The notes below the pieces were generated by a model. That model did not search any database, was not told the DNA's origin, and was given only the letters and a program-made list of their open reading frames with translations. A DNA stretch of 64,000 nt, taken from positions 151,273 through 215,272 of the forward strand of contig CAWHEU010000002.1 in NCBI GenBank assembly GCA_963828465.1, in the 5' to 3' direction. Source of the DNA: an uncultured Acidobacteriota bacterium (GTDB lineage: Bacteria; Actinomycetota; Acidimicrobiia; Spongiisociales; ZC4RG35). Of this stretch, positions 1 through 64,000 are shown piece by piece. Position numbers and translations under genes: made by a program. The number at the start of each line of letters is the position of its first letter. Within the stretch, counting starts at the first letter, position 1.

Positions 1-281
1 CCATTGACGTCCTCGACGAACTCCAGCCACCATCGGTCGTAGACCGAGCTCGGGTCCCATTCACGAAGACGCATACGACTCAGGCCGGCGGGGGAGATGT
101 CGTACACGCTCACCCCGAGGTCGGTCTCATGGCCATGGTTGATCCAATAGGCGTGACCCTTCACCTCGAATCGTCGATTGAGGTCCTGGTATTCCTCGAG
201 GTGTGGCGTCAACTCGGTGGCGAGATCGCGATACCGATCCGTCTTGCCCGGTCGTAGGGGAACTGCGCTGGCGAACAGCAT
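1..281 (-). CDS. hypothetical protein, 3' end runs off the window (MLFASAVPLRPGKTDRYRDLATELTPHLEEY...)
   Basis: Manual translation: ATG at 281 preceded by SD-like GAAAGGAC, frame open to the window edge; absent from the ORF track because it has no stop in the window. Confidence 0.6.
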   Translation of the reverse strand, partial: MLFASAVPLRPGKTDRYRDLATELTPHLEEYQDLNRRFEVKGHAYWINHGHETDLGVSVYDISPAGLSRMRLREWDPSSVYDRWWLEFVEDVN

Positions 282-373
282 GCTCGTGTCCTTTCGTGGG
301 AGGCGAATGTTGCCACTGCGATCGATCCCGGTTGATACTGAATCCAGGAGGTCTGGAGACCGATATACGGTCC

Positions 374-1465
374 ATGCCTGTGCGAATCCTGTCTTTGGCG
401 CGCCTGACTGCATTGTTGGCCGTCGTCCTCGTGGCGTCCTGCTCGGCTGCCTCGCCGGAGACGACAGTGGGCAACTCGACCACGAGCGCATCACCGGCGT
501 CGTCGTCCTCGACCAGACCCACCTCGACGACGACGACGAGCACCACGACTCTTCCCGGGTCGACCACGACTGAAGTGTCCACGACGACGACCGTCGCTGC
601 CATCGCAACCACCACCACCACGACCACCACCGTCATCGCTCCGCCCGTAGACGACCCCCTGTACTCGCCACCGGCGACCGGCCTCTCCGGCGACCCCTCA
701 GCCGCGATGCCGCCGGGCGCCGAGGACGTGACGGTGGCTTCGATAACAGACGGCGATACCCTCGATGTCCGGGCCGATGACGGGTCGGTCTTCGAGGTCA
801 GGATCATCGGGACCAATACACCCGAGAGGGGTGAGTGCTTCGCGGACGAGGCCACGCGGGTTCTCGCTGCGTTGGCCCCGCCGGGCTCGAGGATCGGCAT
901 GACGAGCGATGTGTCTGACATCGACCAGTTCGATCGACTTCTGCGCTACTTGTGGGTCGGGGCCATGTCGATCAACGAGGAGACAGTTCGCCGCGGGGCC
1001 GCCCTCTCGAGGAGCTATCCCCCTGACACGGCGATGACCGAACGGTTCGATGATGCCCAGGCCGCAGCCAAGGAGGCGGGGCTCGGCCTGTGGTCGCCTA
1101 CGGCGTGCGGCCCACGTGCCGAGGCCACGCTGGGCATCGTCGAGGTGATGTCCGACGCCCCGGGGAACGACAACGAGAATCTCAACGGGGAGTGGGTCGC
1201 GATCCGGAACGAGGGAGAGACCTCGGTCGATCTCACCGGCTGGGGGATCAAGGACGAGTCGGCCAGCCACCGGTACGAGTTCCCGGTGTCATTCACCCTT
1301 CTTCCCGGGGAGACGGTCACCGTGAGGACCGGCTGCGGCGCCGATTTCGACACCGATCTGTATTGGTGCAACCAGGGATCAGCTGTCTGGAACAACGGCG
1401 GCGACACCGCCTTCCTCCTCGATCCCAGCGGCAACACCCACGTCGCTTACGCCTATTCGGGGTGA
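374..1465 (+). CDS. secreted/lipoprotein thermonuclease (SNase-like) with C-terminal lamin-tail domain
   Basis: Lipobox-like LVASC, Thr-rich linker, SNase motifs DGDTL, VRIIGTNTPE, DQFDRLLRY, AKEAGLGLW; LTD motifs NGEWVAIRN, DLTGW, VWNNGGD. Confidence 0.85.
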   Translation: MPVRILSLARLTALLAVVLVASCSAASPETTVGNSTTSASPASSSSTRPTSTTTTSTTTLPGSTTTEVSTTTTVAAIATTTTTTTTVIAPPVDDPLYSPPATGLSGDPSAAMPPGAEDVTVASITDGDTLDVRADDGSVFEVRIIGTNTPERGECFADEATRVLAALAPPGSRIGMTSDVSDIDQFDRLLRYLWVGAMSINEETVRRGAALSRSYPPDTAMTERFDDAQAAAKEAGLGLWSPTACGPRAEATLGIVEVMSDAPGNDNENLNGEWVAIRNEGETSVDLTGWGIKDESASHRYEFPVSFTLLPGETVTVRTGCGADFDTDLYWCNQGSAVWNNGGDTAFLLDPSGNTHVAYAYSG

Positions 1466-1491
1466 TCGCAGCAGGCGACCAAACTGCACCG

Positions 1492-2716
1492 ATGCAGGAG
1501 ACCGCCTCCGTCCGTAAACGTCTGTCCGCCGTCTTGTTCGGTGGTGTCGCTCTCGGCTCAACGGCCTACATCGCGGCGGTGACCATCGCCACCCTGGCCG
1601 TTGACGAGATCACCGGATCTGCCGCATTGGCCGGTGTGCCCGGGGCAACGGCCACCCTAGGGACCGCGGTGGGGACCAGCCTCCTGACCCGAAATGTGGC
1701 GCGTCGCGGTCGTCGCCCGGGCTTGGCTACGGGTTATGCCGCCGCGGTGGTCGGCAGTGGGTTGAGCATCCTGGGGCTGACCATTGATTCGCTTCCTCTG
1801 CTCCTGGTCGGGATGGCGCTCCTCGGCCTCGGAAACGCATCTGGCCACCTGGCCCGGTATGCCGCGGCCGAGATGTTCCCTGAGGATCGCAGGGGCCGGG
1901 CCCTGGGCAGGGTGGTCTGGGCCGGAACCATAGGATCGGTCCTCGGCCCAGCGCTGCTCCAGCCCTCCGGTCGGCTCGCGGTCGACCTCGGCCGGTCGGA
2001 GCTGGCGGGTGGTTTCCTGGTGAGCTTCGTGTTCATGGGGATCGCCTTGGTCCTCTACCTCGTGGGCTTGCGGCCCGACCCGGCCACCCTCGCCATCGAT
2101 CGGACTGGAACCGACCGACGCACCGCCCGTTGGCTTGGGGCCGGCGTTTCGCCTGCCGGTGGTTCGTGTCGCGCTGATCGCCATGACCGCCGGCCAGGTG
2201 GTGATGGTGATGATCATGACCTCCACCCCCCTCCACATCCACCATCACGGCTCCGACCTGGGGATCGTCGGTCTGGTGATGAGCGCCCACACCCTGGGCA
2301 TGTTCGCCCTGTCGCCGCTCACCGGGAGGCTCACCGATCGATGGGGCGGGTATCGGGTGATCATGTGGGGCATGGCCCTTCTCGGGCTCTCGGCGTTGGT
2401 GGCGGCCTATGGCCCCAACGACTCCACGACTCTGCTGGTGGTCGTTCTGTTCGCCCTCGGCTACGGCTGGAATCTGGCGTTCGTCGCCGGCAGCTCCATG
2501 CTCACGATCGGCGTGGGCAGCGACATCCGGAGCCGTCTCCAGGGGAGGGTCGACTCGCTCACCTGGACCGCTGGAGCCCTGGCCAGCCTCTCTTCTGGGG
2601 TGATCTATCAGGCCAGCGACTACCGGGCCATCAGCCTGATCGGGCTATTGCTCCTGGTCGTCCCGGTGGTGTTCATGTTCCGCCATCGGCGTGCTCCGTT
2701 GGCGGTCGGAACATGA
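1492..2716 (+). CDS. MFS transporter (frameshift near 2110-2135)
   Basis: Two hydrophobic halves in ORFs 1090..2787 and 2135..2716; MFS motifs RRGRRPGL, RYAAAE, GRLTDRWG. Confidence 0.8.
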
Positions 2717-2728
2717 GCCAGGGGACGA

Positions 2729-3811
2729 TCAAGTCTCGGTTCGCAGTGGCCGCGGAGCATCGGAACTTGGGTCGAACAAGACCTTGATCTGGGGTGACTC
2801 CCCTTTGGCCATCGGGATCAGCCCTACTTCCAGGACTTGTTCCAGGGGGTAGACCGTCGGTGCCACCTCTGCCCACGCCCCCGGGTCGGCTGCGATCAGG
2901 TCAACCGCCCCGGGGAAGTCCTGGGCGAAGACATGGGCCTGGGTACCGATGATCTCCAGCTCGTCGAGGGCGACCTCCCTGAAGTCGACGGCCACGGGCT
3001 CGGGCTGGTGACCCACGACCACTACCCGGCCGCCGTCGGCTACGAGCCGAAGGGCGCGGAGAAGCGAGTCGGGACGACCGGTGCATTCGAATACGACGCT
3101 CGCCTTGTCATCGTTCAGTAGCTCGTCCGGCCCGGGTGCTGATACGTCGAGGGTCGAAGCCGCACCGAGACGTGCGGCGGTGTCCAGTCTCGCTGGGTCG
3201 AGGTCGACGGCCGTCACCGTCGCCCCTGCGCCTGCAGCCGCGTGCACGATGAAGCTGCCAATGCCACCCGCCCCCAGCACCGTCACCAGGTCACCCTCGA
3301 CCACCTGCCCCCGACGGGTGGCATGCAATGCGATGGACATCGGCTGGGTCATGGCGGCGAGGTCAGGCGTGATGGCGGAGTTCGAGAGATTGAAGGTGCA
3401 AGAGGCGGGGACAACCGCTGCTTCCGCCAGGCCACCGTTGGAGTGGAGGCCGACCGTCCAATACTCCTGACAGAGGTTGGTATGTCCAGTCCTACATGGT
3501 GGGCAGGTGCCGCACGAGACGCCCGCCCCCACTGCGACCAGGTCCCCCTCGGAGAACCCGGTGACTCCTTCGCCCACTCCGGTCACCCAGCCCGAGAACT
3601 CGTGACCGGGGATGGTGGGGCCGGAGTGGCGACTGTGAGGATGAGCCGTGTCGACGGGGTGAAAGCGTGGGCCATGCACGAACTCTCCCGCATCGGTGCC
3701 GCATATGCCGACGGTGGCGACGCGCAGTTGCAGCTCGCCCGGTCCCGGAGCAGGGACCGGTAACTCTTCGAGCCGGACATCGCCCGCCCCGTGATACCTG
3801 ACTGCCCTCAC
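2729..3811 (-). CDS. Zn-dependent alcohol dehydrogenase (butanediol dehydrogenase-like MDR)
   Basis: GICGTD, GHEFSG, structural Zn CGTCPPCRTGHTNLC, GAGGIG. Confidence 0.9.
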   Translation of the reverse strand: MRAVRYHGAGDVRLEELPVPAPGPGELQLRVATVGICGTDAGEFVHGPRFHPVDTAHPHSRHSGPTIPGHEFSGWVTGVGEGVTGFSEGDLVAVGAGVSCGTCPPCRTGHTNLCQEYWTVGLHSNGGLAEAAVVPASCTFNLSNSAITPDLAAMTQPMSIALHATRRGQVVEGDLVTVLGAGGIGSFIVHAAAGAGATVTAVDLDPARLDTAARLGAASTLDVSAPGPDELLNDDKASVVFECTGRPDSLLRALRLVADGGRVVVVGHQPEPVAVDFREVALDELEIIGTQAHVFAQDFPGAVDLIAADPGAWAEVAPTVYPLEQVLEVGLIPMAKGESPQIKVLFDPSSDAPRPLRTET

Positions 3812-3853
3812 ACCCGCCTTTCGACACGTGGATCGTGGTGCATACTGTGCCGC

Positions 3854-4726
3854 ATGTCCACCTCACCTCCAGCCAGGGTCGGGTTCGCGGGTCTGGGTCG
3901 AATGGGCTCACGGATAGCCGCCAACGTCGCCAAGGCCGGTCATGACATGACAGTGTGGAATCGCACCACAGCGGCGGCAGAAGAATGGGCTGGGGAGAAC
4001 GGAGGCGTTGTGGCCGGGACCCTCTCGGACCTGGCCGGAAGTGAGTTCATCATCACGATGCTGGCCGATGGCGACGCCCTCGAAGAGGTGTATGCCGACC
4101 TCGCCGGGAGTCTCGGTCCAGAGACAGTTGCAATCGATATGGGCACGTCGGGTCCAGAGAGCTTCGAGAAGGCCCGGGCCTTGGTGGAGGCCCGGGGAGC
4201 GACCATGGTGGATGCCCCGGTATCAGGAGCGACAGCGGCCGCCGAGGCAGCCTCGCTGCTGGTGATGGTGGGTGCCTCCGACGAGGTCTACCAACGCGTC
4301 GAGCCGATCCTCCAATCGGTGGGCAATCCCGTGCAGGTCGGGCCAACAGGGTCCGCCGCCGTGCTCAAGCTGGCGGTCAATTCGGTTCTTTATGGCCTGA
4401 ATCAGGCCGTGGCCGAGGCGGTGGCTTTGGCGGAGAAATCGGGAGTGGAGCCGGAGACCACTATCGACATCCTGGCCAAGGGTGCCGCCGGAGCGCCGAT
4501 GCTCACCTATCGCCGGGAGCAGTATCTCCATCCCGACCAGGCTCCGATCACGTTCACAATCGATCTGGCACGGAAGGACCTGACCCTCGCGCTGGAGCAG
4601 GCCCGGCGCACCGGGGCACCAACCGGTCAGCTGGAGCGAACGATGGAGCTGATGGAGGCCTTGATTGAACAGGGCTTTGGTTCCCAGGACATGGGCTACG
4701 TGGTCGAGGCCAGCCGCCGAGCCTGA
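3854..4726 (+). CDS. NAD(P)-dependent 3-hydroxyisobutyrate dehydrogenase family oxidoreductase
   Basis: GFAGLGRMG, WNRT, DAPVSG, LKLAVN, LARKDL. Confidence 0.9.
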   Translation: MSTSPPARVGFAGLGRMGSRIAANVAKAGHDMTVWNRTTAAAEEWAGENGGVVAGTLSDLAGSEFIITMLADGDALEEVYADLAGSLGPETVAIDMGTSGPESFEKARALVEARGATMVDAPVSGATAAAEAASLLVMVGASDEVYQRVEPILQSVGNPVQVGPTGSAAVLKLAVNSVLYGLNQAVAEAVALAEKSGVEPETTIDILAKGAAGAPMLTYRREQYLHPDQAPITFTIDLARKDLTLALEQARRTGAPTGQLERTMELMEALIEQGFGSQDMGYVVEASRRA

Positions 4727-4728
4727 GC

Positions 4729-6223
4729 TCAGACCATCTCTTCCAGTAACCGGACGACATCGGGCTTGATCGTCTTCCCCATCGCGTTCCGTGGCAGGGC
4801 ATCGGTGAAATGGAACTCCTTGGGCACCTTGTGCGGGGCGAGCCGGCCCTTCACCCACGCCTTGAGCTCTTCGGCCTCCACCGGGCCCGACGGAACCAGT
4901 ACCGCCACAACCCGCTGCCCCCACTCCGGGTCGTCGACACCGACCACCGCTGCCTCGCTGATCGCCTGGTGGCCCAGCAACACCTCCTCGATCTCGAGGG
5001 CGGAAACCTTTTCGCCTCCGGTCTTGAGGATGTCGATCGAGGACCGGCCCAGGATCCTGTAGCGACCCTCCTCGACGATCGCGGTGTCGCCGGTGCGGAA
5101 CCAGCCGTCGGAGGTGAAGGCCGAGTCAGTGTCTTCGGGTCGGTCCCAATACTCGAGGAAGACGGTGGGTCCCCTCACCTGGATCTCGCCGGGCTCATCG
5201 CCGTGAGACATCGGATCCGTCGTCGCCGACGAGGCGAACCTCGACATCCGGGAGCGGCATGCCGACCGAGCCCGGGATGCGCTCCCCTCGGTAGGGGTTG
5301 GACAGACCCATCCCGATCTCGGTCATCCCGTACCGCTCGAGCAGGGTGTGACCGGACAGCTCACGCCATCGCTCCAGGACCGGAACGGGCAGCGCAGCCG
5401 AGCCGGAGACCATGAGCCGCAGGCGGCCAACCCCGTCCCGGAAGGCGGATGTCGCTTCATCGGGCGTCTGTTCTAGTTGGGCGATGAGCCGGTGATAGAT
5501 GGTGGGGACGGCCATGTACAGGGTGAGGTCGCCGGCGGTGAGGCGGTCGACAACCTGGTCGGCGGCGAACGAGGGGAGCATGTCGCACCGCGCCCCGCTC
5601 CAAAGGGCGCAACCGATGACGTTGACGATGCCGTGAATGTGGTGCAGGGGGAGGGTGAGCAGGATGCGGTCGTCCTGATCCCACTCCCAGGCCTCGACCA
5701 ACGAGATGATCTGGGCCTGGATGTTGGCGTGGGTGGTGACCACACCTTTCGGCCGGCCCGTGGTCCCGCTGGTGAAGAGGATCATGGCTCGTCGGTCGGG
5801 CTCGATTCGAGGCAGCGGTACAAGGTCCTGGTTCAACTCCTCCACGAGTAGGAATCGAATACCTCTCGCCGCGGCCAGGGGACGGAGCAGATCTGCGAAT
5901 GCCGGGGAGGCGATGGCGATGACCGGGGTCGTGGTGTCGAGCACGTATTCCAACTCAGGTGCCGGGTGGGTGAGACAGAGCGGGACGGCGATCCCACCGG
6001 CCCGCCAGATCGCCCACTGGACTCGCACGTAGTCGAACGACGGCTCCACCATGAACGCAATCCGGGCCTCGTCGAGGTCGGTCTTGCCATCGAGCAGGCG
6101 GGCCGCGCCCCGTTCCGAACCGGTTAGCAAATCGGCGTAGGTGTGAGTCCCGGCTTGATCGGAGATGGCAATCCGGTCCGGCCACTTGCGGGCCCGGCCG
6201 ATCAAGGAGATGGACTCACCCAT
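4729..6223 (-). CDS. acyl-CoA synthetase (MatB/ACSF3-like; frameshift near 5205)
   Basis: FTSGTTGRPKG, LPLHHIHG, ERYGMTE, WFRTGD, DILKTGGEKVSALEIE, LPRNAMGK across two ORFs. Confidence 0.85.
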
Positions 6224-6599
6224 CCGATGCCATCTCGCCCCTGGCACCGATGATGACGACGTTCCCATCGGGGTCGGCGACCCGCGCCACCCGTTCGCCC
6301 CAAGGCTGATCGACCGGCTCCTCGAGGATCGTCACACCAGCAGCCCTGGAGGTCTCCACGACGGCATCGCAATCATTCACGTAGACCCAGAGTGCGAATC
6401 GCTCGGCCCCGCTCGCGACATCGAGGTCGGGATCTGCTCCGATGCCCAAGTGCGAGGAGCCGAGGTCCAGCCCGACGTATTGGGCGTCCCCATCGTCGGG
6501 GAAGCGGTAGGTGACCGTGCCGCCTAGCAGTTCTTCATAGAAGCCGAGCGCCCGGGCCAGGTCCGGTGTGCTCAGAATGGGAAATGCCGACTCGATCAT
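6216..6599 (-). CDS. VOC/glyoxalase family protein
   Basis: DLARALGFY, EPVDQPWGERVARVADPDGN. Confidence 0.85.
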   Translation of the reverse strand: MIESAFPILSTPDLARALGFYEELLGGTVTYRFPDDGDAQYVGLDLGSSHLGIGADPDLDVASGAERFALWVYVNDCDAVVETSRAAGVTILEEPVDQPWGERVARVADPDGNVVIIGARGEMASDG

Positions 6600-6979
6600 T
6601 GCTCCAGAGGGGCGAACAGATCGACGGCGTTGCCGTCATGGTCGTGCACCGTGGCATAGCGCTGCCCCCAAGGTGCGTCGAACGGAGGCAGATGACCACG
6701 GCCGCCGGCTGCGACCAGATCCTCGTAGAGCGCATCCACGGCGGCCGTGGTGTCGCAGAGGAAGGCGAGAGCAGTGCGCGGGCCACCTCCGATGGGCGCC
6801 TGCCAGTCAGAGAACGACATCACGCTGGCCTCGCTGTCCAGCATGACCCGCAGACCGCCCGGTCCCTCCGCCTCAGCATGGACCTCATCGCCCTCGAACT
6901 CGAGGCCGACCAACCGGTAGAAATCGATGGCTCGGGCCATGTCGGAGACGATGACACCGATTGCGTCAAGACGTGGCAT
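6596..6979 (-). CDS. VOC/glyoxalase family protein
   Basis: DMARAIDFY, PFDAPWGQRYATVHDHDGN. Confidence 0.85.
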   Translation of the reverse strand: MPRLDAIGVIVSDMARAIDFYRLVGLEFEGDEVHAEAEGPGGLRVMLDSEASVMSFSDWQAPIGGGPRTALAFLCDTTAAVDALYEDLVAAGGRGHLPPFDAPWGQRYATVHDHDGNAVDLFAPLEQ

Positions 6980-6999
6980 ACCGGGAGTCTATGGTCGGA

Positions 7000-8268
7000 T
7001 CAGGCGGCTGGGGACCAGATGGCGACCTCCCCGGCGGAGACTCGGACAGGGTCTCCGCCCTCGACCTTCTGCACCCAGATCCCGGCATCTTCGAGGCTCG
7101 ACCCTCCGGCGTAGGTGAAGGCAGAGCCGTCCGGGGCCCAGAGTGAGATGCTGAGGGCGAACTGGTCGAAGTAGGCGAGGTAGTCGCGGCCAAAGAGCCC
7201 GGTAGGGCTGAACGGGCGGTACGACTTGGTCTCGTCACCATCCCAAACGTGCCATTGCAAACGCTCGAAGCCATCGGCCGCCCCGACAGTGCTGTAGAGC
7301 AGATCTCGGCCGTCCGGGCTCCAGAACCATGCAATGTTCCGTGCCCGGCTCACTTCTTCGAGGGCCCCATCCGAGGTCTCGACCACGAACAATCGCTCCG
7401 CGTCGATGATGGGCAGATCGGTCTCTTCGATCTGGGAGAGCGCCTGACTCTCCGGGGACCCCCGTGACATCACCGCCAATCGACTGCCGGTGTCATCGCC
7501 GACGTAGGCCATCGGGGCGGCGTAACGCAACAACTCTCGCTCGATCTCGCCCAGGGGGGTGGCCAGGGCGAGTGCCTCACCCACATCACGGCCGGTCCCA
7601 AGCACCACGGACTCACCGACGTGCGCCCCCAGCCTGAACTCCCCGGTGGCCGGGACCGTCTCCCGCCCCGAGCCATCGATGGCCAGATACTCGAACCGTC
7701 CCGAGACCCGGGCGAGCACCTCGGTGCCGTCAGGCGCCCAATCGAAATACACGGGCGCTCCCTGATCGATCACCCGGATTTGTCCATCTGGCCCGGCGAT
7801 GGCCAGAAGTAGGTCTCCCATGTCCTGGCTCCCGGTCAACGCCAGGTGCTTGCCGTCCGGGCTCCACGCGATGTACACCGCGAGGAGCGGCGATGGCCAT
7901 TCGTTGAGGTCACCACCTTCGCTGTTCGCCACCAGCAGATACGTCTCCTGATCTGCCCTCCGTTCGGTCCACGCCACTCTGGATCCGTCGGGCGACCAGG
8001 TCGGTTGGGTCCGTTCGATGTCCGGATCAGGCCCGGCAAGTGTGACCGGGTCGGATCCATCGGGCCGCATCGTCGTGATCTCGCTGTCTGTACCCAGCAC
8101 GAGGAGGCGTCCTGGGGACGTGTCTTCGACGGCGGAGACCCCAGTGGCGATCGTTCCGGCGTCGGGAAGTGTGTTTCGAACGGGTTCACCCGTGGCTGTG
8201 CACGCGGTGAGGAGGGCGGCGAAAAGTGAGACCGGAGCAAGAAAGGCTCGCCCGAGCCGGGTCGTCAC
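7000..8268 (-). CDS. TolB-like beta-propeller lipoprotein
   Basis: Lipobox LLTAC; repeated WSPDG/WAPDG (PD40-like) motifs. Confidence 0.75.
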   Translation of the reverse strand: MTTRLGRAFLAPVSLFAALLTACTATGEPVRNTLPDAGTIATGVSAVEDTSPGRLLVLGTDSEITTMRPDGSDPVTLAGPDPDIERTQPTWSPDGSRVAWTERRADQETYLLVANSEGGDLNEWPSPLLAVYIAWSPDGKHLALTGSQDMGDLLLAIAGPDGQIRVIDQGAPVYFDWAPDGTEVLARVSGRFEYLAIDGSGRETVPATGEFRLGAHVGESVVLGTGRDVGEALALATPLGEIERELLRYAAPMAYVGDDTGSRLAVMSRGSPESQALSQIEETDLPIIDAERLFVVETSDGALEEVSRARNIAWFWSPDGRDLLYSTVGAADGFERLQWHVWDGDETKSYRPFSPTGLFGRDYLAYFDQFALSISLWAPDGSAFTYAGGSSLEDAGIWVQKVEGGDPVRVSAGEVAIWSPAA

Positions 8269-8278
8269 CTAGTCGACT

Positions 8279-8701
8279 CTACGTCCCGCCGTGCTGAGTC
8301 CGCCACGCCTCGACCTGGCGCACTACCGCGGCCGAGTCGAACCACGTGTTCTCGTAGGCGATGAGGCCCTCACGCAGCTCGAAGAGATGCAGGATGCGCA
8401 GCTCGACTGGTGCCCCGCCCCCGGCGATCCCGGCCCATTGGCCTTCGACATGACCGGTGACGTCCGACACGTCGACCACCCAACTCCCATCCTCGGATGA
8501 GAAGCGGCGGGTGGACACGAATTTCACGTCGGGGATGGCGGCGATGATGTCCGAATAGACCGCTCCGACCGCCTCCTTCCCGCGCACTGGGCTCAGGGGG
8601 TGGGTGACGTCGTCCCACACGATGTCGTCGGTATACGTGGCCAGGGTGGCGGCGACGTCATGAGCGTTCTCGGCGGCGAAATGCTGATCCACTATGTCCA
8701 T
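8279..8701 (-). CDS. SnoaL-like/NTF2 ester cyclase family protein
   Basis: HFAAENAHD, GKEAV, GLIAYENTWFD pattern; 140 aa. Confidence 0.75.
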   Translation of the reverse strand: MDIVDQHFAAENAHDVAATLATYTDDIVWDDVTHPLSPVRGKEAVGAVYSDIIAAIPDVKFVSTRRFSSEDGSWVVDVSDVTGHVEGQWAGIAGGGAPVELRILHLFELREGLIAYENTWFDSAAVVRQVEAWRTQHGGT

Positions 8702-8710
8702 GCCTCGAAG

Positions 8711-9613
8711 CTAATCAAGTGCTCCGGTCAGGTGACCCAGCTTGTCGGGATTGACCACAGCTCGCACCGCCTGGACCTTGCCCATGGCGACATCGAGAGA
8801 CACCACCGCCACGATGGCTCCGTCGCCGCTTTGGACGACTGCTCCCGGCTGGCCGTTGACGTCGACGAGGGTCAGAACCCAGCCCTCGCGATTGGCGCGC
8901 GGGCTGAAGGAGGCGAGGAACCGGGCCGTCTCGGACATGCCGCGGAGGGGCTCCCGCCGAGCCGGCGCCTTGCCACCACCGTCGCCATAGAGAACAACGT
9001 CCTGCGCGAGCATGTCCGCAAGGCCCTCGGTGTCTCCGTTCTCGACGGCGGCGAAGAACTTCTCGGCGAGCGCCCATCGTTTCTCGACTGATGTCTCGAA
9101 TCGGGGCTTGCCCTCCTGGACCTTCTCCCGGGCCCGCACCGCCAGTTGCCTGCAAGCAACCTCGGACTTGTCGATGAGCTCGGCGACTTCGTCGAATCCA
9201 AACCCGAACACATCGCGCAGCAGGAGCACCGCTCGCTCCGGGGGGGTGAGCCTCTCGAGGAGGACCAGAAAGGCCATGGAGAGGCTGTCGGACAGCTCGG
9301 CGTGTCGCTCCGGATCGGCAGACCGGTCGGTGACTATCGGCTCGGGCAGCCACTCTCCCACATATTCCTCACGACGCACCCGCGCCGAACGCAGGTAGTC
9401 GATGGCGAGCCGGGAGACGACCGCGCACGCATATGCCCGCCGCGACTCGATCTCGGTCCCCTCGTTCTCGGCCGTGTGGACCCGCACATAAGTTTCCTGG
9501 ACCAGGTCCTCGGACTCGCTGACGCTCCCGGTCATCCGGTACGCGATCGAGAAGAGGAGCGGGCGAAGCGAAGCGTCGGTTTCGCCTGATTCGGAATCCG
9601 CAATCGTGGTCAT
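8711..9613 (-). CDS. sigJ: ECF41 (SigJ-type) RNA polymerase sigma factor with SnoaL-like C-terminal extension
   Basis: LFSIAYRMTGS, EDLVQE, YVGEWLPEP, DGGGK, NPDKL motifs characteristic of ECF41. Confidence 0.9.
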   Translation of the reverse strand: MTTIADSESGETDASLRPLLFSIAYRMTGSVSESEDLVQETYVRVHTAENEGTEIESRRAYACAVVSRLAIDYLRSARVRREEYVGEWLPEPIVTDRSADPERHAELSDSLSMAFLVLLERLTPPERAVLLLRDVFGFGFDEVAELIDKSEVACRQLAVRAREKVQEGKPRFETSVEKRWALAEKFFAAVENGDTEGLADMLAQDVVLYGDGGGKAPARREPLRGMSETARFLASFSPRANREGWVLTLVDVNGQPGAVVQSGDGAIVAVVSLDVAMGKVQAVRAVVNPDKLGHLTGALD

Positions 9614-9621
9614 GTCCCTGA

Positions 9622-9648
9622 GACGAGTTTGACCCTTCGATTGTGACA
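9622..9648 (-). promoter_or_regulatory. ECF41 promoter TGTCACA-N16-CGTC driving the sigma gene
   Basis: Minus strand reads TGTCACA atcgaagggtcaaact CGTC, an exact match to the known ECF41 motif. Confidence 0.85.
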
Positions 9649-9660
9649 GCCACGGGCTGT

Positions 9661-9687
9661 TGTCACAGAAACCGCCTCCATCTCGTC
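9661..9687 (+). promoter_or_regulatory. ECF41 promoter TGTCACA-N16-CGTC driving the epimerase gene
   Basis: TGTCACA gaaaccgcctccatct CGTC, 28 nt upstream of the ATG at 9716. Confidence 0.85.
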
Positions 9688-9715
9688 CTGGGTAGGGAAG
9701 ACGAAAGGAGACGAA

Positions 9716-10654
9716 ATGAGAGTCTTCGTAGCCGGCGCCACCGGGGCCATCGGGCGACGTCTGGTGCCGTTGTTGATCGATTCCGGTCACGAGGTGATTG
9801 GCACGACCAGGACCCCTTCCAAGACCGACGGCCTGCGTCTTGATGGCGCCACACCGGTGTTGCTCGACGGCAGGGACGGTGCGGCGGTGCGACGGGCGGT
9901 CCTCGACGCCGAGCCGGATGTCGTTGTCCACCAGATGACCGCGTTGTCGGGCGACCTCGACTTCCGCAAGTTCGCCGAGACTTTCGCCGAGACCAACCGG
10001 CTCCGAACCGAGACAACCGATCGCCTCATCGAGGCCGCGGTCGAGGCCGGAGCTAGGCGATTCATCGCCCAGAGCTTCGCCGGCTGGCCCAACGAGCAAA
10101 GTGGAGGACCGGTGAAGACCGAAGAGGACCCACTCAACACCGACCCTCCCAAGCAGGTGCGCCAGACGCTCGGGGCCATTCTCCACCTGGAGTCCGTCAC
10201 GACCGGCACCCCCGGGATCGAGGGCCTGGCCCTGCGCTACGGCGGCTTCTATGGCCCGGGCAACGCCCTCGGCAAGGGCGGGCTGATGCTGGAGGCTGTG
10301 GTCAAACGGCAGATGCCGATCGTGGGTGGCGGATCAGGCATTTGGTCGTTCCTCCACATCGACGACGCCGCACAGGCCACCGCTCTCGCCGTCGACCGGG
10401 GTGCTTCCGGGATCTACAACATCGTCGACGACGAGCCGGCGCCGGTCTCCGAATGGCTGCCATATCTGGCCGAGGTCCTCGGGGCCAGGCCCCCGCGGCG
10501 GGTGCCGGCCTGGTTGGCTCGGCTCATCGCGGGTGAAGCCGCGGTGTCGATGATGACCAAGATCCGAGGCTCCTCCAACGCCAAGGCAAAACGAGAGTTG
10601 GGCTGGAAGCTGCAGTACCCGACCTGGAGGGTGGGATTCACGGACGGGCTCTGA
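9716..10654 (+). CDS. NAD-dependent epimerase/dehydratase family protein (typical ECF41 target)
   Basis: GATGAIG, LRYGGFYGPG, FLHIDDAA, YNIVDDEP; SD AAAGGAG. Confidence 0.9.
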   Translation: MRVFVAGATGAIGRRLVPLLIDSGHEVIGTTRTPSKTDGLRLDGATPVLLDGRDGAAVRRAVLDAEPDVVVHQMTALSGDLDFRKFAETFAETNRLRTETTDRLIEAAVEAGARRFIAQSFAGWPNEQSGGPVKTEEDPLNTDPPKQVRQTLGAILHLESVTTGTPGIEGLALRYGGFYGPGNALGKGGLMLEAVVKRQMPIVGGGSGIWSFLHIDDAAQATALAVDRGASGIYNIVDDEPAPVSEWLPYLAEVLGARPPRRVPAWLARLIAGEAAVSMMTKIRGSSNAKAKRELGWKLQYPTWRVGFTDGL

Positions 10655-10673
10655 CTCGCCAGAATGAGGCTCG

Positions 10674-11181
10674 ATGGATGACCCCAACCAATATCACTTC
10701 ATCAATGTCTGGCATCTGAATTTCCGGCCCGAGGAGGTATACCGCGTGCTCGAGGACATCGGCGGGTACCCCCGATGGTGGCCGGAGGTGCGACGGGTCG
10801 ATCGGATCGACGACAGCACAGTGCGGATCGTGGCCCGGTCTGTGCTCCCCTACAGCCTCACGTTTCAGGCGACCGACTCCCGGCAGGACCAAAAGGCCGG
10901 AGTCCTCGAGATCGCCATGCGTGGTGACCTGGAAGGGTTCTCGCGCTGGACTATCGAACCCGAGCGCTCCGGGACACTTGCGACGTTCGAGGAAGAGGTC
11001 ATCGCCCGAAAGGAGTCACTGCGACGGCTCGCCCGTGGTGGCCCGACCGTTCTTCCGGTGGAATCACGCGGTGATGATGCGCCACGGGCGACGAGGGCTC
11101 GGTGTCTACCTGGCCGGGTATAGAGCCGGCGCCGAGGAGGCCGACCAGCTCCGGAGTGAGTCGTCGGCCCAAGACGGATAG
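10674..11181 (+). CDS. SRPBCC/polyketide cyclase family protein (frameshift near 11030)
   Basis: YPRWWPEV, SVLPYSL, GDLEG; C-terminus ARPFFRWNHAVMMRHGRRGL lies in ORF 10921..11181. Confidence 0.7.
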
Positions 11182-11194
11182 CTCGGGACGCTGC

Positions 11195-11448
11195 TCAGCT
11201 CTTCTTCTTTCTTTCTTCTTCTTCTTGTCCGACTTCTTCTTGTTGGACTTCTTGTCCTTCGTCTTCTTCTTGTCCGGCTGTTTCTCCTGCTTCTTCTTGT
11301 CCTTCGGGCCAGCAGCTGGTTCGTTCACCACAGGTGAGGTAGCCGGAGCCGACAAGCGAGCCGCGGCTTCTGCACTTATGAACCGCCCCGTCGCAGGATC
11401 ACGAAATCTTGTGGAGGCCACCTCTTCACCCCTTCCTGGTTCGGCCAC
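11195..11448 (-). CDS. small Lys-rich basic protein (probable 1-nt indel in the AAG run; as assembled it reads on to 10999)
   Basis: RDPATGRFIS motif followed by repeated DKK(K) units; TGA at 11195-11197 directly after the Lys run. Confidence 0.5.
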
Positions 11449-11476
11449 AAACTAGCCATCACACTGTTTCTCGACG

Positions 11477-12184
11477 TCATCGAGACTTCCAGCTAACTAT
11501 TTCGCGGGCGTGCTCGACCTCGGCTTTGATCGACTCACTGTCTTCATCCGACAGCTCGATCGATGAGGCCGCGGTCAAGGATTCGATGGCAGCCGGCGCT
11601 TCTCCAAGCCTGGTGTAGAGCTCGGCCAGATACAGGAGGGCCCGGGCCCGTTCGATGCCGGGCGCGTCGGAGAATCGTTCCAGTCCATTCACGAGCAACC
11701 TGATCGCTTCCACATCATCGCCCTTTGCGTCGCCGAGCCTGGCCGCGTTCTCGATCACGCGAGCAAGACCTGTGGTTGTGTCTCGGGTCTCCTCGTCGTC
11801 ACCGAGCTTCGACACCCGCAGCCAGTTTCCGCCCGGATCGACCACGCTGAATCCCCGCACTGTCCCGTATCTCTTTCTCGGCCTGAGAATGCGAGGGATG
11901 CCTGACGCCGGAAGCTTTCCGAACCGCTCTCGCAACCCGGCAGCGAAGTCTTCATACAAGGTATCCGGATCCGACACCGCGATAATGACGCTGCCATATG
12001 ACGTCTCCGGGTCGAAGCCGTCGAGCCCGAAGAGGTGAATACGAATCTCGCTCAACTCGACGACGGCGTACGGATTGGGGCGCTCCTGGCGGTATGTCCG
12101 GTTGAACCCGAGCGCCTCATAGAACGAGATGGAATCGTCCAGATCGGCGCACGGGAGGATTGGGATTGTGATGGCCGTGGCCAC
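11477..12184 (-). CDS. VOC family protein with C-terminal TPR-like helical domain
   Basis: TIPILPCADLDDSISFYEALGF, FSVVDPGGNWLRV, then ARALLYLAEL helices. Confidence 0.75.
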   Translation of the reverse strand: MATAITIPILPCADLDDSISFYEALGFNRTYRQERPNPYAVVELSEIRIHLFGLDGFDPETSYGSVIIAVSDPDTLYEDFAAGLRERFGKLPASGIPRILRPRKRYGTVRGFSVVDPGGNWLRVSKLGDDEETRDTTTGLARVIENAARLGDAKGDDVEAIRLLVNGLERFSDAPGIERARALLYLAELYTRLGEAPAAIESLTAASSIELSDEDSESIKAEVEHAREIVSWKSR

Positions 12185-12186
12185 GT

Positions 12187-12621
12187 TTAGAAGTCGATCC
12201 GCATTACGAGTCTGCGGATGGGGCGGAAGCCTGCTCGGGTGACGAAACAGGTCACCCCCCACACCCTGTCGTCGTTCTTGTCCTCGCTTCGGCCGTCCCA
12301 GGGGACACGGGTGTTCCGCAGCAGTCGCGGATACGCGGTGCGTGGCTCGACCGCGCACCAGCCGACCGGCTCGCCGTCGAGAGAGGCCACCAGACCGCTC
12401 GTCGTGCCCGATTCGGGATGGCCACAATCGGTGTCGGAGCGAAACCGGAAGGCCAACTCCTCGGCGCCAACCGACGCCCAACTCTCTCCGGGCTCCATCT
12501 TGTATCGGGAGCACTGGCATCGAGCCCGGTCGCCGCGCGTGCCGACCACGGTCTGGAGGTCGTCCCAGCTGGCTTCGTTGGCGGGGACGATCGTCAGCGC
12601 GGGCATGGCCATATCTGCCAT
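12187..12621 (-). pseudogene. GNAT N-acetyltransferase, C-terminally truncated
   Basis: PANEASWDDL, CQC, GEPVGWCAVEPR, VTCFVTRAGFR, then stops before the RxxG acetyl-CoA motif; the next gene starts at 12184, leaving no room for the missing part. Confidence 0.55.
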
Positions 12622-12651
12622 GCCCGCACCGTAATGCTCGTTACCTGACCG

Positions 12652-15600
12652 TCAGCTACAGCCGGTCGTGTCCCCGCAGGTGAGGCAGACGTAGCAGCTC
12701 CCGTTGCGGATCGTCATGTGGCCGCAGTTGGAGCAGACCGGGGCGTCGCCCATGTTCTCCTTCAAGGCCGAGTCGACCATCGCTGCCGATCCGGCGAGGA
12801 CGGCCTCGGTCGTCTTGACAGCGGTTGTCCCCCTCCCGGCTTCGCCGGCACTCCCCCCTCCGGGGGGAGAAATAGGCCCGTCGAGGAACGCAACGGCGGC
12901 CTTCACCGCCTCGACGTCATCCTCTGCGACGGCGTCGGTGAGGTCGAGCTGGATCCCTGCTTCCACTGCCATCCCCGCCGGCGGCTCGGGAAGCTGCATG
13001 TCGCGGTCTGGTGGCACCTGGGCGAGCTCGTCCCGCTCCAGGTACTCGACACCGAGGGCCCGGAACACGTAGTCCACGATCGAGTTGGCCATCTTGATGT
13101 TGGGATGACCCTCGACCATGCCCCTCGGCTCGAACGTCTGGAAGGTGAAGGTGTCGACGAACTCCTCGAGCGGCACTCCGTACTGGAGGCCCTTGGAGAC
13201 GGCAATGGCGAAGCAGGACAGGATTCCCTTCAGGGTCGCCCCCTCCTTGGCAAGGTCGATGAAGATCTCGCCGAGGGTCCCGTCGTCGTACTCGCCGGTT
13301 CGGAGGAACACTTTGTGCCCGCCGATCCTCGCCTCCTGGTTGTACCCGTTGCGACGCGCAGGGAGCAGGAAGCGGGGCGGCTTCATCCCCTGGTGGTAGG
13401 CCTGGGTCGGTGAGATCCCGGCGGGGAGGTTGCCCCAGTGGATCGCCTTCTCGGTTTCCACCGCGGCCGACAGCGCAGGTGACTCGTCCTCGTTGTCCTC
13501 GCCCTCGTCGGAGGTGGAGTTGAGCGGCTGGGCCGCCTTGGACCCATCTCTGTAGAGGGCCATCGCCTTGAGGCCCCATTCCCAGGACATCCGGTACGAC
13601 TCCTCGATATCCTCGACCGTGATCTCGTGGGGCATGTTGATCGTCTTGCTGATCGCTCCCGAGATGAACGGCTGGGCGGCCGCCATCATCTTGATGTGCC
13701 CGTAGTGGTGGATGAACCGGGTGCCGTACTTCCCGTTCCTGTTGGCGGTGTCGAAGACGGCGAGATGCTCGTCGGCGATGTGTGGTGCGCCCTCGATGGT
13801 CTGACGGCCACAGATGTGGTCGTTCGCCTCGCTTATCTCCGCCGAGGTGAACCCGAGCGCCTTGAGCAGGTTGAATTCCCAGCCGGTGTACTCGTCGACC
13901 CCAAAGCCGAGACGCTGCAGCGTGCTCTCACCGAAGGTGAAGACGTTGAAGGCATGCTTGAGCTCGAACACCGCAGGCAATGCCTTCTCCAACTTGGCCA
14001 GGTCCTCGTCGTCGAAGCCCTTGTCCGTGAGCGTCTCGCGGTTGATGTGGGGCGCCCCATCGATCGAGCTGGTGCCGACGATGTACTCGACGACATCCTT
14101 GATCTGGCTTTCTTCGTAGCCCAGGTGTCGTAGCGACGGCGCCACCGACTGATTGGCGATCTTGAAGTAGCCGCCGCCCGCCAGCTTCTTGAACTTGACC
14201 AGGGCGAAGTCGGGCTCGACACCGGTGGTGTCACAGTCCATCAAGAGGCCGATTGTCCCGGTCGGTGCGATGACGCTGGACTGGGCGTTGCGATAGCCGT
14301 GCTCCTCTCCCTGCTCCAGAGCCAGGTCCCACGAACTGCGGGCCGCGGCGAGGAAGTCGGGCGGGCACAGGTCGGGGTCGATGGCCATCACCTTGTGACT
14401 GACACCTTCGTAGTCGCTGTCGCCGTAGGCGGCGCGGCGATGGTTGCGGATCACCCGGAGCATCGCTTCCCGGTTCTCGGGGAAGCGGGGGAATGGCCCG
14501 ACCACAGCGGCCATCTCGGCCGAGGTCGCGTAGGAGTATCCGGTGAGGATGGCGGTCAGCGCCCCGCTGATGGCCCGGCCCTCGTCGGAGTCATAGGCGA
14601 TGCCCTGACGCATCAGGAGCGACCCGAGGTTGGCGTAGCCCAGGCCGAGCGTCCGGTAGTCGTACGAGCCCTGTGCGATCTCGGGGGAGGGGAAATGCGC
14701 CATGGCCACCGAGACCTCGAGCACGATGGTCCAGAGCCGGACGGCGTGTTGATAAGCCTCGAGGTCGAAGACACCGGTCTGGTCGTCGTGAAACCTGACC
14801 AGGTTGATCGACGCCAGGTTGCACGCGGTGTCGTCGAGGAACATGTACTCAGAGCAAGGGTTGGACGCCCGGATCCGGCCACCGGCCGGTGAGGTGTGCC
14901 ACTCATTGACCGTGGTGTCGAACTGGAGACCGGGGTCGGCGCAGGCCCAGGCGGCCTCGGCGATCGTGTCCCAGAGATCGCGCGCCTTGATCGTCTTGCG
15001 GACCGAACCGTCGGTCCGGTTGATCAGATCCCAGTCGCCGTCGTCGATCACGGTTTGGATGAAATCGTTGGTGACCCGAACCGAGTTGTTTGAGTTCTGC
15101 CCGGAGACCGTGGCGTAGGCGTCTCCGTTGAAGTCGGCGGGGAGGCCACCGTGGTTGATCAGCACCCGGGCCTTGTCCTCTTCGACCTTCTTCCAGTCGA
15201 TGAACCTCTCGATGTCGGGGTGATCGACATCGAGGATCACCATCTTGGCGGCGCGTCTGGTAGTTCCCCCTGACTTGATCGCCCCGGCGGCCCGGTCACC
15301 GATCTTGAGGAAGGACATGACACCCGACGACTTGCCGCCACCGGAGAGTCGCTCGTTCTCGGCGCGGATGTGGGAGAAGTTGGAGCCGGCGCCCGAGCCA
15401 AACTTGAAGATACGAGCCTCGCGGACCCAGAGGTCCATGATCCCGCCCGGGTTCACCAGGTCGTCCCTGACGCTGAGTATGAAGCAGGCGTGGGGGGCGG
15501 GGCGGCTGTAGGAGTCGGGAGAGGCCTTGAGCTCGCCGTCGGCGCCGTCGACGTACCAGAAGCCCTGGGCGGGCCCGGTCAGACCGTAGGCCCAGTTGAG

Positions 15601-16044
15601 ACCGGTGTTGAACCATTGCGGAGAGTTGGGCGCCGCCATTTGGTTGGCCAGCATGTACTTGAGCTCGTCTTCGAATGCGACACCGTCATCGCTGGTCGCG
15701 AAGTAGCCCTCCTTCTCACCCCAGTGCCGCCAGGTGCCGGCGAGACGACTGAACACCTGCTTGGCCGACCGCTCCGGCCCGAGCACCGGCTGGCCGCTCT
15801 CGTCGAAGACCTGGGTCCCGTCATCGTCGAACTGGGGGACACCGGCCTTGCGGAAGTACTTGGACACCATGATGTCCGAAGCCACCTGGCTCCAACCTGC
15901 CGGGATCTCCGCGTCGGTCATCTCGAACACTGTCGAGCCATCCGGGTTGGTGATCCTCGAGTCGCGTCTGGACCATTCGAGCTTGTCGAATGGGTCCTTG
16001 CCGGCCTCGGTGAAGCGACGGGTGATCCGCAGGCCTTTGCTCAT
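12652..16044 (-). CDS. nrdJ: vitamin B12-dependent (class II) ribonucleotide reductase
   Basis: PNSPQWFN, HACFI, GGTTRRAAKM, SNPCSEY, IAPTGTI, SGAISKTIN, TSCPD-like domain and C-terminal CSNCG...CLTCGDTTGCS. Confidence 0.97.
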   Translation of the reverse strand: MSKGLRITRRFTEAGKDPFDKLEWSRRDSRITNPDGSTVFEMTDAEIPAGWSQVASDIMVSKYFRKAGVPQFDDDGTQVFDESGQPVLGPERSAKQVFSRLAGTWRHWGEKEGYFATSDDGVAFEDELKYMLANQMAAPNSPQWFNTGLNWAYGLTGPAQGFWYVDGADGELKASPDSYSRPAPHACFILSVRDDLVNPGGIMDLWVREARIFKFGSGAGSNFSHIRAENERLSGGGKSSGVMSFLKIGDRAAGAIKSGGTTRRAAKMVILDVDHPDIERFIDWKKVEEDKARVLINHGGLPADFNGDAYATVSGQNSNNSVRVTNDFIQTVIDDGDWDLINRTDGSVRKTIKARDLWDTIAEAAWACADPGLQFDTTVNEWHTSPAGGRIRASNPCSEYMFLDDTACNLASINLVRFHDDQTGVFDLEAYQHAVRLWTIVLEVSVAMAHFPSPEIAQGSYDYRTLGLGYANLGSLLMRQGIAYDSDEGRAISGALTAILTGYSYATSAEMAAVVGPFPRFPENREAMLRVIRNHRRAAYGDSDYEGVSHKVMAIDPDLCPPDFLAAARSSWDLALEQGEEHGYRNAQSSVIAPTGTIGLLMDCDTTGVEPDFALVKFKKLAGGGYFKIANQSVAPSLRHLGYEESQIKDVVEYIVGTSSIDGAPHINRETLTDKGFDDEDLAKLEKALPAVFELKHAFNVFTFGESTLQRLGFGVDEYTGWEFNLLKALGFTSAEISEANDHICGRQTIEGAPHIADEHLAVFDTANRNGKYGTRFIHHYGHIKMMAAAQPFISGAISKTINMPHEITVEDIEESYRMSWEWGLKAMALYRDGSKAAQPLNSTSDEGEDNEDESPALSAAVETEKAIHWGNLPAGISPTQAYHQGMKPPRFLLPARRNGYNQEARIGGHKVFLRTGEYDDGTLGEIFIDLAKEGATLKGILSCFAIAVSKGLQYGVPLEEFVDTFTFQTFEPRGMVEGHPNIKMANSIVDYVFRALGVEYLERDELAQVPPDRDMQLPEPPAGMAVEAGIQLDLTDAVAEDDVEAVKAAVAFLDGPISPPGGGSAGEAGRGTTAVKTTEAVLAGSAAMVDSALKENMGDAPVCSNCGHMTIRNGSCYVCLTCGDTTGCS

Positions 16045-16126
16045 GAAACGTGCCTCCTCGCACTGGGTGCGCCCCCTTCAGGATAAGGGGCGGGGTCCAT
16101 TGCCAAAGTGTCGATTCTCAACTCAA

Positions 16127-16174
16127 ACCACAAGATGTAGTGGTCGAGGGGGAAGTGACCACGACATCTTGTAT
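16127..16174. promoter_or_regulatory. tandem NrdR boxes upstream of nrdJ
   Basis: ccacaagatgtagtgg (16128) and ccacgacatcttgtat (16159), starts 31 bp apart, resembling acaCwAtATaTwGtg. Confidence 0.8.
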
Positions 16175-16221
16175 GGACGCCACTACTGTAATTACAACCA
16201 TGTCATGGGTCAAGTGTTTCG

Positions 16222-16230
16222 TTATCCACA
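16222..16230 (+). promoter_or_regulatory. perfect DnaA box TTATCCACA upstream of nrdJ
   Basis: Exact 9-mer in the intergenic region about 50 bp from the NrdR boxes. Confidence 0.5.
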
Positions 16231-16450
16231 GGCCCCGAGAACTGCCGAGAGCGCGAAAATCGCCGCTCTGACCAGGGAAGTTGACCGCCTCAGACCCGTG
16301 CTTGGGGAAGCCACCGCACCCTAGATCGCTGGCCGAGATCAGACCACCCGCGTCGCTTCAGAGATTTCGCGACCCGGTCACGGCGCTTCGACGTGGAGCC
16401 GACCTCGGGTTTCGGCGGGCCGTCGTAACGGGTAAGTATCGAAGCCACCG

Positions 16451-17227
16451 ATGGATTTTGCTTCTTTCAACGTGTCTGAACCCGATGTTCTCATCGCCGC
16501 CGCGGTCCACAACGGGCACGATCTCCGGCCTGAACTCGCTGCCGTGACCGCCATCGACGGCGCAACTCGGCTGCGAGAGGAAGACCCGCACACGGGCCGC
16601 ATCGCTGCCAGGTTCACCAACAGTGTGGTGGTCCATCGCTCCCGCTTCGAGGTGGACCTCAATCGGGACAGACACGAGGCGGTCTATGCGAGCCCCGAGG
16701 CCGCGTGGGGCCTCGACGTTTGGCGGCGGAATCTCACCAAAGACGAAGTCTCAGCCTCGCTCGCCCTCTACGACCGGTTCTATGGCGATCTGGCCCAACA
16801 CCTCGACCGACTGGTTGCAGACAACGGTGGATTCGTCCTCTACGACATCCACTCGTACAACCATCGACGGCTGGGTCCTGACGCCCCTCCCGACCCTGTC
16901 GAGGAGAGCCCTGTCGTCAACCTGGGCACCGGATCACTGCCCGTGAAATGGAAGCCAGTTGCCGATGCGTTCATGGAGAGTCTCCGGTCCGAGACTTTCC
17001 ACGACGCCGATCTCGATGTTCGGGAGAACGTGAGGTTCGAGGGCCGCCATCTGGCCAGGTGGGTTCATGAGAACTACGGCGATGTGGGATGCGCCCTGGC
17101 CATCGAGCTGAAGAAGGTGTTCATGGACGAGTGGACCGGCGAGCTCGACCTGGAACGGATGTCGCAGCTCGGAGATGCACTGATGGCCTCGGGCCCTGTG
17201 GTTCGGAAGGCCTGGAGCCTGGCATGA
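16451..17227 (+). CDS. N-formylglutamate amidohydrolase family protein
   Basis: AVHNGH, REEDPHT, SRFEVDLNR, YDIHSYNHRR, NLGTGS, AIELKK. Confidence 0.85.
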   Translation: MDFASFNVSEPDVLIAAAVHNGHDLRPELAAVTAIDGATRLREEDPHTGRIAARFTNSVVVHRSRFEVDLNRDRHEAVYASPEAAWGLDVWRRNLTKDEVSASLALYDRFYGDLAQHLDRLVADNGGFVLYDIHSYNHRRLGPDAPPDPVEESPVVNLGTGSLPVKWKPVADAFMESLRSETFHDADLDVRENVRFEGRHLARWVHENYGDVGCALAIELKKVFMDEWTGELDLERMSQLGDALMASGPVVRKAWSLA

Positions 17228-18379
17228 GTGTCGGGGAGATCGACCTTGCCATCGACCGCCGTCTGAGCGAGATCTGCGGACAGCTTCCGATGCTCCGGCT
17301 GCTCACACCGATCAATGTGCCCGAGCAGCGAAGGACGTTCCTGGAAGGAGACGTCGAAGAACCCGAATTCACCTATCGGGATCTCCCAGATCTGGACGGT
17401 CTCGCCGATGAACTGGCCGCCATCAACCCGGAGGAAGCGACAGACCCGGTGCTCATCCACATGATCCGGGGCATGCACCGAGAGCTGGAACGTCGCCTCG
17501 AGCTGTTGTCGTCGAGGAACACCGATCAATTCCTCCTCGCAGCCGTCGAGCAATACGGGCATGTCGAGACGCCCCTATTGGCACTGGCACATCGGGTGCT
17601 CGACGAAATCCCGCCGGGACCCCGCGCTGATGTGTACATCGACGCCCACGATCTGGCGGGGAGGGCCAACGTCGAGCTCGAGCACTATCGCCGAACATTC
17701 CCCGAGCTCTCGACGCTGGTGCATGTCAGTGAGGCGGTGGCCGGTGTGATGGTGGAGAACGGGGATCTGTTCATCGGCATCGACACATCGATCGCCGGAG
17801 ACCGGGTGGAGCAACTCCTTCACCACGAGATCGGCGTTCACGTGGTCACCTACGTCAACGGGAGCGCACAGCCGATTCGGATGCTGTCGCTCGGTCTAGT
17901 CCGGATACGAGGAGACCCAGGAGGCCCTCGGCGTTCTCGCCGAGCACCTCGGTGGGGGTCTTCGCCCGAAGCGGCTGCGCGCCTTTGCGCTTCGGGTGGT
18001 GGCCGCAGACTCGGTCAGCGGGCGGGCCACCTTCCGGGAGACATACGACAGGCTGACGGATCTCGGCGCCGGGCGAAACAGGGCCTTCACCACAGCGATG
18101 CGGGCCCATCGGTCCGGGGGGATGACGAAGGACGCCCTCTATCTCGGCGGGCTGACCAGGCTCCTCACCTACCTCCAGGAGGGTGGCCGGCTCGATCCGC
18201 TCCTGGTCGGCAAGATATCCTTGGCCGACGAGCCGCTGGTCGCCGATCTCCTGGAAAGGGGTGTCCTGGTCGACCCGCCGCTCAGGCCCCGATTCCTGGA
18301 ATCGAGAGACGCGCTCGATCGACTGGCCAGGATCCAGCAGGGCGCCGGGATCATGGAGCTGGGAGGTGTCGCCGCGTGA
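17224..18379 (+). CDS. DUF1704 / QEGLA-motif metallopeptidase (MATCAP-like; frameshift near 17898)
   Basis: HHEIGVH (HExxxH); after the shift GYEETQEALGVLAE and GGMTKDALYLGG; ATGA overlap with the upstream gene. Confidence 0.8.
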
Positions 18380-19422
18380 AGGTCGGGATGGTCGTCAACG
18401 ACGTGATCACGGAGCATCCGGAGTACAGCACCACCCGGCTCGCATTGGCCGCCCAGAAGCGGGGCCACGAGGTGTGGCTGATGGGTGTCGGCGACCTGGC
18501 GCACACTTCGTCCGGCGAAGTGACCGCCCGGGCGCGTAGCCCTCTGGACAAGACGTATCGCTCTTTGAAGAGCTTCCTCGAGGATGTCCAGCGCGACGAC
18601 GTGGACCCCGAGCTGATCACTGTCGACGAGCTCGATGTCCTCATGCTCCGCAATGACCCGGCTGAGGACGCCACCGATCGACCCTGGGCGCAGGCCTCGG
18701 GTGTGCTCTTCGGTCAACTTGCTGCCGCGGCAGGAGTGGTGGTCGTGAACGACCCCGTTCATCTCGCCGACGCGATCAACAAGACCTACTTCCAGCACTT
18801 CCCGGAGGAGATCCGACCCCGGACTCTCATCTCGCGGACGGTCGGGGACATCAAGGACTTCGTCGACGATCTCGGGGGACGGGCGGTGCTCAAGCCACTA
18901 CAGGGCTCGGGTGGCCAGAGCGTCTTCGTCATCGCGGGCAAGAAGGGCCAGAACGTGAATCAGATCATCGAGACCATCACCCGCGACGGCTATGTGGTGG
19001 TCCAGGAATTCCTCGCGGATGCGGAGAGAGGTGATGTGCGCCTCTTCGTGATGAATGGGAAGCCCCTAGAGGTGGGCGGGAAGGTCGCCGCCTTCCGTCG
19101 GGTCAACGAGGGCGACGATGTCCGCTCCAACATGCATGTAGGGGGCAAGGCTCAAAAGGTGAAGATCACCGAGGAGATGCTCCACGTCGTCGACCTGGCA
19201 CGGCCCAAGCTCATCGAAGACGGCATGTTTCTCGTTGGGCTCGACATCGTCGGGGCCAAGATGATGGAGGCCAATGTCTTCAGCCCTGGCGGGCTGGGAA
19301 GCGCCAGCGCGCTGCACGAGGTCGACTTCGCCGGCGCAGTTGTGGATGCCCTGGAGAGAAAGGTCGAGATCCGGGCAACCTACGGGCGGTCGCTGCCCAA
19401 CGCTTCGCTCGCCACGATGTAG
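18376..19422 (+). CDS. glutathione synthetase (GshB)-like ATP-grasp ligase
   Basis: LMLRNDP, VVNDP, VLKPLQGSGG, VVQEFL, GDVRLF, RSNMHVGG, VGLDIVG, EANVFSPGG; GTGA overlap. Confidence 0.85.
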   Translation: MKVGMVVNDVITEHPEYSTTRLALAAQKRGHEVWLMGVGDLAHTSSGEVTARARSPLDKTYRSLKSFLEDVQRDDVDPELITVDELDVLMLRNDPAEDATDRPWAQASGVLFGQLAAAAGVVVVNDPVHLADAINKTYFQHFPEEIRPRTLISRTVGDIKDFVDDLGGRAVLKPLQGSGGQSVFVIAGKKGQNVNQIIETITRDGYVVVQEFLADAERGDVRLFVMNGKPLEVGGKVAAFRRVNEGDDVRSNMHVGGKAQKVKITEEMLHVVDLARPKLIEDGMFLVGLDIVGAKMMEANVFSPGGLGSASALHEVDFAGAVVDALERKVEIRATYGRSLPNASLATM

Positions 19423-19430
19423 GCGGGGGA

Positions 19431-22400
19431 TCAGACCGCGACGGGTGACGCGTCGAGCACGAGGGCGGCGGCATCGAAGGGATTGAGTTGGCGGCCGTTG
19501 TGACGGGCAGCCTGGAACACAGGGTCGTCGAGCGAGTCGGCCATGGCGGATAGTGCGTCGAAGAGCCACATGATCAAGGGCCATGGATGCAACCCGATCC
19601 GCTCCCTGACTTCCTCCGCCGCGCCCAGGGCGATCATGCCGAGCTCAGTTTGGCCCTCCGTGAACGAAAGCGAGGCCGCCGCCTCGAGGGCGTAACAGAG
19701 GCCCTCCCGATAGTTCATGCCCCGGAACACATCGAAAGAGCGACGGAGGGCGTCTCTCGCTTCGGGGAGTCGGCCCGAGGAGATGTAGGTGAATCCCATC
19801 TGCGCTTCGGCCAGGCCGATCAGGGCACCATTGCCGAGCTCGAAGCCCAGGTCCCGGGTCGCCACCTGATACTTCTCGGCAGTCTCGACGTCGCCGTTGG
19901 ACGCGGCCAGGATGCCAAGGGCGATAAAGGCGTACCCCTCACCCCACCGATCGCCGAACCCGCGGAATCGGGCGAGCGACACCTCCAGCCTCTCGGTCAC
20001 TATCGCCGGATCCTCGCCGTCCACGGGCAGCAGGAGAGCCGATACGAAATCGGTCCAATTGTGACAATCGATGTCGCCGTTGGTCTCCAGGATCTCGACC
20101 GCCCTACCGATCGACTCCTTCGAGTCCTCGTATTGACCCATTTCGTACTGAATTCCGCCCCTGAGGTACCAAAAGCGGCCGGCGAGCGTCTCGTCGAGGT
20201 CCTCGGGCGAGCCAACAGCAGCTAGATACCGGGCGCCGTCTTTGAGGTGGTTCCCTATCCACAGATAGACCCACATACCGAAGGACATCCGCACCAGGGA
20301 GGCGTCGTCTCCCTTCTTCATGAGCCATTCGGCAGCGACGTCCATGTTGTTCCAATCGGCAGTGAAGCTCTCCACGACGGCGGATTGCTTGGTCCCGCGG
20401 AGATCCTCCAGAGAGCCCTCGGCGACCCGTACGTAGTAATCAGCGTGCCTGTCCTTCATCCACTCGTACTCGCCCGCTTCATGGAGATGACGCAGTCCGA
20501 ACTCCCTGATGGGCGCCAGCATCCTCAGACGGCCCTCACCACCCTGGGCGGGAAGGATGAGGCTGTTCTCGACGAGCACCATCAGCTGGTCGACGGCATC
20601 ACCTTCCTCGACTGCCACCTCTTGGGCTGATTCCACAGTGAAGCCCCCCTGAAACACGCACAACCTGCAGAAGAGGGTCTGCTCCTCGCGGGTCAGCAGC
20701 TGATAGCTCCAGTCGATGGCAGCATCGAGAGTCCGTTGCCGGCTGGGGACATCGGCCGCACCGGAGCCGAGAGCGTCGAGAGATTTGGTGAGCCTTTCAG
20801 ACAGCGCCCCCGGGCTGAGCATGCGGAGACGGGCCGCCGCCAATTCGATGGCAAGGGGTAGCCCGTCGACGATGCGAACGATCGAGGCCACCGGCGATGC
20901 ATTCTCCTCATCGATCGAGAATCCCGGGATCACGGCGAGGGCCCGATCGATGAACAAGCGCACCGCATCCGAGGCCGAGACCGAGTCGGGGCGGTCCGAG
21001 CCGGTGGCGGGCAGGCCGAGGGGCTCGAGTGTGTATTCGTACTCGCTCATGATCCGGAGCGGGACGCGACTGGTGGCGAGGACCTTCAGCCCGGGGCTCC
21101 GGCCGAGAAGGTCGGCGACCGACGAGCCTCCTTTGGCCACGTGCTCGAAGTTGTCGATTACAAGCAGCACCTGCTGGTCCTGGAACTCACTCGACAGGGC
21201 GTCGATGGCATCGCCCTCGATGGGTATCCCGGCAGCGCCGCCGATGGCGAGCAGCACATGGTCCGGGTCTGTGATCGCGGCCAGGTTGACGAAGTAGACC
21301 CCGTCGGGGAACTCGGCTGAGATGTCCTCTGCCACCGCCAGAGCGAGACGTGTTTTCCCGATGCCGCCCGGGCCGACGATGGTGGCGAGGCGAACGTTGG
21401 GTCGTTGCAGCATCTCTACCAGCTCGGCCAGCTCCCTACTCCGCCCGACCAAGGTGTTCTGCGATGCCGGGAGCCGCACCCTTGTGATGGATCGGGCTCG
21501 GGGAGGGGGGAAGTCGGCCCGAAGCCCTGGTGCCCGCACCTGGAATAGCTTCTCGACGCGGGAGAGGCCCTTCAGGGCGAAGGAGCCAAGGTCCTTGATC
21601 TCCCATCCCGCGTTCTGGGTTTGGCCCTCGACCAGCTCCCGGACAGGGGCGGACACGACGATCTGCCCTCCATGGGCGGAGGAGGCCACTCGTGATGCCC
21701 GGTGGACATCGAGCCCGACGTATCCCCCTGACCCGATGCGGGCGGTGCCGGTGTGGAGCCCGAGTCGCGCCTTCACCGACGCCGACTCGGGCCAGCTGCG
21801 ATCGTCGAGAGATTTCTGGATCTCGACAGTTGCGCTGACGGCCTGGAACGCATCCTGGAAGACGCTGAAAAGACGTTCCCCTTCGAGATCGACCACGGTC
21901 CCATCGTGTCGAAGGGTGGCGTCGGCCACTACCTGGTGGTATCCGGCCAGGACCTCGGCGTACTGGTCTCCGAGTTGCTCCACGAGCGTGGTCGACCCGG
22001 CCAGATCACCGAACATGAAAGTGAGGGTCCCGGCGGGCAGCGAGTCGTGGTCTGGTTCGGTCTTGGCGAACCTCTCTGCCATCACGGCCGCCAGGTCTTC
22101 GACCAGCATCTCCGCCAGCTCGCCAGGTGACTCGAAGGTCCGGGTCCTCGATCGTGCATCGGAGCGAGCCCGCTCGAGGAGACCGGTCAGGCCGTCCTCA
22201 CGTTCAGGGGCGGGCTCCTTGACATAGATGAGGCCGGGAAGACCAGAACTGGCCTCGAACTCCCGCTCCAGGTCCGACTCCCAGCCGAACGACTGCCAGT
22301 AGATGCCCACGAATATGTCGGCGTCCGCGATCGAAAGCCCGTCTTGCCCGTTGCGGCTGCCGAGATCGACCCCGATAGGGTCGAGCCTCAGGGTCTTGAT

Positions 22401-22520
22401 GGCGGATTTGGCGGCCTCGCGCTCCGATTTGAGCTCACCGAGGGTCGACGAGACAAAGACCCTCAATCTGGGGTCGTGACTGGGCGACTCGAAGCCGCTC
22501 CCCTCCCTGGTCGCATCCAC
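19431..22520 (-). CDS. DUF4062 - class III nucleotidyl cyclase - STAND ATPase - TPR protein
   Basis: RVFVSSTLGEL..ER and DIFVGIY (DUF4062); FGDLAGST, RLGLHTG, AHGGQ (cyclase); GPGGIGKT, LVIDNFEH, GLPLAIELAAAR (STAND); helical C-terminus. Confidence 0.85.
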   Translation of the reverse strand: MDATREGSGFESPSHDPRLRVFVSSTLGELKSEREAAKSAIKTLRLDPIGVDLGSRNGQDGLSIADADIFVGIYWQSFGWESDLEREFEASSGLPGLIYVKEPAPEREDGLTGLLERARSDARSRTRTFESPGELAEMLVEDLAAVMAERFAKTEPDHDSLPAGTLTFMFGDLAGSTTLVEQLGDQYAEVLAGYHQVVADATLRHDGTVVDLEGERLFSVFQDAFQAVSATVEIQKSLDDRSWPESASVKARLGLHTGTARIGSGGYVGLDVHRASRVASSAHGGQIVVSAPVRELVEGQTQNAGWEIKDLGSFALKGLSRVEKLFQVRAPGLRADFPPPRARSITRVRLPASQNTLVGRSRELAELVEMLQRPNVRLATIVGPGGIGKTRLALAVAEDISAEFPDGVYFVNLAAITDPDHVLLAIGGAAGIPIEGDAIDALSSEFQDQQVLLVIDNFEHVAKGGSSVADLLGRSPGLKVLATSRVPLRIMSEYEYTLEPLGLPATGSDRPDSVSASDAVRLFIDRALAVIPGFSIDEENASPVASIVRIVDGLPLAIELAAARLRMLSPGALSERLTKSLDALGSGAADVPSRQRTLDAAIDWSYQLLTREEQTLFCRLCVFQGGFTVESAQEVAVEEGDAVDQLMVLVENSLILPAQGGEGRLRMLAPIREFGLRHLHEAGEYEWMKDRHADYYVRVAEGSLEDLRGTKQSAVVESFTADWNNMDVAAEWLMKKGDDASLVRMSFGMWVYLWIGNHLKDGARYLAAVGSPEDLDETLAGRFWYLRGGIQYEMGQYEDSKESIGRAVEILETNGDIDCHNWTDFVSALLLPVDGEDPAIVTERLEVSLARFRGFGDRWGEGYAFIALGILAASNGDVETAEKYQVATRDLGFELGNGALIGLAEAQMGFTYISSGRLPEARDALRRSFDVFRGMNYREGLCYALEAAASLSFTEGQTELGMIALGAAEEVRERIGLHPWPLIMWLFDALSAMADSLDDPVFQAARHNGRQLNPFDAAALVLDASPVAV

Positions 22521-22565
22521 GAGTCATAACGGTAGTGAGTCGGCCGGCGCTATATAGGCCGTGGT

Positions 22566-23207
22566 TCAGCGGTCGAGGTGCTCCCAGGCGTCGGTGCTCG
22601 GGTGGGGGGAGATGTCCCAGCGGGGCAGGAAATACTGGACCAGTGGTCCGATGGCCAGGGCAAAGACAATGGTGCCGATGCCGAAGGTGCCGCCGAGGAT
22701 CCAGCCGAGAGTGAGGACCGTTATCTCGATGACGGCGCGGGTGAGCCTGATCGATGGGCCCTTGCGTGCAATCCCGGTCATCAGCCCATCGCGTGGGCCA
22801 GGTCCCAGGTTGGCTCCTATGTAGAGACCGGAGGCGATTCCGATCAAAACGACCCCGCCGAGCATCATCGACCAGGCCACACCCGTCACCTCGGCCGCCG
22901 GGATGACGACGCCGGTCAGGTCGATGACGACTCCGATGATGATTGCGTTGAGCAGCGTGCCCAACCCGTAGGGCTGGCGCAACGGCAGCCAGAGGAGGAG
23001 CACGGCCACCGAGACGATGATCGACCAAGCTCCGACCGTGAGCCCGAAGCGTCGGGCCAGCCCCTGGTGCAGGACATCCCACGGTGGCACCCCCATCCCG
23101 GATTGCAGCATCAGCCCGATGCCGATGCCGAACAGGACCAGGCCGATCAACAGTTGTGTGATGCGGCGGGGGAGACGCTCGCCGGCGACCGGGATGAGGT
23201 ACTTCAA
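22566..23207 (-). CDS. YczE/YyaS/YitT family membrane protein
   Basis: GVPPWDVLHQG, GLGTLLN, LGPGPRDGLMTG, GIGTIVFA. Confidence 0.85.
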   Translation of the reverse strand: MKYLIPVAGERLPRRITQLLIGLVLFGIGIGLMLQSGMGVPPWDVLHQGLARRFGLTVGAWSIIVSVAVLLLWLPLRQPYGLGTLLNAIIIGVVIDLTGVVIPAAEVTGVAWSMMLGGVVLIGIASGLYIGANLGPGPRDGLMTGIARKGPSIRLTRAVIEITVLTLGWILGGTFGIGTIVFALAIGPLVQYFLPRWDISPHPSTDAWEHLDR

Positions 23208-23211
23208 GACC

Positions 23212-24061
23212 TCAACCCCCCAACGCCTCGGCTATCCGCGGAGGGAGGTCGGTGCTTGTCGGCGGCATGAAGCTGACCAGCACATGATCCGCCCCCAGCT
23301 CCCTATAGGTCGCGGCGAGGTCTGCCGTCTCGGCATGGGTCGCCGGGGTAACGGAACTGGACCGACACCTCGATCTCGCTGCGCTCTCGCCCGATCTCCT
23401 CGCACGCCTCGTCGAGACGTCTCAGCGAGGCGACGAAAAGCTCCGGCTCCGAGCTGAAATCCGGGTAGTTCCACTGGTCTGCCCAGCGAGCCGCCAAGGG
23501 AATCGTCCGGCGGGGACCCGAGCCACCGATGACGAACGGCGGCCGGGGCTTCTGCACCGGCTTTGGCTCAAAGTGCGCAGAAGTGATGGTCCGATACTTC
23601 CCCTTGAAGTCGAACACCTCCTCGGTCATCAGCCCGTGCAGGATCTGGAAGGTCTCCTCGAGCATGTCGAAACGCTCCCGGACAGGTCGGAGGTCGATGT
23701 CGAAGGCCTCATGCTCACGCTCGTGCCAACCGGCACCGACTCCCAGCTCGAGTCTTCCCTGGGACATTCGATCCAGGGTCACCGCCTGCTTGGCCAGTAG
23801 GGCGGGATGCCGAAATGTGTTGGCCGTCAGCATCGTCCCGAACCGGATCCGGGTGGTGACCGCGGCCAGGCCACCGAAGAGGGTCCAGCTGTCCATGATC
23901 GGCCGCGACTCCTCGGCCCGAGGCGGGTAGAGATGGTCGTTCAGCCAGACGGCGTCCCAGAAACCGCCCCGGTCAGCCTCGATCCACACCTCACGCAGCT
24001 CGGGCCAGTCCTGATCCTGGGCCCATACCTTGAACGAATGCCGGAAGGGGCGCCCGGTCAT
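23212..24061 (-). CDS. LLM-class (probably F420-dependent) oxidoreductase (indels near the 3' end)
   Basis: WLNDHLYP, RHPALLAKQAVTLD, GRLELGVGAGW, PKPVQKPRPP; C-terminus continues in another frame after about 23335. Confidence 0.8.
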
Positions 24062-25969
24062 GGGGTTCCCGGTTCGACTACCAGGGGAACCTCGGGCAGG
24101 TCGTCGGCCGGGTCGAATCCGAACACTCTCCCATAGAAGGCGAGCTCCGACTCCAGGCTATGGATGATGTTCTCCGCCTTCCGGAACCCGTGATCCTCGC
24201 CCTCGTAGGTGATATGGGCGTGGGGAACTCCGTTCTCGGCCAGGCGCGGCGGAGATGAGCTCGGCCTGCTCCGGGGGCACCACCTTGTCATCGAGACCCT
24301 GGAACAGGATCACCGGGACCGTGATCTGGTCGACCGAGTAGAGAGGCGACCGGCGTCGCATCTCCTCCGGGTCGGTGCCGACCAAGCCGTCGAGATAGCG
24401 CGACTCGAACTTGTGGGTGTGGTCGGCGAGAAGCCCGATGTCGGCGACTCCGAAGTAGGACCCACCAGCGCTGAAGGCATCCCCGAACGCGAGGGCGGCC
24501 AAGGTGGTGTAACCGCCGGCACTGCCCCCGGTGATGATGAGCCGGTTGCCGTCGACCTCTCCTTCGGTGGCCAGATATCGGGCGGCGGCGAGACAATCCT
24601 CGACATCTGCGATACCCCATGAGTCACGCAACAGATTCCTGAATCTGCGCCCGTAACCGGTCGAGCCTCGGTAGTTGACGTCTACCAACCCGAAGCCCCT
24701 GGTCGTCCAGTACAGGAACGATGGTCTCAGGCTGGGAAAGACCTGCGACGTCGGTCCCCCATGCACCTTCACGATGAGTGGTGGCTTCTCTCCGTCTGGG
24801 CCGTCGAAGTCGGGGTTTGCCGGCGGGTAGTACACACCGTGGGCCACCTCACCGTCGGCGGTGGGGAAGGTGATGATGCGGGGTGACGGGATGTAGTCGG
24901 GCTCGGCGGGCATCGGGTTCGCGCGGACCACACTGAGGGCGCCCGTGTCGACGTCGAGCTCGTAGATGGAACTGGGCGTTGCCGGCCCGTGACCGACGAA
25001 CCAGGCGCGGGACTCACCGTCGGTGACCAAAAAACCGAGACCGGTGAGGTGGTTGGGCAGGCGTCGGAGACTGCCATCCCGGTCGACGACGCCGAGATGG
25101 TTGATCCCGCCTTCCCAGAAGGCGGTGAGGATCCTTCCCTCGGAGAGAAAGCCGAAGGTGGTGGGGCCGAAAATCCACAACGGCACCCCGAAATCGGCCT
25201 CCATCTCGACGATCGCCGCGGAGCGCTCTCCGTCAAACCGATGCAGATTCCACCACCCGCTCCGGTCGGTTGCGAACACGATGTCACCACCCGGCGACCA
25301 CTCCGGTTGGAAGATGGATTCATCGGGACCGCCGGCGACCTGCTCGATGTCGATCAGCCCGTCCTCGGTGATGGTCCCTGTGTTGAGGAGGGTCCCGTCC
25401 CAGGGCATATTGGGGTGATCCCATTCCAGCCAGAGGAGCTTCGTGCCATCCGAGGAGGGCCGAGGAGAGGCGTAGAAGTCCCGGCCCGAGGCCAGCACGG
25501 TCACATTCTGGGTGCCGGGCTCGATCCGCACGATCTCGTTTACCGCCTCGCCATCACCGTGGCTCTCCCGGACACAGACGATCCTTCCATCGGGAAGGAA
25601 CCGCCCGTCGGCATAGCGCAATGCACCCGGCTGGGAGGGCTCGGGTGTGATCGGCCCCTTGCCCAGGAGATAGAGCCGTTGGTCCGAGAGCTCCGAATAG
25701 GCCACGCTGCCGTTGCCGACGGTGAATGCCCCGCCGCCATATTCATGGACCTGGGTTCGCACGTAGATGGGTGGCGCGGTGATGTCGTCGATCTGCCCGG
25801 AATCATCCCGACGCACCAGGACCTGGCGGCCGCCTTCGGATGGGCGCCCTTCCAACCAATAGAGGTTGTCACCGTCTGCCGCGATCTGCCCAAAATCGAC
25901 GATGCCCCCGACCGTGTCGGCGGCCGAGATGGGTGACTCCCAGGTGCCATATGCTCGGGTTTGAACCAT
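24058..25969 (-). CDS. S9 family prolyl oligopeptidase/acylaminoacyl peptidase (frameshift near 24245)
   Basis: YGTWESPI, HGGPT, GGSAGGY, QGLDDKVV, EGEDHGFRK. Confidence 0.9.
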
Positions 25970-26045
25970 CGAGGCAGGCTATCGGTGTGCCGGGTGCTCG
26001 CACCAATCATTACCTTGTGGCGATGCGAGCAAACGATTGGCGCCC

Positions 26046-27119
26046 ATGAGCACACAAACCAGAGACGAAGGGCTCTACGACTACGCGCTCAGAGAGCCCA
26101 GGCTCCCCGCCCCGGAGAATCGGGAGAACGACAACATCGGCATCCCGATCGAGGCGCGGCTCGGGATGTACGAGATGCAGCAGCTTTTGCGCCAGTTCGA
26201 AAAGCGGGCGTACGACATGTTCCTCCAGAACCTCGTGAAAGGGACATCGCATCTGTCCCTGGGTCAGGAGGCCGTGGCCACCGGGTTCGGGCGGGTGATG
26301 AGACCCGATGACTTCACGTTTGCCACTTATCGCGGCCACGCCCACACGCTGGCCCGGGGGGCCGACCCGGGTGCTGTGCTCGCCGAGCTGCTCGGCAGGG
26401 AGAACGGGATCCTCAAGGGCAAGGGCGGATCGATGCACCTGACCTCGGTCGAGCACGGGATGATGGGCTCCTACGCCATCATCGGCGCCCATCTCACGAT
26501 CGCCAACGGGGCGGCATGGTCGGCCCGCATGCGAGGGACCGACCAGGTGGCCGTGTGCTTCTTCGGGGACGGGACCACCAACATCGGCGCCTTCCACGAA
26601 GCGTTGAACCTGGCCGCGATCTGGGATCTCCCGGTCGTGTTCGTGTGCGAGAACAACCTCTGGATGGAATACACGCCCATAGACCTGATCACCGCAGTGG
26701 CGAACCCGGCGGCGGACCGGGCGTCCGCCTACGGGCTGGAGGGCATCGTGGTCGACGGGAATGACGCCGACGCCGTCTACCAGGTGGCGACCCAGGCGAT
26801 CGGGAAGGCCCGACGTGGCGAGGGACCGTCATTGGTCGAGGCCCAGACCTACCGGGAACAAGGGCACAGTCGGGCGGACCCGGCGAAATACCGTCCCCCC
26901 GCCGAGGTGCAGGCCTGGAAGGAGCGGGACCCGATCCCGATGTACCACGAGAGATTGCTTCGCCTCGGTGTCCCGGAAGGTGACCTGAGCACGATCCAGC
27001 AAGACGTGGCGAAGCGGGTCGACGAGGCGACCGAATTCGCCAAGGGCGGCGCGGTGCCAGGCGAGGAGCACCTATTGACCGATGTGTGGGCTGACGGAGG
27101 CTCGGCATGGCGGAACTGA
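26046..27119 (+). CDS. TPP-dependent 2-oxoacid/acetoin dehydrogenase E1 alpha subunit
   Basis: HLSLGQEA, GKGGSMH, FFGDG...CENN, GHSRADP. Confidence 0.9.
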   Translation: MSTQTRDEGLYDYALREPRLPAPENRENDNIGIPIEARLGMYEMQQLLRQFEKRAYDMFLQNLVKGTSHLSLGQEAVATGFGRVMRPDDFTFATYRGHAHTLARGADPGAVLAELLGRENGILKGKGGSMHLTSVEHGMMGSYAIIGAHLTIANGAAWSARMRGTDQVAVCFFGDGTTNIGAFHEALNLAAIWDLPVVFVCENNLWMEYTPIDLITAVANPAADRASAYGLEGIVVDGNDADAVYQVATQAIGKARRGEGPSLVEAQTYREQGHSRADPAKYRPPAEVQAWKERDPIPMYHERLLRLGVPEGDLSTIQQDVAKRVDEATEFAKGGAVPGEEHLLTDVWADGGSAWRN

Positions 27120-28081
27120 CCTATCGGAACGCCGTTGCCTATGGCATCGCGCAGGAGATGCGACGCGACCCGAGTCTCGTCATGCTCGGGGAGGACATCG
27201 CCGGCGCGGGCGGGGTGTTCAAGACAACTGTTGGCCTTGTCGACGAGTTCGGGCCGGACCGCATCCGCGACACCCCGATCTCCGAGCAGGCGATCCTCGG
27301 CGCGGCGATGGGCGCCGCCATGACCGGAATCCCGGTGATCGCCGAGATCATGTTCTCCGATTTCATCGCGGTGTGCTTCGATCTGTTGGCCAACGAGATC
27401 GCCAAGTCGCGCTACATGACCGGGGGGCAGGTGACGATCCCGATCGTGGTTCGCACCGCCAACGGAGGCGGATCGCGATTTGGGGCACAGCATTCCCAGA
27501 GCGTGGAGAACTGGGTGATGATGATCCCGGGTCTCAAGGTTGTGGCACCATCCACACCGTTGGACGTGGTCGGCCTGCTGGCTGCTTCGATACGTGATCC
27601 TGACCCCGTGGTCTTCCTGGAGCACAAGTCGTTGATGGCCGACAAGCAGGACGTCCCGGAGGGCGAGATCCTCGACAAACTGGGGGCGGCCAGGGTGGTC
27701 CGCGAGGGCACCGACTGCACGATCGCCGCGCTTGCCTTGATGGTCCCGCGCGCCCTAGAAGCGGCCGATCGCTTAGAGGATCAGGGGATCTCGGCTGAGG
27801 TCATCGATGTGCGCACGCTCGTGCCTCTCGACACCCAGACCATCCTCGGGTCCGTGAGCAAGACCAGCAGGCTGTTCACCGTCGAGGAGAACCCCCGGCT
27901 CTGTGGTTGGGGGGCTGAGATTGCCTCCATCGTGGCCGATGAGGTTTTTTGGGACCTCGACGGCCCGGTGGTCCGCATTACGACGCCGCATATCCCCCTG
28001 CCCGCCGCGGAAGCGTTGGAGGACATGGCGATTCCGTCCGTCGATCGGATCACCGAGACGGTCACCAAACGCATGGGTTGA
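27107..28081 (+). CDS. 2-oxoacid/acetoin dehydrogenase E1 beta subunit
   Basis: GEDI, DTPISEQAILG, GAQHSQS, DPVVFLEHK, EVIDVRTLVPLD. Confidence 0.9.
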   Translation: MAELTYRNAVAYGIAQEMRRDPSLVMLGEDIAGAGGVFKTTVGLVDEFGPDRIRDTPISEQAILGAAMGAAMTGIPVIAEIMFSDFIAVCFDLLANEIAKSRYMTGGQVTIPIVVRTANGGGSRFGAQHSQSVENWVMMIPGLKVVAPSTPLDVVGLLAASIRDPDPVVFLEHKSLMADKQDVPEGEILDKLGAARVVREGTDCTIAALALMVPRALEAADRLEDQGISAEVIDVRTLVPLDTQTILGSVSKTSRLFTVEENPRLCGWGAEIASIVADEVFWDLDGPVVRITTPHIPLPAAEALEDMAIPSVDRITETVTKRMG

Positions 28082-28150
28082 GGCGCCGGGAAGGGCGGGA
28101 ATTCGGATCTGGGCTAAACCCCGGCGTCTGACAGCCGAGACAATTACTAC

Positions 28151-29125
28151 ATGACCGGTCTTCGCCCGCCGCCCAAGGCAGAAACCACGAGCCGGGTCTT
28201 CCTGCGGTTCGTGGTGCTCGTCCTCCTATTGATCGCGGCCGGGGCGGCGATCTGGACGACGGTCACCCTCGATCGCATCGAGCTCATCGAAGACGTTTCG
28301 CTCGGGGATCTAGAGAACGACACCGTCGAGACCACCAACGGCACGGTTCTCAATGTCGTGAGACAGGGAGAAGGGGCTGTTCCTCTCGTGCTGCTTCACG
28401 ACGTCGACGTGGCCGGAGGGGTGATCTGGGACGGGGTGGTTGACGAGCTCGACCCGAGATTCTCGGTGATGCGAGTCGATCTCCCAGGTTTCGGCCTCAG
28501 CGCCCGGATCCCCGAAGAGGGGAGCCGGCACACCGTCGCCTCGATGGCCGAGGAGGTCTCTGACGTCATCCAGCAGTCCTTCGGCCAGCCTGCAGTCGTC
28601 GCCGGCATCGGGCTCGGGGGCGAGGTTGCCGCCGAGATAGCTGTGACCCACCCCGATCTCGTTGCCGGCCTGGTCATGCTCGATGTCGACTTCTTCAAAC
28701 CCCGGGCATGGGACGAATTCGTCGAGAGGCTGCCGTGGGTTGGCATTGCGGCCACTTACGCCCTCGAGACCGGTGGACCGTTCGCCGCCGGTCGCTGGGC
28801 ACCCAATTGTGAGAGTGGAGGATGGTGCCCGACACCCAGCCAGGTCCAGGCACGGGATAGGGCCGAGACCATCGTGGACACATCCGAGTCGATTCATTTC
28901 TTCCGCCGGACTCCGGCCGCCTCACAGGTGCCATCGAAGCTGGGCGAGATCAACACGCCAACCAGCTATCTCTGGAGCCAGGCCGGAGATGTCCCGCGGG
29001 AATCGGTCGACCGGGTCCAGGAGGCCATGCCGGCCGCAACAGTCGAAGTGGTGACCGAGGCGTGGAAGGCACATCTGGACACCCCGGGAGTCGTGGCGTC
29101 GACCATCGCCGGCTTCCTGCAGTAG
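28151..29125 (+). CDS. membrane-anchored alpha/beta hydrolase-fold protein (nucleophile absent)
   Basis: N-terminal TM helix; VDLPGFGLS; nucleophile elbow reads GIGLGG instead of GxSxGG. Confidence 0.7.
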   Translation: MTGLRPPPKAETTSRVFLRFVVLVLLLIAAGAAIWTTVTLDRIELIEDVSLGDLENDTVETTNGTVLNVVRQGEGAVPLVLLHDVDVAGGVIWDGVVDELDPRFSVMRVDLPGFGLSARIPEEGSRHTVASMAEEVSDVIQQSFGQPAVVAGIGLGGEVAAEIAVTHPDLVAGLVMLDVDFFKPRAWDEFVERLPWVGIAATYALETGGPFAAGRWAPNCESGGWCPTPSQVQARDRAETIVDTSESIHFFRRTPAASQVPSKLGEINTPTSYLWSQAGDVPRESVDRVQEAMPAATVEVVTEAWKAHLDTPGVVASTIAGFLQ

Positions 29126-29127
29126 CC

Positions 29128-30144
29128 CTAGCGCGCCTCGAACTCGACGGTGTGGACCAGGTTGTTGGCGTAGCCCTTCTCGTTCCACTGCGGGCTCATC
29201 GGTTGGCTGTTCCCGGCCGAGTCCGTGGCCCTGGCCATCACCGTGTGCTTGCCCGGGACGACGACCACCTCATGTCGCCAGGCGACTGCCGCCAGTGGAC
29301 CCGAGCCCGTTGACATCTCTGCGGCGTGCCAGGTCTCTGCCCGATCCATCGAGACCACGACATCCTCGACAGGCCCGCTGCCTGACCATGCCGAGCCCAT
29401 GATCACGACAGGCCCGGCCGGGACCGACTCCCCGTGGCCGGGTGACGCGATCACCGACCTCACCTGGATCTCCGCAACCGGTGACGCCTGCTCGAACCTG
29501 TCGTCGCCGAGATATCGGTAGCGTTTGACGAAATGGCCGGCGAAAGGCTCGACTACCCCTTCGATAGTGGCCAGCCACTTGACCGACCGCATCGCGTAGT
29601 GCCCTGGCAATACGAACCGGATCGGCCCTCCGTGCTCCATCCCCAGCGGTTCGTCGGCCCAACGGGTGACGAGGAGCGAAGACCCGTCTTTCACCCGGTC
29701 GATGGGAACCGAGAACTGATAGTTGACATCCCCCTCCGGCCACACCGTGCCGCGATCGGACCCGGTCAGAACGAGCTCGGCGACATCGTCGGGTACCGGC
29801 CCGAGGGCATCTACGAGCCGCACACCGCCGAGCCTGATCGGGGACGCGCCGCCGAGGCCCCATGCCAGACCGCTCACCGCTGGCCGGACCAACGACCTGC
29901 CGTTGCCGGCGCATTCCAGGACCATCTCGACCTCGACCTGCTCCAGTTCCGCCAGGGTCTCCACGGACAGGCTCCGTTGCGGAATGCCCGGGAGCAGGAC
30001 ATCGACAACCTCTGGGACGTCGTCCGGGAAGGGGAAGCTGTTACGGAGATAGGCCCGATCCTGGGGGAGGGGACGCCCGTCGAACGCGGTCATGGGCACG
30101 CCGGCGTTGGGGGGCGATGTGGTGATGTACTCGAGATCGGACAC
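29128..30144 (-). CDS. sulfite oxidase-like molybdopterin oxidoreductase
   Basis: YLRN, LECAGNGR, EHGGPIRFVLPGHYAMRSVKWL, ARATDSAGNSQP, WNEKGYANN. Confidence 0.85.
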   Translation of the reverse strand: MSDLEYITTSPPNAGVPMTAFDGRPLPQDRAYLRNSFPFPDDVPEVVDVLLPGIPQRSLSVETLAELEQVEVEMVLECAGNGRSLVRPAVSGLAWGLGGASPIRLGGVRLVDALGPVPDDVAELVLTGSDRGTVWPEGDVNYQFSVPIDRVKDGSSLLVTRWADEPLGMEHGGPIRFVLPGHYAMRSVKWLATIEGVVEPFAGHFVKRYRYLGDDRFEQASPVAEIQVRSVIASPGHGESVPAGPVVIMGSAWSGSGPVEDVVVSMDRAETWHAAEMSTGSGPLAAVAWRHEVVVVPGKHTVMARATDSAGNSQPMSPQWNEKGYANNLVHTVEFEAR

Positions 30145-30155
30145 TTCGGCTGAAC

Positions 30156-30803
30156 CTATCGCGTCGATTCCTTGTCTCCTGCATTGAGCGTTTGGCCCAC
30201 CCATTCCGCCCAACGGCGGGTCAGGTCGTCGACGGCGGCGCGGTCGGTGCCGGTGGCATGTAGCGCAGGGCCGATGATCACGTCGACGCGCCCTTTTCGG
30301 AACTTGTTGTCGACTCCGAAGACCTGGTCGGTCCCGTTGACTGCAACGGCCACCAATGGCACGCCGGTGCGGGCTGCCAACCAAGCCGCCCCGGGCTTGA
30401 ACCCGGCATCACCGAATGTCTCCACGCGGATGCCCTCGGGAAACAGACCGACCACGCCCCCGGATTCGAGATGGGCCAGGCATTGACGCACCGTGCCCAG
30501 CGGGACAGTGCCGCGGCGAACGGTGATGGCCTCCCAACCATGGAGGGCCCAGTCGAGAGACTTGTGGTTCCCGAAGAGGTCGATGAGGGCGATGAACCGG
30601 GCGCGTTTCCCGTAGATCGCTCCGACCAGAGGAGGGTCGAGAAAGGAATAGTGGTTGGCGGCCAGGACGAACGGAGGAGTGGGGAACCCCGGCCCCCGGT
30701 CGACCCTCAGCCCCCACAGGATCCTGGCTCCGAGCCTTATCGCAGGGAGCGAGATCAACCACCACAGACGATGCCTGGGTTTCGACGGGACGGGCAGGGT
30801 CAA
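30156..30803 (-). CDS. lysophospholipid acyltransferase (PlsC family)
   Basis: ANHYSFLDP, LFPEG, GAAWLA. Confidence 0.85.
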   Translation of the reverse strand: MTLPVPSKPRHRLWWLISLPAIRLGARILWGLRVDRGPGFPTPPFVLAANHYSFLDPPLVGAIYGKRARFIALIDLFGNHKSLDWALHGWEAITVRRGTVPLGTVRQCLAHLESGGVVGLFPEGIRVETFGDAGFKPGAAWLAARTGVPLVAVAVNGTDQVFGVDNKFRKGRVDVIIGPALHATGTDRAAVDDLTRRWAEWVGQTLNAGDKESTR

Positions 30804-31768
30804 GGGAGTAGCAGGACCTTGCCGGTGGTCTGTCTTCCCTCCAACGCCCGATGGGCATCGGCGGCGTTGGCCAGTGGGTACTCGTGGCCGATGCGCACTT
30901 CGACCTCTCCAGATTGAACCCAGGAAAAGAGGTCGGAGCACCGCGACAGCAGCTCATCCCTGGTCTGGAGGTAGTGCGCCATCGTTGGTCGGGTCAGGAA
31001 CAGCGAGCCCTTCTGCGAGAGGAGAAGGGGGGCGATCTCGGGCGGCGGGCCAGATGCGTTGCCAAATGTCACCATCATTCCCCGGGGCCGGAGCAGATCG
31101 AGGCCGTTCATGAACGTGTCGGCGCCGACTCCGTCGTAGACCACATCGAGCGGCTTGGGCCCGGCGATCTCCTCGACCTGGTCCTTGAAGTCGGTCTGTG
31201 TGTACACGATGACGTGGTCCGATCCCGCTTCCCGGCTCAATTCGGCCTTGTCCGCGCTTCCCACCGTGGTGAACACCTCGGCGCCGAGCATCTTGGCGAT
31301 CTGGGTGAGGAGAAGCCCGACGCCCCCTGCGCCGGCATGGATGAGGCACTTGCTGCCTGGGCGGAGCGGGAACGTGTCCGTGGCCAGATAGTGGGCCGTG
31401 AGACCCTGCAACAGGACGGCGGCCACCGTCCTCGAGTCGAGGCCATCCGGGATGGGCACCGCCCGATCGGCAGGTATCGCATGCCGTTCCGCGTAGGAAC
31501 CGCGCACGTCGGTCCACCCCACCCTGTCTCCGATCCGGAAGCCCGCGACGTCGTCGCCGACCGCTGACACGGCACCGGCCCCTTCCTGACCCGGGATGAA
31601 GGGGAGGGTCGCGTCGTAGAGACCGCGCCGGTGGTAGATGTCGACGTAGTTCACCCCGGCCGCCGTCACGTCGACCAGCAGCTCCCCGGGACCCGCCACC
31701 GGCTCGGTCATCTCGTCGAGGACCAGGTTCTCGGGGCCACCGAGCGCGGGAACGATTATTGCCTTCAC
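30800..31768 (-). CDS. qor: NADPH:quinone oxidoreductase (zeta-crystallin family)
   Basis: GVNYVD, LQGLTAHYL, HAGAGGVG, YDGVG, FGNASG, TTGKVLL. Confidence 0.9.
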   Translation of the reverse strand: MKAIIVPALGGPENLVLDEMTEPVAGPGELLVDVTAAGVNYVDIYHRRGLYDATLPFIPGQEGAGAVSAVGDDVAGFRIGDRVGWTDVRGSYAERHAIPADRAVPIPDGLDSRTVAAVLLQGLTAHYLATDTFPLRPGSKCLIHAGAGGVGLLLTQIAKMLGAEVFTTVGSADKAELSREAGSDHVIVYTQTDFKDQVEEIAGPKPLDVVYDGVGADTFMNGLDLLRPRGMMVTFGNASGPPPEIAPLLLSQKGSLFLTRPTMAHYLQTRDELLSRCSDLFSWVQSGEVEVRIGHEYPLANAADAHRALEGRQTTGKVLLLP

Positions 31769-32184
31769 GGTCGCTCCACGTTCCATCCTCGGCTCTTCAG
31801 CTCTAGTGCCAACAGCTCGTCACTGATGAAAGAGAGGTCGGGCACCCTGGCATCGGCGCCGAGGCATCGCTCCACAGGGTCTCTGAGGGTCCGAGCCCAG
31901 GCCTTTCCCTTCGCCTCCGCCTCCAGCGTGAGCGTGGAATCGGGATTGACTGTGTACACCCGGGCCGTGATCTGTGGGTTGGCCCGGGAGCCTCGTTCGC
32001 CATAGACCAAGAGGGTGGCGCCCATCGGCAGGTCCTGTATCCCCCCGGTTGCCACGAATGGCCCATCGAAGGCCCAACCCGACGCCCTGGTGTCGTCCAC
32101 CGACTCCACCACCTTCGCCCAGTTCTTGTGACGTTCGTCTCCGACCTGGGGGACGTCGACCGCCACCATCACCATTTCGCCCAT
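31765..32184 (-). CDS. hypothetical protein
   Basis: 139-aa ORF coupled to qor (GTGA overlap), leaderless TACCCT-N6-ATG; motif KNWAKVVESVD..SGWAFDG. Confidence 0.7.
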   Translation of the reverse strand: MGEMVMVAVDVPQVGDERHKNWAKVVESVDDTRASGWAFDGPFVATGGIQDLPMGATLLVYGERGSRANPQITARVYTVNPDSTLTLEAEAKGKAWARTLRDPVERCLGADARVPDLSFISDELLALELKSRGWNVERP

Positions 32185-32250
32185 ATGCCGAGGGTAGGCG
32201 AAGGCAGCCGGGAGTCGCGAGGTGATGTCGGTACGCTTTAGGCTCGACCT

Positions 32251-33249
32251 ATGGCCAAGCTTCGCCTCTTCGCAAACCTCCGGGAACTGGCCGGCACGTC
32301 GCGACTCGATGTGCCCTCCGAAACCGTAGGCGGGGTGATCGAGGCGGCATCGGAGAAGTTCGGGCCTGATTTCCGCCGAGGGGTGGAGACGTCACGGGTT
32401 TGGGTCAACGGTGAGGCGGCGTCGATGGACGACAGCGTCACCGAGCACGACGAGGTGGTGTTGATACCTCCCGTCTCGGGTGGGGATCAGCCGGCCACCA
32501 CTTTCTCCGCCTTGGACCTGATGGCGTTCCTGCCCGCCGCGGTCGCCATCGTGGCGATTCTCGCCAACACCCAGGGCCAGGAAGTATGGGCTGCCGTCCT
32601 CGTTCTCATCGTGGCCATATGGGCGCTGGACATCGGGACGTCGTTCGCGGCCAGGGGCCGGGAGTTCGCCTCGCTTGCCGTAGTGGTCACGGCCGCCGGG
32701 TCCGCCATGGCCGCCCACGTCGCCGGAGGCGGCGGGTATGCCCTGGCTCTGGTCATCGCCGCGGTCGTGAGCCTCGGTTGGGCCGTGGCTTTCCCTCAAT
32801 ACCGGCACGTGGACGTGTTGAGCCCGACCGTGATGGTCTCTCTCCTCGGCGGGTTGGGCACGGCGTCGCTCGTGCTCGCCCGGTCCGCTCACACGCCTGA
32901 GGCGAATGCGGTCGATGTCTTCCTCGTGTCCGTCATCGCCGCTGTGGGTCTCAGTGCGATTGTCGAGCGGATCAATCCCATACCGCTCCTCGACCCCTTC
33001 TCGGTCACCGCTCTCGGTGCGGTTCTGGCCTCGGTCGCCGCCGCTGTGATCTGGGACCTATCCGTCGTTTCCTATCTCCTCGTCGGTCTGGGGATCGCGG
33101 TGGCGCTGCTGGCAGGCAGAGGTCTGTCGTCCATGTTGCGAATGGGCCGGGTAGTCCTGACGGAGCGACCACCGGGGGCGCTGGTCAGCCTCGATGGGGT
33201 CGCTCTTGCCGCTGCCATCTATTACCCGTTGCTGCTCCTGGTCTTGTGA
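32251..33249 (+). CDS. MoaD/ThiS ubiquitin-like domain fused to a polytopic membrane domain
   Basis: MAKLRLFANLRELAG...WVNGE...DEVVLIPPVSGG continues in frame into about 8 TM helices. Confidence 0.8.
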   Translation: MAKLRLFANLRELAGTSRLDVPSETVGGVIEAASEKFGPDFRRGVETSRVWVNGEAASMDDSVTEHDEVVLIPPVSGGDQPATTFSALDLMAFLPAAVAIVAILANTQGQEVWAAVLVLIVAIWALDIGTSFAARGREFASLAVVVTAAGSAMAAHVAGGGGYALALVIAAVVSLGWAVAFPQYRHVDVLSPTVMVSLLGGLGTASLVLARSAHTPEANAVDVFLVSVIAAVGLSAIVERINPIPLLDPFSVTALGAVLASVAAAVIWDLSVVSYLLVGLGIAVALLAGRGLSSMLRMGRVVLTERPPGALVSLDGVALAAAIYYPLLLLVL

Positions 33250-33333
33250 GCTCCACCGACGACGCCGCAAGCGTTTGCATCTAGGCCGAATCCGAGTAGA
33301 GCAAAACGGCGTCACGGGTTAGCCTTCCCGCCG

Positions 33334-34422
33334 ATGCGTGCCCAGACGCCGATCCGCGTCGTCACCCTTCTCACCGTCACCGGTCTGGTCGCTGTCCTCT
33401 TCCCCCTCGCCGGCCAGGCGGTGACCAAGACCCAGGTCGAGGAGGCTTGCGCCGATTCTCGTGCCCAACTCGAGGAGTATCGGTCCGCCCAGGAAGCGTT
33501 CGAGGTCGCGGCCCACGAATACGAAGGCGCCGTGATCGAAGTCGATCGCGTGGAGAGGAAACAGGAGTCCGTGGCGGGCTCGGTGTCCAGCCACACCGAG
33601 GATCTGGATGAGATCCAGACCAGGATCGAGGAACAGGCCGTGGAGCTCTACATGCGAGGCGGGCTGGCCAGCCCGGGCATCATCTTCTCGGCTTCGTCGG
33701 TCGACGAATTCATGACCACCTCCGAATTCCTCACCACCGCCGCCACCGGGGGTCAGGAGTCGCTTGATGAGCTGGTCGCCGCCCGTAGCGAGCTGAATCG
33801 GTTCCAGGCCGTCCTCGACGACACCCGTGTCGAGCTGGAGGCGGTGGAGGCCCAAAAGCTCGATGCCCGGAGCAATCAGGAAGCGGCGATGGAGGCCGAG
33901 CAGGCGGCGTATGCCCAGTTGTCCGGCCGATGCAAGGAGCTCGCCACTGAGTACGACCGCGAGCAGGCGGAGCTGGCGGCACGGGCCCGGCAGCGAGCTT
34001 CCGGCTCGGTGCAGGTCGGCTCTTTCATCTGCCCCTTCACCCCCGGGCGCACGTCGTTCATCGACTCCTGGGGGGCGTCGAGATCAGGGGGGCGCGCCCA
34101 CAAAGGGACAGACCTGTTCGCCGCCTGGAACGAGCCGATGTACGCGGTCACCTCAGGTCGCGTCTCGCTTGGCAGCAGCGGGCTCGGTGGCAACACGATC
34201 TGGCTGCTGGCCGACAATGGGATCGCCTATTACTACGCCCACCTCTCCGATTTCAACGTCGCCTCGGGATCGTCGGTCAGCCAGGGCCAGACGATCGGAT
34301 TCAACGGTGACAGTGGAAACGCCAGGGGTGGCTCACCGCACCTCCACTTCGAGATCCACCCCGGTGGACGGGGCTCGTCCGCCGTCAACCCCTATGCAAC
34401 GCTGGCAGGGGCATGCAGGTAG
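33334..34422 (+). CDS. M23 family peptidoglycan DD-endopeptidase with coiled-coil N-terminus
   Basis: Signal peptide, coiled coil, [20 protein letters not shown]. Confidence 0.9.
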
Positions 34423-34432
34423 CCTGCCTCCC

Positions 34433-34963
34433 GTGAGCGAGCATCGTCGCAGAATCGACACCGTTCTCGAGCCGGATTATCTGGCCGACATCTCCGAGGC
34501 CGACCTCGATGAGCTGCGGAGGCGCCGGGAGTCCGCCGAGGACGTCGAGGCGCAGATCTCGTATTACCGCCGTCTGCTCCATGGAAGGGTGGATCTGCTC
34601 AATTTCGAGCTACGCCGGCGCAGCGGGCAGGAGGAGCGGAGTCTGATCGAGGCATTGCCCGAGATCCTGGCCTCAGGGATGACCTTCGGCAACGAGCCCA
34701 ACCTGCGACATCTCGACCCGATGCCTCCGATCCCGGCCACCACGGGCCGGCGACTCATCGACAAGATCATGGATGACGGGATCCTCACACAGCTTCCGGA
34801 GCTGACCGACGATGAGCTCACCGAGGCGATCGACCGCGTGCAGGAGGTGGAGGCCGAGCTCTCGGCACAGCGGCGCCAGCTGCATGTGGTGATCGACGCC
34901 CTCCAGGACGAGATCATCGCCCGCTATCGGAGCCAGCAGGGCGAAGCTCAGCCAGCGGGCTGA
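34433..34963 (+). CDS. rsiG: RsiG/AmfC-family c-di-GMP-binding anti-sigma factor homolog
   Basis: RRRIDTVLEPDYL; twin motifs EAQISYYRRLLHGRVD and EAELSAQRRQLHVVID; EIIARYR; adjacent to asparaginase II as in Streptomyces. Confidence 0.8.
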   Translation: MSEHRRRIDTVLEPDYLADISEADLDELRRRRESAEDVEAQISYYRRLLHGRVDLLNFELRRRSGQEERSLIEALPEILASGMTFGNEPNLRHLDPMPPIPATTGRRLIDKIMDDGILTQLPELTDDELTEAIDRVQEVEAELSAQRRQLHVVIDALQDEIIARYRSQQGEAQPAG

Positions 34964-34966
34964 AGG

Positions 34967-35920
34967 TTGCTCGCGGCCAGAACACGTTCGGGTCTGGTCG
35001 AGACGATGCACGACGGGGCGGTCGCCGTTGTGTCCGCCGACGGTGCTTTGGTGGCCCATTCGGGCGACATCGACCAACCCTTCTTCCTCCGGTCCGCCGC
35101 CAAGCCGTTTCAGGCTCTCGTTTCGCAAGAGCACGGGGCGGCCCTGGGGCCTCTCGAGCTCGCCCTCTCCTGTGCGTCCCACGACGGTCATCCCGTGCAC
35201 GTCGCCCTGGTCGAGTCGATGCTCGCCCGCGTCGGGCTCCGGGAGACCGATCTCCAATGCCCGCCGAGCTGGCCACTGTCGGCAGAAGCCGAGACCCGAC
35301 TCCGGATGGAGATGGGAAGCAGTGGCGAGCCACGCCCGATCTGGCACGACTGTTCCGGCAAACACGCGGGTTGGCTCCGGGCTTGTCAGACACAAGGTTG
35401 GATGATCGATGGCTATCTGGCCCCGGATCACCCCCTCCAGGTGGCGATCACCGATCTGATCGCCGATCTGAGTGGCTTTCCGGTTTCGCCGGTGGGGGTG
35501 GACGGTTGTGGGGCGCCCGTCCATCGCACGACCACCCGGGCCATGGCGACTCTCTACGCCCGCCTCGCATCGCTCCCACGGCTCAGGGAGGTCTTCGAGA
35601 CAATGCATCGCTATCCGGCGCTGGTATCGGGCACCGGCAATGGTGATGCATCGATCGGGAGTGCACTGAACACAGCTGCCAAACGAGGGGCGGCCGGCTG
35701 CATCGGTGTGGCACTCGATGGAAGGTTGGGTATTGCGGTCAAGTCCTGGGACGGGATCCAGGAGGTCGCCGATGCCGCGGCGATCGCCACTCTCGCCGGG
35801 TTGGGAGAGATGCCACCAATTGCAGGAGATCGTCTCGCCTCGCTTGCCCGGCCCACGGTCCTCGGCGGTGGCCGTCCCGTAGGCGAGCTCGAGCCGACTG
35901 TGGATTTGCAATGGGCATGA
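34967..35920 (+). CDS. L-asparaginase II (Rhizobium etli AnsA type)
   Basis: RSGLVETMH, RSAAKPFQA, ASHDG, DCSGKH, GVDGCGAP. Confidence 0.85.
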   Translation: MLAARTRSGLVETMHDGAVAVVSADGALVAHSGDIDQPFFLRSAAKPFQALVSQEHGAALGPLELALSCASHDGHPVHVALVESMLARVGLRETDLQCPPSWPLSAEAETRLRMEMGSSGEPRPIWHDCSGKHAGWLRACQTQGWMIDGYLAPDHPLQVAITDLIADLSGFPVSPVGVDGCGAPVHRTTTRAMATLYARLASLPRLREVFETMHRYPALVSGTGNGDASIGSALNTAAKRGAAGCIGVALDGRLGIAVKSWDGIQEVADAAAIATLAGLGEMPPIAGDRLASLARPTVLGGGRPVGELEPTVDLQWA

Positions 35921-36336
35921 GAGAGGTGCTCGAGCGTCGAATCGAGCGATGGCTCGCCGACCCCGATTCGAGCGTCGAGTACGCCGAAGAGGTCGAGGGC
36001 CGCTGGGCGGTGCGGATGCGGCAGGAGGTGCGCGACGCCACCACCACTTGGTTCACGATCGGGCAGCGCAGCCTCGAGTACGAGGCATACGTCCTGCCGG
36101 CGGAAGAGGCCGGCAGCGAGTTGTTGAGGCAGGCGTTGCAGAGGAACATGAAAGGGTGGCGGTCGTACTTCGCCCTCGACCAAGAGGGCGGGCTGGTGCT
36201 GCGCGGGCGACTTGCCGAGCCTCAGGTGACCGACCTCGAGCTCGACCTTGTCCTGGGCGAGATCTATGACGCCATCGAGGTCGGCTTCCGACCATTACTC
36301 CGCTCCCTCATCGCAGGTCGCGAAAATTCCGGTTAG
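35917..36336 (+). CDS. YbjN/type III secretion chaperone-like domain protein
   Basis: Size and pattern (LEYEAYVLP, ALQRN, YFALDQEGGLVLRGRL, LDLVLG); ATGA overlap. Confidence 0.6.
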   Translation: MREVLERRIERWLADPDSSVEYAEEVEGRWAVRMRQEVRDATTTWFTIGQRSLEYEAYVLPAEEAGSELLRQALQRNMKGWRSYFALDQEGGLVLRGRLAEPQVTDLELDLVLGEIYDAIEVGFRPLLRSLIAGRENSG

Positions 36337-36341
36337 AAACT

Positions 36342-36377
36342 TGTGAACAAACCCATGTGGACAAAGCCTGTGGAAAG
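36342..36377 (-). promoter_or_regulatory. cluster of three DnaA-box-like 9-mers
   Basis: TGTGAACAA, TGTGGACAA (reverse complement of the actinobacterial consensus TTGTCCACA) and TGTGGAAAG, same orientation, 13-14 bp apart. Confidence 0.5.
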
Positions 36378-36469
36378 TGGCGATTCCTGTTGGTAACGCC
36401 GATCGAGGCCGAATCGGCGCCCTATTTGGTGATGCTGAGCGTTACTTGGCGTTAGACGGCGTCCAGGCC

Positions 36470-36627
36470 GGGGTCGTTGCTTCCAGGCCGCAGAACCCGT
36501 ACCTTTGGCGCTGCGAACGCCCGAGAGGCAAACCAGAGAACCGTCCGTTCGGGGAAGTGCGGAGGAGGCTCAGGTAGGTCACTCGGGCGTTTGTTTTCAT
36601 GCGGGCTCGCCGGATGGCACCAGTCTC
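36470..36627 (+). ncRNA. candidate 6S-like rod-shaped ncRNA
   Basis: Nested pairings by eye: tgcttccaggc/gccggatggca, gaacccgta/tgcgggctc, central bubble, gcgaacgcccgag/ctcgggcgtttgt; G-U pairs favour the + strand. Confidence 0.4.
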
Positions 36628-36647
36628 GATCCGGTACGATCGGTAAC

Positions 36648-37505
36648 TTGGCCGGCCTCCAGAAGAAGAACCTCGACAAGCCGGACGAGCGCGTCCAGTT
36701 CGACGGGCTCGAGGCCGACATCGTGCAGGTGGGCGAGACCTCGATCTCCCGGAATGTGTTTCAACCCGGTGCTCACTGTGCCCTTGGCGGGCGCCGTCTG
36801 AGTGGCAACCATCGAGCAAAGGAGAGCTGTCAGGCCCATCACTCAGGTGTCGTCGTTCAGGGGCGGTTACGGATCGAGATGGACGACGGCTCGGCTATGG
36901 ATCTGGGGCCTAACGAAGTGTTCGACATACCTCGGGGCCACGACGGTTGGGTGGTGAGCGAAGAGCCCTGGGTCGGCATCAACTGGTCCGGAGTCCGCAC
37001 CTGGCTTCCTCAGGTCGAGTCCGGCGACCGGGTCCTGGCCACCCTTCTCTTCACCGACATCGTGTCTTCTACCGAGAAGGCCGTTCAGTTGGGTGACAGT
37101 GCGTGGCGTGATCTCCTGGGCCGACACAATCAGGAGGTCAGGGACCAGCTCGATAAGTTTCGAGGACGCGAGGTCACCACGACCGGAGATGGGTTTCTGG
37201 CAGTCTTCGACGGGGCGGCCAGGGCCATCCATGCAGCGCACGCCATACGTGATCGCGCCCGCGGCCTCGGTCTAGAAATCCGATCCGGGATCCACACCGG
37301 TGAGGTCGAGGTGGTGGGCGACGATGTCAGGGGCGTCGCGGTGCACGAAGCGGCCCGGATCGCAGCGGTGGCTTCACCGGGTGAGATCCTCGTCTCCTCA
37401 ATGACTCATGACCTGGCTGCCGGCGGCGAGTTCACCTTCGAGGAGACACCGGGTCGAGAGCTCAAGGGCTTTTCCGGAGCGAGAATCTTGCATACGGTTG
37501 TGTAG
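36648..37505 (+). CDS. cupin-domain class III adenylate/guanylate cyclase
   Basis: CQAHH...IPRGHDGWV cupin; LFTDIVSST, TTGDGFLA, RSGIHTGE, AVHEAARI. Confidence 0.9.
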   Translation: MAGLQKKNLDKPDERVQFDGLEADIVQVGETSISRNVFQPGAHCALGGRRLSGNHRAKESCQAHHSGVVVQGRLRIEMDDGSAMDLGPNEVFDIPRGHDGWVVSEEPWVGINWSGVRTWLPQVESGDRVLATLLFTDIVSSTEKAVQLGDSAWRDLLGRHNQEVRDQLDKFRGREVTTTGDGFLAVFDGAARAIHAAHAIRDRARGLGLEIRSGIHTGEVEVVGDDVRGVAVHEAARIAAVASPGEILVSSMTHDLAAGGEFTFEETPGRELKGFSGARILHTVV

Positions 37506-37521
37506 CAAGCCTGTTGTCGAA

Positions 37522-38238
37522 TCAATCGTGACAAAGCTGGGCGAATCGGCTCGCCTCGAGGCACGACTGCCCGGGGATCACGGCCTTGTCCGGTGGCACG
37601 ACCATCGTTGTGGTGGTAGTCGGCGGCGCCGCGGTGGTGGTGGTCGAAGGTGCGGTTGTGGTCGGTGCCGGAGTCGCCGGCTCGCCTCCCTCGTTCGACG
37701 GCGGTGCAGTGGTGGCCGGTGAGTCGGTAGGTGGCGGTGGCGGAGCCGGGGCTTCGGTGGTGGGAGGTGCCTCGGTCGTCGGTGGGGCGGTTTCGCCCTT
37801 CTTCATGAACACAACGGTGACGTAAAGGGATCCATCGCTGCTGGTGTCGGTCCCGACGCCGACGTAGTTGTAATCGCCGAGGATGTTGGCGGCGTGCCCG
37901 GAGGAGTTCATGAACGCCGTGTGCAGGGAGGAGGGCGACTGCCCTCTTCCGACATTCTCACCGACCTGTGACCAGCCACTTCCGGCGGCGGCCGAGAGCT
38001 CCCCTGAACTGGAGTGAAAGATGTCACCCTTGTCGATCATTGCCTGGGTGTGATTCCGGGCATGTGAGCGGAGACCGCCGTCTACTTCGAGGGGCCCCAG
38101 TCCGTTGTTGGCGCGGGTCGAGTTGATCAGGGAGACGAACTCGCTCTCCGTTCCCGAATCAGCGGTTGCGGCGACGCCGAGCGCGGTCGAGATGAATGCG
38201 ACCAGCAACAGCGAGAGCCAATGCTTTTTCCCGGGCAT
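37522..38238 (-). CDS. secreted CAP (SCP) domain protein with Pro/Thr-rich tail
   Basis: INSTRANNGL, GENVG, FMNSSGHAANIL, VGVG. Confidence 0.85.
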   Translation of the reverse strand: MPGKKHWLSLLLVAFISTALGVAATADSGTESEFVSLINSTRANNGLGPLEVDGGLRSHARNHTQAMIDKGDIFHSSSGELSAAAGSGWSQVGENVGRGQSPSSLHTAFMNSSGHAANILGDYNYVGVGTDTSSDGSLYVTVVFMKKGETAPPTTEAPPTTEAPAPPPPPTDSPATTAPPSNEGGEPATPAPTTTAPSTTTTAAPPTTTTTMVVPPDKAVIPGQSCLEASRFAQLCHD

Positions 38239-38301
38239 CCTTGGGGTTATCGGCCCCGATGCGAAACCCCTTGAGTCACCGGACGTACTAAGTAGATCGC
38301 C

Positions 38302-39183
38302 TCAGATCCCGAACATGACCTCGCGCAGGCTGATCACACTTGCCTCGAGCGTCACCGGGTCGAGACGCATCGATCCAAGACGGAGACCCTTCATCCCTTC
38401 GCCGGTGTTGGTCATCACCCTGAGCCCGTCTTCCTCGTTACCGAGGATCCCGAGTCCCAGGCAACCACCGTCCTCGTCCTGTACGCCGACCAGCACATCG
38501 TCGAGCCGTCCCAGGTTGAGACCCATCGGAAGCGTCGGTGCGAAGACCGTGGGCCGGACCTTCCACCGATCGAGTGGCGGAGCCAGCGCCCGGGCAAAGG
38601 ACTCGGTCCTCCGCTGGGCTCGCTCGTCAGGGGAGATGGGCATCACATTGGGGTCGGCGGGGGTGACGGTCACCTCCATGCCGAGGAACCGGCGCAGCAT
38701 CCCGACCACCGGCTCCATCTCACCGCCACGTTGCAGGGCAACGACCTTGTCCGGCCGACACAGCTCCGCCTTGTGGTACTTGAGAGTCTCGCCGGCGACC
38801 CCGGAAACGACTGCGGTGGTATCGAGGATCACGAGGTCGGCCATCCCCCTGGCCACGTCGACCATCGCCGCTGTGGCGACGACCTGTTGCAGGACGAGGC
38901 GCGCTGGGGAGATGGTGCCCACGAAGTGGAGCCGGTCCGGTGTCGCCACGTCATCGAGGTCCTCTGGAGTGCGAAGGATCTTCAACCCGACACACGCCGG
39001 GGGCCCGACGGTCGAGTTGCCCACGTCGGCGTCGACGATCGCCACGGTCCGGCCGGCGCCGAGGGCGAGACGAGCCGCCTGTAGGGCCAGGGTCGTCTTC
39101 CCCGTGTCGACGCTGCCCAGGAGCATCGCCACATTCGCACGGGACACCTCCCGCGCGACTCCGTCGTGGCTCGTCTCAGACAT
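38302..39183 (-). CDS. Clp1/Grc3-family polynucleotide 5'-hydroxyl kinase
   Basis: GSVDTGKTT (Walker A), VDADVGNSTVGPP, ILDTT, ERAQRR lid motif. Confidence 0.8.
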   Translation of the reverse strand: MSETSHDGVAREVSRANVAMLLGSVDTGKTTLALQAARLALGAGRTVAIVDADVGNSTVGPPACVGLKILRTPEDLDDVATPDRLHFVGTISPARLVLQQVVATAAMVDVARGMADLVILDTTAVVSGVAGETLKYHKAELCRPDKVVALQRGGEMEPVVGMLRRFLGMEVTVTPADPNVMPISPDERAQRRTESFARALAPPLDRWKVRPTVFAPTLPMGLNLGRLDDVLVGVQDEDGGCLGLGILGNEEDGLRVMTNTGEGMKGLRLGSMRLDPVTLEASVISLREVMFGI

Positions 39184-39204
39184 CGCGGCAATATAGGACC
39201 ACGC

Positions 39205-40038
39205 ATGACCGACAACGCACTCCCCATCAGCTTCCTGTCCGACTTCGGTCACTCCGACGAGTTCGTAGGCGTCGTGCATGGGGTGCTGGCCAAGCTGGCG
39301 CCGGAGTCACGGGTCATCGATGTCGGCCATGGCACTCCGCGGGGTGATGTGAAGGCCGCCGCCCTCAGTCTGACCCGTGCCATCCAGTATCTCCCGGAAG
39401 GAGTCGCCCTCGTGGTGGTCGACCCCGGCGTCGGCTCCGAGCGCAAGGCGCTGGCCCTCGAGACGGACTGGGGTTTCTTCGTTGGTCCGGACAACGGGGT
39501 GCTGTCGCCAGCGGTGGCGATGGTGGGCGGGGCCCGGGTGATGGTCTCGATCGACAATCCCGAGGCGAGGATTCCATCGCCGGGCGAGACCTTTCAAGGC
39601 CGAGATGTATTCGCCCCGGCGGCTGCCCTCCTGGCCTCGGGGGAGGCCGCGATCCAGGATCTCGGTCCCGAGGTGGGTCCCGATGCCGTGCAGCCATTGC
39701 TGCTCCCTCTACCGGAGACGCAGGGAAGCCTGGTTACCGGCGAGGCGTGGTGGGTGGATCGGTTCGGGAACGTTCAGACCAACATCGGTCCCGACGACCT
39801 GGCCGCGGTAGGTGTCTCGCCCGGGTCCGTGTTGACGATGAAGGTGGGCGCCACTCTTCACACGATCACGTGGGCTGTCACCTATTCCGATGTGGAGCCC
39901 GGGGAGGCGCTGGTCCATGTCGATTCGGCCGGGCTGATTGCAATAGCGATTCGGGAGGGCGCAGCCGACGAGGAGTTGAACCTGTCCGCGGGCGTGGCGG
40001 TCACCCTGGCTGGGACAGGATCGACGTCAGCTGGATGA
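39205..40038 (+). CDS. SAM hydroxide adenosyltransferase / chlorinase-fluorinase family (DUF62)
   Basis: FLSDFG, VVDPGVGSER, VGPDNG, TFQGRDVFAP, VDRFGN, DSAG. Confidence 0.9.
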   Translation: MTDNALPISFLSDFGHSDEFVGVVHGVLAKLAPESRVIDVGHGTPRGDVKAAALSLTRAIQYLPEGVALVVVDPGVGSERKALALETDWGFFVGPDNGVLSPAVAMVGGARVMVSIDNPEARIPSPGETFQGRDVFAPAAALLASGEAAIQDLGPEVGPDAVQPLLLPLPETQGSLVTGEAWWVDRFGNVQTNIGPDDLAAVGVSPGSVLTMKVGATLHTITWAVTYSDVEPGEALVHVDSAGLIAIAIREGAADEELNLSAGVAVTLAGTGSTSAG

Positions 40039-40099
40039 TGCCGGCGACTGCGATGAGAAGCAGAAGGATGACCAGGACGACGGCGGTGGCGGGTCTCAA
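40001..40099 (-). CDS. 32-aa single-TM small protein (MRPATAVVLVILLLLIAVAGIIQLTSILSQPG)
   Basis: Manual translation; TTG (or GTG at 40102) start, GC3-rich codons, one hydrophobic helix; below the ORF-track size cutoff. Confidence 0.55.
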   Translation of the reverse strand: MRPATAVVLVILLLLIAVAGIIQLTSILSQPG

Positions 40100-40134
40100 C
40101 ACTCACACGATGGCAGACCACGATCGGCCGCCGA

Positions 40135-40172
40135 AAAGTGATGAGGCCCCCACGCGTGGCGGGGGCCTCATC
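40135..40172 (-). terminator. intrinsic terminator
   Basis: gatgaggccccc-gccacgcgt-gggggcctcatc hairpin followed by acTTTT on the minus strand. Confidence 0.75.
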
Positions 40173-40173
40173 T

Positions 40174-40281
40174 GCACGATTGGAGAGTTCCGTACCGTGG
40201 GGCGGGCTGGGAGGCTATCCGTTCACACCTTGGACGAACGTGCCCTTGGTATGAGGGGAACGGTTGACCCTCCATCCGTGC
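40174..40281 (-). ncRNA. candidate ~110-nt sRNA
   Basis: -10 GATAAT (40288-40293) ending 6 nt upstream; 5'/3' ends pair (gcacggatggaggg/ctctccaatcgtgc, G-U pairs on minus); inner ccgttc/gaacgg stem; C-rich loop; terminator follows. Confidence 0.55.
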
Positions 40282-40312
40282 GTGTCCATTATCGGTCACC
40301 CACGGTGGTTAC

Positions 40313-40567
40313 TTGAACAATTCAGCCTTCAGATTCCTGATCAGGGCCGGTTGTCCTCTTTGCGATGAGGCGCGCCCGCTTGTCGAAAAGGCCGTGGCGA
40401 GCGTCGGTGGCACGGTCCGCGAGGTCGATATCGACACCGACGATGCTCTGACCAGGGAATATGGGTTGCGGGTGCCGGTTCTCCTCGGGCCGGCCGACAT
40501 CGTGCTGGCCGAGGGGAAGATCGAGGCGAGGCCTCTACGCAAGGCGTTGCGGAGAATGGCGAACTAG
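40313..40567 (+). CDS. glutaredoxin-like (DUF836) protein
   Basis: RAGCPLCDEA, VDIDTDDAL..EYGLRVPV. Confidence 0.8.
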   Translation: MNNSAFRFLIRAGCPLCDEARPLVEKAVASVGGTVREVDIDTDDALTREYGLRVPVLLGPADIVLAEGKIEARPLRKALRRMAN

Positions 40568-40589
40568 GGAAAAAAATCCGAAGGTTTGG

Positions 40590-41636
40590 CTACGAGGCCG
40601 GTGCAAGGGCGGCCGCGGCGCCGCTCACCGTGGTCGTCGTCTCTCCCTCGGCAGGCGCCTCTTCGCCCGGTGTGGTCTCTCCCGGAGCCTCTCCCTCCTC
40701 GCCCTCTGCCGGGGCCAGGCCGCAGTCGGTGAGCGTCTCAGCCGGGTCGGCGCCACCGAAACGGGCCCGCTCGAAGGCGACGACCGCGGCGAGTTGCTCC
40801 TCGGTCAGAGTCGAGCCGAACGACGGCATCCCTCCGGCGACGGGCTTGTTGGTGTCGCCATACGTCGACCGGCCTTCGCCCTGGAATCCGTCCGAACCGA
40901 GGGTGACCCACTCGATGTGATCGGTGCAGGACCCGAAGGTGGTGACGACGCCTGAGAAACCGGGCCCGACCCCGCCTTGGCCCTGGGCGCCATGACACCC
41001 GTCGCAGTTGGCCACGTTCTGATAGACGTCCTCGCCCATGGCGATGAAGTCGGCTCCTCCTCCACCTGCTCCCGAGCCGGTGAACTCGGTGCCGTCACAG
41101 TTGACTACCTGGCCGGTGATGACATTGGTGGAGAGCTCGGTGGCCTCGCCGCACTCACCGGTGGCGGAGCCGCCCAGAGCGAAGAGGGCGAAGGCGGGAA
41201 TGATCAACATGACCGCGGCCAACCAGCGGGGGATGGCGAGATTCGTCCTCTCCCTGATGCCGGCGGTGGGGACCGTGATCACTTCGGGAAGCCCGGCAGC
41301 CTCGGCGGCGGTCACCTCCGCCGGGACCGGAGAGCGCGTCACCGGGCCAGAGGGCACGGGGGCAGGCGCCGGGGTGACCGGCTCGGCGGGAACGGCTTCG
41401 GGTGCGGCCTCCTCCTCAGGCTGGGTCCCGGCCTCGGGCTCGGCCGTCGGCTCCTCGGGCGGCGCTTCCTCATCCGCAGCGGCGGGTGGAGATCCGGCGA
41501 CCAACCCGCCCCCGGCCCAGGCTGCAAGCACCTCGTCGACCGTCATCCCCGTCTCGGCAGCCCGGGCAGCAGCCGAGCGCTGGACGATGGACTCGGGGAC
41601 GCCGAGGGCTTCAGCGGCGGCGCTCAGGTCACTCAC
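40590..41636 (-). CDS. membrane-anchored monoheme cytochrome c with N-terminal shared module
   Basis: CDGCH, GGMPSFG axial Met, one TM helix, Pro/Ala/Glu linker. Confidence 0.85.
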   Translation of the reverse strand: MSDLSAAAEALGVPESIVQRSAAARAAETGMTVDEVLAAWAGGGLVAGSPPAAADEEAPPEEPTAEPEAGTQPEEEAAPEAVPAEPVTPAPAPVPSGPVTRSPVPAEVTAAEAAGLPEVITVPTAGIRERTNLAIPRWLAAVMLIIPAFALFALGGSATGECGEATELSTNVITGQVVNCDGTEFTGSGAGGGGADFIAMGEDVYQNVANCDGCHGAQGQGGVGPGFSGVVTTFGSCTDHIEWVTLGSDGFQGEGRSTYGDTNKPVAGGMPSFGSTLTEEQLAAVVAFERARFGGADPAETLTDCGLAPAEGEEGEAPGETTPGEEAPAEGETTTTVSGAAAALAPAS

Positions 41637-42480
41637 GACGGGGCCGCCTCTCCCTCGGTGGCAGGCGTCTCTCGGGGCTCTCCTCGGCAGGCTCCTCTTC
41701 AGTTGGCTCACTAGGCGCTGTCTCCTCGAGGGTGGCCGACTCGACCAGATACGCCACCAGGGCATCGAGATCTTCTGATGAGAGGGATAGGGCGGGATGG
41801 TTGTCGAGTCCGGCGATGATCGCCTCGATCTGACTCGCCGTGATCCGCGCCCCGACATTGGACAGATCCGGGCCGAAACGGCGTGATCCCAACACCTGAT
41901 TGGTGTCGCTCAGCGACACCGCCCCAAGACCGACATCCGCGACAACGGGACGCACCATCTGGGTGTGACAGGAGGCACAACCCACAGATTGGTAGATCTC
42001 CTGCCCGTGGAGGGCCGTCTCGGTGTAGGGCAGGTCACTGGTCCGTGCCCCCGGATTCTCGGTGGGGAGGGCCGGCCCCACCACTCCTACCAGGAAGAGG
42101 GCAACGAACAGGCCCACGGCTCCGACGAGGATGGCGATGGGGTTGTCGACCTCACCGACCAGGATCGGTGGCTTGCCGGAGAGAGACCGCGCGGCGGTAA
42201 CCGGGGCGGCGGCGGGCGTCTCGATGACGGGTGTTGGCGTCGTGGACGGGGTGACCGCTGGCTCTGCGGGCTCGTCGGCCTCTGCCGCCGGCGCCTCGGC
42301 GGCCTCCGGTTCAGCGGGAGCGGGCGATGCCGGTGGCGGGATGTCACCTCCACCGGCCCAGGCTGCCAGCACGTCGTCGACCGTCATGCCGGTCTCCTCC
42401 GCCCGAGCAGCGGCGGAGCGCTGCACGATCGCTTCGGGTATTCCGAGGGCAGCAGCGGCCGCAGCGCTCAGCTCACTCAT
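41629..42480 (-). CDS. cbb3-type oxidase subunit II (CcoO/FixO)-like cytochrome c
   Basis: GQEIYQSVGCASCHTQMVRP, GSRRFGPDLSNVG, DALVAYL. Confidence 0.8.
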   Translation of the reverse strand: MSELSAAAAAALGIPEAIVQRSAAARAEETGMTVDDVLAAWAGGGDIPPPASPAPAEPEAAEAPAAEADEPAEPAVTPSTTPTPVIETPAAAPVTAARSLSGKPPILVGEVDNPIAILVGAVGLFVALFLVGVVGPALPTENPGARTSDLPYTETALHGQEIYQSVGCASCHTQMVRPVVADVGLGAVSLSDTNQVLGSRRFGPDLSNVGARITASQIEAIIAGLDNHPALSLSSEDLDALVAYLVESATLEETAPSEPTEEEPAEESPERRLPPRERRPRRE

Positions 42481-43924
42481 CGGCGTCCTCGTCGCTGTCC
42501 GGGTCGGGGCCGTAGACCAGAACTTCCTGGGGGACGGCCCTGCCACTCGTGACCGTCCCGATCACGGTGGCGGCGTACGCCAGCTGTCCGAGGAAGGCCA
42601 CGATGCCGAATCCAACGGCCACGAGCATCAGCACATCGGCCGCCCCGGCCCCGGCGGCCCAGCCCTCCCCGGCGTTCACGTAGGCGGCGCTGTTCGACCC
42701 CGCCACCCACGAGTACCCGCTGACCAACCCGGCCGCGATCATGCTCACCCCGACACCGCCCACCCCTACGACGGTCCATCGATTGAAAGACCGAGGACGA
42801 TCCAAGGTGGCCGGCTCGCGGCCCGATATCCGGGGCAACGCCTCGAAGACGACGCCGGCGGCGAGCAGCACGCCGACGCCGTACAAAGCCACGTATTCGA
42901 TGGCTTCCCAGTAGGCGGTGAGTGCGGTCACCGATCCGACCGAGGGGAAGGCAGCAAAACTGGCGAGGATGGCGACTGCCACCCCCAGGTAGAGGCCCAC
43001 GATGCCAGAGGTGACGCCGGGCTTGTCCCTCAACTTCTCCCAGTGCCCTTGGAGGGTGAGCGAGGCATTGGCGGCATTGGCGAGGGCTGCAATGGGGAAG
43101 GCCAGGCCCAAGGCGGCCGACACACCGTCGATCCAACCCGGCCCGGGGCCAAAGACGAGTTGCGCCGAGCCCCACCATGCGGCGGCGAAGCCGAGTGACC
43201 AGAAGCCGACTGAAGCGAGCTGACGGGAGGCAAGGGGGATATCGAGCTCCTTGACCAGGGTGTAGTAGAAGAGCCCGCTGCCCACGGTGAATCCCCAGAG
43301 CGTGACGAATCCGGCGGAGAAGAAAAGGTCGGAGTACGCCGCACCCAGCGAGCCCACGAAGGGCAGGCTGCCAACCGCATACACGAAGTACAGCAACGGC
43401 AGCCAAGCGACGCCGCCCATCACGAACCAGAGGGTCACGAAACTTCGCTCCTCCTCCCGTCGCCGGATGGTCATCATCGTGACGGCGAAGGGAATGGTCA
43501 GCACCGCAAGCATCGGGAGGTGGAGCCACCAGGGGAGGCCAAACGGCTGTCGACCCTCACCGAGACCGAAGGCCACTGCCAGAAGGTCGAGCACGACGAG
43601 ACCCGAGACGCCGAGGAGCCCGAGGTAGGCCAGTTCCTTCCGCCACAGCCGGGCGCCGGTCAGCCTGGGGAGGACGTAGTAGATGCCACCTGCCAGCGTG
43701 AGCACGAGAAAGCCCAGCATGACCGTGATGTTGGCCATCGACTCGGCGCGGCCGTAGCTGATCGGGGACAGGCCGGCGAAGCGCAGCGAGAAGAGGGCGA
43801 TCAGTTGGAAGACGCCGGCCAGCACCAGGAAGAGAGCCCCTACCAGGAAGTGAGCGACAGCGACGCGGTCCTCATCTCCGGCCCCGAGGAGGGCCCTGAT
43901 GTCTGCAGTTTGGGTTGCGGCCAA
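42473..43924 (-). CDS. cbb3-type oxidase subunit I (CcoN)-like membrane protein lacking heme/CuB His ligands
   Basis: CcoN-like segments SYGR, YYVLPRLTGARLW, TIRRREEERSFVTLWF, FYYTLVKELDIPLASRQLASVGFWSL, LTLQGHWEKLRDKP, LPRISGRE; only 3 His, none at ligand positions. Confidence 0.75.
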   Translation of the reverse strand: MAATQTADIRALLGAGDEDRVAVAHFLVGALFLVLAGVFQLIALFSLRFAGLSPISYGRAESMANITVMLGFLVLTLAGGIYYVLPRLTGARLWRKELAYLGLLGVSGLVVLDLLAVAFGLGEGRQPFGLPWWLHLPMLAVLTIPFAVTMMTIRRREEERSFVTLWFVMGGVAWLPLLYFVYAVGSLPFVGSLGAAYSDLFFSAGFVTLWGFTVGSGLFYYTLVKELDIPLASRQLASVGFWSLGFAAAWWGSAQLVFGPGPGWIDGVSAALGLAFPIAALANAANASLTLQGHWEKLRDKPGVTSGIVGLYLGVAVAILASFAAFPSVGSVTALTAYWEAIEYVALYGVGVLLAAGVVFEALPRISGREPATLDRPRSFNRWTVVGVGGVGVSMIAAGLVSGYSWVAGSNSAAYVNAGEGWAAGAGAADVLMLVAVGFGIVAFLGQLAYAATVIGTVTSGRAVPQEVLVYGPDPDSDEDADE

Positions 43925-43973
43925 GGGTTCCCTCGTCGCGGAACGGGACGGCGGGAGCATAACTACTTCTGTT

Positions 43974-44034
43974 TCTCCCCCCAGCGAGCGCAGCGAGCGT
44001 TGGGGGGAGTACCGCCGAAGGTGGGGAGGGGGGC
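43974..44034. repeat. REP/CIR-like palindromic intergenic element
   Basis: ctcccccca...gcgagcgcagcgagcg...tggggggag-taccgccgaaggtggggagggggg, a double-hairpin architecture typical of small intergenic repeats; one copy in the window. Confidence 0.5.
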
Positions 44035-44085
44035 CGAGCGGGGACTCCAGGGTTCTCTAACGTGCCCCGGGTTGTGGTAGAAACG

Positions 44086-44103
44086 ACGTGAACAGGTATA
44101 CAA
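44086..44103. promoter_or_regulatory. possible Rex operator in the divergent respiratory promoter
   Basis: ACGTGAA-CAGG-TATACAA vs consensus TTGTGAA-N4-TTCACAA (10/14). Confidence 0.4.
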
Positions 44104-44122
44104 CCGTGCCCGAAGACGAGAG

Positions 44123-44728
44123 ATGTATCGCCTCGCAGAACTGAGCGACAGCAGACGCAAGACCATCGGATGGGGACTGCTCGGTCTGGGCTTCGTCGGC
44201 CTCGTTGTGGCGGTGATCTGGATCCACTACACCAGCCTCCCGCCCGAACAGGACGCTGGCATCTTCGATTGGATACCAAGCAACCACTTGCTGAAAGGTG
44301 TCGGCTATCTGGTTGTGTTCGGCGCCTCCCAGATGCTCGTGGTAGGAGCACTGTTCGTCTGGGTGCTCAACCAGAGAATGACCTGGGCCCGTGCCCTCTT
44401 CGCCTCTTTCGTAACCTGGATCGAGCTGGTCATCATCTTTGGGATGGTCCCGTCGGAATGGCTCAACTTCGCCCAGACAGATCTCGACTGGTCGTCACAA
44501 CGGGTGGCGGTCACCATCCCACCCGTCCTGGTGTTGGGCAACGACGTACAGCTCAGCTGGGCTGCCATCAAGGACTCGATCTCGATGGGCTACCACCTGG
44601 TGATGCTGGCGGCCGCGGCAGTGTTCGCCCTTCAGCTGCAGAAGATGAAGAAAGGCCCGCCTGCTTCCGCCGACAAGGCACCTCCCCGCTCACCGTACGG
44701 GCGGCCGCTGGTCAGGGGTGAGGGCTGA
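44123..44728 (+). CDS. 4-TM membrane protein, first gene of the bc operon
   Basis: Hydrophobic ORF with GMVPSEWL and C-terminal SPYGRPLV; TGATG coupling to the ferredoxin. Confidence 0.75.
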   Translation: MYRLAELSDSRRKTIGWGLLGLGFVGLVVAVIWIHYTSLPPEQDAGIFDWIPSNHLLKGVGYLVVFGASQMLVVGALFVWVLNQRMTWARALFASFVTWIELVIIFGMVPSEWLNFAQTDLDWSSQRVAVTIPPVLVLGNDVQLSWAAIKDSISMGYHLVMLAAAAVFALQLQKMKKGPPASADKAPPRSPYGRPLVRGEG

Positions 44729-45177
44729 TGCCCAAGGGTGTCGTCGACGAGACTCCTCCGTACCGAGACGATTATCAGCTCGCTGTCGTCGAGGGCGACT
44801 ATTTCACAGACAAGCTGCGGCCGAAGCAGTTCCTCCACATCGACCAGTCGGAGTGCATCCTCTGCGAGGGCTGTGTCGACATCTGCCCCTGGAAATGCAT
44901 CCACTATCTCTCCTTGGACGCGATCACCGAGGGCGTCAATGTCGACCATCCCGATGAGGACCCGCAGAACCTGGGGTTCTTTGTGGTCGACGAGGACGAA
45001 TGCACGCGTTGCGCCCTCTGTGTCGACCGCTGCCCCACCAATGTGATCACATTGGGCAAGTTCGAGGGGTCCCTGGCCGAGCAGGCCTCAGAGCTCGGGC
45101 TCGACCGCCGGCCCTGGGATTTCGACACCGGGCAACGTGACTTCAAGAATGGATACGCCTACGGGATGCGCTGGTAG
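44728..45177 (+). CDS. 2x[4Fe-4S] ferredoxin
   Basis: [12 protein letters not shown] and [12 protein letters not shown]. Confidence 0.9.
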
Positions 45178-45185
45178 GAGGAGGA

Positions 45186-45962
45186 TTGGCGAACGGCAAC
45201 GGTAAGACCGGTATCGGGGAAAAGATCAAAGATGCGAACGACAAACTCTGGGGCTCCCAGGTTGTCGAATCGATCCTCCGACCCGGCTCGCCCTTCAAGA
45301 AGGGCTACTCGGACAGCCCGAGAAACCGTTCATACGTGGTGATGAACAACGTGCTCTATCACCTCCACCCGGTGAAGGTGAAGCGGCACGGCGTGAAGCT
45401 GTCCTACACGCTGTGTCTGGGTGGCCTCAGCTTCTTCCTCTTCATCCTCCTCACCATCACCGGCATCTTCCTCATGTTCTATTACACGCCGTCGGCGGAG
45501 ACCGCCTACGCCGACATCGAAGCGCTGTCGACCAATGTGGCCTTCGGCTCCCTGGTGCGGAACATGCACCGATGGGGTGCCCATCTGATGGTCCTCTCGG
45601 TGTTCCTCCACATGAGCCGGGTCTTCTATCACGGCGCATACAAGCCACCGCGGGAGTTCAACTGGGTCGTGGGCGTGGTGCTCCTCTTCCTCACCCTGCT
45701 GCTCTCCTTCTCCGGCTACCTCCTGCCTTGGGACCAGTTGGCGCTGTGGGCGGTCACGGTGGGCACGAACATGGCCGGCTTCGTTCCGGTGGTGGGCAAT
45801 GAGGTGAAATTCGCCCTATTGGCGGGGGTCGAGGTGTCGGGCGCCACCCTCCTCCGCTTCTACGTGCTGCATGTACTTGCTTTCCCGTTCATCCTCGTGA
45901 TCTTCCTTGCCGTGCACTTCTGGCGGGTGCGCAAGGACGGCGGCATCTCCGGGCCCCTCTAA
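45186..45962 (+). CDS. qcrB: cytochrome b6-like subunit (split cytochrome b N-terminal domain)
   Basis: YTLCLGG (heme ci Cys), [54 protein letters not shown]. Confidence 0.92.
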
Positions 45963-45972
45963 AGGAGTCGTC

Positions 45973-47127
45973 ATGACAGAAATTCCAGAGAGTCTCCTCA
46001 GGAGGTCGGCGGAGGCCAAGGCCAAGGCATTGGGCCTGCCCGTCGAACAGGTGTTGGCCGAGATGAAGGGTGAGGCCCCGCCGACGCCACCGCCGTCGGC
46101 AGAGCCCGCGCCGGCGGATCAGTCCGAGGAGAACGTGGCCGCTGAGATGGAGGAGTCCGCAGAGCGTTCCGCCGAGATCGAGGAGGCAGTGGAGGCAGTC
46201 GACGACGAGCCTGCACCGAAGGAGGAGGTACCGGCCGAGCCGGCAGCCGAAAGCGAGCCAGAGGTCGTGGCCGAAACCGATGCCGATGTTCCCCCCGCCC
46301 CACCCACCGAGGCGCCGCCCGTTGCATCCGAAGAAGACGGAGCGGATGCTTCCTCCCCTGAAGGAGGAGATGTCGCCGAAGGCGACGGAGGGGGGCCGTC
46401 CGCTGATGATGAGGCCTCGCCTGAAACTGAAGTCGAGCCGGCCGCCGCCGCTGTGGCCACCACGGTCGAGGATCGACCAGCCCCGCAGGGAGATGGAGCG
46501 GTCGACGGCGACGGCACGGGCAACGGGTCCGGAAACGGCGCGGGCAAGGTCGCGGCCGTGGTCAGCACCCGTCCCACGGTGCCACCGAAGGGGACGCCCG
46601 AGGGGGTGCGGACGCAGCGTCTGCTCACCGTGGTCAAGGCCAGGGCCATCCAGACGGTCAAGGCCGAGCCAACGGACAAGGTCAACACGTGGCCCCACCT
46701 GATGCTCATGGAGTTCGGGGCCTTGCTGGCGATCACCGGCCTCGTAGTGATCATGTCTGTGGTCATTCACTCACCGCTGCTCGACCCGGCCAACTTCAAC
46801 GCCACTCCGAACCCATCGAAGGCACCGTGGTACTTCCTCGGCCTCCAGGAACTGCTCTCCTACTTCGATCCCCAGATCGCAGGGGTGACCATTCCCACGA
46901 TCACCGGGTTCATTGGCTTCTGGATAATCCCCTACGTCGACAAGAACCCCTCGACCCGGCCCAGCGACCGCAAGTTCGCCATCGCCCTCTACTCGGTGTT
47001 CCTCGCGGGGGCCGCGACGCTCACGATCTTCGGTGTTCTCTTCCGGGGCCTCGGCTTCAACTTCTCCTATCCCTGGAAGGACGGTGTCTACTTCGACGAC
47101 TTGAAGGACTGGGTGCAATTCGAATGA
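45973..47127 (+). CDS. cytochrome b6f subunit IV-like protein with long N-terminal extension
   Basis: TWPHL, PANFNATPNPSKAPWYFLGLQELL, PYVDKNPS..PSDRK; about 210-aa acidic N-terminal extension. Confidence 0.85.
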   Translation: MTEIPESLLRRSAEAKAKALGLPVEQVLAEMKGEAPPTPPPSAEPAPADQSEENVAAEMEESAERSAEIEEAVEAVDDEPAPKEEVPAEPAAESEPEVVAETDADVPPAPPTEAPPVASEEDGADASSPEGGDVAEGDGGGPSADDEASPETEVEPAAAAVATTVEDRPAPQGDGAVDGDGTGNGSGNGAGKVAAVVSTRPTVPPKGTPEGVRTQRLLTVVKARAIQTVKAEPTDKVNTWPHLMLMEFGALLAITGLVVIMSVVIHSPLLDPANFNATPNPSKAPWYFLGLQELLSYFDPQIAGVTIPTITGFIGFWIIPYVDKNPSTRPSDRKFAIALYSVFLAGAATLTIFGVLFRGLGFNFSYPWKDGVYFDDLKDWVQFE

Positions 47128-48003
47128 CCCTGACCAACGCCGCCCTCATCGCGGTCGCCGTGGTGGCGATCCTCGGGGCGGCCGGGGCATTTGCCGTCGC
47201 CTATCGCCGCTCCCAATCCGTCGAGAAAGCCGATCCGCTCGCCGGGGTCTCGTCAGAGACCCGCGCTGCCGACCGGTCGTCCACCGCCGTTCTGATCCCG
47301 CCCCGTGTAGAGGAGGCCGAGGAAACCGTCGAGGAAGAGGCCCCCGAGGAGGAGCCCGAACCGGCTGAGGCGGAAGAGGATGCGGTCGTCGAGATCCTGG
47401 AGACCCAGCGGATCGTCGAGGTGTCGCCGGAGGAAGGCGGAGTCAGCCGCCGTCAGTTCTTCAACAGGGCGATCGCTGCGACCTTCGGGACTTTTCTCGC
47501 TGCTCAGGGTCTCTATTACCTGGCCTTCTTCTGGCCCAAGCTGACCGGTGGCTTCGGCGCCGACATCGACGCCGGCCCAATCACCGATCTGCAAACGCAG
47601 GTGTTCACCCCCGACGGCGCCGTGCTCCCGCTGTTCATTCCCGAGGCGCGCGCCTACCTCGTCCCTGACCTCTGGGGAGCTATCCGCCCAGTTCGAGGGC
47701 CAGGGCGTGGAGACCGACGGCCTGATGGCGCTCTACATGCGATGTGTGCACCTCGGCTGCCGGGTGCCGTGGTGCGCCCCTTCGCAGGGATTCGAGTGCC
47801 CGTGTCACGGGTCGAGGTACAACGCCATTGGCCAGTATTTCGGCGGCCCTGCCCCTCGAAACCTCGACCGATTCGTCGTAGAGAACCAGGGCGGCAACCT
47901 CATCATTCGCACCGGCACCATCATCCAGACGCCCCGGGCGCCGGTGTTGACCGTCCAGTACCCGCAAGGACCTAGCTGCATCAGCGCAGTGGCCGAGGCA
48001 TGA
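47124..48003 (+). CDS. qcrA: Rieske [2Fe-2S] subunit (frameshift near 47668)
   Basis: SRRQFF Tat-like motif plus TM helix; CVHLGC, CPCHGS, GPAPRNL. Confidence 0.88.
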
Positions 48004-49923
48004 CCGCCAACATCATCACGGTCATCGCCTTGGTCGCAGGGATCGCCTGGCTGGGCATGCTCTTCGTCTCGGCCATCCGCAACCGGGGTGGCGAGGAGGT
48101 CGCTCCCAATCTTCGACCCGGTATCGACGACGAGAAGATCGAGACCCGGCGGTTGGAGGGAGGACAGAAGGCGGCCATCGCCTTCTCCGCGTTCCTCGCC
48201 ATTTCGCTCCCGCTCTATTTTCTCACCGAGCAGCAGCGACAAGAAGGCTTCGTCGTGGAGTTCGCCGAGGGCTCGATCGAGCGTGGCCGCCACCTCGTGG
48301 AAGAGTTCGGCTGTTTCAACTGCCACGGCCCGGAGGGCACCGGTGGGGTGGCCCCATATGTCGAGAAGCGCTCTGGTATTGCGGTCGAGTGGGCGGCTCC
48401 ATCGCTCAACGACGTCTTCTTCAGATACGAACAGGACGAGGTCAATTTCTGGGTCACGTACGGCCGCGGCAACACGCCCATGCCGGCATGGGGCATCCCC
48501 GGCGGTGGGCCGCTCAACGACCAACAGGTCGAAGACGTGGTCAACTATCTGGCGACCATTCAGGTCACCCAGGACGTGAACCTGTCCGACGTCGAGCCCG
48601 GGATCAGCAGCGCCCTGGACAGACTGGCCAATGCCGACGCCACGGTCGAGCTCGCCATCCTCGACCAAGAGCAGGTGGTGGCTCAGATCGAGTCGGCGCC
48701 GGCGGATGTCGCTCTGGTGGCTCCACTGGCGACACAGGCGAGGGAGGCGCTGGACGGAGCCGGCAGCGGCATCGATACCGATGCTGACGGCATCTCCGAT
48801 GCCGCCGAGACCGAGCTCAGTGAGATCTCGGCCGAGGCGGTCGCGGCGTTCCAAATCATGGAGCCGATCGCTCTCGACCCGGAGACAGCCGACGCCGAGC
48901 TGGCTGACGAGGCCCTCGCGGCCCTCGAGGTCGCATCGGAGACCGACCCCATTGTCAGGACGAACATCGGGGCCATCGAGACCGCCATCGAGGAAGGGAC
49001 ACTCGACCCGGCCATCGGGCTCAGCCCGGCCTCATTGGCCGGCCCTAGAAGAGACACGTGCCGCGGCGGAAGAGGCCGGCGTCGAAGCCGCAGGCCCGAT
49101 CGAGGATCTGGCTGGTGCAAATGAGTTGGTCGCCGCGCTGGAGGCCGCCGCAGCTGCAGATCCAGCTGTCGAGGGTGCGGCCGACCTGGCGGCCGAGGCG
49201 ACGGCGGCGATCGAGGAAGGCTCCGACCCCGATGGCGACGGATTGTCGACTGGCGCCGAGAACGCAATCAACGGTCAGATCGAGGCCGCCATCACGGCCA
49301 CCACGCCGGCCGCGATCACTTTGGTCACTCTCGATCCGACCAACCCGGCCTCGGTCGGCGGGGAGCCTGACGCCACGACTGCCAACACATTGGTGGGCAA
49401 TCTGGAGTCGCTATCTACCACTCTCTCGGTCACCGAGCAGAACCAGGACGCTGTCCTCGAGACCGCAGAGGGCGGTCTGGTCTATCTCGAGGAATCCCAA
49501 CAGGCCGAGCTCTATTCGATCGATTTCGCCGGCGTGGCGGAGGCGATGGCGTCTTCGCCCGAGGAGGCAGAAAGGGCGGTTGGTCTGTTCAACTCCAACT
49601 GCGCCCGGTGTCACACCGCCGGTTACAGCGCTGGCGTCCCCTACACCCAGGAGGCGGGCTCCGGAGGCTTCGGGCCGGCGCTGTGGGACGGCCGCCCGAC
49701 GGTGCAATTCGGCGACGCGAACCAGGACCCGGCGCAGGACCTGTTGGTCCAGTTCCTGATCAGGGGCTCCGAGGCCGAGACGCCCTATGGTCTCAACGGG
49801 TTCGGCACCGGCCGGATGCCGGCCTTCGGTGCCAGCCTCAGCATGGAGGACATCGAGTTGCTCGCCCGATATCTGCGGGGTGGGAACATGGACGGGAAGG
49901 AGGCCGCCGTTGTTCTTCCGTGA
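48000..49923 (+). CDS. large diheme cytochrome c subunit (frameshift near 49043)
   Basis: CFNCH...TPMPAWG and CARCH...RMPAFG separated by a long acidic insert. Confidence 0.85.
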
Positions 49924-50275
49924 GTTCTTCCGGTCTTTGTTCTCGGCCAACCTCTTCGTCACCGGGGTCATCCTCACTATTGCCGCGGTGGTCTTGTTCT
50001 ATGGCTCGATTTACCTCTTCAACTACACAAACCTCGGGAAGCGGCTGGGGTTCCTGGTCACCGGCGCCGCGGTGTTCGGGTGGCTGACGATCACCTCGAT
50101 GTTGTTCGTGGTCTACGCCCCACGTGGCCCCAAGCCGGCCGACATCGAGGGGCTCAACGCATTCGAGATCAGGATCATCCCGATCACCTACCTGCTCGTA
50201 TCGCTGGTGCTCTTCCTCGCCTTCCTGGTGGCGCTACACCAGTACGAGGAGGTTCAAGAGAAATCCTCTGCCTAG
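49910..50275 (+). CDS. small 3-TM membrane protein, last gene of the bc operon
   Basis: GSIYLFNYTNLGKRLGFLV..GW motif; overlaps the cytochrome c stop. Confidence 0.7.
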   Translation: MFFREFFRSLFSANLFVTGVILTIAAVVLFYGSIYLFNYTNLGKRLGFLVTGAAVFGWLTITSMLFVVYAPRGPKPADIEGLNAFEIRIIPITYLLVSLVLFLAFLVALHQYEEVQEKSSA

Positions 50276-50889
50276 AGCCTGCTGCCGTAGTAGCTGAGGA
50301 CCTGTAGCTCCATCGACAGGTCGACCTGACGCACGGAGACCTTGTCCGGCACATTCACCCGGACCGGTGCGAAATTGAGGATGGAGCGGATTCCGTGCTC
50401 GACCAGACGATCGGCCACCTGTTGTGCCGCGACCGCGGGCACGGCGAGGATGGCGATTTCGAAGCTCTTCGATGTGCAATCGCCGTCGAGGAGGTCCAGG
50501 TCCTGGATAGTGATGCTGCCCACCTTCGACCCGACCTTGCGGACGTCGGTGTCGTACAGGGCCACGACATCGAAGCCCCGGCGACTGAGCCCGGCGTAGT
50601 TGGCCAGGGCCCGGCCTAGGTTCCCGGCCCCGAGGATCGCTACGCGCTGCCGCTCGGCGATCCCGAGCTCTTGGCGTATACGGGCTTTGAGCTCAGCGAC
50701 CGAGTAGCCGATGCCCCTGACGCCGTGGAAGTCGAGGTGGGAGAGATCCCTTCGCACGTTGGCGGCATTGGCGCCTGCCGCCGCCGCCAGCTCCTCGGAG
50801 CTGACCACGTCCTTGGAGGTAGCCAGGTCTTCCAGCAGTCGGAGGTAGCGGGGTAGACGTTGGACCGTGGCCTTTGGGATTTCATTCAC
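50272..50889 (-). CDS. rex: redox-sensing transcriptional repressor Rex
   Basis: IPKATVQRLPRY, VRRDLS, GVRGIGY, GAGNLGRAL, ILNFAP. Confidence 0.95.
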   Translation of the reverse strand: MNEIPKATVQRLPRYLRLLEDLATSKDVVSSEELAAAAGANAANVRRDLSHLDFHGVRGIGYSVAELKARIRQELGIAERQRVAILGAGNLGRALANYAGLSRRGFDVVALYDTDVRKVGSKVGSITIQDLDLLDGDCTSKSFEIAILAVPAVAAQQVADRLVEHGIRSILNFAPVRVNVPDKVSVRQVDLSMELQVLSYYGSRL

Positions 50890-50891
50890 AA
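50874..50891. promoter_or_regulatory. Rex operator overlapping the rex start codon
   Basis: TTGGGAT-TTCA-TTCACAA vs consensus TTGTGAA-N4-TTCACAA (12/14). Confidence 0.55.
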
Positions 50892-50960
50892 GCTCACGAT
50901 AAACCTGCGCGGCGTGCTTGGAATCCCGGCTTCCGGCGCCGCTATCTAACCTCACCGCCA

Positions 50961-52196
50961 ATGTCTTCGCCCTCGGTCCTCGTCGTCGGTGGCGGCCCCG
51001 CCGGCTCGGCGGCCGCCTATTGGCTCGCCCGGGACGGCCACGACGTGACTCTGGTCGAGAAGAAGGAATACCCCCGGGACAAGACCTGCGGCGATGGTCT
51101 AACGCCCAGGGCGGTCCTCCAGCTCCAGGAAATGGGATTCGAGTTCGACGTGCCCGAGTTCCATCGCATCACCGGTCTTCGCTCCTATGCCGGTGACGAG
51201 TACGTCGAGCTCGAATGGCCGGAGCATTCACGCTTCCCTAGCTGGGGGGGTGTGATACGACGGAGCGACCTCGATTCCCAGGTGGCCACCCTCGCCGAGA
51301 AGCAGGGCGTGAGGATCATGGAGAAGACCACGGCCACGCCCGTGATCGAGGACGGTTTCCTCTCCGGTGTCACGCTGGACCACAACGGATCCCAGGAAGT
51401 GGTCACACCGATGATCAGCGTCATCGCCGATGGCTCCATGAATCGATTTGGGCGGGAGCTTGGGAACGAGCGGCGCAGGGATTACCCGATGGGCATGGCG
51501 GCCCGCGGCTATTACGCATCGCCTCGCTCGAAAGACCCCTTCCTCGAGAGCCAGCTCGATCTGAGGGACTCGTCTGGGGCAACCATGCCCGGCTACGGGT
51601 GGGTGTTCCCCCTCGGCGACGGAACGGTCAACGTGGGGGTCGGCCTGCTCTCCACGTTCACCCGCTGGAAGCACGTCAACACCACCCACATGATGGCCGA
51701 CTACGTGGCCACGGCCCCCGACTACTGGGAGCTGTCGGAGGAGTCGAAGCTGACCAACCCGGTCGGCGGCAAGCTGGCAATGTCCTTCTCCAAGGGACCG
51801 CTGGTGGGCGCCAACTGGATAACGATCGGAGACGCGGCAGGGGCCATCAACCCGTGGAACGGAGAGGGCATCTCCTACGCCTACGAGACCGGTCGCATCG
51901 CCGCCGAGCACGTAGGCCGGGCATTGGGGACTGCAGATTTCGGGCTGTTGCGCCGATATCCACAACAACTCGAGGATGAGTACGGGCTCTACTACAAGAT
52001 GGCCCGCATCTTCGTGAAGCTGATCGGTCACCCGCCGGTGATGCGGACTCTGGCCCACACCGGGCTGAACAGCCGATCGTTGATGGAGTGGACTTTGAAG
52101 GTCATGGCGAACTTGCTCGACGAAGACGACAAGCACATGGGGGAGAGGACTTACGATGCCCTGGCTGCGGTGGTCCGGACCCTGCCGACATCGTGA
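50961..52196 (+). CDS. geranylgeranyl reductase family protein (MenJ-like menaquinone reductase)
   Basis: GGGPAGS, PRDKTCGDGLTPR, GYGWVFP, GDAAG.INPWNGEGI; this family commonly lies upstream of nuo in actinobacteria. Confidence 0.85.
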   Translation: MSSPSVLVVGGGPAGSAAAYWLARDGHDVTLVEKKEYPRDKTCGDGLTPRAVLQLQEMGFEFDVPEFHRITGLRSYAGDEYVELEWPEHSRFPSWGGVIRRSDLDSQVATLAEKQGVRIMEKTTATPVIEDGFLSGVTLDHNGSQEVVTPMISVIADGSMNRFGRELGNERRRDYPMGMAARGYYASPRSKDPFLESQLDLRDSSGATMPGYGWVFPLGDGTVNVGVGLLSTFTRWKHVNTTHMMADYVATAPDYWELSEESKLTNPVGGKLAMSFSKGPLVGANWITIGDAAGAINPWNGEGISYAYETGRIAAEHVGRALGTADFGLLRRYPQQLEDEYGLYYKMARIFVKLIGHPPVMRTLAHTGLNSRSLMEWTLKVMANLLDEDDKHMGERTYDALAAVVRTLPTS

Positions 52197-52858
52197 AGCC
52201 AGAGCTGCTCGTCTTCGACGTCAACGAGACATTGCTCGACATGTCGCCGCTGCGGATCGACTTCGAGGACGTCTTCGGCGACCCTGACGCGATAGGCGAG
52301 TGGTTCGCACGTCTCCTCCACGGGTCCTTGGTGTCGAACGAGCTCGACGAATACCGAGCGTTCGGGGTGATCGGCGTCGAGGCACTCTTGCTGGTGGCTG
52401 AGCGGCGCGGGGTGGACCTCGATGAGGCGACCGCCACCGAAGTCGTCACCCGACTCGCCATCCTTCCCGCTCATCTCGACGTGATCCCGGCCCTCGAGCA
52501 GCTTCTAGATGCCGGCTTCCGCACCGCTGCCCTGACCAACGGCAGCACCAAGGCGGCCAACGTTCAGATCGAGAACGCGGGCCTCCACACCTTCATCCAA
52601 CGGGTGATCTCCGTCGAGGAAGTGGGGCGGTTCAAGCCTGACCCGGCCACTTATCGCCACGCCGCCCAGGCGATGGACGTGCATGTCTCCAAGTCGATGC
52701 TCATCTCGGCCCACGACTGGGATGTGGCCGGGGCAGTGGGTGCCGGTGCCGCGGCCGCCTTCGTGCGGCGGCCCGGTTACGTGTGGAGTCTGCCCGACCC
52801 CATGCCCGAGACGATTGGGACCGACCTCAAGGAGATCGCGGACCAGCTGATCGGATGA
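52193..52858 (+). CDS. haloacid dehalogenase type II
   Basis: FDVNETLLD, LTNG, FKPDP, SAHDWDVAGA. Confidence 0.88.
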   Translation: MKPELLVFDVNETLLDMSPLRIDFEDVFGDPDAIGEWFARLLHGSLVSNELDEYRAFGVIGVEALLLVAERRGVDLDEATATEVVTRLAILPAHLDVIPALEQLLDAGFRTAALTNGSTKAANVQIENAGLHTFIQRVISVEEVGRFKPDPATYRHAAQAMDVHVSKSMLISAHDWDVAGAVGAGAAAAFVRRPGYVWSLPDPMPETIGTDLKEIADQLIG

Positions 52859-53875
52859 TCAGACCCGGGGAGCAACCTCCTCGGCGAGCTGTGTCATCAG
52901 GTCGACCTGGGCCCCGTATTCGAGGGTTGTGAAGTAGCTGCGGGCGGCGAATTCCACCGGTACACCAGCCTTTTCCCTCAGCTCGAGCAGGGTCTCCACG
53001 ATCTGGTCGCTGGACCCTGCGATGGTGGCGCGGCGGAATAGTGCCTCGCGATCGTCCTCGGTCATTCCCGGAGCCGCGGGTGGTGGCCCGGGCCTGTTGG
53101 CGGAGGCCTCCATGTCGGAGTACTTCCATGTCATCTGCCACAGGTGTTCGGTGTACCGGGCCCATGCCTCGTCGGTGGACGCCCCGGGGAGGATCACCGA
53201 ATAGTGGACGATGCGCAGCTCAGCCGGGTCCCGTCCGATTCGCTCACACTCGTTCCTGATCCACTCCAGTTGGCGGAGGAAGCCGTTGGCAGAGGCGTTG
53301 GAGTAGATCCCGTCGGCGAGACGTGCGGCCCGTCTGATCGCCGGTTCGGCGCCACCCCCGATCAGGATCGGGATGCGCTTCGACGGGGCGGGCCGGACCG
53401 CGAGCTCCCCGAATTGGTACACCTCGCCCTGATGGGTGAACGGCTGGGCGGTCCAGGCCTGCGGGAGGATCGTCAGGATCTCCTCCATGGCCCGGCCCCG
53501 CTGGTCGATCCGGGCGCCGAGACGGTCGAACTCGACCTCGCTCCAGCCAAGACCCAGGCCGAGCGTGAATCTCCCTCCACTGAGAAGACTGACGGTGGCT
53601 GCGTCCTCAGCGAGTCGAAGGGGGTGGTGGAGAGGGGCGAGGATCACACCGGTGCCGATCTCGATGGTGGAGGTCGCGGCAGCGATGGCACCGCTGACCA
53701 CGGCAAGGGATGGCATGTAGCCGTCGTCGACGAAATGGTGCTCAGTGGTCCAGACCGAGGAGAGGCCAAGACGCTCCGCTTCGACGGCGATTGAGATGGT
53801 TTCTTGATAAGCCCGGGACCAATCGGTCTCGCCGGGTTTCAATTGTGCGCTGAGAAGGCCGAATCCGAGGGACAT
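52859..53875 (-). CDS. LLM-class flavin-dependent oxidoreductase
   Basis: WTTEHHFVDDGYMPS, HPLRLAEDAA, AIRRAARL. Confidence 0.88.
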   Translation of the reverse strand: MSLGFGLLSAQLKPGETDWSRAYQETISIAVEAERLGLSSVWTTEHHFVDDGYMPSLAVVSGAIAAATSTIEIGTGVILAPLHHPLRLAEDAATVSLLSGGRFTLGLGLGWSEVEFDRLGARIDQRGRAMEEILTILPQAWTAQPFTHQGEVYQFGELAVRPAPSKRIPILIGGGAEPAIRRAARLADGIYSNASANGFLRQLEWIRNECERIGRDPAELRIVHYSVILPGASTDEAWARYTEHLWQMTWKYSDMEASANRPGPPPAAPGMTEDDREALFRRATIAGSSDQIVETLLELREKAGVPVEFAARSYFTTLEYGAQVDLMTQLAEEVAPRV

Positions 53876-54017
53876 GGAGGCAGGTTAGGTCTGGGTCGGG
53901 GGTGCGCGGTCCTGGTCCTCGAGCAGGTGGGTGAGAAATCCGACAGATTCCATAGGGTCGTCTCCAGGTTTCTACCGACGATTGATGACGGACAAGGCTG
54001 AGGAGGGAAGACAAGGT

Positions 54018-55129
54018 ATGAATGAGAACGAGGCCCCGCCGCAGAGAGATCGCAAGACGAGTGCGATCGTCGTGCTCGGGGCGATCTTCGGGCTCCTCGT
54101 CGGCCTCATCATTGGATTCATCGTGGCCGCGGGCCTATCGGACGCGCCCTCCGCTGGACCAAGCACCACAGAGGCGAACAGCGGGACCGCTCCACAGGGC
54201 ACAGCATCCCTAGTGACGACCCAGCCGCCGGTGACGACCATCCCGGGTCAGCCGGCAGACCCCAACGCGGTTACGACCGACGCATCGATTACGGATCTGA
54301 TCAGCGAACTCTCTGGCGAGCCGGCGGTGCTCGTCGGCGCTGGGGACATCTCGGACTGCGGCAATGACGGCGACATCATTACCGCCAACTGATCGACGAG
54401 GTCATCGCCGAGTGCCCCGAGGCCATCGTCTTCACCGCCGCGACAACGTCTACCCGGACGGCACATCGGAGGAGTTTGCGTCGTGTTATGCAGAAACCTG
54501 GGGTCGCTTTAAGGCACAGGACGCGGCCGTCACCGGGCAATCACGACTACATCACCCCCGATGCTTCCGGCTACTTCGGTTACTTCGAGGAGGCGGCCGG
54601 CAACCAGAGCGAGGGCTATTACGGGTACGAGGCCGGCGAATGGCAGGTGCTCGCTCTGAACTCCAACTGCGACGAGATCGGGGGCTGCGATCTGGGTTCA
54701 CCCCAGCAGCAGTGGCTAAGTGGGGAATTGGCGTCCTCCGACGCGCTGTGCACTTTGGCTTACTGGCACCATCCTCTGTTCAGCTCAGGCCTTCACGGCG
54801 GCGAACGCTCGGTTCAGCCTCTCTTCCAGGCGCTCTACGACGACGGAGCCGAAGTCGTCGTGAGCGGGCACGATCACCACTACGAGAGATTCGCTCCCCA
54901 AGACGCCAACGGAACCCACGACCCGGTTGCTGGAGTCAGGGAGTTCGTGGCGGGCACAGGAGGAACCGGAAACCGGCCGATCGCTCTGATCGCGGCCAAC
55001 AGTGAGTCACGTTTCACCGACGCATTCGGCATCCTCAAGCTGAGCCTCTACTCCGATGGATACGAGTGGGAGTTCGTCAGTGAAGGCGGCTCCGGGTTCA
55101 CCGACGTCGGGATCGGGGTCTGCCATTAA
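54018..55129 (+). CDS. membrane-anchored metallophosphoesterase (purple acid phosphatase-like; about 3 frameshifts)
   Basis: GAGDI, DNVYP, PGNHDY, YWHHP, SGHDHHYERF across three ORFs. Confidence 0.75.
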
Positions 55130-55201
55130 TCCTGCCGGTGTCTGACACGTAGTCTCGAGGTTCCGCCGTCAGTGTCATACAGCCCCAGAGAGGAGGACCG
55201 C

Positions 55202-55792
55202 ATGGCAAAGCTCGTAGTTGTCGAACAGCTCTCCCTGGACGGAGTAATGCAGGGGCCAGGTGGCCCGGATGAGGACCGAAGTGGCGGGTTCGAGCATGGT
55301 GGATGGGCGATGCCCTATTTCGACGAGGTCGCCGGTGAGGAGGCCGGCAAGTCGATGGCGGAGACGGCCGCATTCCTCTTCGGACGCAAGACCTACGAGA
55401 TCATGGCCGCCTATTGGCCCAATCATCCTGACAATGACATTTTCTCCAACGTTCTCAACAGCTTGCCCAAGTACGTGGCGTCAACCACCCTCGACGAGCC
55501 CTTGGCCTGGTCAGGCTCCAGTCTTCTGATAAGGGTGAGGTCGCCGGAGGCGGTGGCCGCGCTCAAAGAGGAGCTGGACGGGAACATCGTCGTGCTGGGC
55601 AGCGGTCAGTTGGCTCGGACCCTCATGGAGCACGACCTCGTCGACGAGTACGGATTGACGATCCACCCGCTGACGCTCGGGTCCGGCAAGCGACTCTTCG
55701 ATGAGAAGGGTGCGATGCGCCCGTTGAGCCTCGTCGATTCGAAGACCTCCACGACCGGAGTGATCCTGGCCACGTACCGGCCCGAGGGCTGA
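55202..55792 (+). CDS. dihydrofolate reductase/RibD C-terminal family protein
   Basis: [37 protein letters not shown]. Confidence 0.88.
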
Positions 55793-55828
55793 TTTACCCC
55801 ACTCTCGAGCCGGTCCTATCCTCAGAGG

Positions 55829-56239
55829 GTGACTCTGGCCGACTATCTGCCGATCGGGATCATGCTCGTCCTGGCCGCAGCTTTCGTCGCCGTTTCCCTC
55901 ATCGCCTCCAGCCTGGTTCGCCCCAACAACCCCACCGAGGCCAAGCTCGACCCCTACGAGAGCGGCATCGTCCCGGAGATGGAGCCCGTGCAGCGGTTCC
56001 CGGTCAAGTTCTATCTGGTGGCGATGCTCTTCGTCATCTTCGACGTCGAGATCATCTTCCTCTTCGCCTGGGCCTCGATCTACGACAGCCTCGGCTGGTA
56101 CGGGGTGGCGGCGATCTTCATCTTCACCTTCTTCGTCGCCGAGACCCTCGCCTATGTCTGGAAGCGGGGCGCACTCGACTGGAACGTCCATCGTCGGGCC
56201 CGCTACATCCCAACCGACGCCACCGACGAGGCCGCCTGA
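55829..56239 (+). CDS. nuoA: NADH-quinone oxidoreductase subunit A
   Basis: [26 protein letters not shown]. Confidence 0.95.
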
Positions 56240-56706
56240 TGGCCACCACCGCTCCGGGAAACCTGCTCATGACGACGATCGACAAGGCAGCGCGGTGGGC
56301 CAAGACCCGCTCGATGTTTCCCGCCTCGTTCGGACTGGCGTGTTGCGCCATCGAGATGATGGCCACCGGGACGGCCCACTACGACCTGAGCCGGTTCGGG
56401 ATGGAGGTGTTCCGTGCCTCGCCACGGCAGTCCGATCTCATGGTGGTGGCGGGGCGGGTCAGTCAGAAGATGGCCCCCGTGCTGCGACAGGTCTACGACC
56501 AGATGCCCGACCCGAAATGGGTGATCTCGATGGGTGCCTGCGCATCCACCGGGGGCATGTTCAACAACTACGCCCTGGTCCAGGGTGTCGATCAGGTGGT
56601 CCCCGTCGACATCTACGTGCCGGGCTGCCCGCCAGGACCGCAGAGCCTGATGCACGGCATCCTGACTCTGCACGACAAGATCATGAAGGGTGAGATCGCC
56701 AGTTGA
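56239..56706 (+). CDS. nuoB: NADH-quinone oxidoreductase subunit B
   Basis: [26 protein letters not shown]. Confidence 0.97.
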
Positions 56707-57242
56707 CCGACGACACCGGCGCCGTCGAGACCGAGGAAGCCGTCGAGGTCCCCGAGCGGCCACTCCCCGACAACGAGGTCCTGAAAGGCTTGTTCGAGCC
56801 ATTCGAGGACGTGTCTTGGGAGGATTCGCTCGGCCAGGACGTGGCGCGGGTGCCCAATGAGCGCTGGCTGGACTTCGCCACCGCTGCGAAGGAGGCCGGG
56901 TTCGAGGTTTGTGTCGACGTCACGGCGGTGGATTGGATGCGCTCTCGCTCCGACCGTTTCGAGGTGGTGGCCAACCTCCTCTCGATGCAGCATCGTCTTC
57001 GGCTTCGCATGAGCACCACCGCCCCTCGTCTCGAGCCAACCGTCGCCTCGCTCGTCCCGGTCTGGCCCGGGGCGAACTTCGCCGAGCGCGAGGCGTATGA
57101 CATGTTCGGGATCGTCTTCGAAGGGCACCCGGATCTGACCCGCATCCTCATGCCCGACGAGTGGGAGGGCCACCCGCTGCGCAAGGATTTCGGCGTGGGC
57201 GCGGTGCCGGTGCAGTTCAAGGAAAGCCACAAGGTGAGCTGA
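56703..57242 (+). CDS. nuoC: NADH-quinone oxidoreductase subunit C
   Basis: [31 protein letters not shown]. Confidence 0.95.
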
Positions 57243-57243
57243 G

Positions 57244-58584
57244 ATGAGCGACGACGCCAAGACCCTCGACGTATGGGTGGCCGGCACCGAGGAGCCGGAA
57301 TTGACACCGACGGACGAGGGCGCCCAGGAGATATCGATCGACGAGTCGGGTCGGCGTCTCGACGAGCAGTTCGGGCGGGTGGTCGAGGACGATTACGTCT
57401 TCGACGACGAGGCCGAAGAGGACGAGCGGATGATCCTCAACATGGGCCCCCAGCATCCGTCCACACATGGCGTGCTCCGACTCCAGATCGAGCTGGAGGG
57501 GGAGATCATCCGGCGCACCAAGCCCATCATCGGCTACCTCCACACCGGGATGGAGAAGACCGGGGAGCAGCTCAACTTCTCCCAGGGCGGCACCAACGTG
57601 ACCCGTATGGATTACCTGGCCCCACTCCACAACGAGCTCGCCTACTCGCTGGCTGTGGAGAGACTCCTCGGGATCGAGGTCCCGCCTCGTGCTGCCGCGA
57701 TCAGGGTCCTTCTCACGGAGTTGAACCGATGCTCGTCGCATCTCGTCGCGCTGGCAACCAACGGGATGGACATCGGGGCCATCTCCATGATGATGTACGG
57801 GTTCCGGGACCGGGAGCAGATTCTCGCCTTCTTCGAGAAGACGACCGGGCTGCGCATGAACCACAACTTCATCCGGCCGGGTGGCGTGGCTGCGGACCTG
57901 CCGCCCGGCTGGAAGGACGACGTAGCCGCCATCATCGAAGAGCTCCCGAGGCGGCTGGGTCAGTACGACGACCTCCTCGAGCACAATCCGATCTGGGTGG
58001 CCCGCACCAAGGGCGTCGGTGTCCTCTCGGCCGAGGAGGCCACCGCTTACGGGATCACCGGGCCGACGTTGCGCTCCACCGGTGTCGATTGGGACATCCG
58101 CAAGGCTTTCCCGTACAGCGGCATCGAGCAGTATGAGTTCGAGGTGCCGCTCGGCGAGCATGGCGATGTCTACGACCGCTACCGGATCAGGGTCGAGGAG
58201 ATCAAGCAGTCGCTGTCAATCGTCGAGCAGGTCATGGACACCATCCCTAAGGGCGACTTCCGGGTCGACGACCGGAAGGTCACGCCGCCACCGAGGGCCC
58301 GGATCGACGAATCGATGGAGGCGCTGATCCACCATTTCAAGTTGTTCACCGAGGGGTACAAGGTCCCTGCGGGGGAGACCTATGTAGCCGTCGAGTCACC
58401 CCGAGGCGAGCTGGGCTGTTACCTGGTGTCCGACGGCGGGGCCCACCCTTACCGGATGCATACTCGCGCACCTTCGTTCGCCAACCTCCAGGCCCTTCCA
58501 ATTGCCATGGCGGACTCTCTGATGGCCGACACCGTCGCCACCATCGCCTCCCTCGACCCGGTGATGGGGGACGTCGACCGGTAG
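57244..58584 (+). CDS. nuoD: NADH-quinone oxidoreductase subunit D
   Basis: NMGPQHPSTHGVLRL, GYLHTGMEK, ESPRGELG, DPVMGDVDR. Confidence 0.97.
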   Translation: MSDDAKTLDVWVAGTEEPELTPTDEGAQEISIDESGRRLDEQFGRVVEDDYVFDDEAEEDERMILNMGPQHPSTHGVLRLQIELEGEIIRRTKPIIGYLHTGMEKTGEQLNFSQGGTNVTRMDYLAPLHNELAYSLAVERLLGIEVPPRAAAIRVLLTELNRCSSHLVALATNGMDIGAISMMMYGFRDREQILAFFEKTTGLRMNHNFIRPGGVAADLPPGWKDDVAAIIEELPRRLGQYDDLLEHNPIWVARTKGVGVLSAEEATAYGITGPTLRSTGVDWDIRKAFPYSGIEQYEFEVPLGEHGDVYDRYRIRVEEIKQSLSIVEQVMDTIPKGDFRVDDRKVTPPPRARIDESMEALIHHFKLFTEGYKVPAGETYVAVESPRGELGCYLVSDGGAHPYRMHTRAPSFANLQALPIAMADSLMADTVATIASLDPVMGDVDR

Positions 58585-58642
58585 GCCCACGCCGGTACGC
58601 GGTTTCGCCCGATCTAACGGTGATACCTAATCTCCGGCGTCG

Positions 58643-59266
58643 ATGAGCCACTGGTCGGAGGCCACCCAGGAGCGGGCCCGGGAGATCATCTCCAGGTATC
58701 CCCAGAAGCGGTCGGCGGTGATGCCTTTGCTCTATCTGGCGATGGCCGAAGAGGGGTATCTGACCAACGAGGGCATGCAGGAAGTCGCCGATTGGGTGGG
58801 CATCACCCCGGCCCAAGTGCAGGCAGTCGCCTCCTTCTACACGATGTACAAGCGCAAGCCCACTGGCAAGTACCTCATTTCCTGCTGTACCTCGATCTCA
58901 TGCATGCTCCTCGGGGGTGACGACGTCCTGCACGCGGTCGAGGACGAGTCTGGAGTTCCCCACGGAGAGACCGGAGCCGACGGGCTCCTCTCGGTCGAGC
59001 ACGTCGAGTGCATCGGGGCCTGCGGGGGAGCACCCGCGGTCCAGGTCAACTACGAGTTGATCGAAGGCGTGACCCCGGACAAAGCCCGGGACCTGGTGAG
59101 ATGGTTGGGGAGCGCCCAGCCAGAGGTGGTCAACACCGACGAGATGCAAGAGCTGTTTGGAGGGGTGCGGAGCTTCGACTGGGCCATCAGGGATGAGAAT
59201 GGAGCGGTGGGGCCCTACCCGGCGTTCCAGCCCTTGGGAACGGTCGGCAGCGAGGGCAACGCTTGA
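58643..59266 (+). CDS. nuoE: NADH-quinone oxidoreductase subunit E
   Basis: VASFYTMY, CTSISC, ECIGAC. Confidence 0.95.
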   Translation: MSHWSEATQERAREIISRYPQKRSAVMPLLYLAMAEEGYLTNEGMQEVADWVGITPAQVQAVASFYTMYKRKPTGKYLISCCTSISCMLLGGDDVLHAVEDESGVPHGETGADGLLSVEHVECIGACGGAPAVQVNYELIEGVTPDKARDLVRWLGSAQPEVVNTDEMQELFGGVRSFDWAIRDENGAVGPYPAFQPLGTVGSEGNA

Positions 59267-60576
59267 CGACACCCCTCGTTGTCACCAAGCGGATGACCGA
59301 GTTCCCTGCCGACTCGCACACCATCGACCGTTACGAGGAGACCGGCGGCTACGAGCAGGCCCGTCGCGCCACTGGCATGACCCGTGACGAGCTGGTCGAG
59401 GAGATCAAGTCGTCTGGATTGCTCGGCCGCGGAGGCGCCGCATTCTCCGCCGGCCTCAAATGGAGCTTTCTCGCCCCGCCCCGCCCGTCCTATCTCGTCA
59501 TCAACGCCGACGAATCCGAGCCCGGCACCTTCAAGGACCGCCAGCTTCTCGAGCGGGACCCGCATCAGATGCTGGAGGGCATCATCATCACGGCCATCGC
59601 CAACGAGGTGCATGACGCCTTCATCTATATCCGAGGCGAGTACCCCAAACCGGCGCGGCGGGTGCAGGCTGCGGTCGACGAGGCGTACGCCAAGGGGCAT
59701 CTGGGCAAGGGCATCCTTGGCTCCGACTACGACCTGGACGTCACGGTGCATTTGGGTGCAGGCGCCTACATCTGTGGCGAAGAGACCGCCCTCATCAACA
59801 GCCTCGAAGGCCTGCGCGGCGAGCCCCGCCTCAAGCCGCCTTATTTCCCCGCTGCCAAGGGTCTCTACATGCAGCCAACGATCGTCAACAACGTGGAGAC
59901 GGTCTCCAACCTGCCCCACATCCTGGCCATGGGGGCGGAGGAGTTCATCGAGCTCGGCCATCCTCTCGACACCGGGACGTTCATGCTCTCGGTCTCGGGC
60001 CATGTCAAGAAGCCGGGCAACTACGAGCTACCCCATGGGATCACCTGGCGTGATCTCATCTACGACGTCGCCGGCGGCATCCCGAACGACCGGGAGCTGA
60101 AGGCGATCATCCCCGGCGGCGCATCCTCGCCGTGGTTCGTCCCCCAGATCCATCTCGATCACCAGATCACAAAGGACGTGTGTGCCGAGGCGGGGTCGAT
60201 GCTCGGGTCGGGTGCGGTGATCGTTATGGACGACACGACCTGCATGGTCCGAGCCGCCGAGCGAATCGTCCGTTTCTTCGCCCACGAGTCCTGCGGGCAA
60301 TGCACCCCTTGCCGTGAAGGCACCACCTGGATGGAGATGATCCTGCGGCGCATCGAGGAGGGCCAGGGGCGGGCGATCGACCTCGACCTCTTGCTCGACG
60401 TCTCCGACAACATCAGCGTCGGTCTGGGCTGGCCCCCGAAGATGACCACGATCTGCCCGCTCGGCCCTTCGGCGGTGTCACCCGTCCTCGCCCTCCGCGA
60501 TTACTTCCGGGAAGAGGTCAACGCCCATGTGGAGCTCGGAGGCTGCCCGCTGAGACCGGTAGAGGTTCACGCATGA
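59263..60576 (+). CDS. nuoF: NADH-quinone oxidoreductase subunit F
   Basis: GRGGAAF, NADESEPGTFKDR, GAGAYICGEE, ESCGQCTPCREG. Confidence 0.97.
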   Translation: MTTPLVVTKRMTEFPADSHTIDRYEETGGYEQARRATGMTRDELVEEIKSSGLLGRGGAAFSAGLKWSFLAPPRPSYLVINADESEPGTFKDRQLLERDPHQMLEGIIITAIANEVHDAFIYIRGEYPKPARRVQAAVDEAYAKGHLGKGILGSDYDLDVTVHLGAGAYICGEETALINSLEGLRGEPRLKPPYFPAAKGLYMQPTIVNNVETVSNLPHILAMGAEEFIELGHPLDTGTFMLSVSGHVKKPGNYELPHGITWRDLIYDVAGGIPNDRELKAIIPGGASSPWFVPQIHLDHQITKDVCAEAGSMLGSGAVIVMDDTTCMVRAAERIVRFFAHESCGQCTPCREGTTWMEMILRRIEEGQGRAIDLDLLLDVSDNISVGLGWPPKMTTICPLGPSAVSPVLALRDYFREEVNAHVELGGCPLRPVEVHA

Positions 60577-63014
60577 CCGAGCAGCCGGCTCCCGATGTCG
60601 TGTCCATCACCATCGACGGGGTGGCCCATCAGGTCCCCGCCGGCTCGTTGTTGATCAAGGCTGCACAGGACAACGGGACCTACATCCCGCGTTTCTGCTG
60701 GCACGAGCGGATGAACCCGGTCGGGATGTGCCGGATGTGCCTGGTCGAGGTGCAAGGGCCGCGTGGCCCGTTGTTGGTGACGGCGTGCACCAACAACGTC
60801 GCCGACGGGATGGTGGTCGACACCAGGAACGACACGGTGAAGAAGGCACAGGAGGGGGTCCTCGAGTTCCTTCTGGCCAATCACCCCCTCGATTGCCCGG
60901 TGTGCGACAAGGGTGGGGAATGCCCACTCCAGGATCAGGCTTTCTCCCATGGCCCGGGCGAGAGCCGCTTCGTCGAGATCAAGCGCAACTACGAGAAGCC
61001 GATCGCCATCTCGGACCTTGTCCTCCTCGACCGTGAGCGGTGCATCCTTTGCGCTCGATGCACCCGCTTCGCCGACGAGATCAGCGGCGATCCGCTCATC
61101 GAGTTCAAGTCGAGGGCCAACGTCACCGAGGTCAACACCTTCCCCGACCTCCCGTTCTCCTCCTACTTCTCCGGGAACACCATCCAGCTCTGCCCCGTGG
61201 GTGCTCTCACTGCCGCCCAATACCGGTTCCGTGCCCGGCCGTGGGACCTCCAGATGGTGGAGAGCTCCGGCCTTCACGACACCGCCCACCCCCGGCTCTC
61301 GGTCCAGGTCAGCCAGAACGAGATCCTTCGCCTGGTTGGCGTGGACAACGACGCGACAAATCACGGCTGGCTGTCCGACAAGGAGCGCTTTGGCTTCCAA
61401 TACCTTGGCTCGGAGGGGCGTCTCACCACGCCGTTGGTGCGGCGTGACGGAGAACTGGTCGAAACGACATGGGCGGATGCTCTCGACCGCGTCGCCGAGA
61501 GGATCGGTCTCATCCGGGACGAAGACGGAGGAGGCGCCTTTGCCGTGATCGGTGGCGCCCATGGGACCAACGAGGACGCATACGCCCTATCCAAGTTCGC
61601 CAGAGTGGTGCTGGGTACGACCAACGTCGATGCCCGGGTCGACGATGCGCTGGCTTCGCATTTCCTGGCAGCCACGGCCGATCGGGCGCTCATCTCGGAT
61701 ATCGACACCGCCGACACCATCGTGATCTGGGGACCGGATCTGAAAGAGGAGCATCCCACCCTCTATCTGCGAGTCCGTCGGGCGGCCCAGGAGCTCGGCG
61801 TCCGCCTCGTCGTCGTGCATCCTCGAGCCACCGGGCTCGACGACCGGGCGGCGATCAAGCTCGCTTACCGGCCCGGTGGCGGCTTCGAGCTCCTCGACGA
61901 GATTGCTGGCGGCAAACACCCCGATGTCCGCCAGGCTCTGAGCGCCGAACGGGTGGTGGCCCTGGTCGGCCAGGCCTCATTTGCGGACGGCCCCAAGCTG
62001 GCCGAGTCGGTGGCGGCCTACGTGCGCAACAAAGCCGGCTCCGCCCGCATCCTCCCTCTCGCCAGGCGGGGCAACATCTTCGGCGCCCTCGACATGGGCC
62101 TCGCCCCCGACCTTCTTCCCGGCCGGGTCGCCGACGAGGATGCCGGACGGGCGGCCCTGGCCACGTCCTGGGGCGACATGCCTGCGGTGAGGGGAAAGGA
62201 CACGAGATCGATGCTCGAGGGCCTCGACTCGGGAGAGATCCGCTTCCTCCTCCTCGTCGGTGCCGATCCGGCCCGTGATGTTCCGGATCCGAGGCAAGCG
62301 ACGCTTGCCCTGGAGTCGGCCGAGTACGTGGTCTCCATCGATCTCTTGCTCAACGACTCCAATCGGGATGCCGACGTGATCTTCCCGGCGGCCGGCTTCG
62401 CCGAGAAGGAGGGCACAGTCACCAATCTCGAGGGTCGGGTGCAAAAGGTGAACTCCATCGCGCCGGTGCCGGGTCAGGCCCGGCCCGAGTGGGAGATCCT
62501 CGACGACCTGGCCGAGCGAGCCGGGCGGCCGATCGGCCTCTCCAACGGCGAATCGATTGCCAAAGAGATCTCCGAGGTCGCCCCCGCCTATGCCGGGATC
62601 AGCTGGGATCTCCTCGAGTGGGAGGCCCGAGACGGGGCGGTGGTCCCGCTGTCGGGTGCTCAGCCGCTCAGCCACATCCCGGTTGCCCTCAAAGGGGACA
62701 AGGCCCCATCGGCCCCGCTGATCCTCCACGTGGCGAGGACGCTCTATGACGATGGGGTGATGATGAGGCACAGCCAATCGCTGCACCCGCTGGCTCCTGG
62801 AGCGGTGGCCCATCTCAACCCCGAGGATGCCAAGAGAGCTGGGGCCCAGGAGGGTCATCTGGTCAAGGTGGTCACCAAACACGGGGAGGGCGAGTTCTCC
62901 GCCGTCGTCGACGAAGGGACGCCACCCGGTGTCGTCTACGTCCCCTTCAATCAGCCGGGGGCGGGTTCCCTCGGCACCGAGGCCGTGGTCCGGGTGACGG
63001 CGGTCGGCAAATGA
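60573..63014 (+). CDS. nuoG: NADH-quinone oxidoreductase subunit G
   Basis: [42 protein letters not shown]. Confidence 0.95.
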
Positions 63015-64000
63015 CCTGGCCCGAGTTCTGGATCGTCGTCCTCCGGGTGATCCTCACCTTCGGCCTGTTGTTGGTGGCCACATTGATCAACGTGTGGGCA
63101 GAGCGAAAGATCCTCGCCGACATGCAGAACCGGATCGGCCCCAAGCGGGCCGGCCCCTGGGGCATCCTGCAGACGGTCGCAGACGGGCTGAAGCTGTTCT
63201 TCAAAGAGGCGATCACTCCACGCAAGGTGGAGCTGGGGATGTACTTGTTGGCGCCGTTCCTGGCCGTGGTCCCCGCCTTCCTCATATTCATGATGGTCCC
63301 CTGGGGCAAGCCGTTCACCATCGCGGGCAACGAGGTGACCCTGCAGGGCGCCGATCTGAACATCGGGCTGCTCTTCATCCTCGCCATGTCTTCGCTGGCT
63401 GTGTATTCGGTGGTGCTGGCGGGATGGGCGTCCGGGTCCAAGTACCCGTTGCTCGGTGGCGTGCGCGCCACGGCCCAGGCGATCTCCTACGAGGCGGCTA
63501 TGGGGCTGGCCATGGTGGCCGTGGTCATGTTCACGGCCACCCAAGGAGACGGTGGCACCTTGTCGTTGGCGGAGATCGTCGAACGCCAGGCCGGGACCTG
63601 GGGCGACATCATCCCGGCCCTCGAGCCGGTGTTGCAGTTCATCCCTCGCTGGAACGTGTTCCCCAGATCGTGGCATTCATCATCTTCTTCATCGCCATCG
63701 TCGCCGAGACCAATCGCGCCCCATTCGACCTCGTCGAGGCAGAGCAGGAGATCGTCGGCTTCCACACCGAGTATTCGGGGATGAGGTTCGCCATGTTCTT
63801 CCTCGCCGAATACGTGAACATCTTCTCGATGTGCGCCATCGCCGCTTCCTTGTTCCTGGGCGGCTGGAACGGGCCCACGTTCGAGGGCTCGGTCCCCGCG
63901 ATCGTCTCCGGGATCCTGCCCACCGTGTGGTTCCTGGCCAAGACCTACTTCCTGATCTTCCTGTTCTTCTGGATCAGGGCCACCCTGCCCCGGCTCCGCT
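63011..64000 (+). CDS. nuoH: NADH-quinone oxidoreductase subunit H (frameshift near 63661; runs off the window)
   Basis: [28 protein letters not shown], then [31 protein letters not shown] in the shifted frame. Confidence 0.93.

Follow-up and report, generated by a model that had tools for sequence, protein, structure and literature searches.

Among the respiratory genes of a member of the Acidimicrobiia there are three, in two divergent operons, whose products begin with a similar stretch of sequence, which raises the question of whether these N-termini are copies of one domain and, if so, what such a domain might do for the membrane proteins that carry it. The window considered here is a stretch of 64,000 nucleotides of this organism's DNA, and an earlier note on it had placed a shared module at the head of a CcoO-like protein, a cytochrome c and subunit IV of a bc complex. 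All three copies were found where they had been placed and proved to be homologous, but the picture of three copies stood only in part, in that the subunit IV copy lacks helix 1 and a fourth copy had been missed.

Copies of the module and their genes

The four copies are as follows.

42346..42480, minus strand: module copy 1, 45 aa, three predicted helices, N-terminal end of the FixO-like protein (profile match E 1e-22)
41505..41636, minus strand: module copy 2, 44 aa, N-terminal end of the membrane-anchored cytochrome c
45973..46074, plus strand: module copy 3, 34 aa, helices 2 and 3 only, N-terminal end of bc subunit IV
Outside the window (G000 contig C24, L001:7765-8958), minus strand: module copy 4, heading a membrane protein without an assigned family

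The start of the FixO-like gene is the ATG at 42480 (minus strand), which overlaps the stop codon of the CcoN-like gene as ATGA, and that of the cytochrome c gene is the GTG at 41636 (minus strand), which overlaps the FixO-like stop codon as GTGA; subunit IV starts with the ATG at 45973 (plus strand), with the Shine-Dalgarno site AAAGGAG 6 nt ahead of it. The start codons being set in this way, the modules are genuine N-terminal parts of the proteins, and the possibility raised earlier that the true starts lie downstream of the modules is ruled out.

In an alignment of the four genomic copies 13 columns are invariant. Over the 34 residues that run from the Leu-Gly ahead of helix 2 to the module's end, copy 2 is identical to copy 1 at 30, with 13 of these 30 codons differing, and the subunit IV copy of the window is 46% identical to the FixO-like copy. 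The conserved residues comprise a Pro-Glu cap, Arg-Ser-Ala, small residues and a Trp, together with a Leu pattern, and every one of the 25 aligned modules has the Ser of the Arg-Ser pair. Ala-rich sequences from a genome of about 65% G+C could in principle be alike by chance or low complexity, or their likeness could stem from mis-called start codons, but the probability of such a reading is negligible. A profile built from 20 modules, with every subunit-IV-type copy excluded, found subunit IV of the window at E 6.4e-8 among 54,493 six-frame open reading frames of the genome, where the next match stood at E 0.11, and the subunit IV similarity is thus significant by profile comparison. In 5.29 million six-frame residues a degenerate motif matches these 4 copies and nothing else, where 5 shuffles gave 0-1 matches, and 31 of 31 relatives keep the module (29 of 29 if the unpublished G018 and G021 are set aside); together with the overlapping stop and start codons and the Shine-Dalgarno site, these results refute both chance and mis-called starts. 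The three N-termini in the window and the fourth on another contig are evidently copies of a single autonomous domain, about 45 residues long.

The genes concerned, and those that head their operons, are these.

41629..42480, minus strand: FixO-like monohaem cytochrome, 283 aa, with module, linker, one TM helix and CxxCH at residue 168
40590..41636, minus strand: cytochrome c, 348 aa, with module, linker, one TM helix and CxxCH at residue 211; Pfam Cytochrom_C / Cytochrome_CBB3
45973..47127, plus strand: cytochrome b subunit IV (PetD-like), 384 aa, with three TM helices beyond the linker by hydropathy
42473..43960, minus strand: CcoN-like membrane protein, heading the operon with copies 1 and 2; Pfam COX1 E 8e-19
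44123..45962, plus strand: head of the divergent bc operon, encoding a 201-aa membrane protein without known function, a 2x[4Fe-4S] ferredoxin and cytochrome b6 (Pfam)

The FixO-like protein fits membership of the FixO family by its Pfam match, which extends over no more than residues 158-236 of the longer open reading frame (E 1.7e-12; 47.7 bits, cutoff 29.6), and by its CxxCH behind one TM helix, but at 47.7 bits against the NCBIfam ccoO cutoff of 200.65 it is not an equivalog. Subunit IV belongs with PetD/Cytochrom_B_C by its profile match at residues 294-377 of the longer open reading frame (E 3.8e-5; 24.3 bits, cutoff 20.7), its three TM helices and the position of its gene directly 3' of cytochrome b6.

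Aligned to 9g83_t, subunit I of a cbb3 oxidase, the CcoN-like protein has Ala, a gap, Ala-Gln and Glu/Tyr in place of the haem and copper ligand histidines. With all six positions non-His or gap, positions which we take to be the ligands of haem b, haem b3 and CuB in CcoN of cbb3 oxidases, the CcoN-like protein was rejected as a catalytic cbb3 oxidase. At E<=1e-20 it was found in 43 of 201 genomes, including two module-less ones (G036 and G042), and in 1 of 47 genomes of family f16, though the f16 locus L032 has one by Pfam; it evolves too fast for this threshold, and we therefore make no claim of co-occurrence with the module.

Predicted fold and topology

AlphaFold2 (25-row alignment) predicts the module as a compact three-helix bundle, with helices at residues 3-12, 16-30 and 34-42 and a pLDDT of 93.5, instead of the two-helix unit supposed at the outset. 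RHH domains consist of an N-terminal beta-strand and then two helices, and the PSBD is a two-helix fold. The likeness to these two that had been suggested is not supported: E3_binding (PSBD, PF02817) gave no match among whole proteins (E<=0.1) or 25 isolated modules (E<=10), no RHH family of Pfam matched any of the 25 modules (E<=10), and the predicted fold has no beta-strand, so that the module is not an RHH domain. RHH chains in VIA-align reached Z 2.9 over 32 residues only, and PSBD chains were absent from the Foldseek and VIA-align rows among the matches listed, an absence that is not decisive.

Searches of Pfam (whole proteins at E<=0.1, 25 modules at E<=10) and NCBIfam over the first ~45 residues returned no family, only scattered sub-threshold matches (DUF3562, MIF, LPD22, HTH_23 and others) that were confined to 1-2 of the 25 modules apiece, and no PDB sequence matched the module. 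The best Foldseek match, at E 0.77, was to designed toroids and assigned no family, and a wide VIA-align search gave a best Z of 5.6 to a designed protein and then about 4.3 to ANTAR domains and RPA; these matches to the predicted model are generic helical ones and not convincing fold matches. An ESM Atlas feature search gave no usable match to the module, and the listings returned by a full-text literature search held no description of it. The domain is uncatalogued and new.

Each copy is followed by a linker.

42166..42345, minus strand: FixO-like linker, Pro/Ala/Glu-rich, residues 46-105, 60 residues, net charge -7 (composition, hydropathy)
41223..41504, minus strand: cytochrome c linker, Pro/Ala/Glu-rich, residues 45-138, 94 residues, net charge -12
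46075..46713, plus strand: subunit IV linker, very long and acidic, residues 35-247, 213 residues, net charge -36
G000 contig C24, minus strand: linker of the fourth-copy protein, Pro/Ala/Glu-rich, 109 residues, net charge -10

By composition and hydropathy the first hydrophobic helix comes after the linker in all four carriers, and CxxCH lies after the single TM helix in both cytochromes (FixO-like and cytochrome c). The modules, themselves net acidic (-1 to -4), should face the cytoplasm on flexible acidic linkers ahead of the first membrane helix, and the N-terminal placement and cytoplasmic facing first proposed are supported by the starts, the linkers and the hydropathy topology.

Carriers, distribution and a shorter tag

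Matches to the module at E<=1e-3 number 457 among 1,835,955,588 representative proteins, with up to 7 matched stretches per protein. In 141 of the best 150 of these 457 the first module lies within the first 10 residues. Classified by C-terminal similarity, the same best 150 of 457 include 26 cytochromes c, 15 FixO-like proteins, 12 subunits IV, 8 fourth-copy membrane proteins, 2 small bc-operon membrane proteins and 1 gene-call fusion; 86, mostly short fragments, are unclassified. Pfam, run on 73 of the longer carriers, found Cytochrom_C/CBB3 in 22, FixO in 11 and Cytochrom_B_C in 6, with sub-threshold matches only in 4 and none in 30, and no separate soluble module-bearing protein occurs among the best 150 of 457. 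Carriers bear 1-7 modules in tandem; in G026 the FixO domain is fused to the CcoN-like protein and has no module, and the next cytochrome c has three. Carriers are interchangeable, the module-bearing subunit varying between lineages, and every classifiable one is by similarity either a membrane subunit whose gene belongs to the divergent bc / pseudo-cbb3 pair or lies close to it, or else one of two unassigned membrane proteins. A fixed stoichiometry of four modules per genome was rejected, since counts run from 1 to 12.

Module matches are present in 110 of 201 genomes of the class Acidimicrobiia; strong ones (best E 1e-12 or better) occur only in the order to which the window belongs and in the sister family f16 (47 of 47), and the remaining families have few matches, all of them much weaker (best E 1.9e-7 or worse). 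A short tag, corresponding to the central helix of the module alone and sitting directly behind the initiator Met, occurs in 186 of 201 class genomes and, in a sample of the phylum, in 20 of the 22 genomes from the class and in none of the 279 from other classes. At the module-less loci L119, L120 and L038 subunit IV and a nearby cytochrome c begin with the same tag, the two being identical at 20/25, 21/23 and 11/25 residues, respectively, with 12, 12 and 6 differing codons among the identical residues. The module family is restricted to the Acidimicrobiia, and the central-helix tag is older, class-wide and common to subunit IV and a divergently encoded cytochrome c. The tandem repeats (up to 7), this tag and the concerted evolution of the copies had also escaped the earlier note. 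Related contigs, as retrieved with a 4-row module alignment, are titled as Acidimicrobiia/Actinomycetota MAGs, with some deposited under other labels.

The gene order at the head of the bc operon is kept in a 1-Mb relative and in another family. Its ferredoxin, the operon's only cytoplasmic protein, was rejected as a specific companion of the module on account of its distribution, as it is found in 178 of 201 class genomes, module-less families included, and a search at E<=1e-25 did not find it in five module-bearing ones (G023, G150, G080, G169 and G218).

Concerted evolution and possible roles

Among 11 lineage representatives the identity of FixO and cytochrome c modules within a genome (0.78) exceeds that of orthologues (0.66) in 53 of 55 pairs, and one pair of modules is identical at the nucleotide level; codons for the same residue differ between module copies in 46% of cases on average. 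The copies within a genome are kept alike by gene conversion and purifying selection, and at least part of their concerted evolution comes down to ordinary conversion between adjacent genes, for which no common partner is required. It might also be that nothing specific is bound, the cap and acidic linker serving as a polyelectrolyte brush or spacer, or the cassette having spread by conversion with little selective meaning. The extreme acidity and variable length of the linkers, the free variation of copy number and carrier, and the active conversion evident from nucleotide-identical copies agree with this, but it is very doubtful: purifying selection that holds residues identical across so many differing codons is strong, the roughly 1-Mb genomes of f16 retain the module without exception in those sampled, the short tag is conserved class-wide, and a spacer needs no invariant Pro, Arg-Ser or Leu pattern.

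The most likely explanation, to which we assign a probability of about 0.5, is that the module is an interchangeable, tethered docking cassette for one common partner on the cytoplasmic side. Respiratory membrane complexes would display a variable number of identical handles on long tethers, the handles would bind one common partner, be it a soluble or peripheral protein or the surface of a neighbouring complex, and binding would bring that partner in or hold the complexes close to one another. The homology of the copies and their true starts, the confidently predicted three-helix fold, the linkers and topology, the restricted and interchangeable carriers, the distribution and the concerted evolution are all consistent with docking. 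Against it, fold stability alone could explain the Pro-Glu cap, Arg-Ser-Ala, the small residues and the Trp, the ferredoxin is not a consistent companion, gene conversion accounts for part of the concerted evolution, the fold searches gave only generic helical matches, and many of the best 150 of 457 matches have no assigned carrier.

In 2-oxoacid dehydrogenase E2 chains the PSBD and lipoyl domains sit on Ala/Pro-rich swinging arms. The module resembles this case, where the role is one of docking, as a very small autonomous helical domain on Ala/Pro/Glu-rich flexible linkers in variable tandem copies; it differs in having no E3_binding match, three full predicted helices and a place at the cytoplasmic N-terminus of membrane proteins. 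The ribosomal stalk protein bL12 has an N-terminal docking domain and an Ala/Pro-rich hinge and is present in several copies. It too offers a small N-terminal helical docking unit, a hinge and variable copy number per assembly, but the Pfam, Foldseek and VIA-align searches gave no match to it and the cellular context is another. Bacterial respiratory supercomplexes are held together by membrane and periplasmic contacts, and we know of no description of supercomplex organisation acting from the cytoplasmic side. In bc1-cbb3 supercomplexes, membrane-anchored cytochrome cy and CcoP are reported to be tethered c-type cytochromes, electron carriers that anchors and flexible linkers keep close to complexes III and IV, and a FixO/CcoO-like protein and a further c-type cytochrome are encoded behind a CcoN-like gene as they are here (PMC7876108, PMC10556555). 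Those systems have a periplasmic flexible linker and a catalytic oxidase, whereas here tether and handle are predicted to be cytoplasmic and the CcoN-like protein is without metal ligands.

The common partner might instead be the module itself. Modules or tags that bind one another would corral the four carriers into a loose supercomplex or membrane patch, with multivalent networking through tandem copies, which is the oligomerisation idea of the earlier note. Copies within a genome are more alike than orthologues, and the subunit IV and cytochrome c tags of module-less lineages are near-identical within a genome and differ between genomes, as like-binds-like would predict; a valency of 1-7 on long linkers and the lack of a separate soluble carrier among the best 150 of 457 matches fit as well. 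We nevertheless consider self-association unlikely, as gene conversion alone can explain the likeness within genomes, an acidic module on strongly acidic linkers does not favour it, and the subunit IV copy of the window is both divergent from the FixO-like copy and without helix 1. A two-copy complex prediction of the module (25-row alignment), which scored 0.07 against a mark of 0.42 with controls not run, bears neither way on it.

A further reading draws on the position of the module. In one report the stromal N-terminus of chloroplast b6f subunit IV (PetD) is a regulatory contact for the STT7 kinase, so that an n-side N-terminal stretch of the same subunit family serves as an interaction site and not as a passive tail (PMC13287000). 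The comparison is one of position and role only and claims no sequence relation; the PetD site, as that part of the report has it, is a short peptide with a phospho-threonine, with no folded domain, long linker or tandem copies, and is not shared with cytochromes c. By analogy with this regulatory site in another b6f-type complex, the module could be a tag for biogenesis, quality control or regulation, read by an assembly factor, protease adaptor or kinase that handles the subunits together. The strictly N-terminal position, the short ancestral form right behind the initiator Met and the invariant Ser of Arg-Ser speak for such a tag, but internal tandem copies have no free N-terminus, recognition needs no very long linkers, and no kinase, protease or chaperone gene is conserved beside the operons in the loci examined, so that this reading is rather improbable.

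A broader form of the docking reading is possible, with the odds somewhat against it, namely that Acidimicrobiia use a lineage-specific cytoplasmic 'address code' in which handles bind a hub or each other, building a respiratory megacomplex or recruiting a cytoplasmic enzyme. A short helix present in most of the class would, in one clade, have grown into a three-helix domain and been repeated as many as seven times, on bc complex subunits, a ligand-less pseudo-cbb3 cytochrome scaffold and further membrane proteins. If true, an electron-transport chain would here be organised on another principle, through one tethered cytoplasmic handle common to subunits of separate complexes. The host group is widespread and mostly uncultured, and since the module persists in all 47 sampled streamlined ~1 Mb genomes, where little dispensable sequence survives, it is likely to matter for physiology. 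Current annotation leaves unexplained N-terminal extensions where there is a well-delimited domain family whose short precursor is found throughout the class, and this family is a concrete target for pull-downs and cryo-EM.

Two of the carriers lie outside the known respiratory subunits. The fourth-copy membrane protein matches no Pfam or NCBIfam family, and its AlphaFold2 model (8-row alignment) has a pLDDT of 68 and no Foldseek match at E<=0.001; its gene adjoins a GHMP-kinase gene, an adjacency kept in one same-genus locus only. The second is represented in the window by a gene that carries no module here.

49787..50275, plus strand: small membrane protein, 3' of a dihaem cytochrome c, its true start lying inside the open reading frame (candidate start codons)

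A homologue of this open reading frame, P0001, 45% identical to it over 116 aa at the C-terminus (E 4e-30), bears 7 tandem modules.

The module, its starts and its tethers

The module is a conserved cytoplasmic domain of predicted fold, carried on long acidic tethers, that varies in copy number and has interchangeable carriers. Two divergent operons occupy the region of the window in which an earlier note had flagged three N-termini as sharing it, and these N-termini are real, their start codons being well supported by stop/start overlaps and by an AAAGGAG sequence.

Operons and start codons in the window
Minus strand, in order: CcoN-like protein (42473-43960), FixO-like monohaem cytochrome, further membrane-anchored cytochrome c
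Plus strand, in order: unknown membrane protein, 2x[4Fe-4S] ferredoxin, cytochrome b6, subunit IV, Rieske protein, dihaem cytochrome c, small membrane protein
42480, minus strand: ATG of the FixO-like gene, ATGA overlap with the preceding stop
41636, minus strand: GTG of the cytochrome c gene, GTGA overlap with the FixO-like stop
45973, plus strand: ATG of the subunit IV gene, AAAGGAG ahead of it

The divergent pair is kept in L032, a locus from a 1-Mb genome of the Acidimicrobiia family f16, and in L035, from another family.

When a profile of the three copies was run on their own genome, as the earlier note had proposed, it recovered one more copy (E 3e-17), at the head of a membrane protein on contig C24.

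Fourth copy
L001:7765-8958 (contig C24), minus strand: 397-residue polytopic membrane protein of about seven helices

This protein matched no Pfam or NCBIfam family and no fold. The start of its gene overlaps a GHMP-kinase-like gene at that gene's end, with aa3-type COX1/COX3 genes about 4 kb away. The likeness of subunit IV to the other modules is significant by profile: when the genome's 54,493 six-frame ORFs were searched with a profile of 20 modules from which every subunit-IV-type copy had been left out, the window's subunit IV module was recovered at E 6.4e-8, the next match being at 0.11. A degenerate motif of the module likewise has exactly four matches in 5.29 million six-frame residues, against none or one in each of five shuffles.

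The module is predicted to fold as a compact three-helix bundle (residues 3-12, 16-30 and 34-42; mean pLDDT 93.5, AlphaFold2 with a 25-row alignment), of which the window's subunit IV copy, by alignment, has helices 2 and 3 only. Each of the four modules is followed by a Pro/Ala/Glu-rich linker (60, 94, 213 and 109 residues, with net charges of -7, -12, -36 and -10), and in all four carriers the first hydrophobic helix comes after the linker. That the module serves a non-specific physical role is the least probable of the functions weighed here. Haem is attached outside the membrane, and in both module-bearing cytochromes the CxxCH lies beyond the single helix, so their modules must be cytoplasmic; the established topology of the PetD/cytochrome b C-terminal family places the N-terminus of subunit IV on the same side.

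Distribution, carriers and novelty

In samples of related, non-independent genomes, the module was found in all 31 relatives (29/29 without the unpublished G018 and G021), mostly in four copies each, and 110 of the 201 class genomes sampled gave matches. Those with a best E of 1e-12 or better take in almost the whole of the window's own order and 47/47 genomes of f16, a family with genomes of about 1 Mb; in other families of the class matches are rare and far weaker, at a best E of 1.9e-7 or worse. Among 1.84 billion representative proteins only 457 matched at E<=1e-3, and a single protein could have as many as seven matched stretches. The titles of related public contigs are those of Acidimicrobiia/Actinomycetota MAGs.

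Carriers among the best 150 of 457 matches, classed by similarity of their C-terminal parts
Cytochrome c: 26
FixO-like: 15
Subunit IV: 12
Fourth-copy membrane protein: 8
Homologue of window ORF 49787-50275: 2
Gene-call fusion: 1
Unclassified, mostly short contig-end fragments: 86

As far as they have been classified, carriers are confined to the membrane subunits encoded in this neighbourhood of respiratory genes. The first module begins within the first ten residues in 141 of these 150 proteins. Pfam named cytochrome c (22), FixO (11) and Cytochrom_B_C (6), and no other family, among 73 of the longer carriers; four had sub-threshold matches only and 30 had none. The carrier can change, as is seen in G026, a genome in which a FixO domain fused to the CcoN-like protein is without a module and the next cytochrome c has three. 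In the database protein P0001, seven modules precede a domain that shares 45% identity (E 4e-30) with the window's small membrane protein, the one encoded next after the dihaem cytochrome c.

The earlier note had likened the module to the PSBD and to RHH helices, comparisons that are analogies at most, since the searches gave no Pfam family over the module (whole proteins of the region at E<=0.1; 25 isolated modules at E<=10), no NCBIfam coverage, no PDB sequence match (best E 0.24) and only generic helical matches by fold. Of these the best in Foldseek had E 0.77, and VIA-align placed a designed protein first (Z 5.6), followed by ANTAR domains at about 4.3. The ESM Atlas held no usable match. 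An RHH is ruled out because the predicted fold has no strand. The domain is not described in the literature covered by full-text searches, and we rate it a new domain family that would vary on an arrangement already known, tethered docking modules.

Concerted evolution, an older short form and proposed function

FixO-like and cytochrome c modules were compared at 38 unique loci with both (the unpublished L016 left out), reduced to 11 lineage representatives. Mean identity is 78% between the two modules of a genome and 66% between orthologues from different lineages; of 55 pairs of representatives, 53 have the higher identity within the genome. The L032 pair is identical even at the nucleotide level and two other pairs differ in four codons, which shows gene conversion; 46% of the codons for identical residues differ on average, which shows long-term purifying selection on the peptide. 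The copies thus act like cassettes that can replace one another and share a single function. The concerted pattern by itself is compatible both with a shared partner and with self-pairing; a homotypic tether, in which modules pair with each other, is on the whole unlikely.

Module-less families retain the bc operon, and its subunit IV opens, right after the initiator Met, with one or two short helices matching module helix 2. A nearby cytochrome c opens with the same tag in three of five such loci examined, on the opposite strand in each and, in L119 and L120, beyond the CcoN-like gene (FixO-fused in L119). The two tags of a genome share 20/25 residues in L119, 21/23 in L120 and 11/25 in L038, of which 12, 12 and 6, respectively, are encoded by differing codons. 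A 24-position tag profile matches 186/201 class genomes and, in a phylum sample, 20/22 class members versus 0/279 genomes of other classes. Because the tag occurs in module-less loci and in most of the class sample but in no sampled genome of other classes, its sharing by subunit IV and a cytochrome c is a class trait; the three-helix domain, its spread to more subunits and its multiplication are elaborations within one clade.

Among the closest working analogues of the module are the bL12 stalk and, on E2 chains, the swinging arms with their PSBD and lipoyl domains. By analogy with such small domains on Ala/Pro-rich linkers, the module would be a docking cassette that binds a common partner, a statement to which, taken whole, we assign a probability of about 0.5. 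The ferredoxin, the only cytoplasmic protein of the operon, was considered as a consistent companion of the module and rejected: it is present in 178/201 class genomes, module-less families included, and five module-bearing genomes gave no match to it. Also among the closest analogues are the periplasmically tethered cytochromes of bc1-cbb3 supercomplexes and the stromal N-terminus of PetD, which is reported to be regulatory (PMC13287000). A biogenesis or regulatory tag is a reading we hold slightly less likely than the homotypic tether.

Other features of the neighbourhood

The CcoN-like protein (42473-43960, minus strand) has only three histidines in 495 residues and, aligned to a cbb3 subunit I, lacks all six of what we take to be the haem/Cu ligand positions of cbb3; it looks like a non-catalytic scaffold and is nonetheless conserved in relatives, the 1-Mb genome included. 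At the head of the bc operon (44123-45177, plus strand) an unknown 201-aa membrane protein is followed by the 149-aa 2x[4Fe-4S] ferredoxin, whose nearest NCBIfam match, far under cutoff, is NuoI-like, and which suggests a cytoplasmic-side Fe-S subunit on the Rieske/cytochrome b complex.

The start codon of the Rieske gene (47124-48003, plus strand), an ATG at 47124, overlaps the stop of subunit IV. At the N-terminus of the protein (47124-47400) there is an additional hydrophobic helix and, before an internal twin-arginine-like motif, a Glu-rich stretch of strongly acidic character, which gives the same complex a further long acidic segment in the cytoplasm. The Fe-S-binding C-terminal half lies in a different reading frame (ORF 47548-48003), an apparent frameshift near 47,700 that could reflect either an indel in the assembly or a genuine break. 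The dihaem cytochrome c (48000-49923, plus strand) is divided between overlapping frames (48000-49124 and 48631-49923), each of which encodes one cytochrome c domain; the sensible reading changes frame in a GGCCGGCCC run near 49,040-49,050, and in relatives the gene is one ORF of 474-499 aa. A SAM hydroxide adenosyltransferase gene, named from the L032 homologue (Pfam SAM_HAT_N/C) to which the window ORF was likened by eye, lies a few kb from the pseudo-cbb3 operon in both genomes (window 39166-40038, plus strand; L032:12001-12804, minus strand), which is probably plain synteny.

Follow-up and report, generated by a model that had tools for sequence, protein, structure and literature searches.

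A cbb3-type oxidase subunit I homologue without haem and copper ligands beside a b6-type complex in Acidimicrobiia

In haem-copper oxidases (HCOs) six His residues of subunit I bind the low-spin and high-spin haems and CuB/FeB, and to our knowledge all described haem-copper oxidases and NO reductases keep the subunit I haem/metal ligands. The bc1 'core' proteins, for their part, are peptidase-derived. As far as the excerpts of Murali et al. 2024 (PMC11214002) go, eNOR, bNOR, sNOR, gNOR and nNOR are newly described HCO families, proposed to be NO reductases, in which the Tyr is absent or one ligand is changed (Asp for His in gNOR) and the haem/metal site is kept, and qNOR has a fused NorC-like part that lacks a haem c binding motif. 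Here we explore a homologue of CcoN, the subunit I of cbb3-type oxidases, hereafter pCcoN. Like the families in those excerpts (PMC11214002) it is a divergent HCO-superfamily branch with an altered active site that was found by genomics, but in pCcoN every ligand is gone. It resembles the N-terminal domain of qNOR and the bc1 'core' relics in that a module that once held a cofactor or a catalytic site has been kept structurally; in qNOR, however, an accessory part degenerated, whereas in pCcoN it is the catalytic subunit itself. Full-text searches of the literature, subscription journals and supplements excepted, turned up no paper on a CcoN or other HCO subunit I that lacks these His.

The window, i.e. 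the whole stretch of 64,000 nucleotides that was analysed, contains the following features of relevance.

40590-41636, minus strand: third subunit, a monohaem cytochrome c of 348 aa (PF00034/PF13442, E 4e-8)
41629-42480, minus strand: CcoO-like monohaem cytochrome c of 283 aa (FixO PF02433, E 1.7e-12)
42473-43960, minus strand: pCcoN, 495 aa, a 12-helix cbb3 subunit I homologue without the six His ligands
43961-44122, no strand: divergent intergenic region of 162 bp, shared with the b6 operon
44123-44728, plus strand: membrane protein of 201 aa, first gene of the divergent operon, no family match
44728-45177, plus strand: 2x[4Fe-4S] ferredoxin-type subunit (Fer4 families, E 6e-13)
45186-45962, plus strand: cytochrome b6-type subunit (PF00033, E 1.6e-47)
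45907-47127, plus strand: ORF with the subunit IV part (PetD/ExtQ-like; PF00032 at residues 294-377; NF040970, E 1.1e-12) in its C-terminal half, exact start uncertain
47548-48003, plus strand: Rieske [2Fe-2S] protein (PF00355, E 1.1e-7; genome match C2:198985-199143)
48000-49124, plus strand: membrane-anchored monohaem cytochrome c of the b6 operon (CFNCH)
48631-49923, plus strand: ORF with a C-terminal cytochrome c domain (CARCH), exact start uncertain

The pCcoN protein and its fold

The pCcoN ORF has an ATG start and no internal stop; an in-frame TTG at 43924 is its codon 13, and either start is possible. The intact, frameshift-free CcoN-like ORF of the preliminary description is thereby recovered, longer at 495 aa with the ATG start, and its count of three His in the whole protein is correct. 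Pfam COX1 (PF00115) matched residues 32-422 with profile positions 1-412 of 436 (E 8e-19, 68.2 bits, gathering score 34.8), and the CcoN equivalog TIGR00780 gave 88.3 bits, below its cut-off of 583.15. The top five sequence matches among solved structures were all cbb3 CcoN chains (9g83_t, 9g6b_A, 6xkw_n, 3mk7_A and 8smr_E, E 4.7e-13 to 5.5e-7). An AlphaFold2 model, made from an alignment with identities of 26-93%, showed 12 long helices (pLDDT 89.3, pTM 0.90). When it was searched with Foldseek the top 7 structures were CcoN chains (TM 0.81-0.88, rmsd 2.6-3.0 A, 18-20% identity), with A/B-type subunit I and NorB at TM 0.69-0.76. At the level of the predicted structure, retention of the 12-TM subunit I fold is confirmed, and both the COX1/CcoN relationship and the fold that had been proposed from the letters of the sequence hold.

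CcoN (3mk7/5djq, 6xkw, 8smr, 9g6b, 9g83), also with 12 TM helices, is thus the best match in sequence and fold. The likeness extends to the CcoO-type cytochrome c gene that follows and to motifs near the former ligands, namely G-R in TM2, YY..P.R, YY...K, FW.L, W.G and P.W. Unlike CcoN, pCcoN lacks all six His ligands and the Tyr at the cross-link position; and compared with ccoNOP, the third subunit is monohaem rather than a dihaem CcoP, and ccoS (FixS, PF03597) had no match in the genome, which is 92.29% complete. In databases such genes go by the name 'cbb3-type cytochrome c oxidase subunit I'.

Partner cytochromes and the adjacent b6 operon

The CcoO-like gene lies directly downstream of pCcoN in 33/33 loci. 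Both junctions overlap by 8 nt, the ATG of the CcoO-like gene with the pCcoN stop and the GTG of the third gene with the CcoO-like stop, which bears out the coupling to two c-type cytochromes noticed initially. The CcoO-like protein scores 47.7 bits with FixO PF02433 (cut-off 29.6), is matched by CcoO chains (3mk7_B and others, E 3e-11) and consists of a cytoplasmic N-terminal motif of 45 aa, one TM helix and a CASCH site. This CxxCH is invariant in 25/25 aligned sequences; the Met-ligand segment of CcoO is missing and a nearly invariant His-Pro is found there instead. The third subunit is built alike, with the same N-terminal motif, which is conserved in both partners, one TM helix and CDGCH. 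Unlike a dihaem CcoP, it carries one CxxCH, and it scores 23 bits with TIGR00782 (ccoP, cut-off 179.95). Fused pCcoN-CcoO relatives of 613-714 aa were also found, in other lineages, with one CxxCH in the added C-terminal part in 26 of the 28.

A complex model of pCcoN with the CcoO-like protein scored 0.87 versus 0.02 for the best control, the mark being reached by 116/157 solved complexes and 2/215 mismatched pairs. Between runs at least 84% of the contacts recurred, and the pLDDT of the partner was 78 or higher. As CcoN-CcoO complexes are solved, this pass may reflect likeness only. Of the 62 conserved pCcoN residues, 16 are among the 89 residues of the predicted interface (of 456 in all), which is no significant enrichment (odds ratio 1.5, p 0.12). 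Binding of the CcoO-like cytochrome c by pCcoN is supported but not proven.

The b6 operon starts on the other side of the intergenic region; a scan of 40300-44300 gave no sigma-70-like promoter or terminator match. The 201-aa membrane protein gene is conserved in synteny. The b6-type subunit, the sole PF00033 match in the genome, reaches 301.8 bits with NF040969 (cytb_ExtP), above the equivalog cut-off of 290. Together with the 2x[4Fe-4S] protein this resembles ExtP/ExtQ-type and b6-type complexes (NF040969/NF040970), a likeness that belongs to the neighbouring operon and not to pCcoN; the literature searched did not yield a dead oxidase subunit linked to such complexes. The only true oxidase found in the genome is A-type (caa3), of which subunit II bears a cytochrome c domain, and a bd oxidase was not found in this 92% complete assembly.

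The divergent b6 operon stands beside pCcoN in 31/33 loci, the remaining two stopping at the locus edge, and in 9/9 loci from distant Acidimicrobiia, 1-Mb genomes included. A b6-type cytochrome was present in 192 of the 201 sampled Acidimicrobiia versus pCcoN in 87, and pCcoN was absent from families f9 (0/9) and f14 (0/21), still so when queried with a profile (0/5 and 0/12). The b6 complex therefore works without pCcoN. At 5/5 loci of pCcoN-negative Acidimicrobiia that still have the b6 operon, pCcoN and the CcoO-like gene were jointly missing, the third cytochrome being retained at four of the five.

We assign a probability of roughly 55% to the reading in which pCcoN is a dead HCO shell, kept beside the b6 complex as the anchor or scaffold of a c-haem relay. 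Its ancestor would be the catalytic subunit of a cbb3-type oxidase, and purifying selection would maintain it as the 12-helix membrane partner of the translationally coupled CcoO-like cytochrome c. The pair, with the third membrane-anchored cytochrome c, would stand beside the sole complex III, a b6-type Rieske/cytochrome b complex that comes with a ferredoxin of its own. Together the three proteins may fix c-haems in position so that electrons pass to the caa3 oxidase, or alternatively may only brace a supercomplex; they could be the fossil of an ancestral bc-cbb3 supercomplex in which the oxidase chemistry was given up. We infer the relay or scaffold role from gene context; rather than an oxidase, pCcoN is probably the membrane partner of a small cytochrome c. 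If the haem of the CcoO-like protein is bis-His ligated and of lower potential, it would be less suited to relaying electrons to an oxidase of high potential.

It is rather unlikely that pCcoN instead helps to assemble or stabilise the b6-type complex or caa3 while taking no part in electron transfer itself. Such a role would fit its divergent placement from the b6 operon wherever the flank suffices, and cbb3-bc1 supercomplexes exist among solved structures (titles of 6xkw, 8smr and 9g83), but the invariant CxxCH of its constant partner argues for a redox-active haem in the unit, and many families have the b6 complex without pCcoN.

The former ligand sites

In four independent MAFFT alignments with His-bearing relatives, the six haem/CuB His columns correspond to A76, A216, A266, Q267, I354 and Y356 of pCcoN, all four reproducing the by-eye pairing with RAESMANI, LFFSAG, WWGSAQL and WEAIEY on which the preliminary description had based the replacement of the six His. 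Pairwise HMMER alignments to 9g83_t and 9g6b_A put the same residues at five sites; the sixth, in the WWYGHN segment, falls in a gapped stretch there, and its pairing comes from the MAFFT alignments alone. The same HMMER alignments place A260 at the Tyr of CcoN that precedes the first CuB His by six residues. This helix VII Tyr we take, from the 3MK7 literature, to be the active-site (cross-link) Tyr. From the sequence and the known ligand roles it follows that pCcoN, deprived of haem b, haem b3, CuB and the cross-linked Tyr, should be incapable of O2 or NO reduction.

At the cytoplasmic face R99, R168, E170, K237, R246, R381, R394 and E479 are nearly invariant, and the conserved polar residues sit at helix ends. 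This face and the intact 12-TM fold might suit a channel, transporter or sensor that reuses the old proton/oxygen pathways of the oxidase fold, the N-terminal cytoplasmic motif of both cytochromes being able to signal or dock there. We nevertheless consider this improbable. No conserved charged chain crosses the membrane and no conserved charge is found mid-helix in pCcoN, because of which a channel is disfavoured as judged from the alignments; moreover R99 and K237 align with Arg or Lys of real CcoN, and several conserved basic residues, these two among them, look ancestral and structural. The initial proposal of a repurposed scaffold, channel or sensor is hence narrowed: as far as sequence can tell, the scaffold is favoured and the channel is not.

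Less credible still is that pCcoN remains a redox enzyme, with a haem or other metal on non-His ligands and a new chemistry. Y356, at a former haem b ligand site, is Tyr in close relatives, and H37 in TM1 is 87% conserved; yet Y356 is replaced elsewhere by F, I, V, L, T, W or A. At the six sites of the His-less clade Ala, Gly, Ser, Val, Leu and the like predominate, and a search of the pCcoN family for a replacement ligand in mid-helix found none that is conserved, be it His, Met, Cys, Lys or an acidic residue (Asp, Glu).

Distribution, selection and history of the loss

The loss is shared by 120/120 close homologues among the matches listed, each with 1-7 His in total, by 9/9 more distant Acidimicrobiia copies that were fetched and, in an alignment of 96 full-length sequences (the query and 95 cluster representatives), by 65. 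Within Acidimicrobiia, genomes of 1 Mb have His-less copies, and other classes of the same phylum have them too. Fourteen loci were compared for selection, and the 11 unsaturated pairs (dS below 1.4) gave pCcoN dN/dS values of 0.069-0.127. By this measure pCcoN evolves 2-5 times faster than the neighbouring genes, and in the distant Acidimicrobiia loci its identity is 23-25% where cytochrome b6 keeps 76-77%.

A decaying pseudogene, i.e. a former cbb3 oxidase gene without function, can be dismissed: all catalytic residues are gone, dN/dS exceeds that of the neighbours, the frame is broken at 2/33 loci and many families of the class lack the gene, but dN/dS of 0.07-0.13, on which this reading was rejected, full-length open frames at 31/33 related loci, retention in 42/47 genomes of one family with about 1-Mb genomes and a fold predicted at pLDDT 89 from an alignment of 26-93% identity all contradict it. 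Two expectations of the preliminary description, a His loss common to the orthologues and dN/dS below 1, are accordingly what we observe, and its notion of a catalytically dead, conserved branch that is not in decay is supported, as far as the shared loss, the predicted fold and dN/dS can tell.

Two trees (quick and FastTree searches, with long branches and with the joining of L038 to L066 flagged as suspect) have starred branches that require the 'no His' state to have changed at least 5-6 times; a single origin as the sole loss event is unsupported.

A wider form of the preferred reading, the dead shell as c-haem anchor, can be put forward only tentatively. In Acidimicrobiia and related Actinomycetota the shell would be the obligatory structural core of an unseen respiratory supercomplex, made of the b6-type Rieske/cytochrome b complex with its ferredoxin, pCcoN with the CcoO-like protein, and caa3. 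As the fossil of an ancestral bc-cbb3 supercomplex it would have outlasted the loss of its chemistry, and several independent cofactor losses in the C family would have passed through intermediates with low-spin haem b only.

A large conserved ligand-free clade would be the first 'pseudo-oxidase' branch of the HCO superfamily and a natural experiment in what the HCO fold does without cofactors, and the unusual b6-type complex that constantly accompanies it suggests a respiratory chain of uncharacterised layout. There is also a practical consequence, since genome papers take such annotation matches for high-affinity oxidases: low-oxygen respiration deduced from a pCcoN gene would be wrong for Acidimicrobiia, a group common in soil and marine settings, including the family with genomes of about 1 Mb. 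A possible example is PMC8357290, in which the oxidases given for the MAGs are of caa3 and cbb3 type.

In addition, 7% of the sampled sequence words were present in one metatranscriptome from a rhizosphere, X1. From it 33 contig pieces fit, covering parts of all three genes; they are contigs of relatives, and an RNA library may hold DNA, so they do not prove transcription. By identity, 3 of the pieces reach at least 99%, 6 fall within 95-99% and 24 within 90-95%.

Fold and ligand sites of the His-less CcoN homologue

The gene for the His-less CcoN homologue (hereafter pCcoN) forms a trio with two cytochrome c genes, and a divergent operon begins 162 bp from it. The features of this region, in window coordinates, are:

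42473-43960 (-): pCcoN, unbroken ORF, ATG start, 495 aa
41629-42480 (-): CcoO-like cytochrome c, 8-nt overlap with the preceding gene
40590-41636 (-): third cytochrome c, monohaem, 8-nt overlap with the preceding gene
Divergent operon: unknown 201-aa membrane protein
Divergent operon: 2x[4Fe-4S] ferredoxin
Divergent operon: cytochrome b6, above the NCBIfam ExtP equivalog cut-off
Divergent operon: subunit IV
Divergent operon: Rieske protein
Divergent operon: two further cytochromes c

The start set in the preliminary description, 43924, falls on a TTG in frame at codon 13, which some database homologues also use as their start; the ORF extends upstream to an ATG at 43960, preceded by GGGGAGAAA. 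Its count of three His in the whole protein was correct. The homology to CcoN that it had read by eye is borne out by the Pfam COX1 profile, almost all of which is covered (E 8e-19, 68.2 bits, cut-off 34.8). The top NCBIfam model is ccoN at 88 bits, below its equivalog cut-off of 583, and the top five matches among solved structures are all cbb3 CcoN chains. An AlphaFold2 model with 52 homologues as input (pLDDT 89.3, pTM 0.90) retains the oxidase fold: its first seven Foldseek matches are CcoN chains (TM 0.81-0.88, rmsd 2.6-3.0 Å), with NorB and A/B-type subunit I ranking below.

For the ligand sites, the query was aligned with 95 listed representatives of 50%-identity clusters of at least 400 aa, the 55 shorter of the 150 listed being excluded. 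Some 20 rows share six His columns, at which the query has A76, A216, A266, Q267, I354 and Y356. Identical query residues were obtained in three more alignments with other sequence sets, and five of the sites are confirmed by HMMER alignments to 9g83_t and 9g6b_A, in which the WWYGHN segment falls in a gap; these HMMER alignments also pair A260 with the Tyr located six positions ahead of the first CuB His. The six His columns and the Tyr column hold the ligands of haem b, haem b3 and CuB and the cross-linked Tyr, as is established for cbb3 oxidase (3MK7). The by-eye pairing of RAESMANI, LFFSAG, WWGSAQL and WEAIEY with the CcoN ligand segments is reproduced exactly by the computed alignments, with no His at the six sites. 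pCcoN is a CcoN homologue with its fold intact and every cofactor ligand gone; the observation is real and conserved, and the oxidase annotation of the gene is wrong.

Polar residues at least 75% conserved in pCcoN are located in loops or at helix ends, none of them is a charged residue in mid-helix, and several conserved basic residues align to Arg or Lys in real CcoN, a pattern that argues against a conserved route for protons or ions and also against substitute ligands. Among the roles proposed earlier, scaffold, channel or sensor, the lack of a conserved mid-helix charge disfavours the channel, while gene context points to a scaffold.

Family, phylogeny and selection

Scoring of 8000 candidates from a word-indexed search gave 438 proteins with E ≤0.001. 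The 120 homologues listed are 59-93% identical and contain one to seven His each, and many are from Acidimicrobiia and named 'cbb3-type cytochrome c oxidase subunit I'. When the 50%-identity representatives were searched exhaustively, 567 matches had E ≤0.001. The six sites are devoid of His in 65 of the 96 aligned rows, carry one to four in 11 and five or six in 20; pCcoN from nine of nine more distant Acidimicrobiia loci also lacks the six His. The preliminary description had suggested looking for a shared loss in orthologues, and His loss is indeed ancient and common to relatives. In 26 of the 28 rows that are 613-714 aa long, a CcoO-like extension at the C terminus has one CxxCH. In one of the remaining two, the His-less representative P0175 (694 aa), a C-terminal cupredoxin-like domain with the C..H..M motif ...YFRCDVHPNMNG... 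replaces the usual CcoO-like haem c domain, and is another small electron carrier joined to the same shell.

Two trees were built by fast searches, FastTree on the 96 rows with ligand columns taken out and a quick IQ-TREE on 67 rows selected from the 96 and fetched genome loci; the long-branch pair L038 and L066, both fetched loci, was flagged as suspect. The pCcoN of the window falls inside a large, nearly all His-less group in FastTree (54 rows, support 98) as well as in IQ-TREE (31 rows, SH-aLRT 94), and in both trees this group takes in the fused forms and copies from other classes. Further rows that lack the His or are degenerate in part nest in well-supported His-bearing groups, for instance P0248, P0233, P0235 and P0267 with P0260 and P0244 at support 99, so that His loss probably happened more than once. 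A second His-poor group (P0248, P0233, P0235, P0262, P0267, P0227, P0266), found inside well-supported His-bearing clades in both trees, probably represents independent degeneration.

Nei-Gojobori dN/dS was determined against the window for 14 of 33 related loci, picked for complete genes and flanks. Values for pCcoN are 0.069-0.127 in the 11 pairs with dS <1.4 and 0.15-0.25 in three saturated pairs, those for the ferredoxin 0.005-0.061 and for cytochrome b6 0.023-0.079 at the same 14 loci. Purifying selection on pCcoN is clear, in line with the dN/dS below 1 envisaged beforehand, yet laxer than for its neighbours. Its frame is broken in two of the 33 loci, L032 (8001-9486, one frame change) and L036 (8001-9452, two frame changes), both assemblies of one series, where sequencing error cannot be told from decay. 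The MAG of L036 has, on other contigs, two further copies that are intact (L006, L008), and its bin is therefore probably mixed. In a class-wide genome search, eight of the 88 matches listed have one in-frame stop inside the matched span.

The MAGs of L006, L008-L010, L012-L014, L018, L020, L032 and L036 have record titles reading 'uncultured Acidobacteriota'. Their protein is 87-97% identical to that of loci titled Acidimicrobiia and gene order is the same, which suggests that the records are mislabelled.

Gene neighbourhood and distribution

The coupling to two c-type cytochromes claimed in the preliminary description holds well beyond the window, the CcoO-like and third cytochrome genes being downstream of pCcoN in 33 of 33 loci. 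Ferredoxin and b6 genes are found upstream on the opposite strand in 31, and the other two loci end there. Eight of the nine more distant Acidimicrobiia loci have the same layout, and in the ninth its two parts are 4 kb apart; three of the eight are from a family with ~1-Mb genomes, where pCcoN has 23-25% identity versus 76-77% for cytochrome b6. Just past the trio lies a SAM hydroxide adenosyltransferase gene (PF01887/PF20257; 39166-40038, +), present at the same place in 26 of the 33 related loci and in several distant ones; the other seven, six of which are short loci, gave no match.

A protein query matched pCcoN in 87 of the 201 genomes that were sampled from the class: 20/20 in family f1, 6/6 in f4, 8/9 in f3 and 42/47 in f12, and 0/9 in f9, 0/21 in f14, 0/7 in f11, 0/11 in f15 and 0/10 in f17. 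A b6-type cytochrome is present in 192 of the 201. Five b6 loci from pCcoN-negative genomes all keep the b6 operon, four with a divergent homologue of the third cytochrome, and have neither pCcoN nor the CcoO-like gene within ~9 kb; hence pCcoN and the CcoO-like protein are gained or lost together and the b6 complex has no need of them.

Of 401 genomes sampled from the phylum, a family profile matched 34, families outside the class included (f49 10/10, f51 8/21); these tallies include G277, a genome flagged as unpublished, on which no other result depends. Eleven profile-matched loci were fetched. Six are His-less or have one His, five of these with ferredoxin and/or b6 genes 5-7 kb off, and three retain all six His, so real cbb3 oxidases are present in the phylum. 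The remaining two are intermediates from other classes of the phylum: of the six sites, L060 (G203:C5) retains just the first and the last, which in CcoN bind low-spin haem b, and L066 (G257:C5) retains four. These would fit a stepwise loss in which the binuclear centre went first.

The CcoO-like partner and respiratory context

The CcoO-like protein matches CcoO chains with E 3e-11, spanning CcoO residues 43-118, and CxxCH, Q-x-V-R and P-D-L are invariant in 25 of 25 sequences. Where CcoO has ~60 residues including the Met-ligand region, the CcoO-like protein has ~25 with a nearly invariant His-Pro; judged by its sequence, it would hold a bis-His haem. A complex of pCcoN 27-482 and CcoO-like 100-262, modelled with an alignment for each and three controls, scored 0.87 (runs 0.87, 0.87 and 0.89; best control 0.02), passing a mark that 116 out of 157 solved complexes attained, as against 2 out of 215 mismatches; no less than 84% of contacts are common to the runs, and partner pLDDT is 78 or more. 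Solved CcoN-CcoO complexes exist, so this pass may come from resemblance alone. Predicted contacts show no enrichment of conserved pCcoN residues (16/62, p 0.12), which argues against a strongly constrained interface. Fusions and joint presence or absence provide support independent of the model, and a pCcoN/CcoO-like unit is supported, not proven.

Both trio cytochromes open with a shared cytoplasmic N-terminal motif of ~45 aa, LSAAA..LG.PE.IVQRSAAARA.ETGMTVD.VLAAWAGGG (42346-42480 and 41502-41636, both -), which has no Pfam match. All 25 CcoO-like sequences, those of the 1-Mb genomes included, share P15, R21, S22, A25, R26, A27, G31, L38, W41 and G44. The third cytochrome of pCcoN-negative genomes opens with a shorter related motif, [IV]PEHLLKRS[RK][ED]RRSA, and L038 has a third copy of the motif within the b6 operon, near position 5987 (-).

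The genome of the window (92.3% complete, contamination 4.8%) has one true A-type COX1 (E 4e-154). Because the adjoining subunit II bears a C-terminal cytochrome c domain (CIQCH), this oxidase is classed as caa3-type. The single cytochrome b of the genome is the one in the window, and no match to a bd oxidase or to CcoS was found at this completeness. From context we infer that the pCcoN/CcoO-like unit acts together with the b6-type complex and caa3 oxidase, where it might be a holder of c-haems or the brace of a supercomplex. Structure titles (6xkw, 8smr, 9g83) describe supercomplexes of cbb3 oxidases with bc1, in view of which an ancestral bc-cbb3 assembly that dropped oxidase chemistry and retained its shell would be a plausible history. 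Searches of the main text of openly available papers returned no account of a CcoN or HCO subunit I that lacks the His. The new HCO families in PMC11214002, the most pertinent paper, are without the Tyr or have one ligand changed, yet are still metal enzymes, whereas in pCcoN all six ligands are gone. pCcoN, whose mechanism we infer, adds a cofactor-less branch to a very well known family.

The genome of the window also has two nearly identical ORFs (L003, C14:17481-17858; L004, C5:20095-20472) for a multi-helix membrane protein; they span 408 codons between stop codons, or 398 aa when started at the first Met. Their COX1 match is sub-threshold (25.8 bits vs 34.8), and a THVHAGTLGW motif resembles the haem-binding helix X of oxidases. 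Given the contamination of 4.8%, the duplicate may be a strain mixture.
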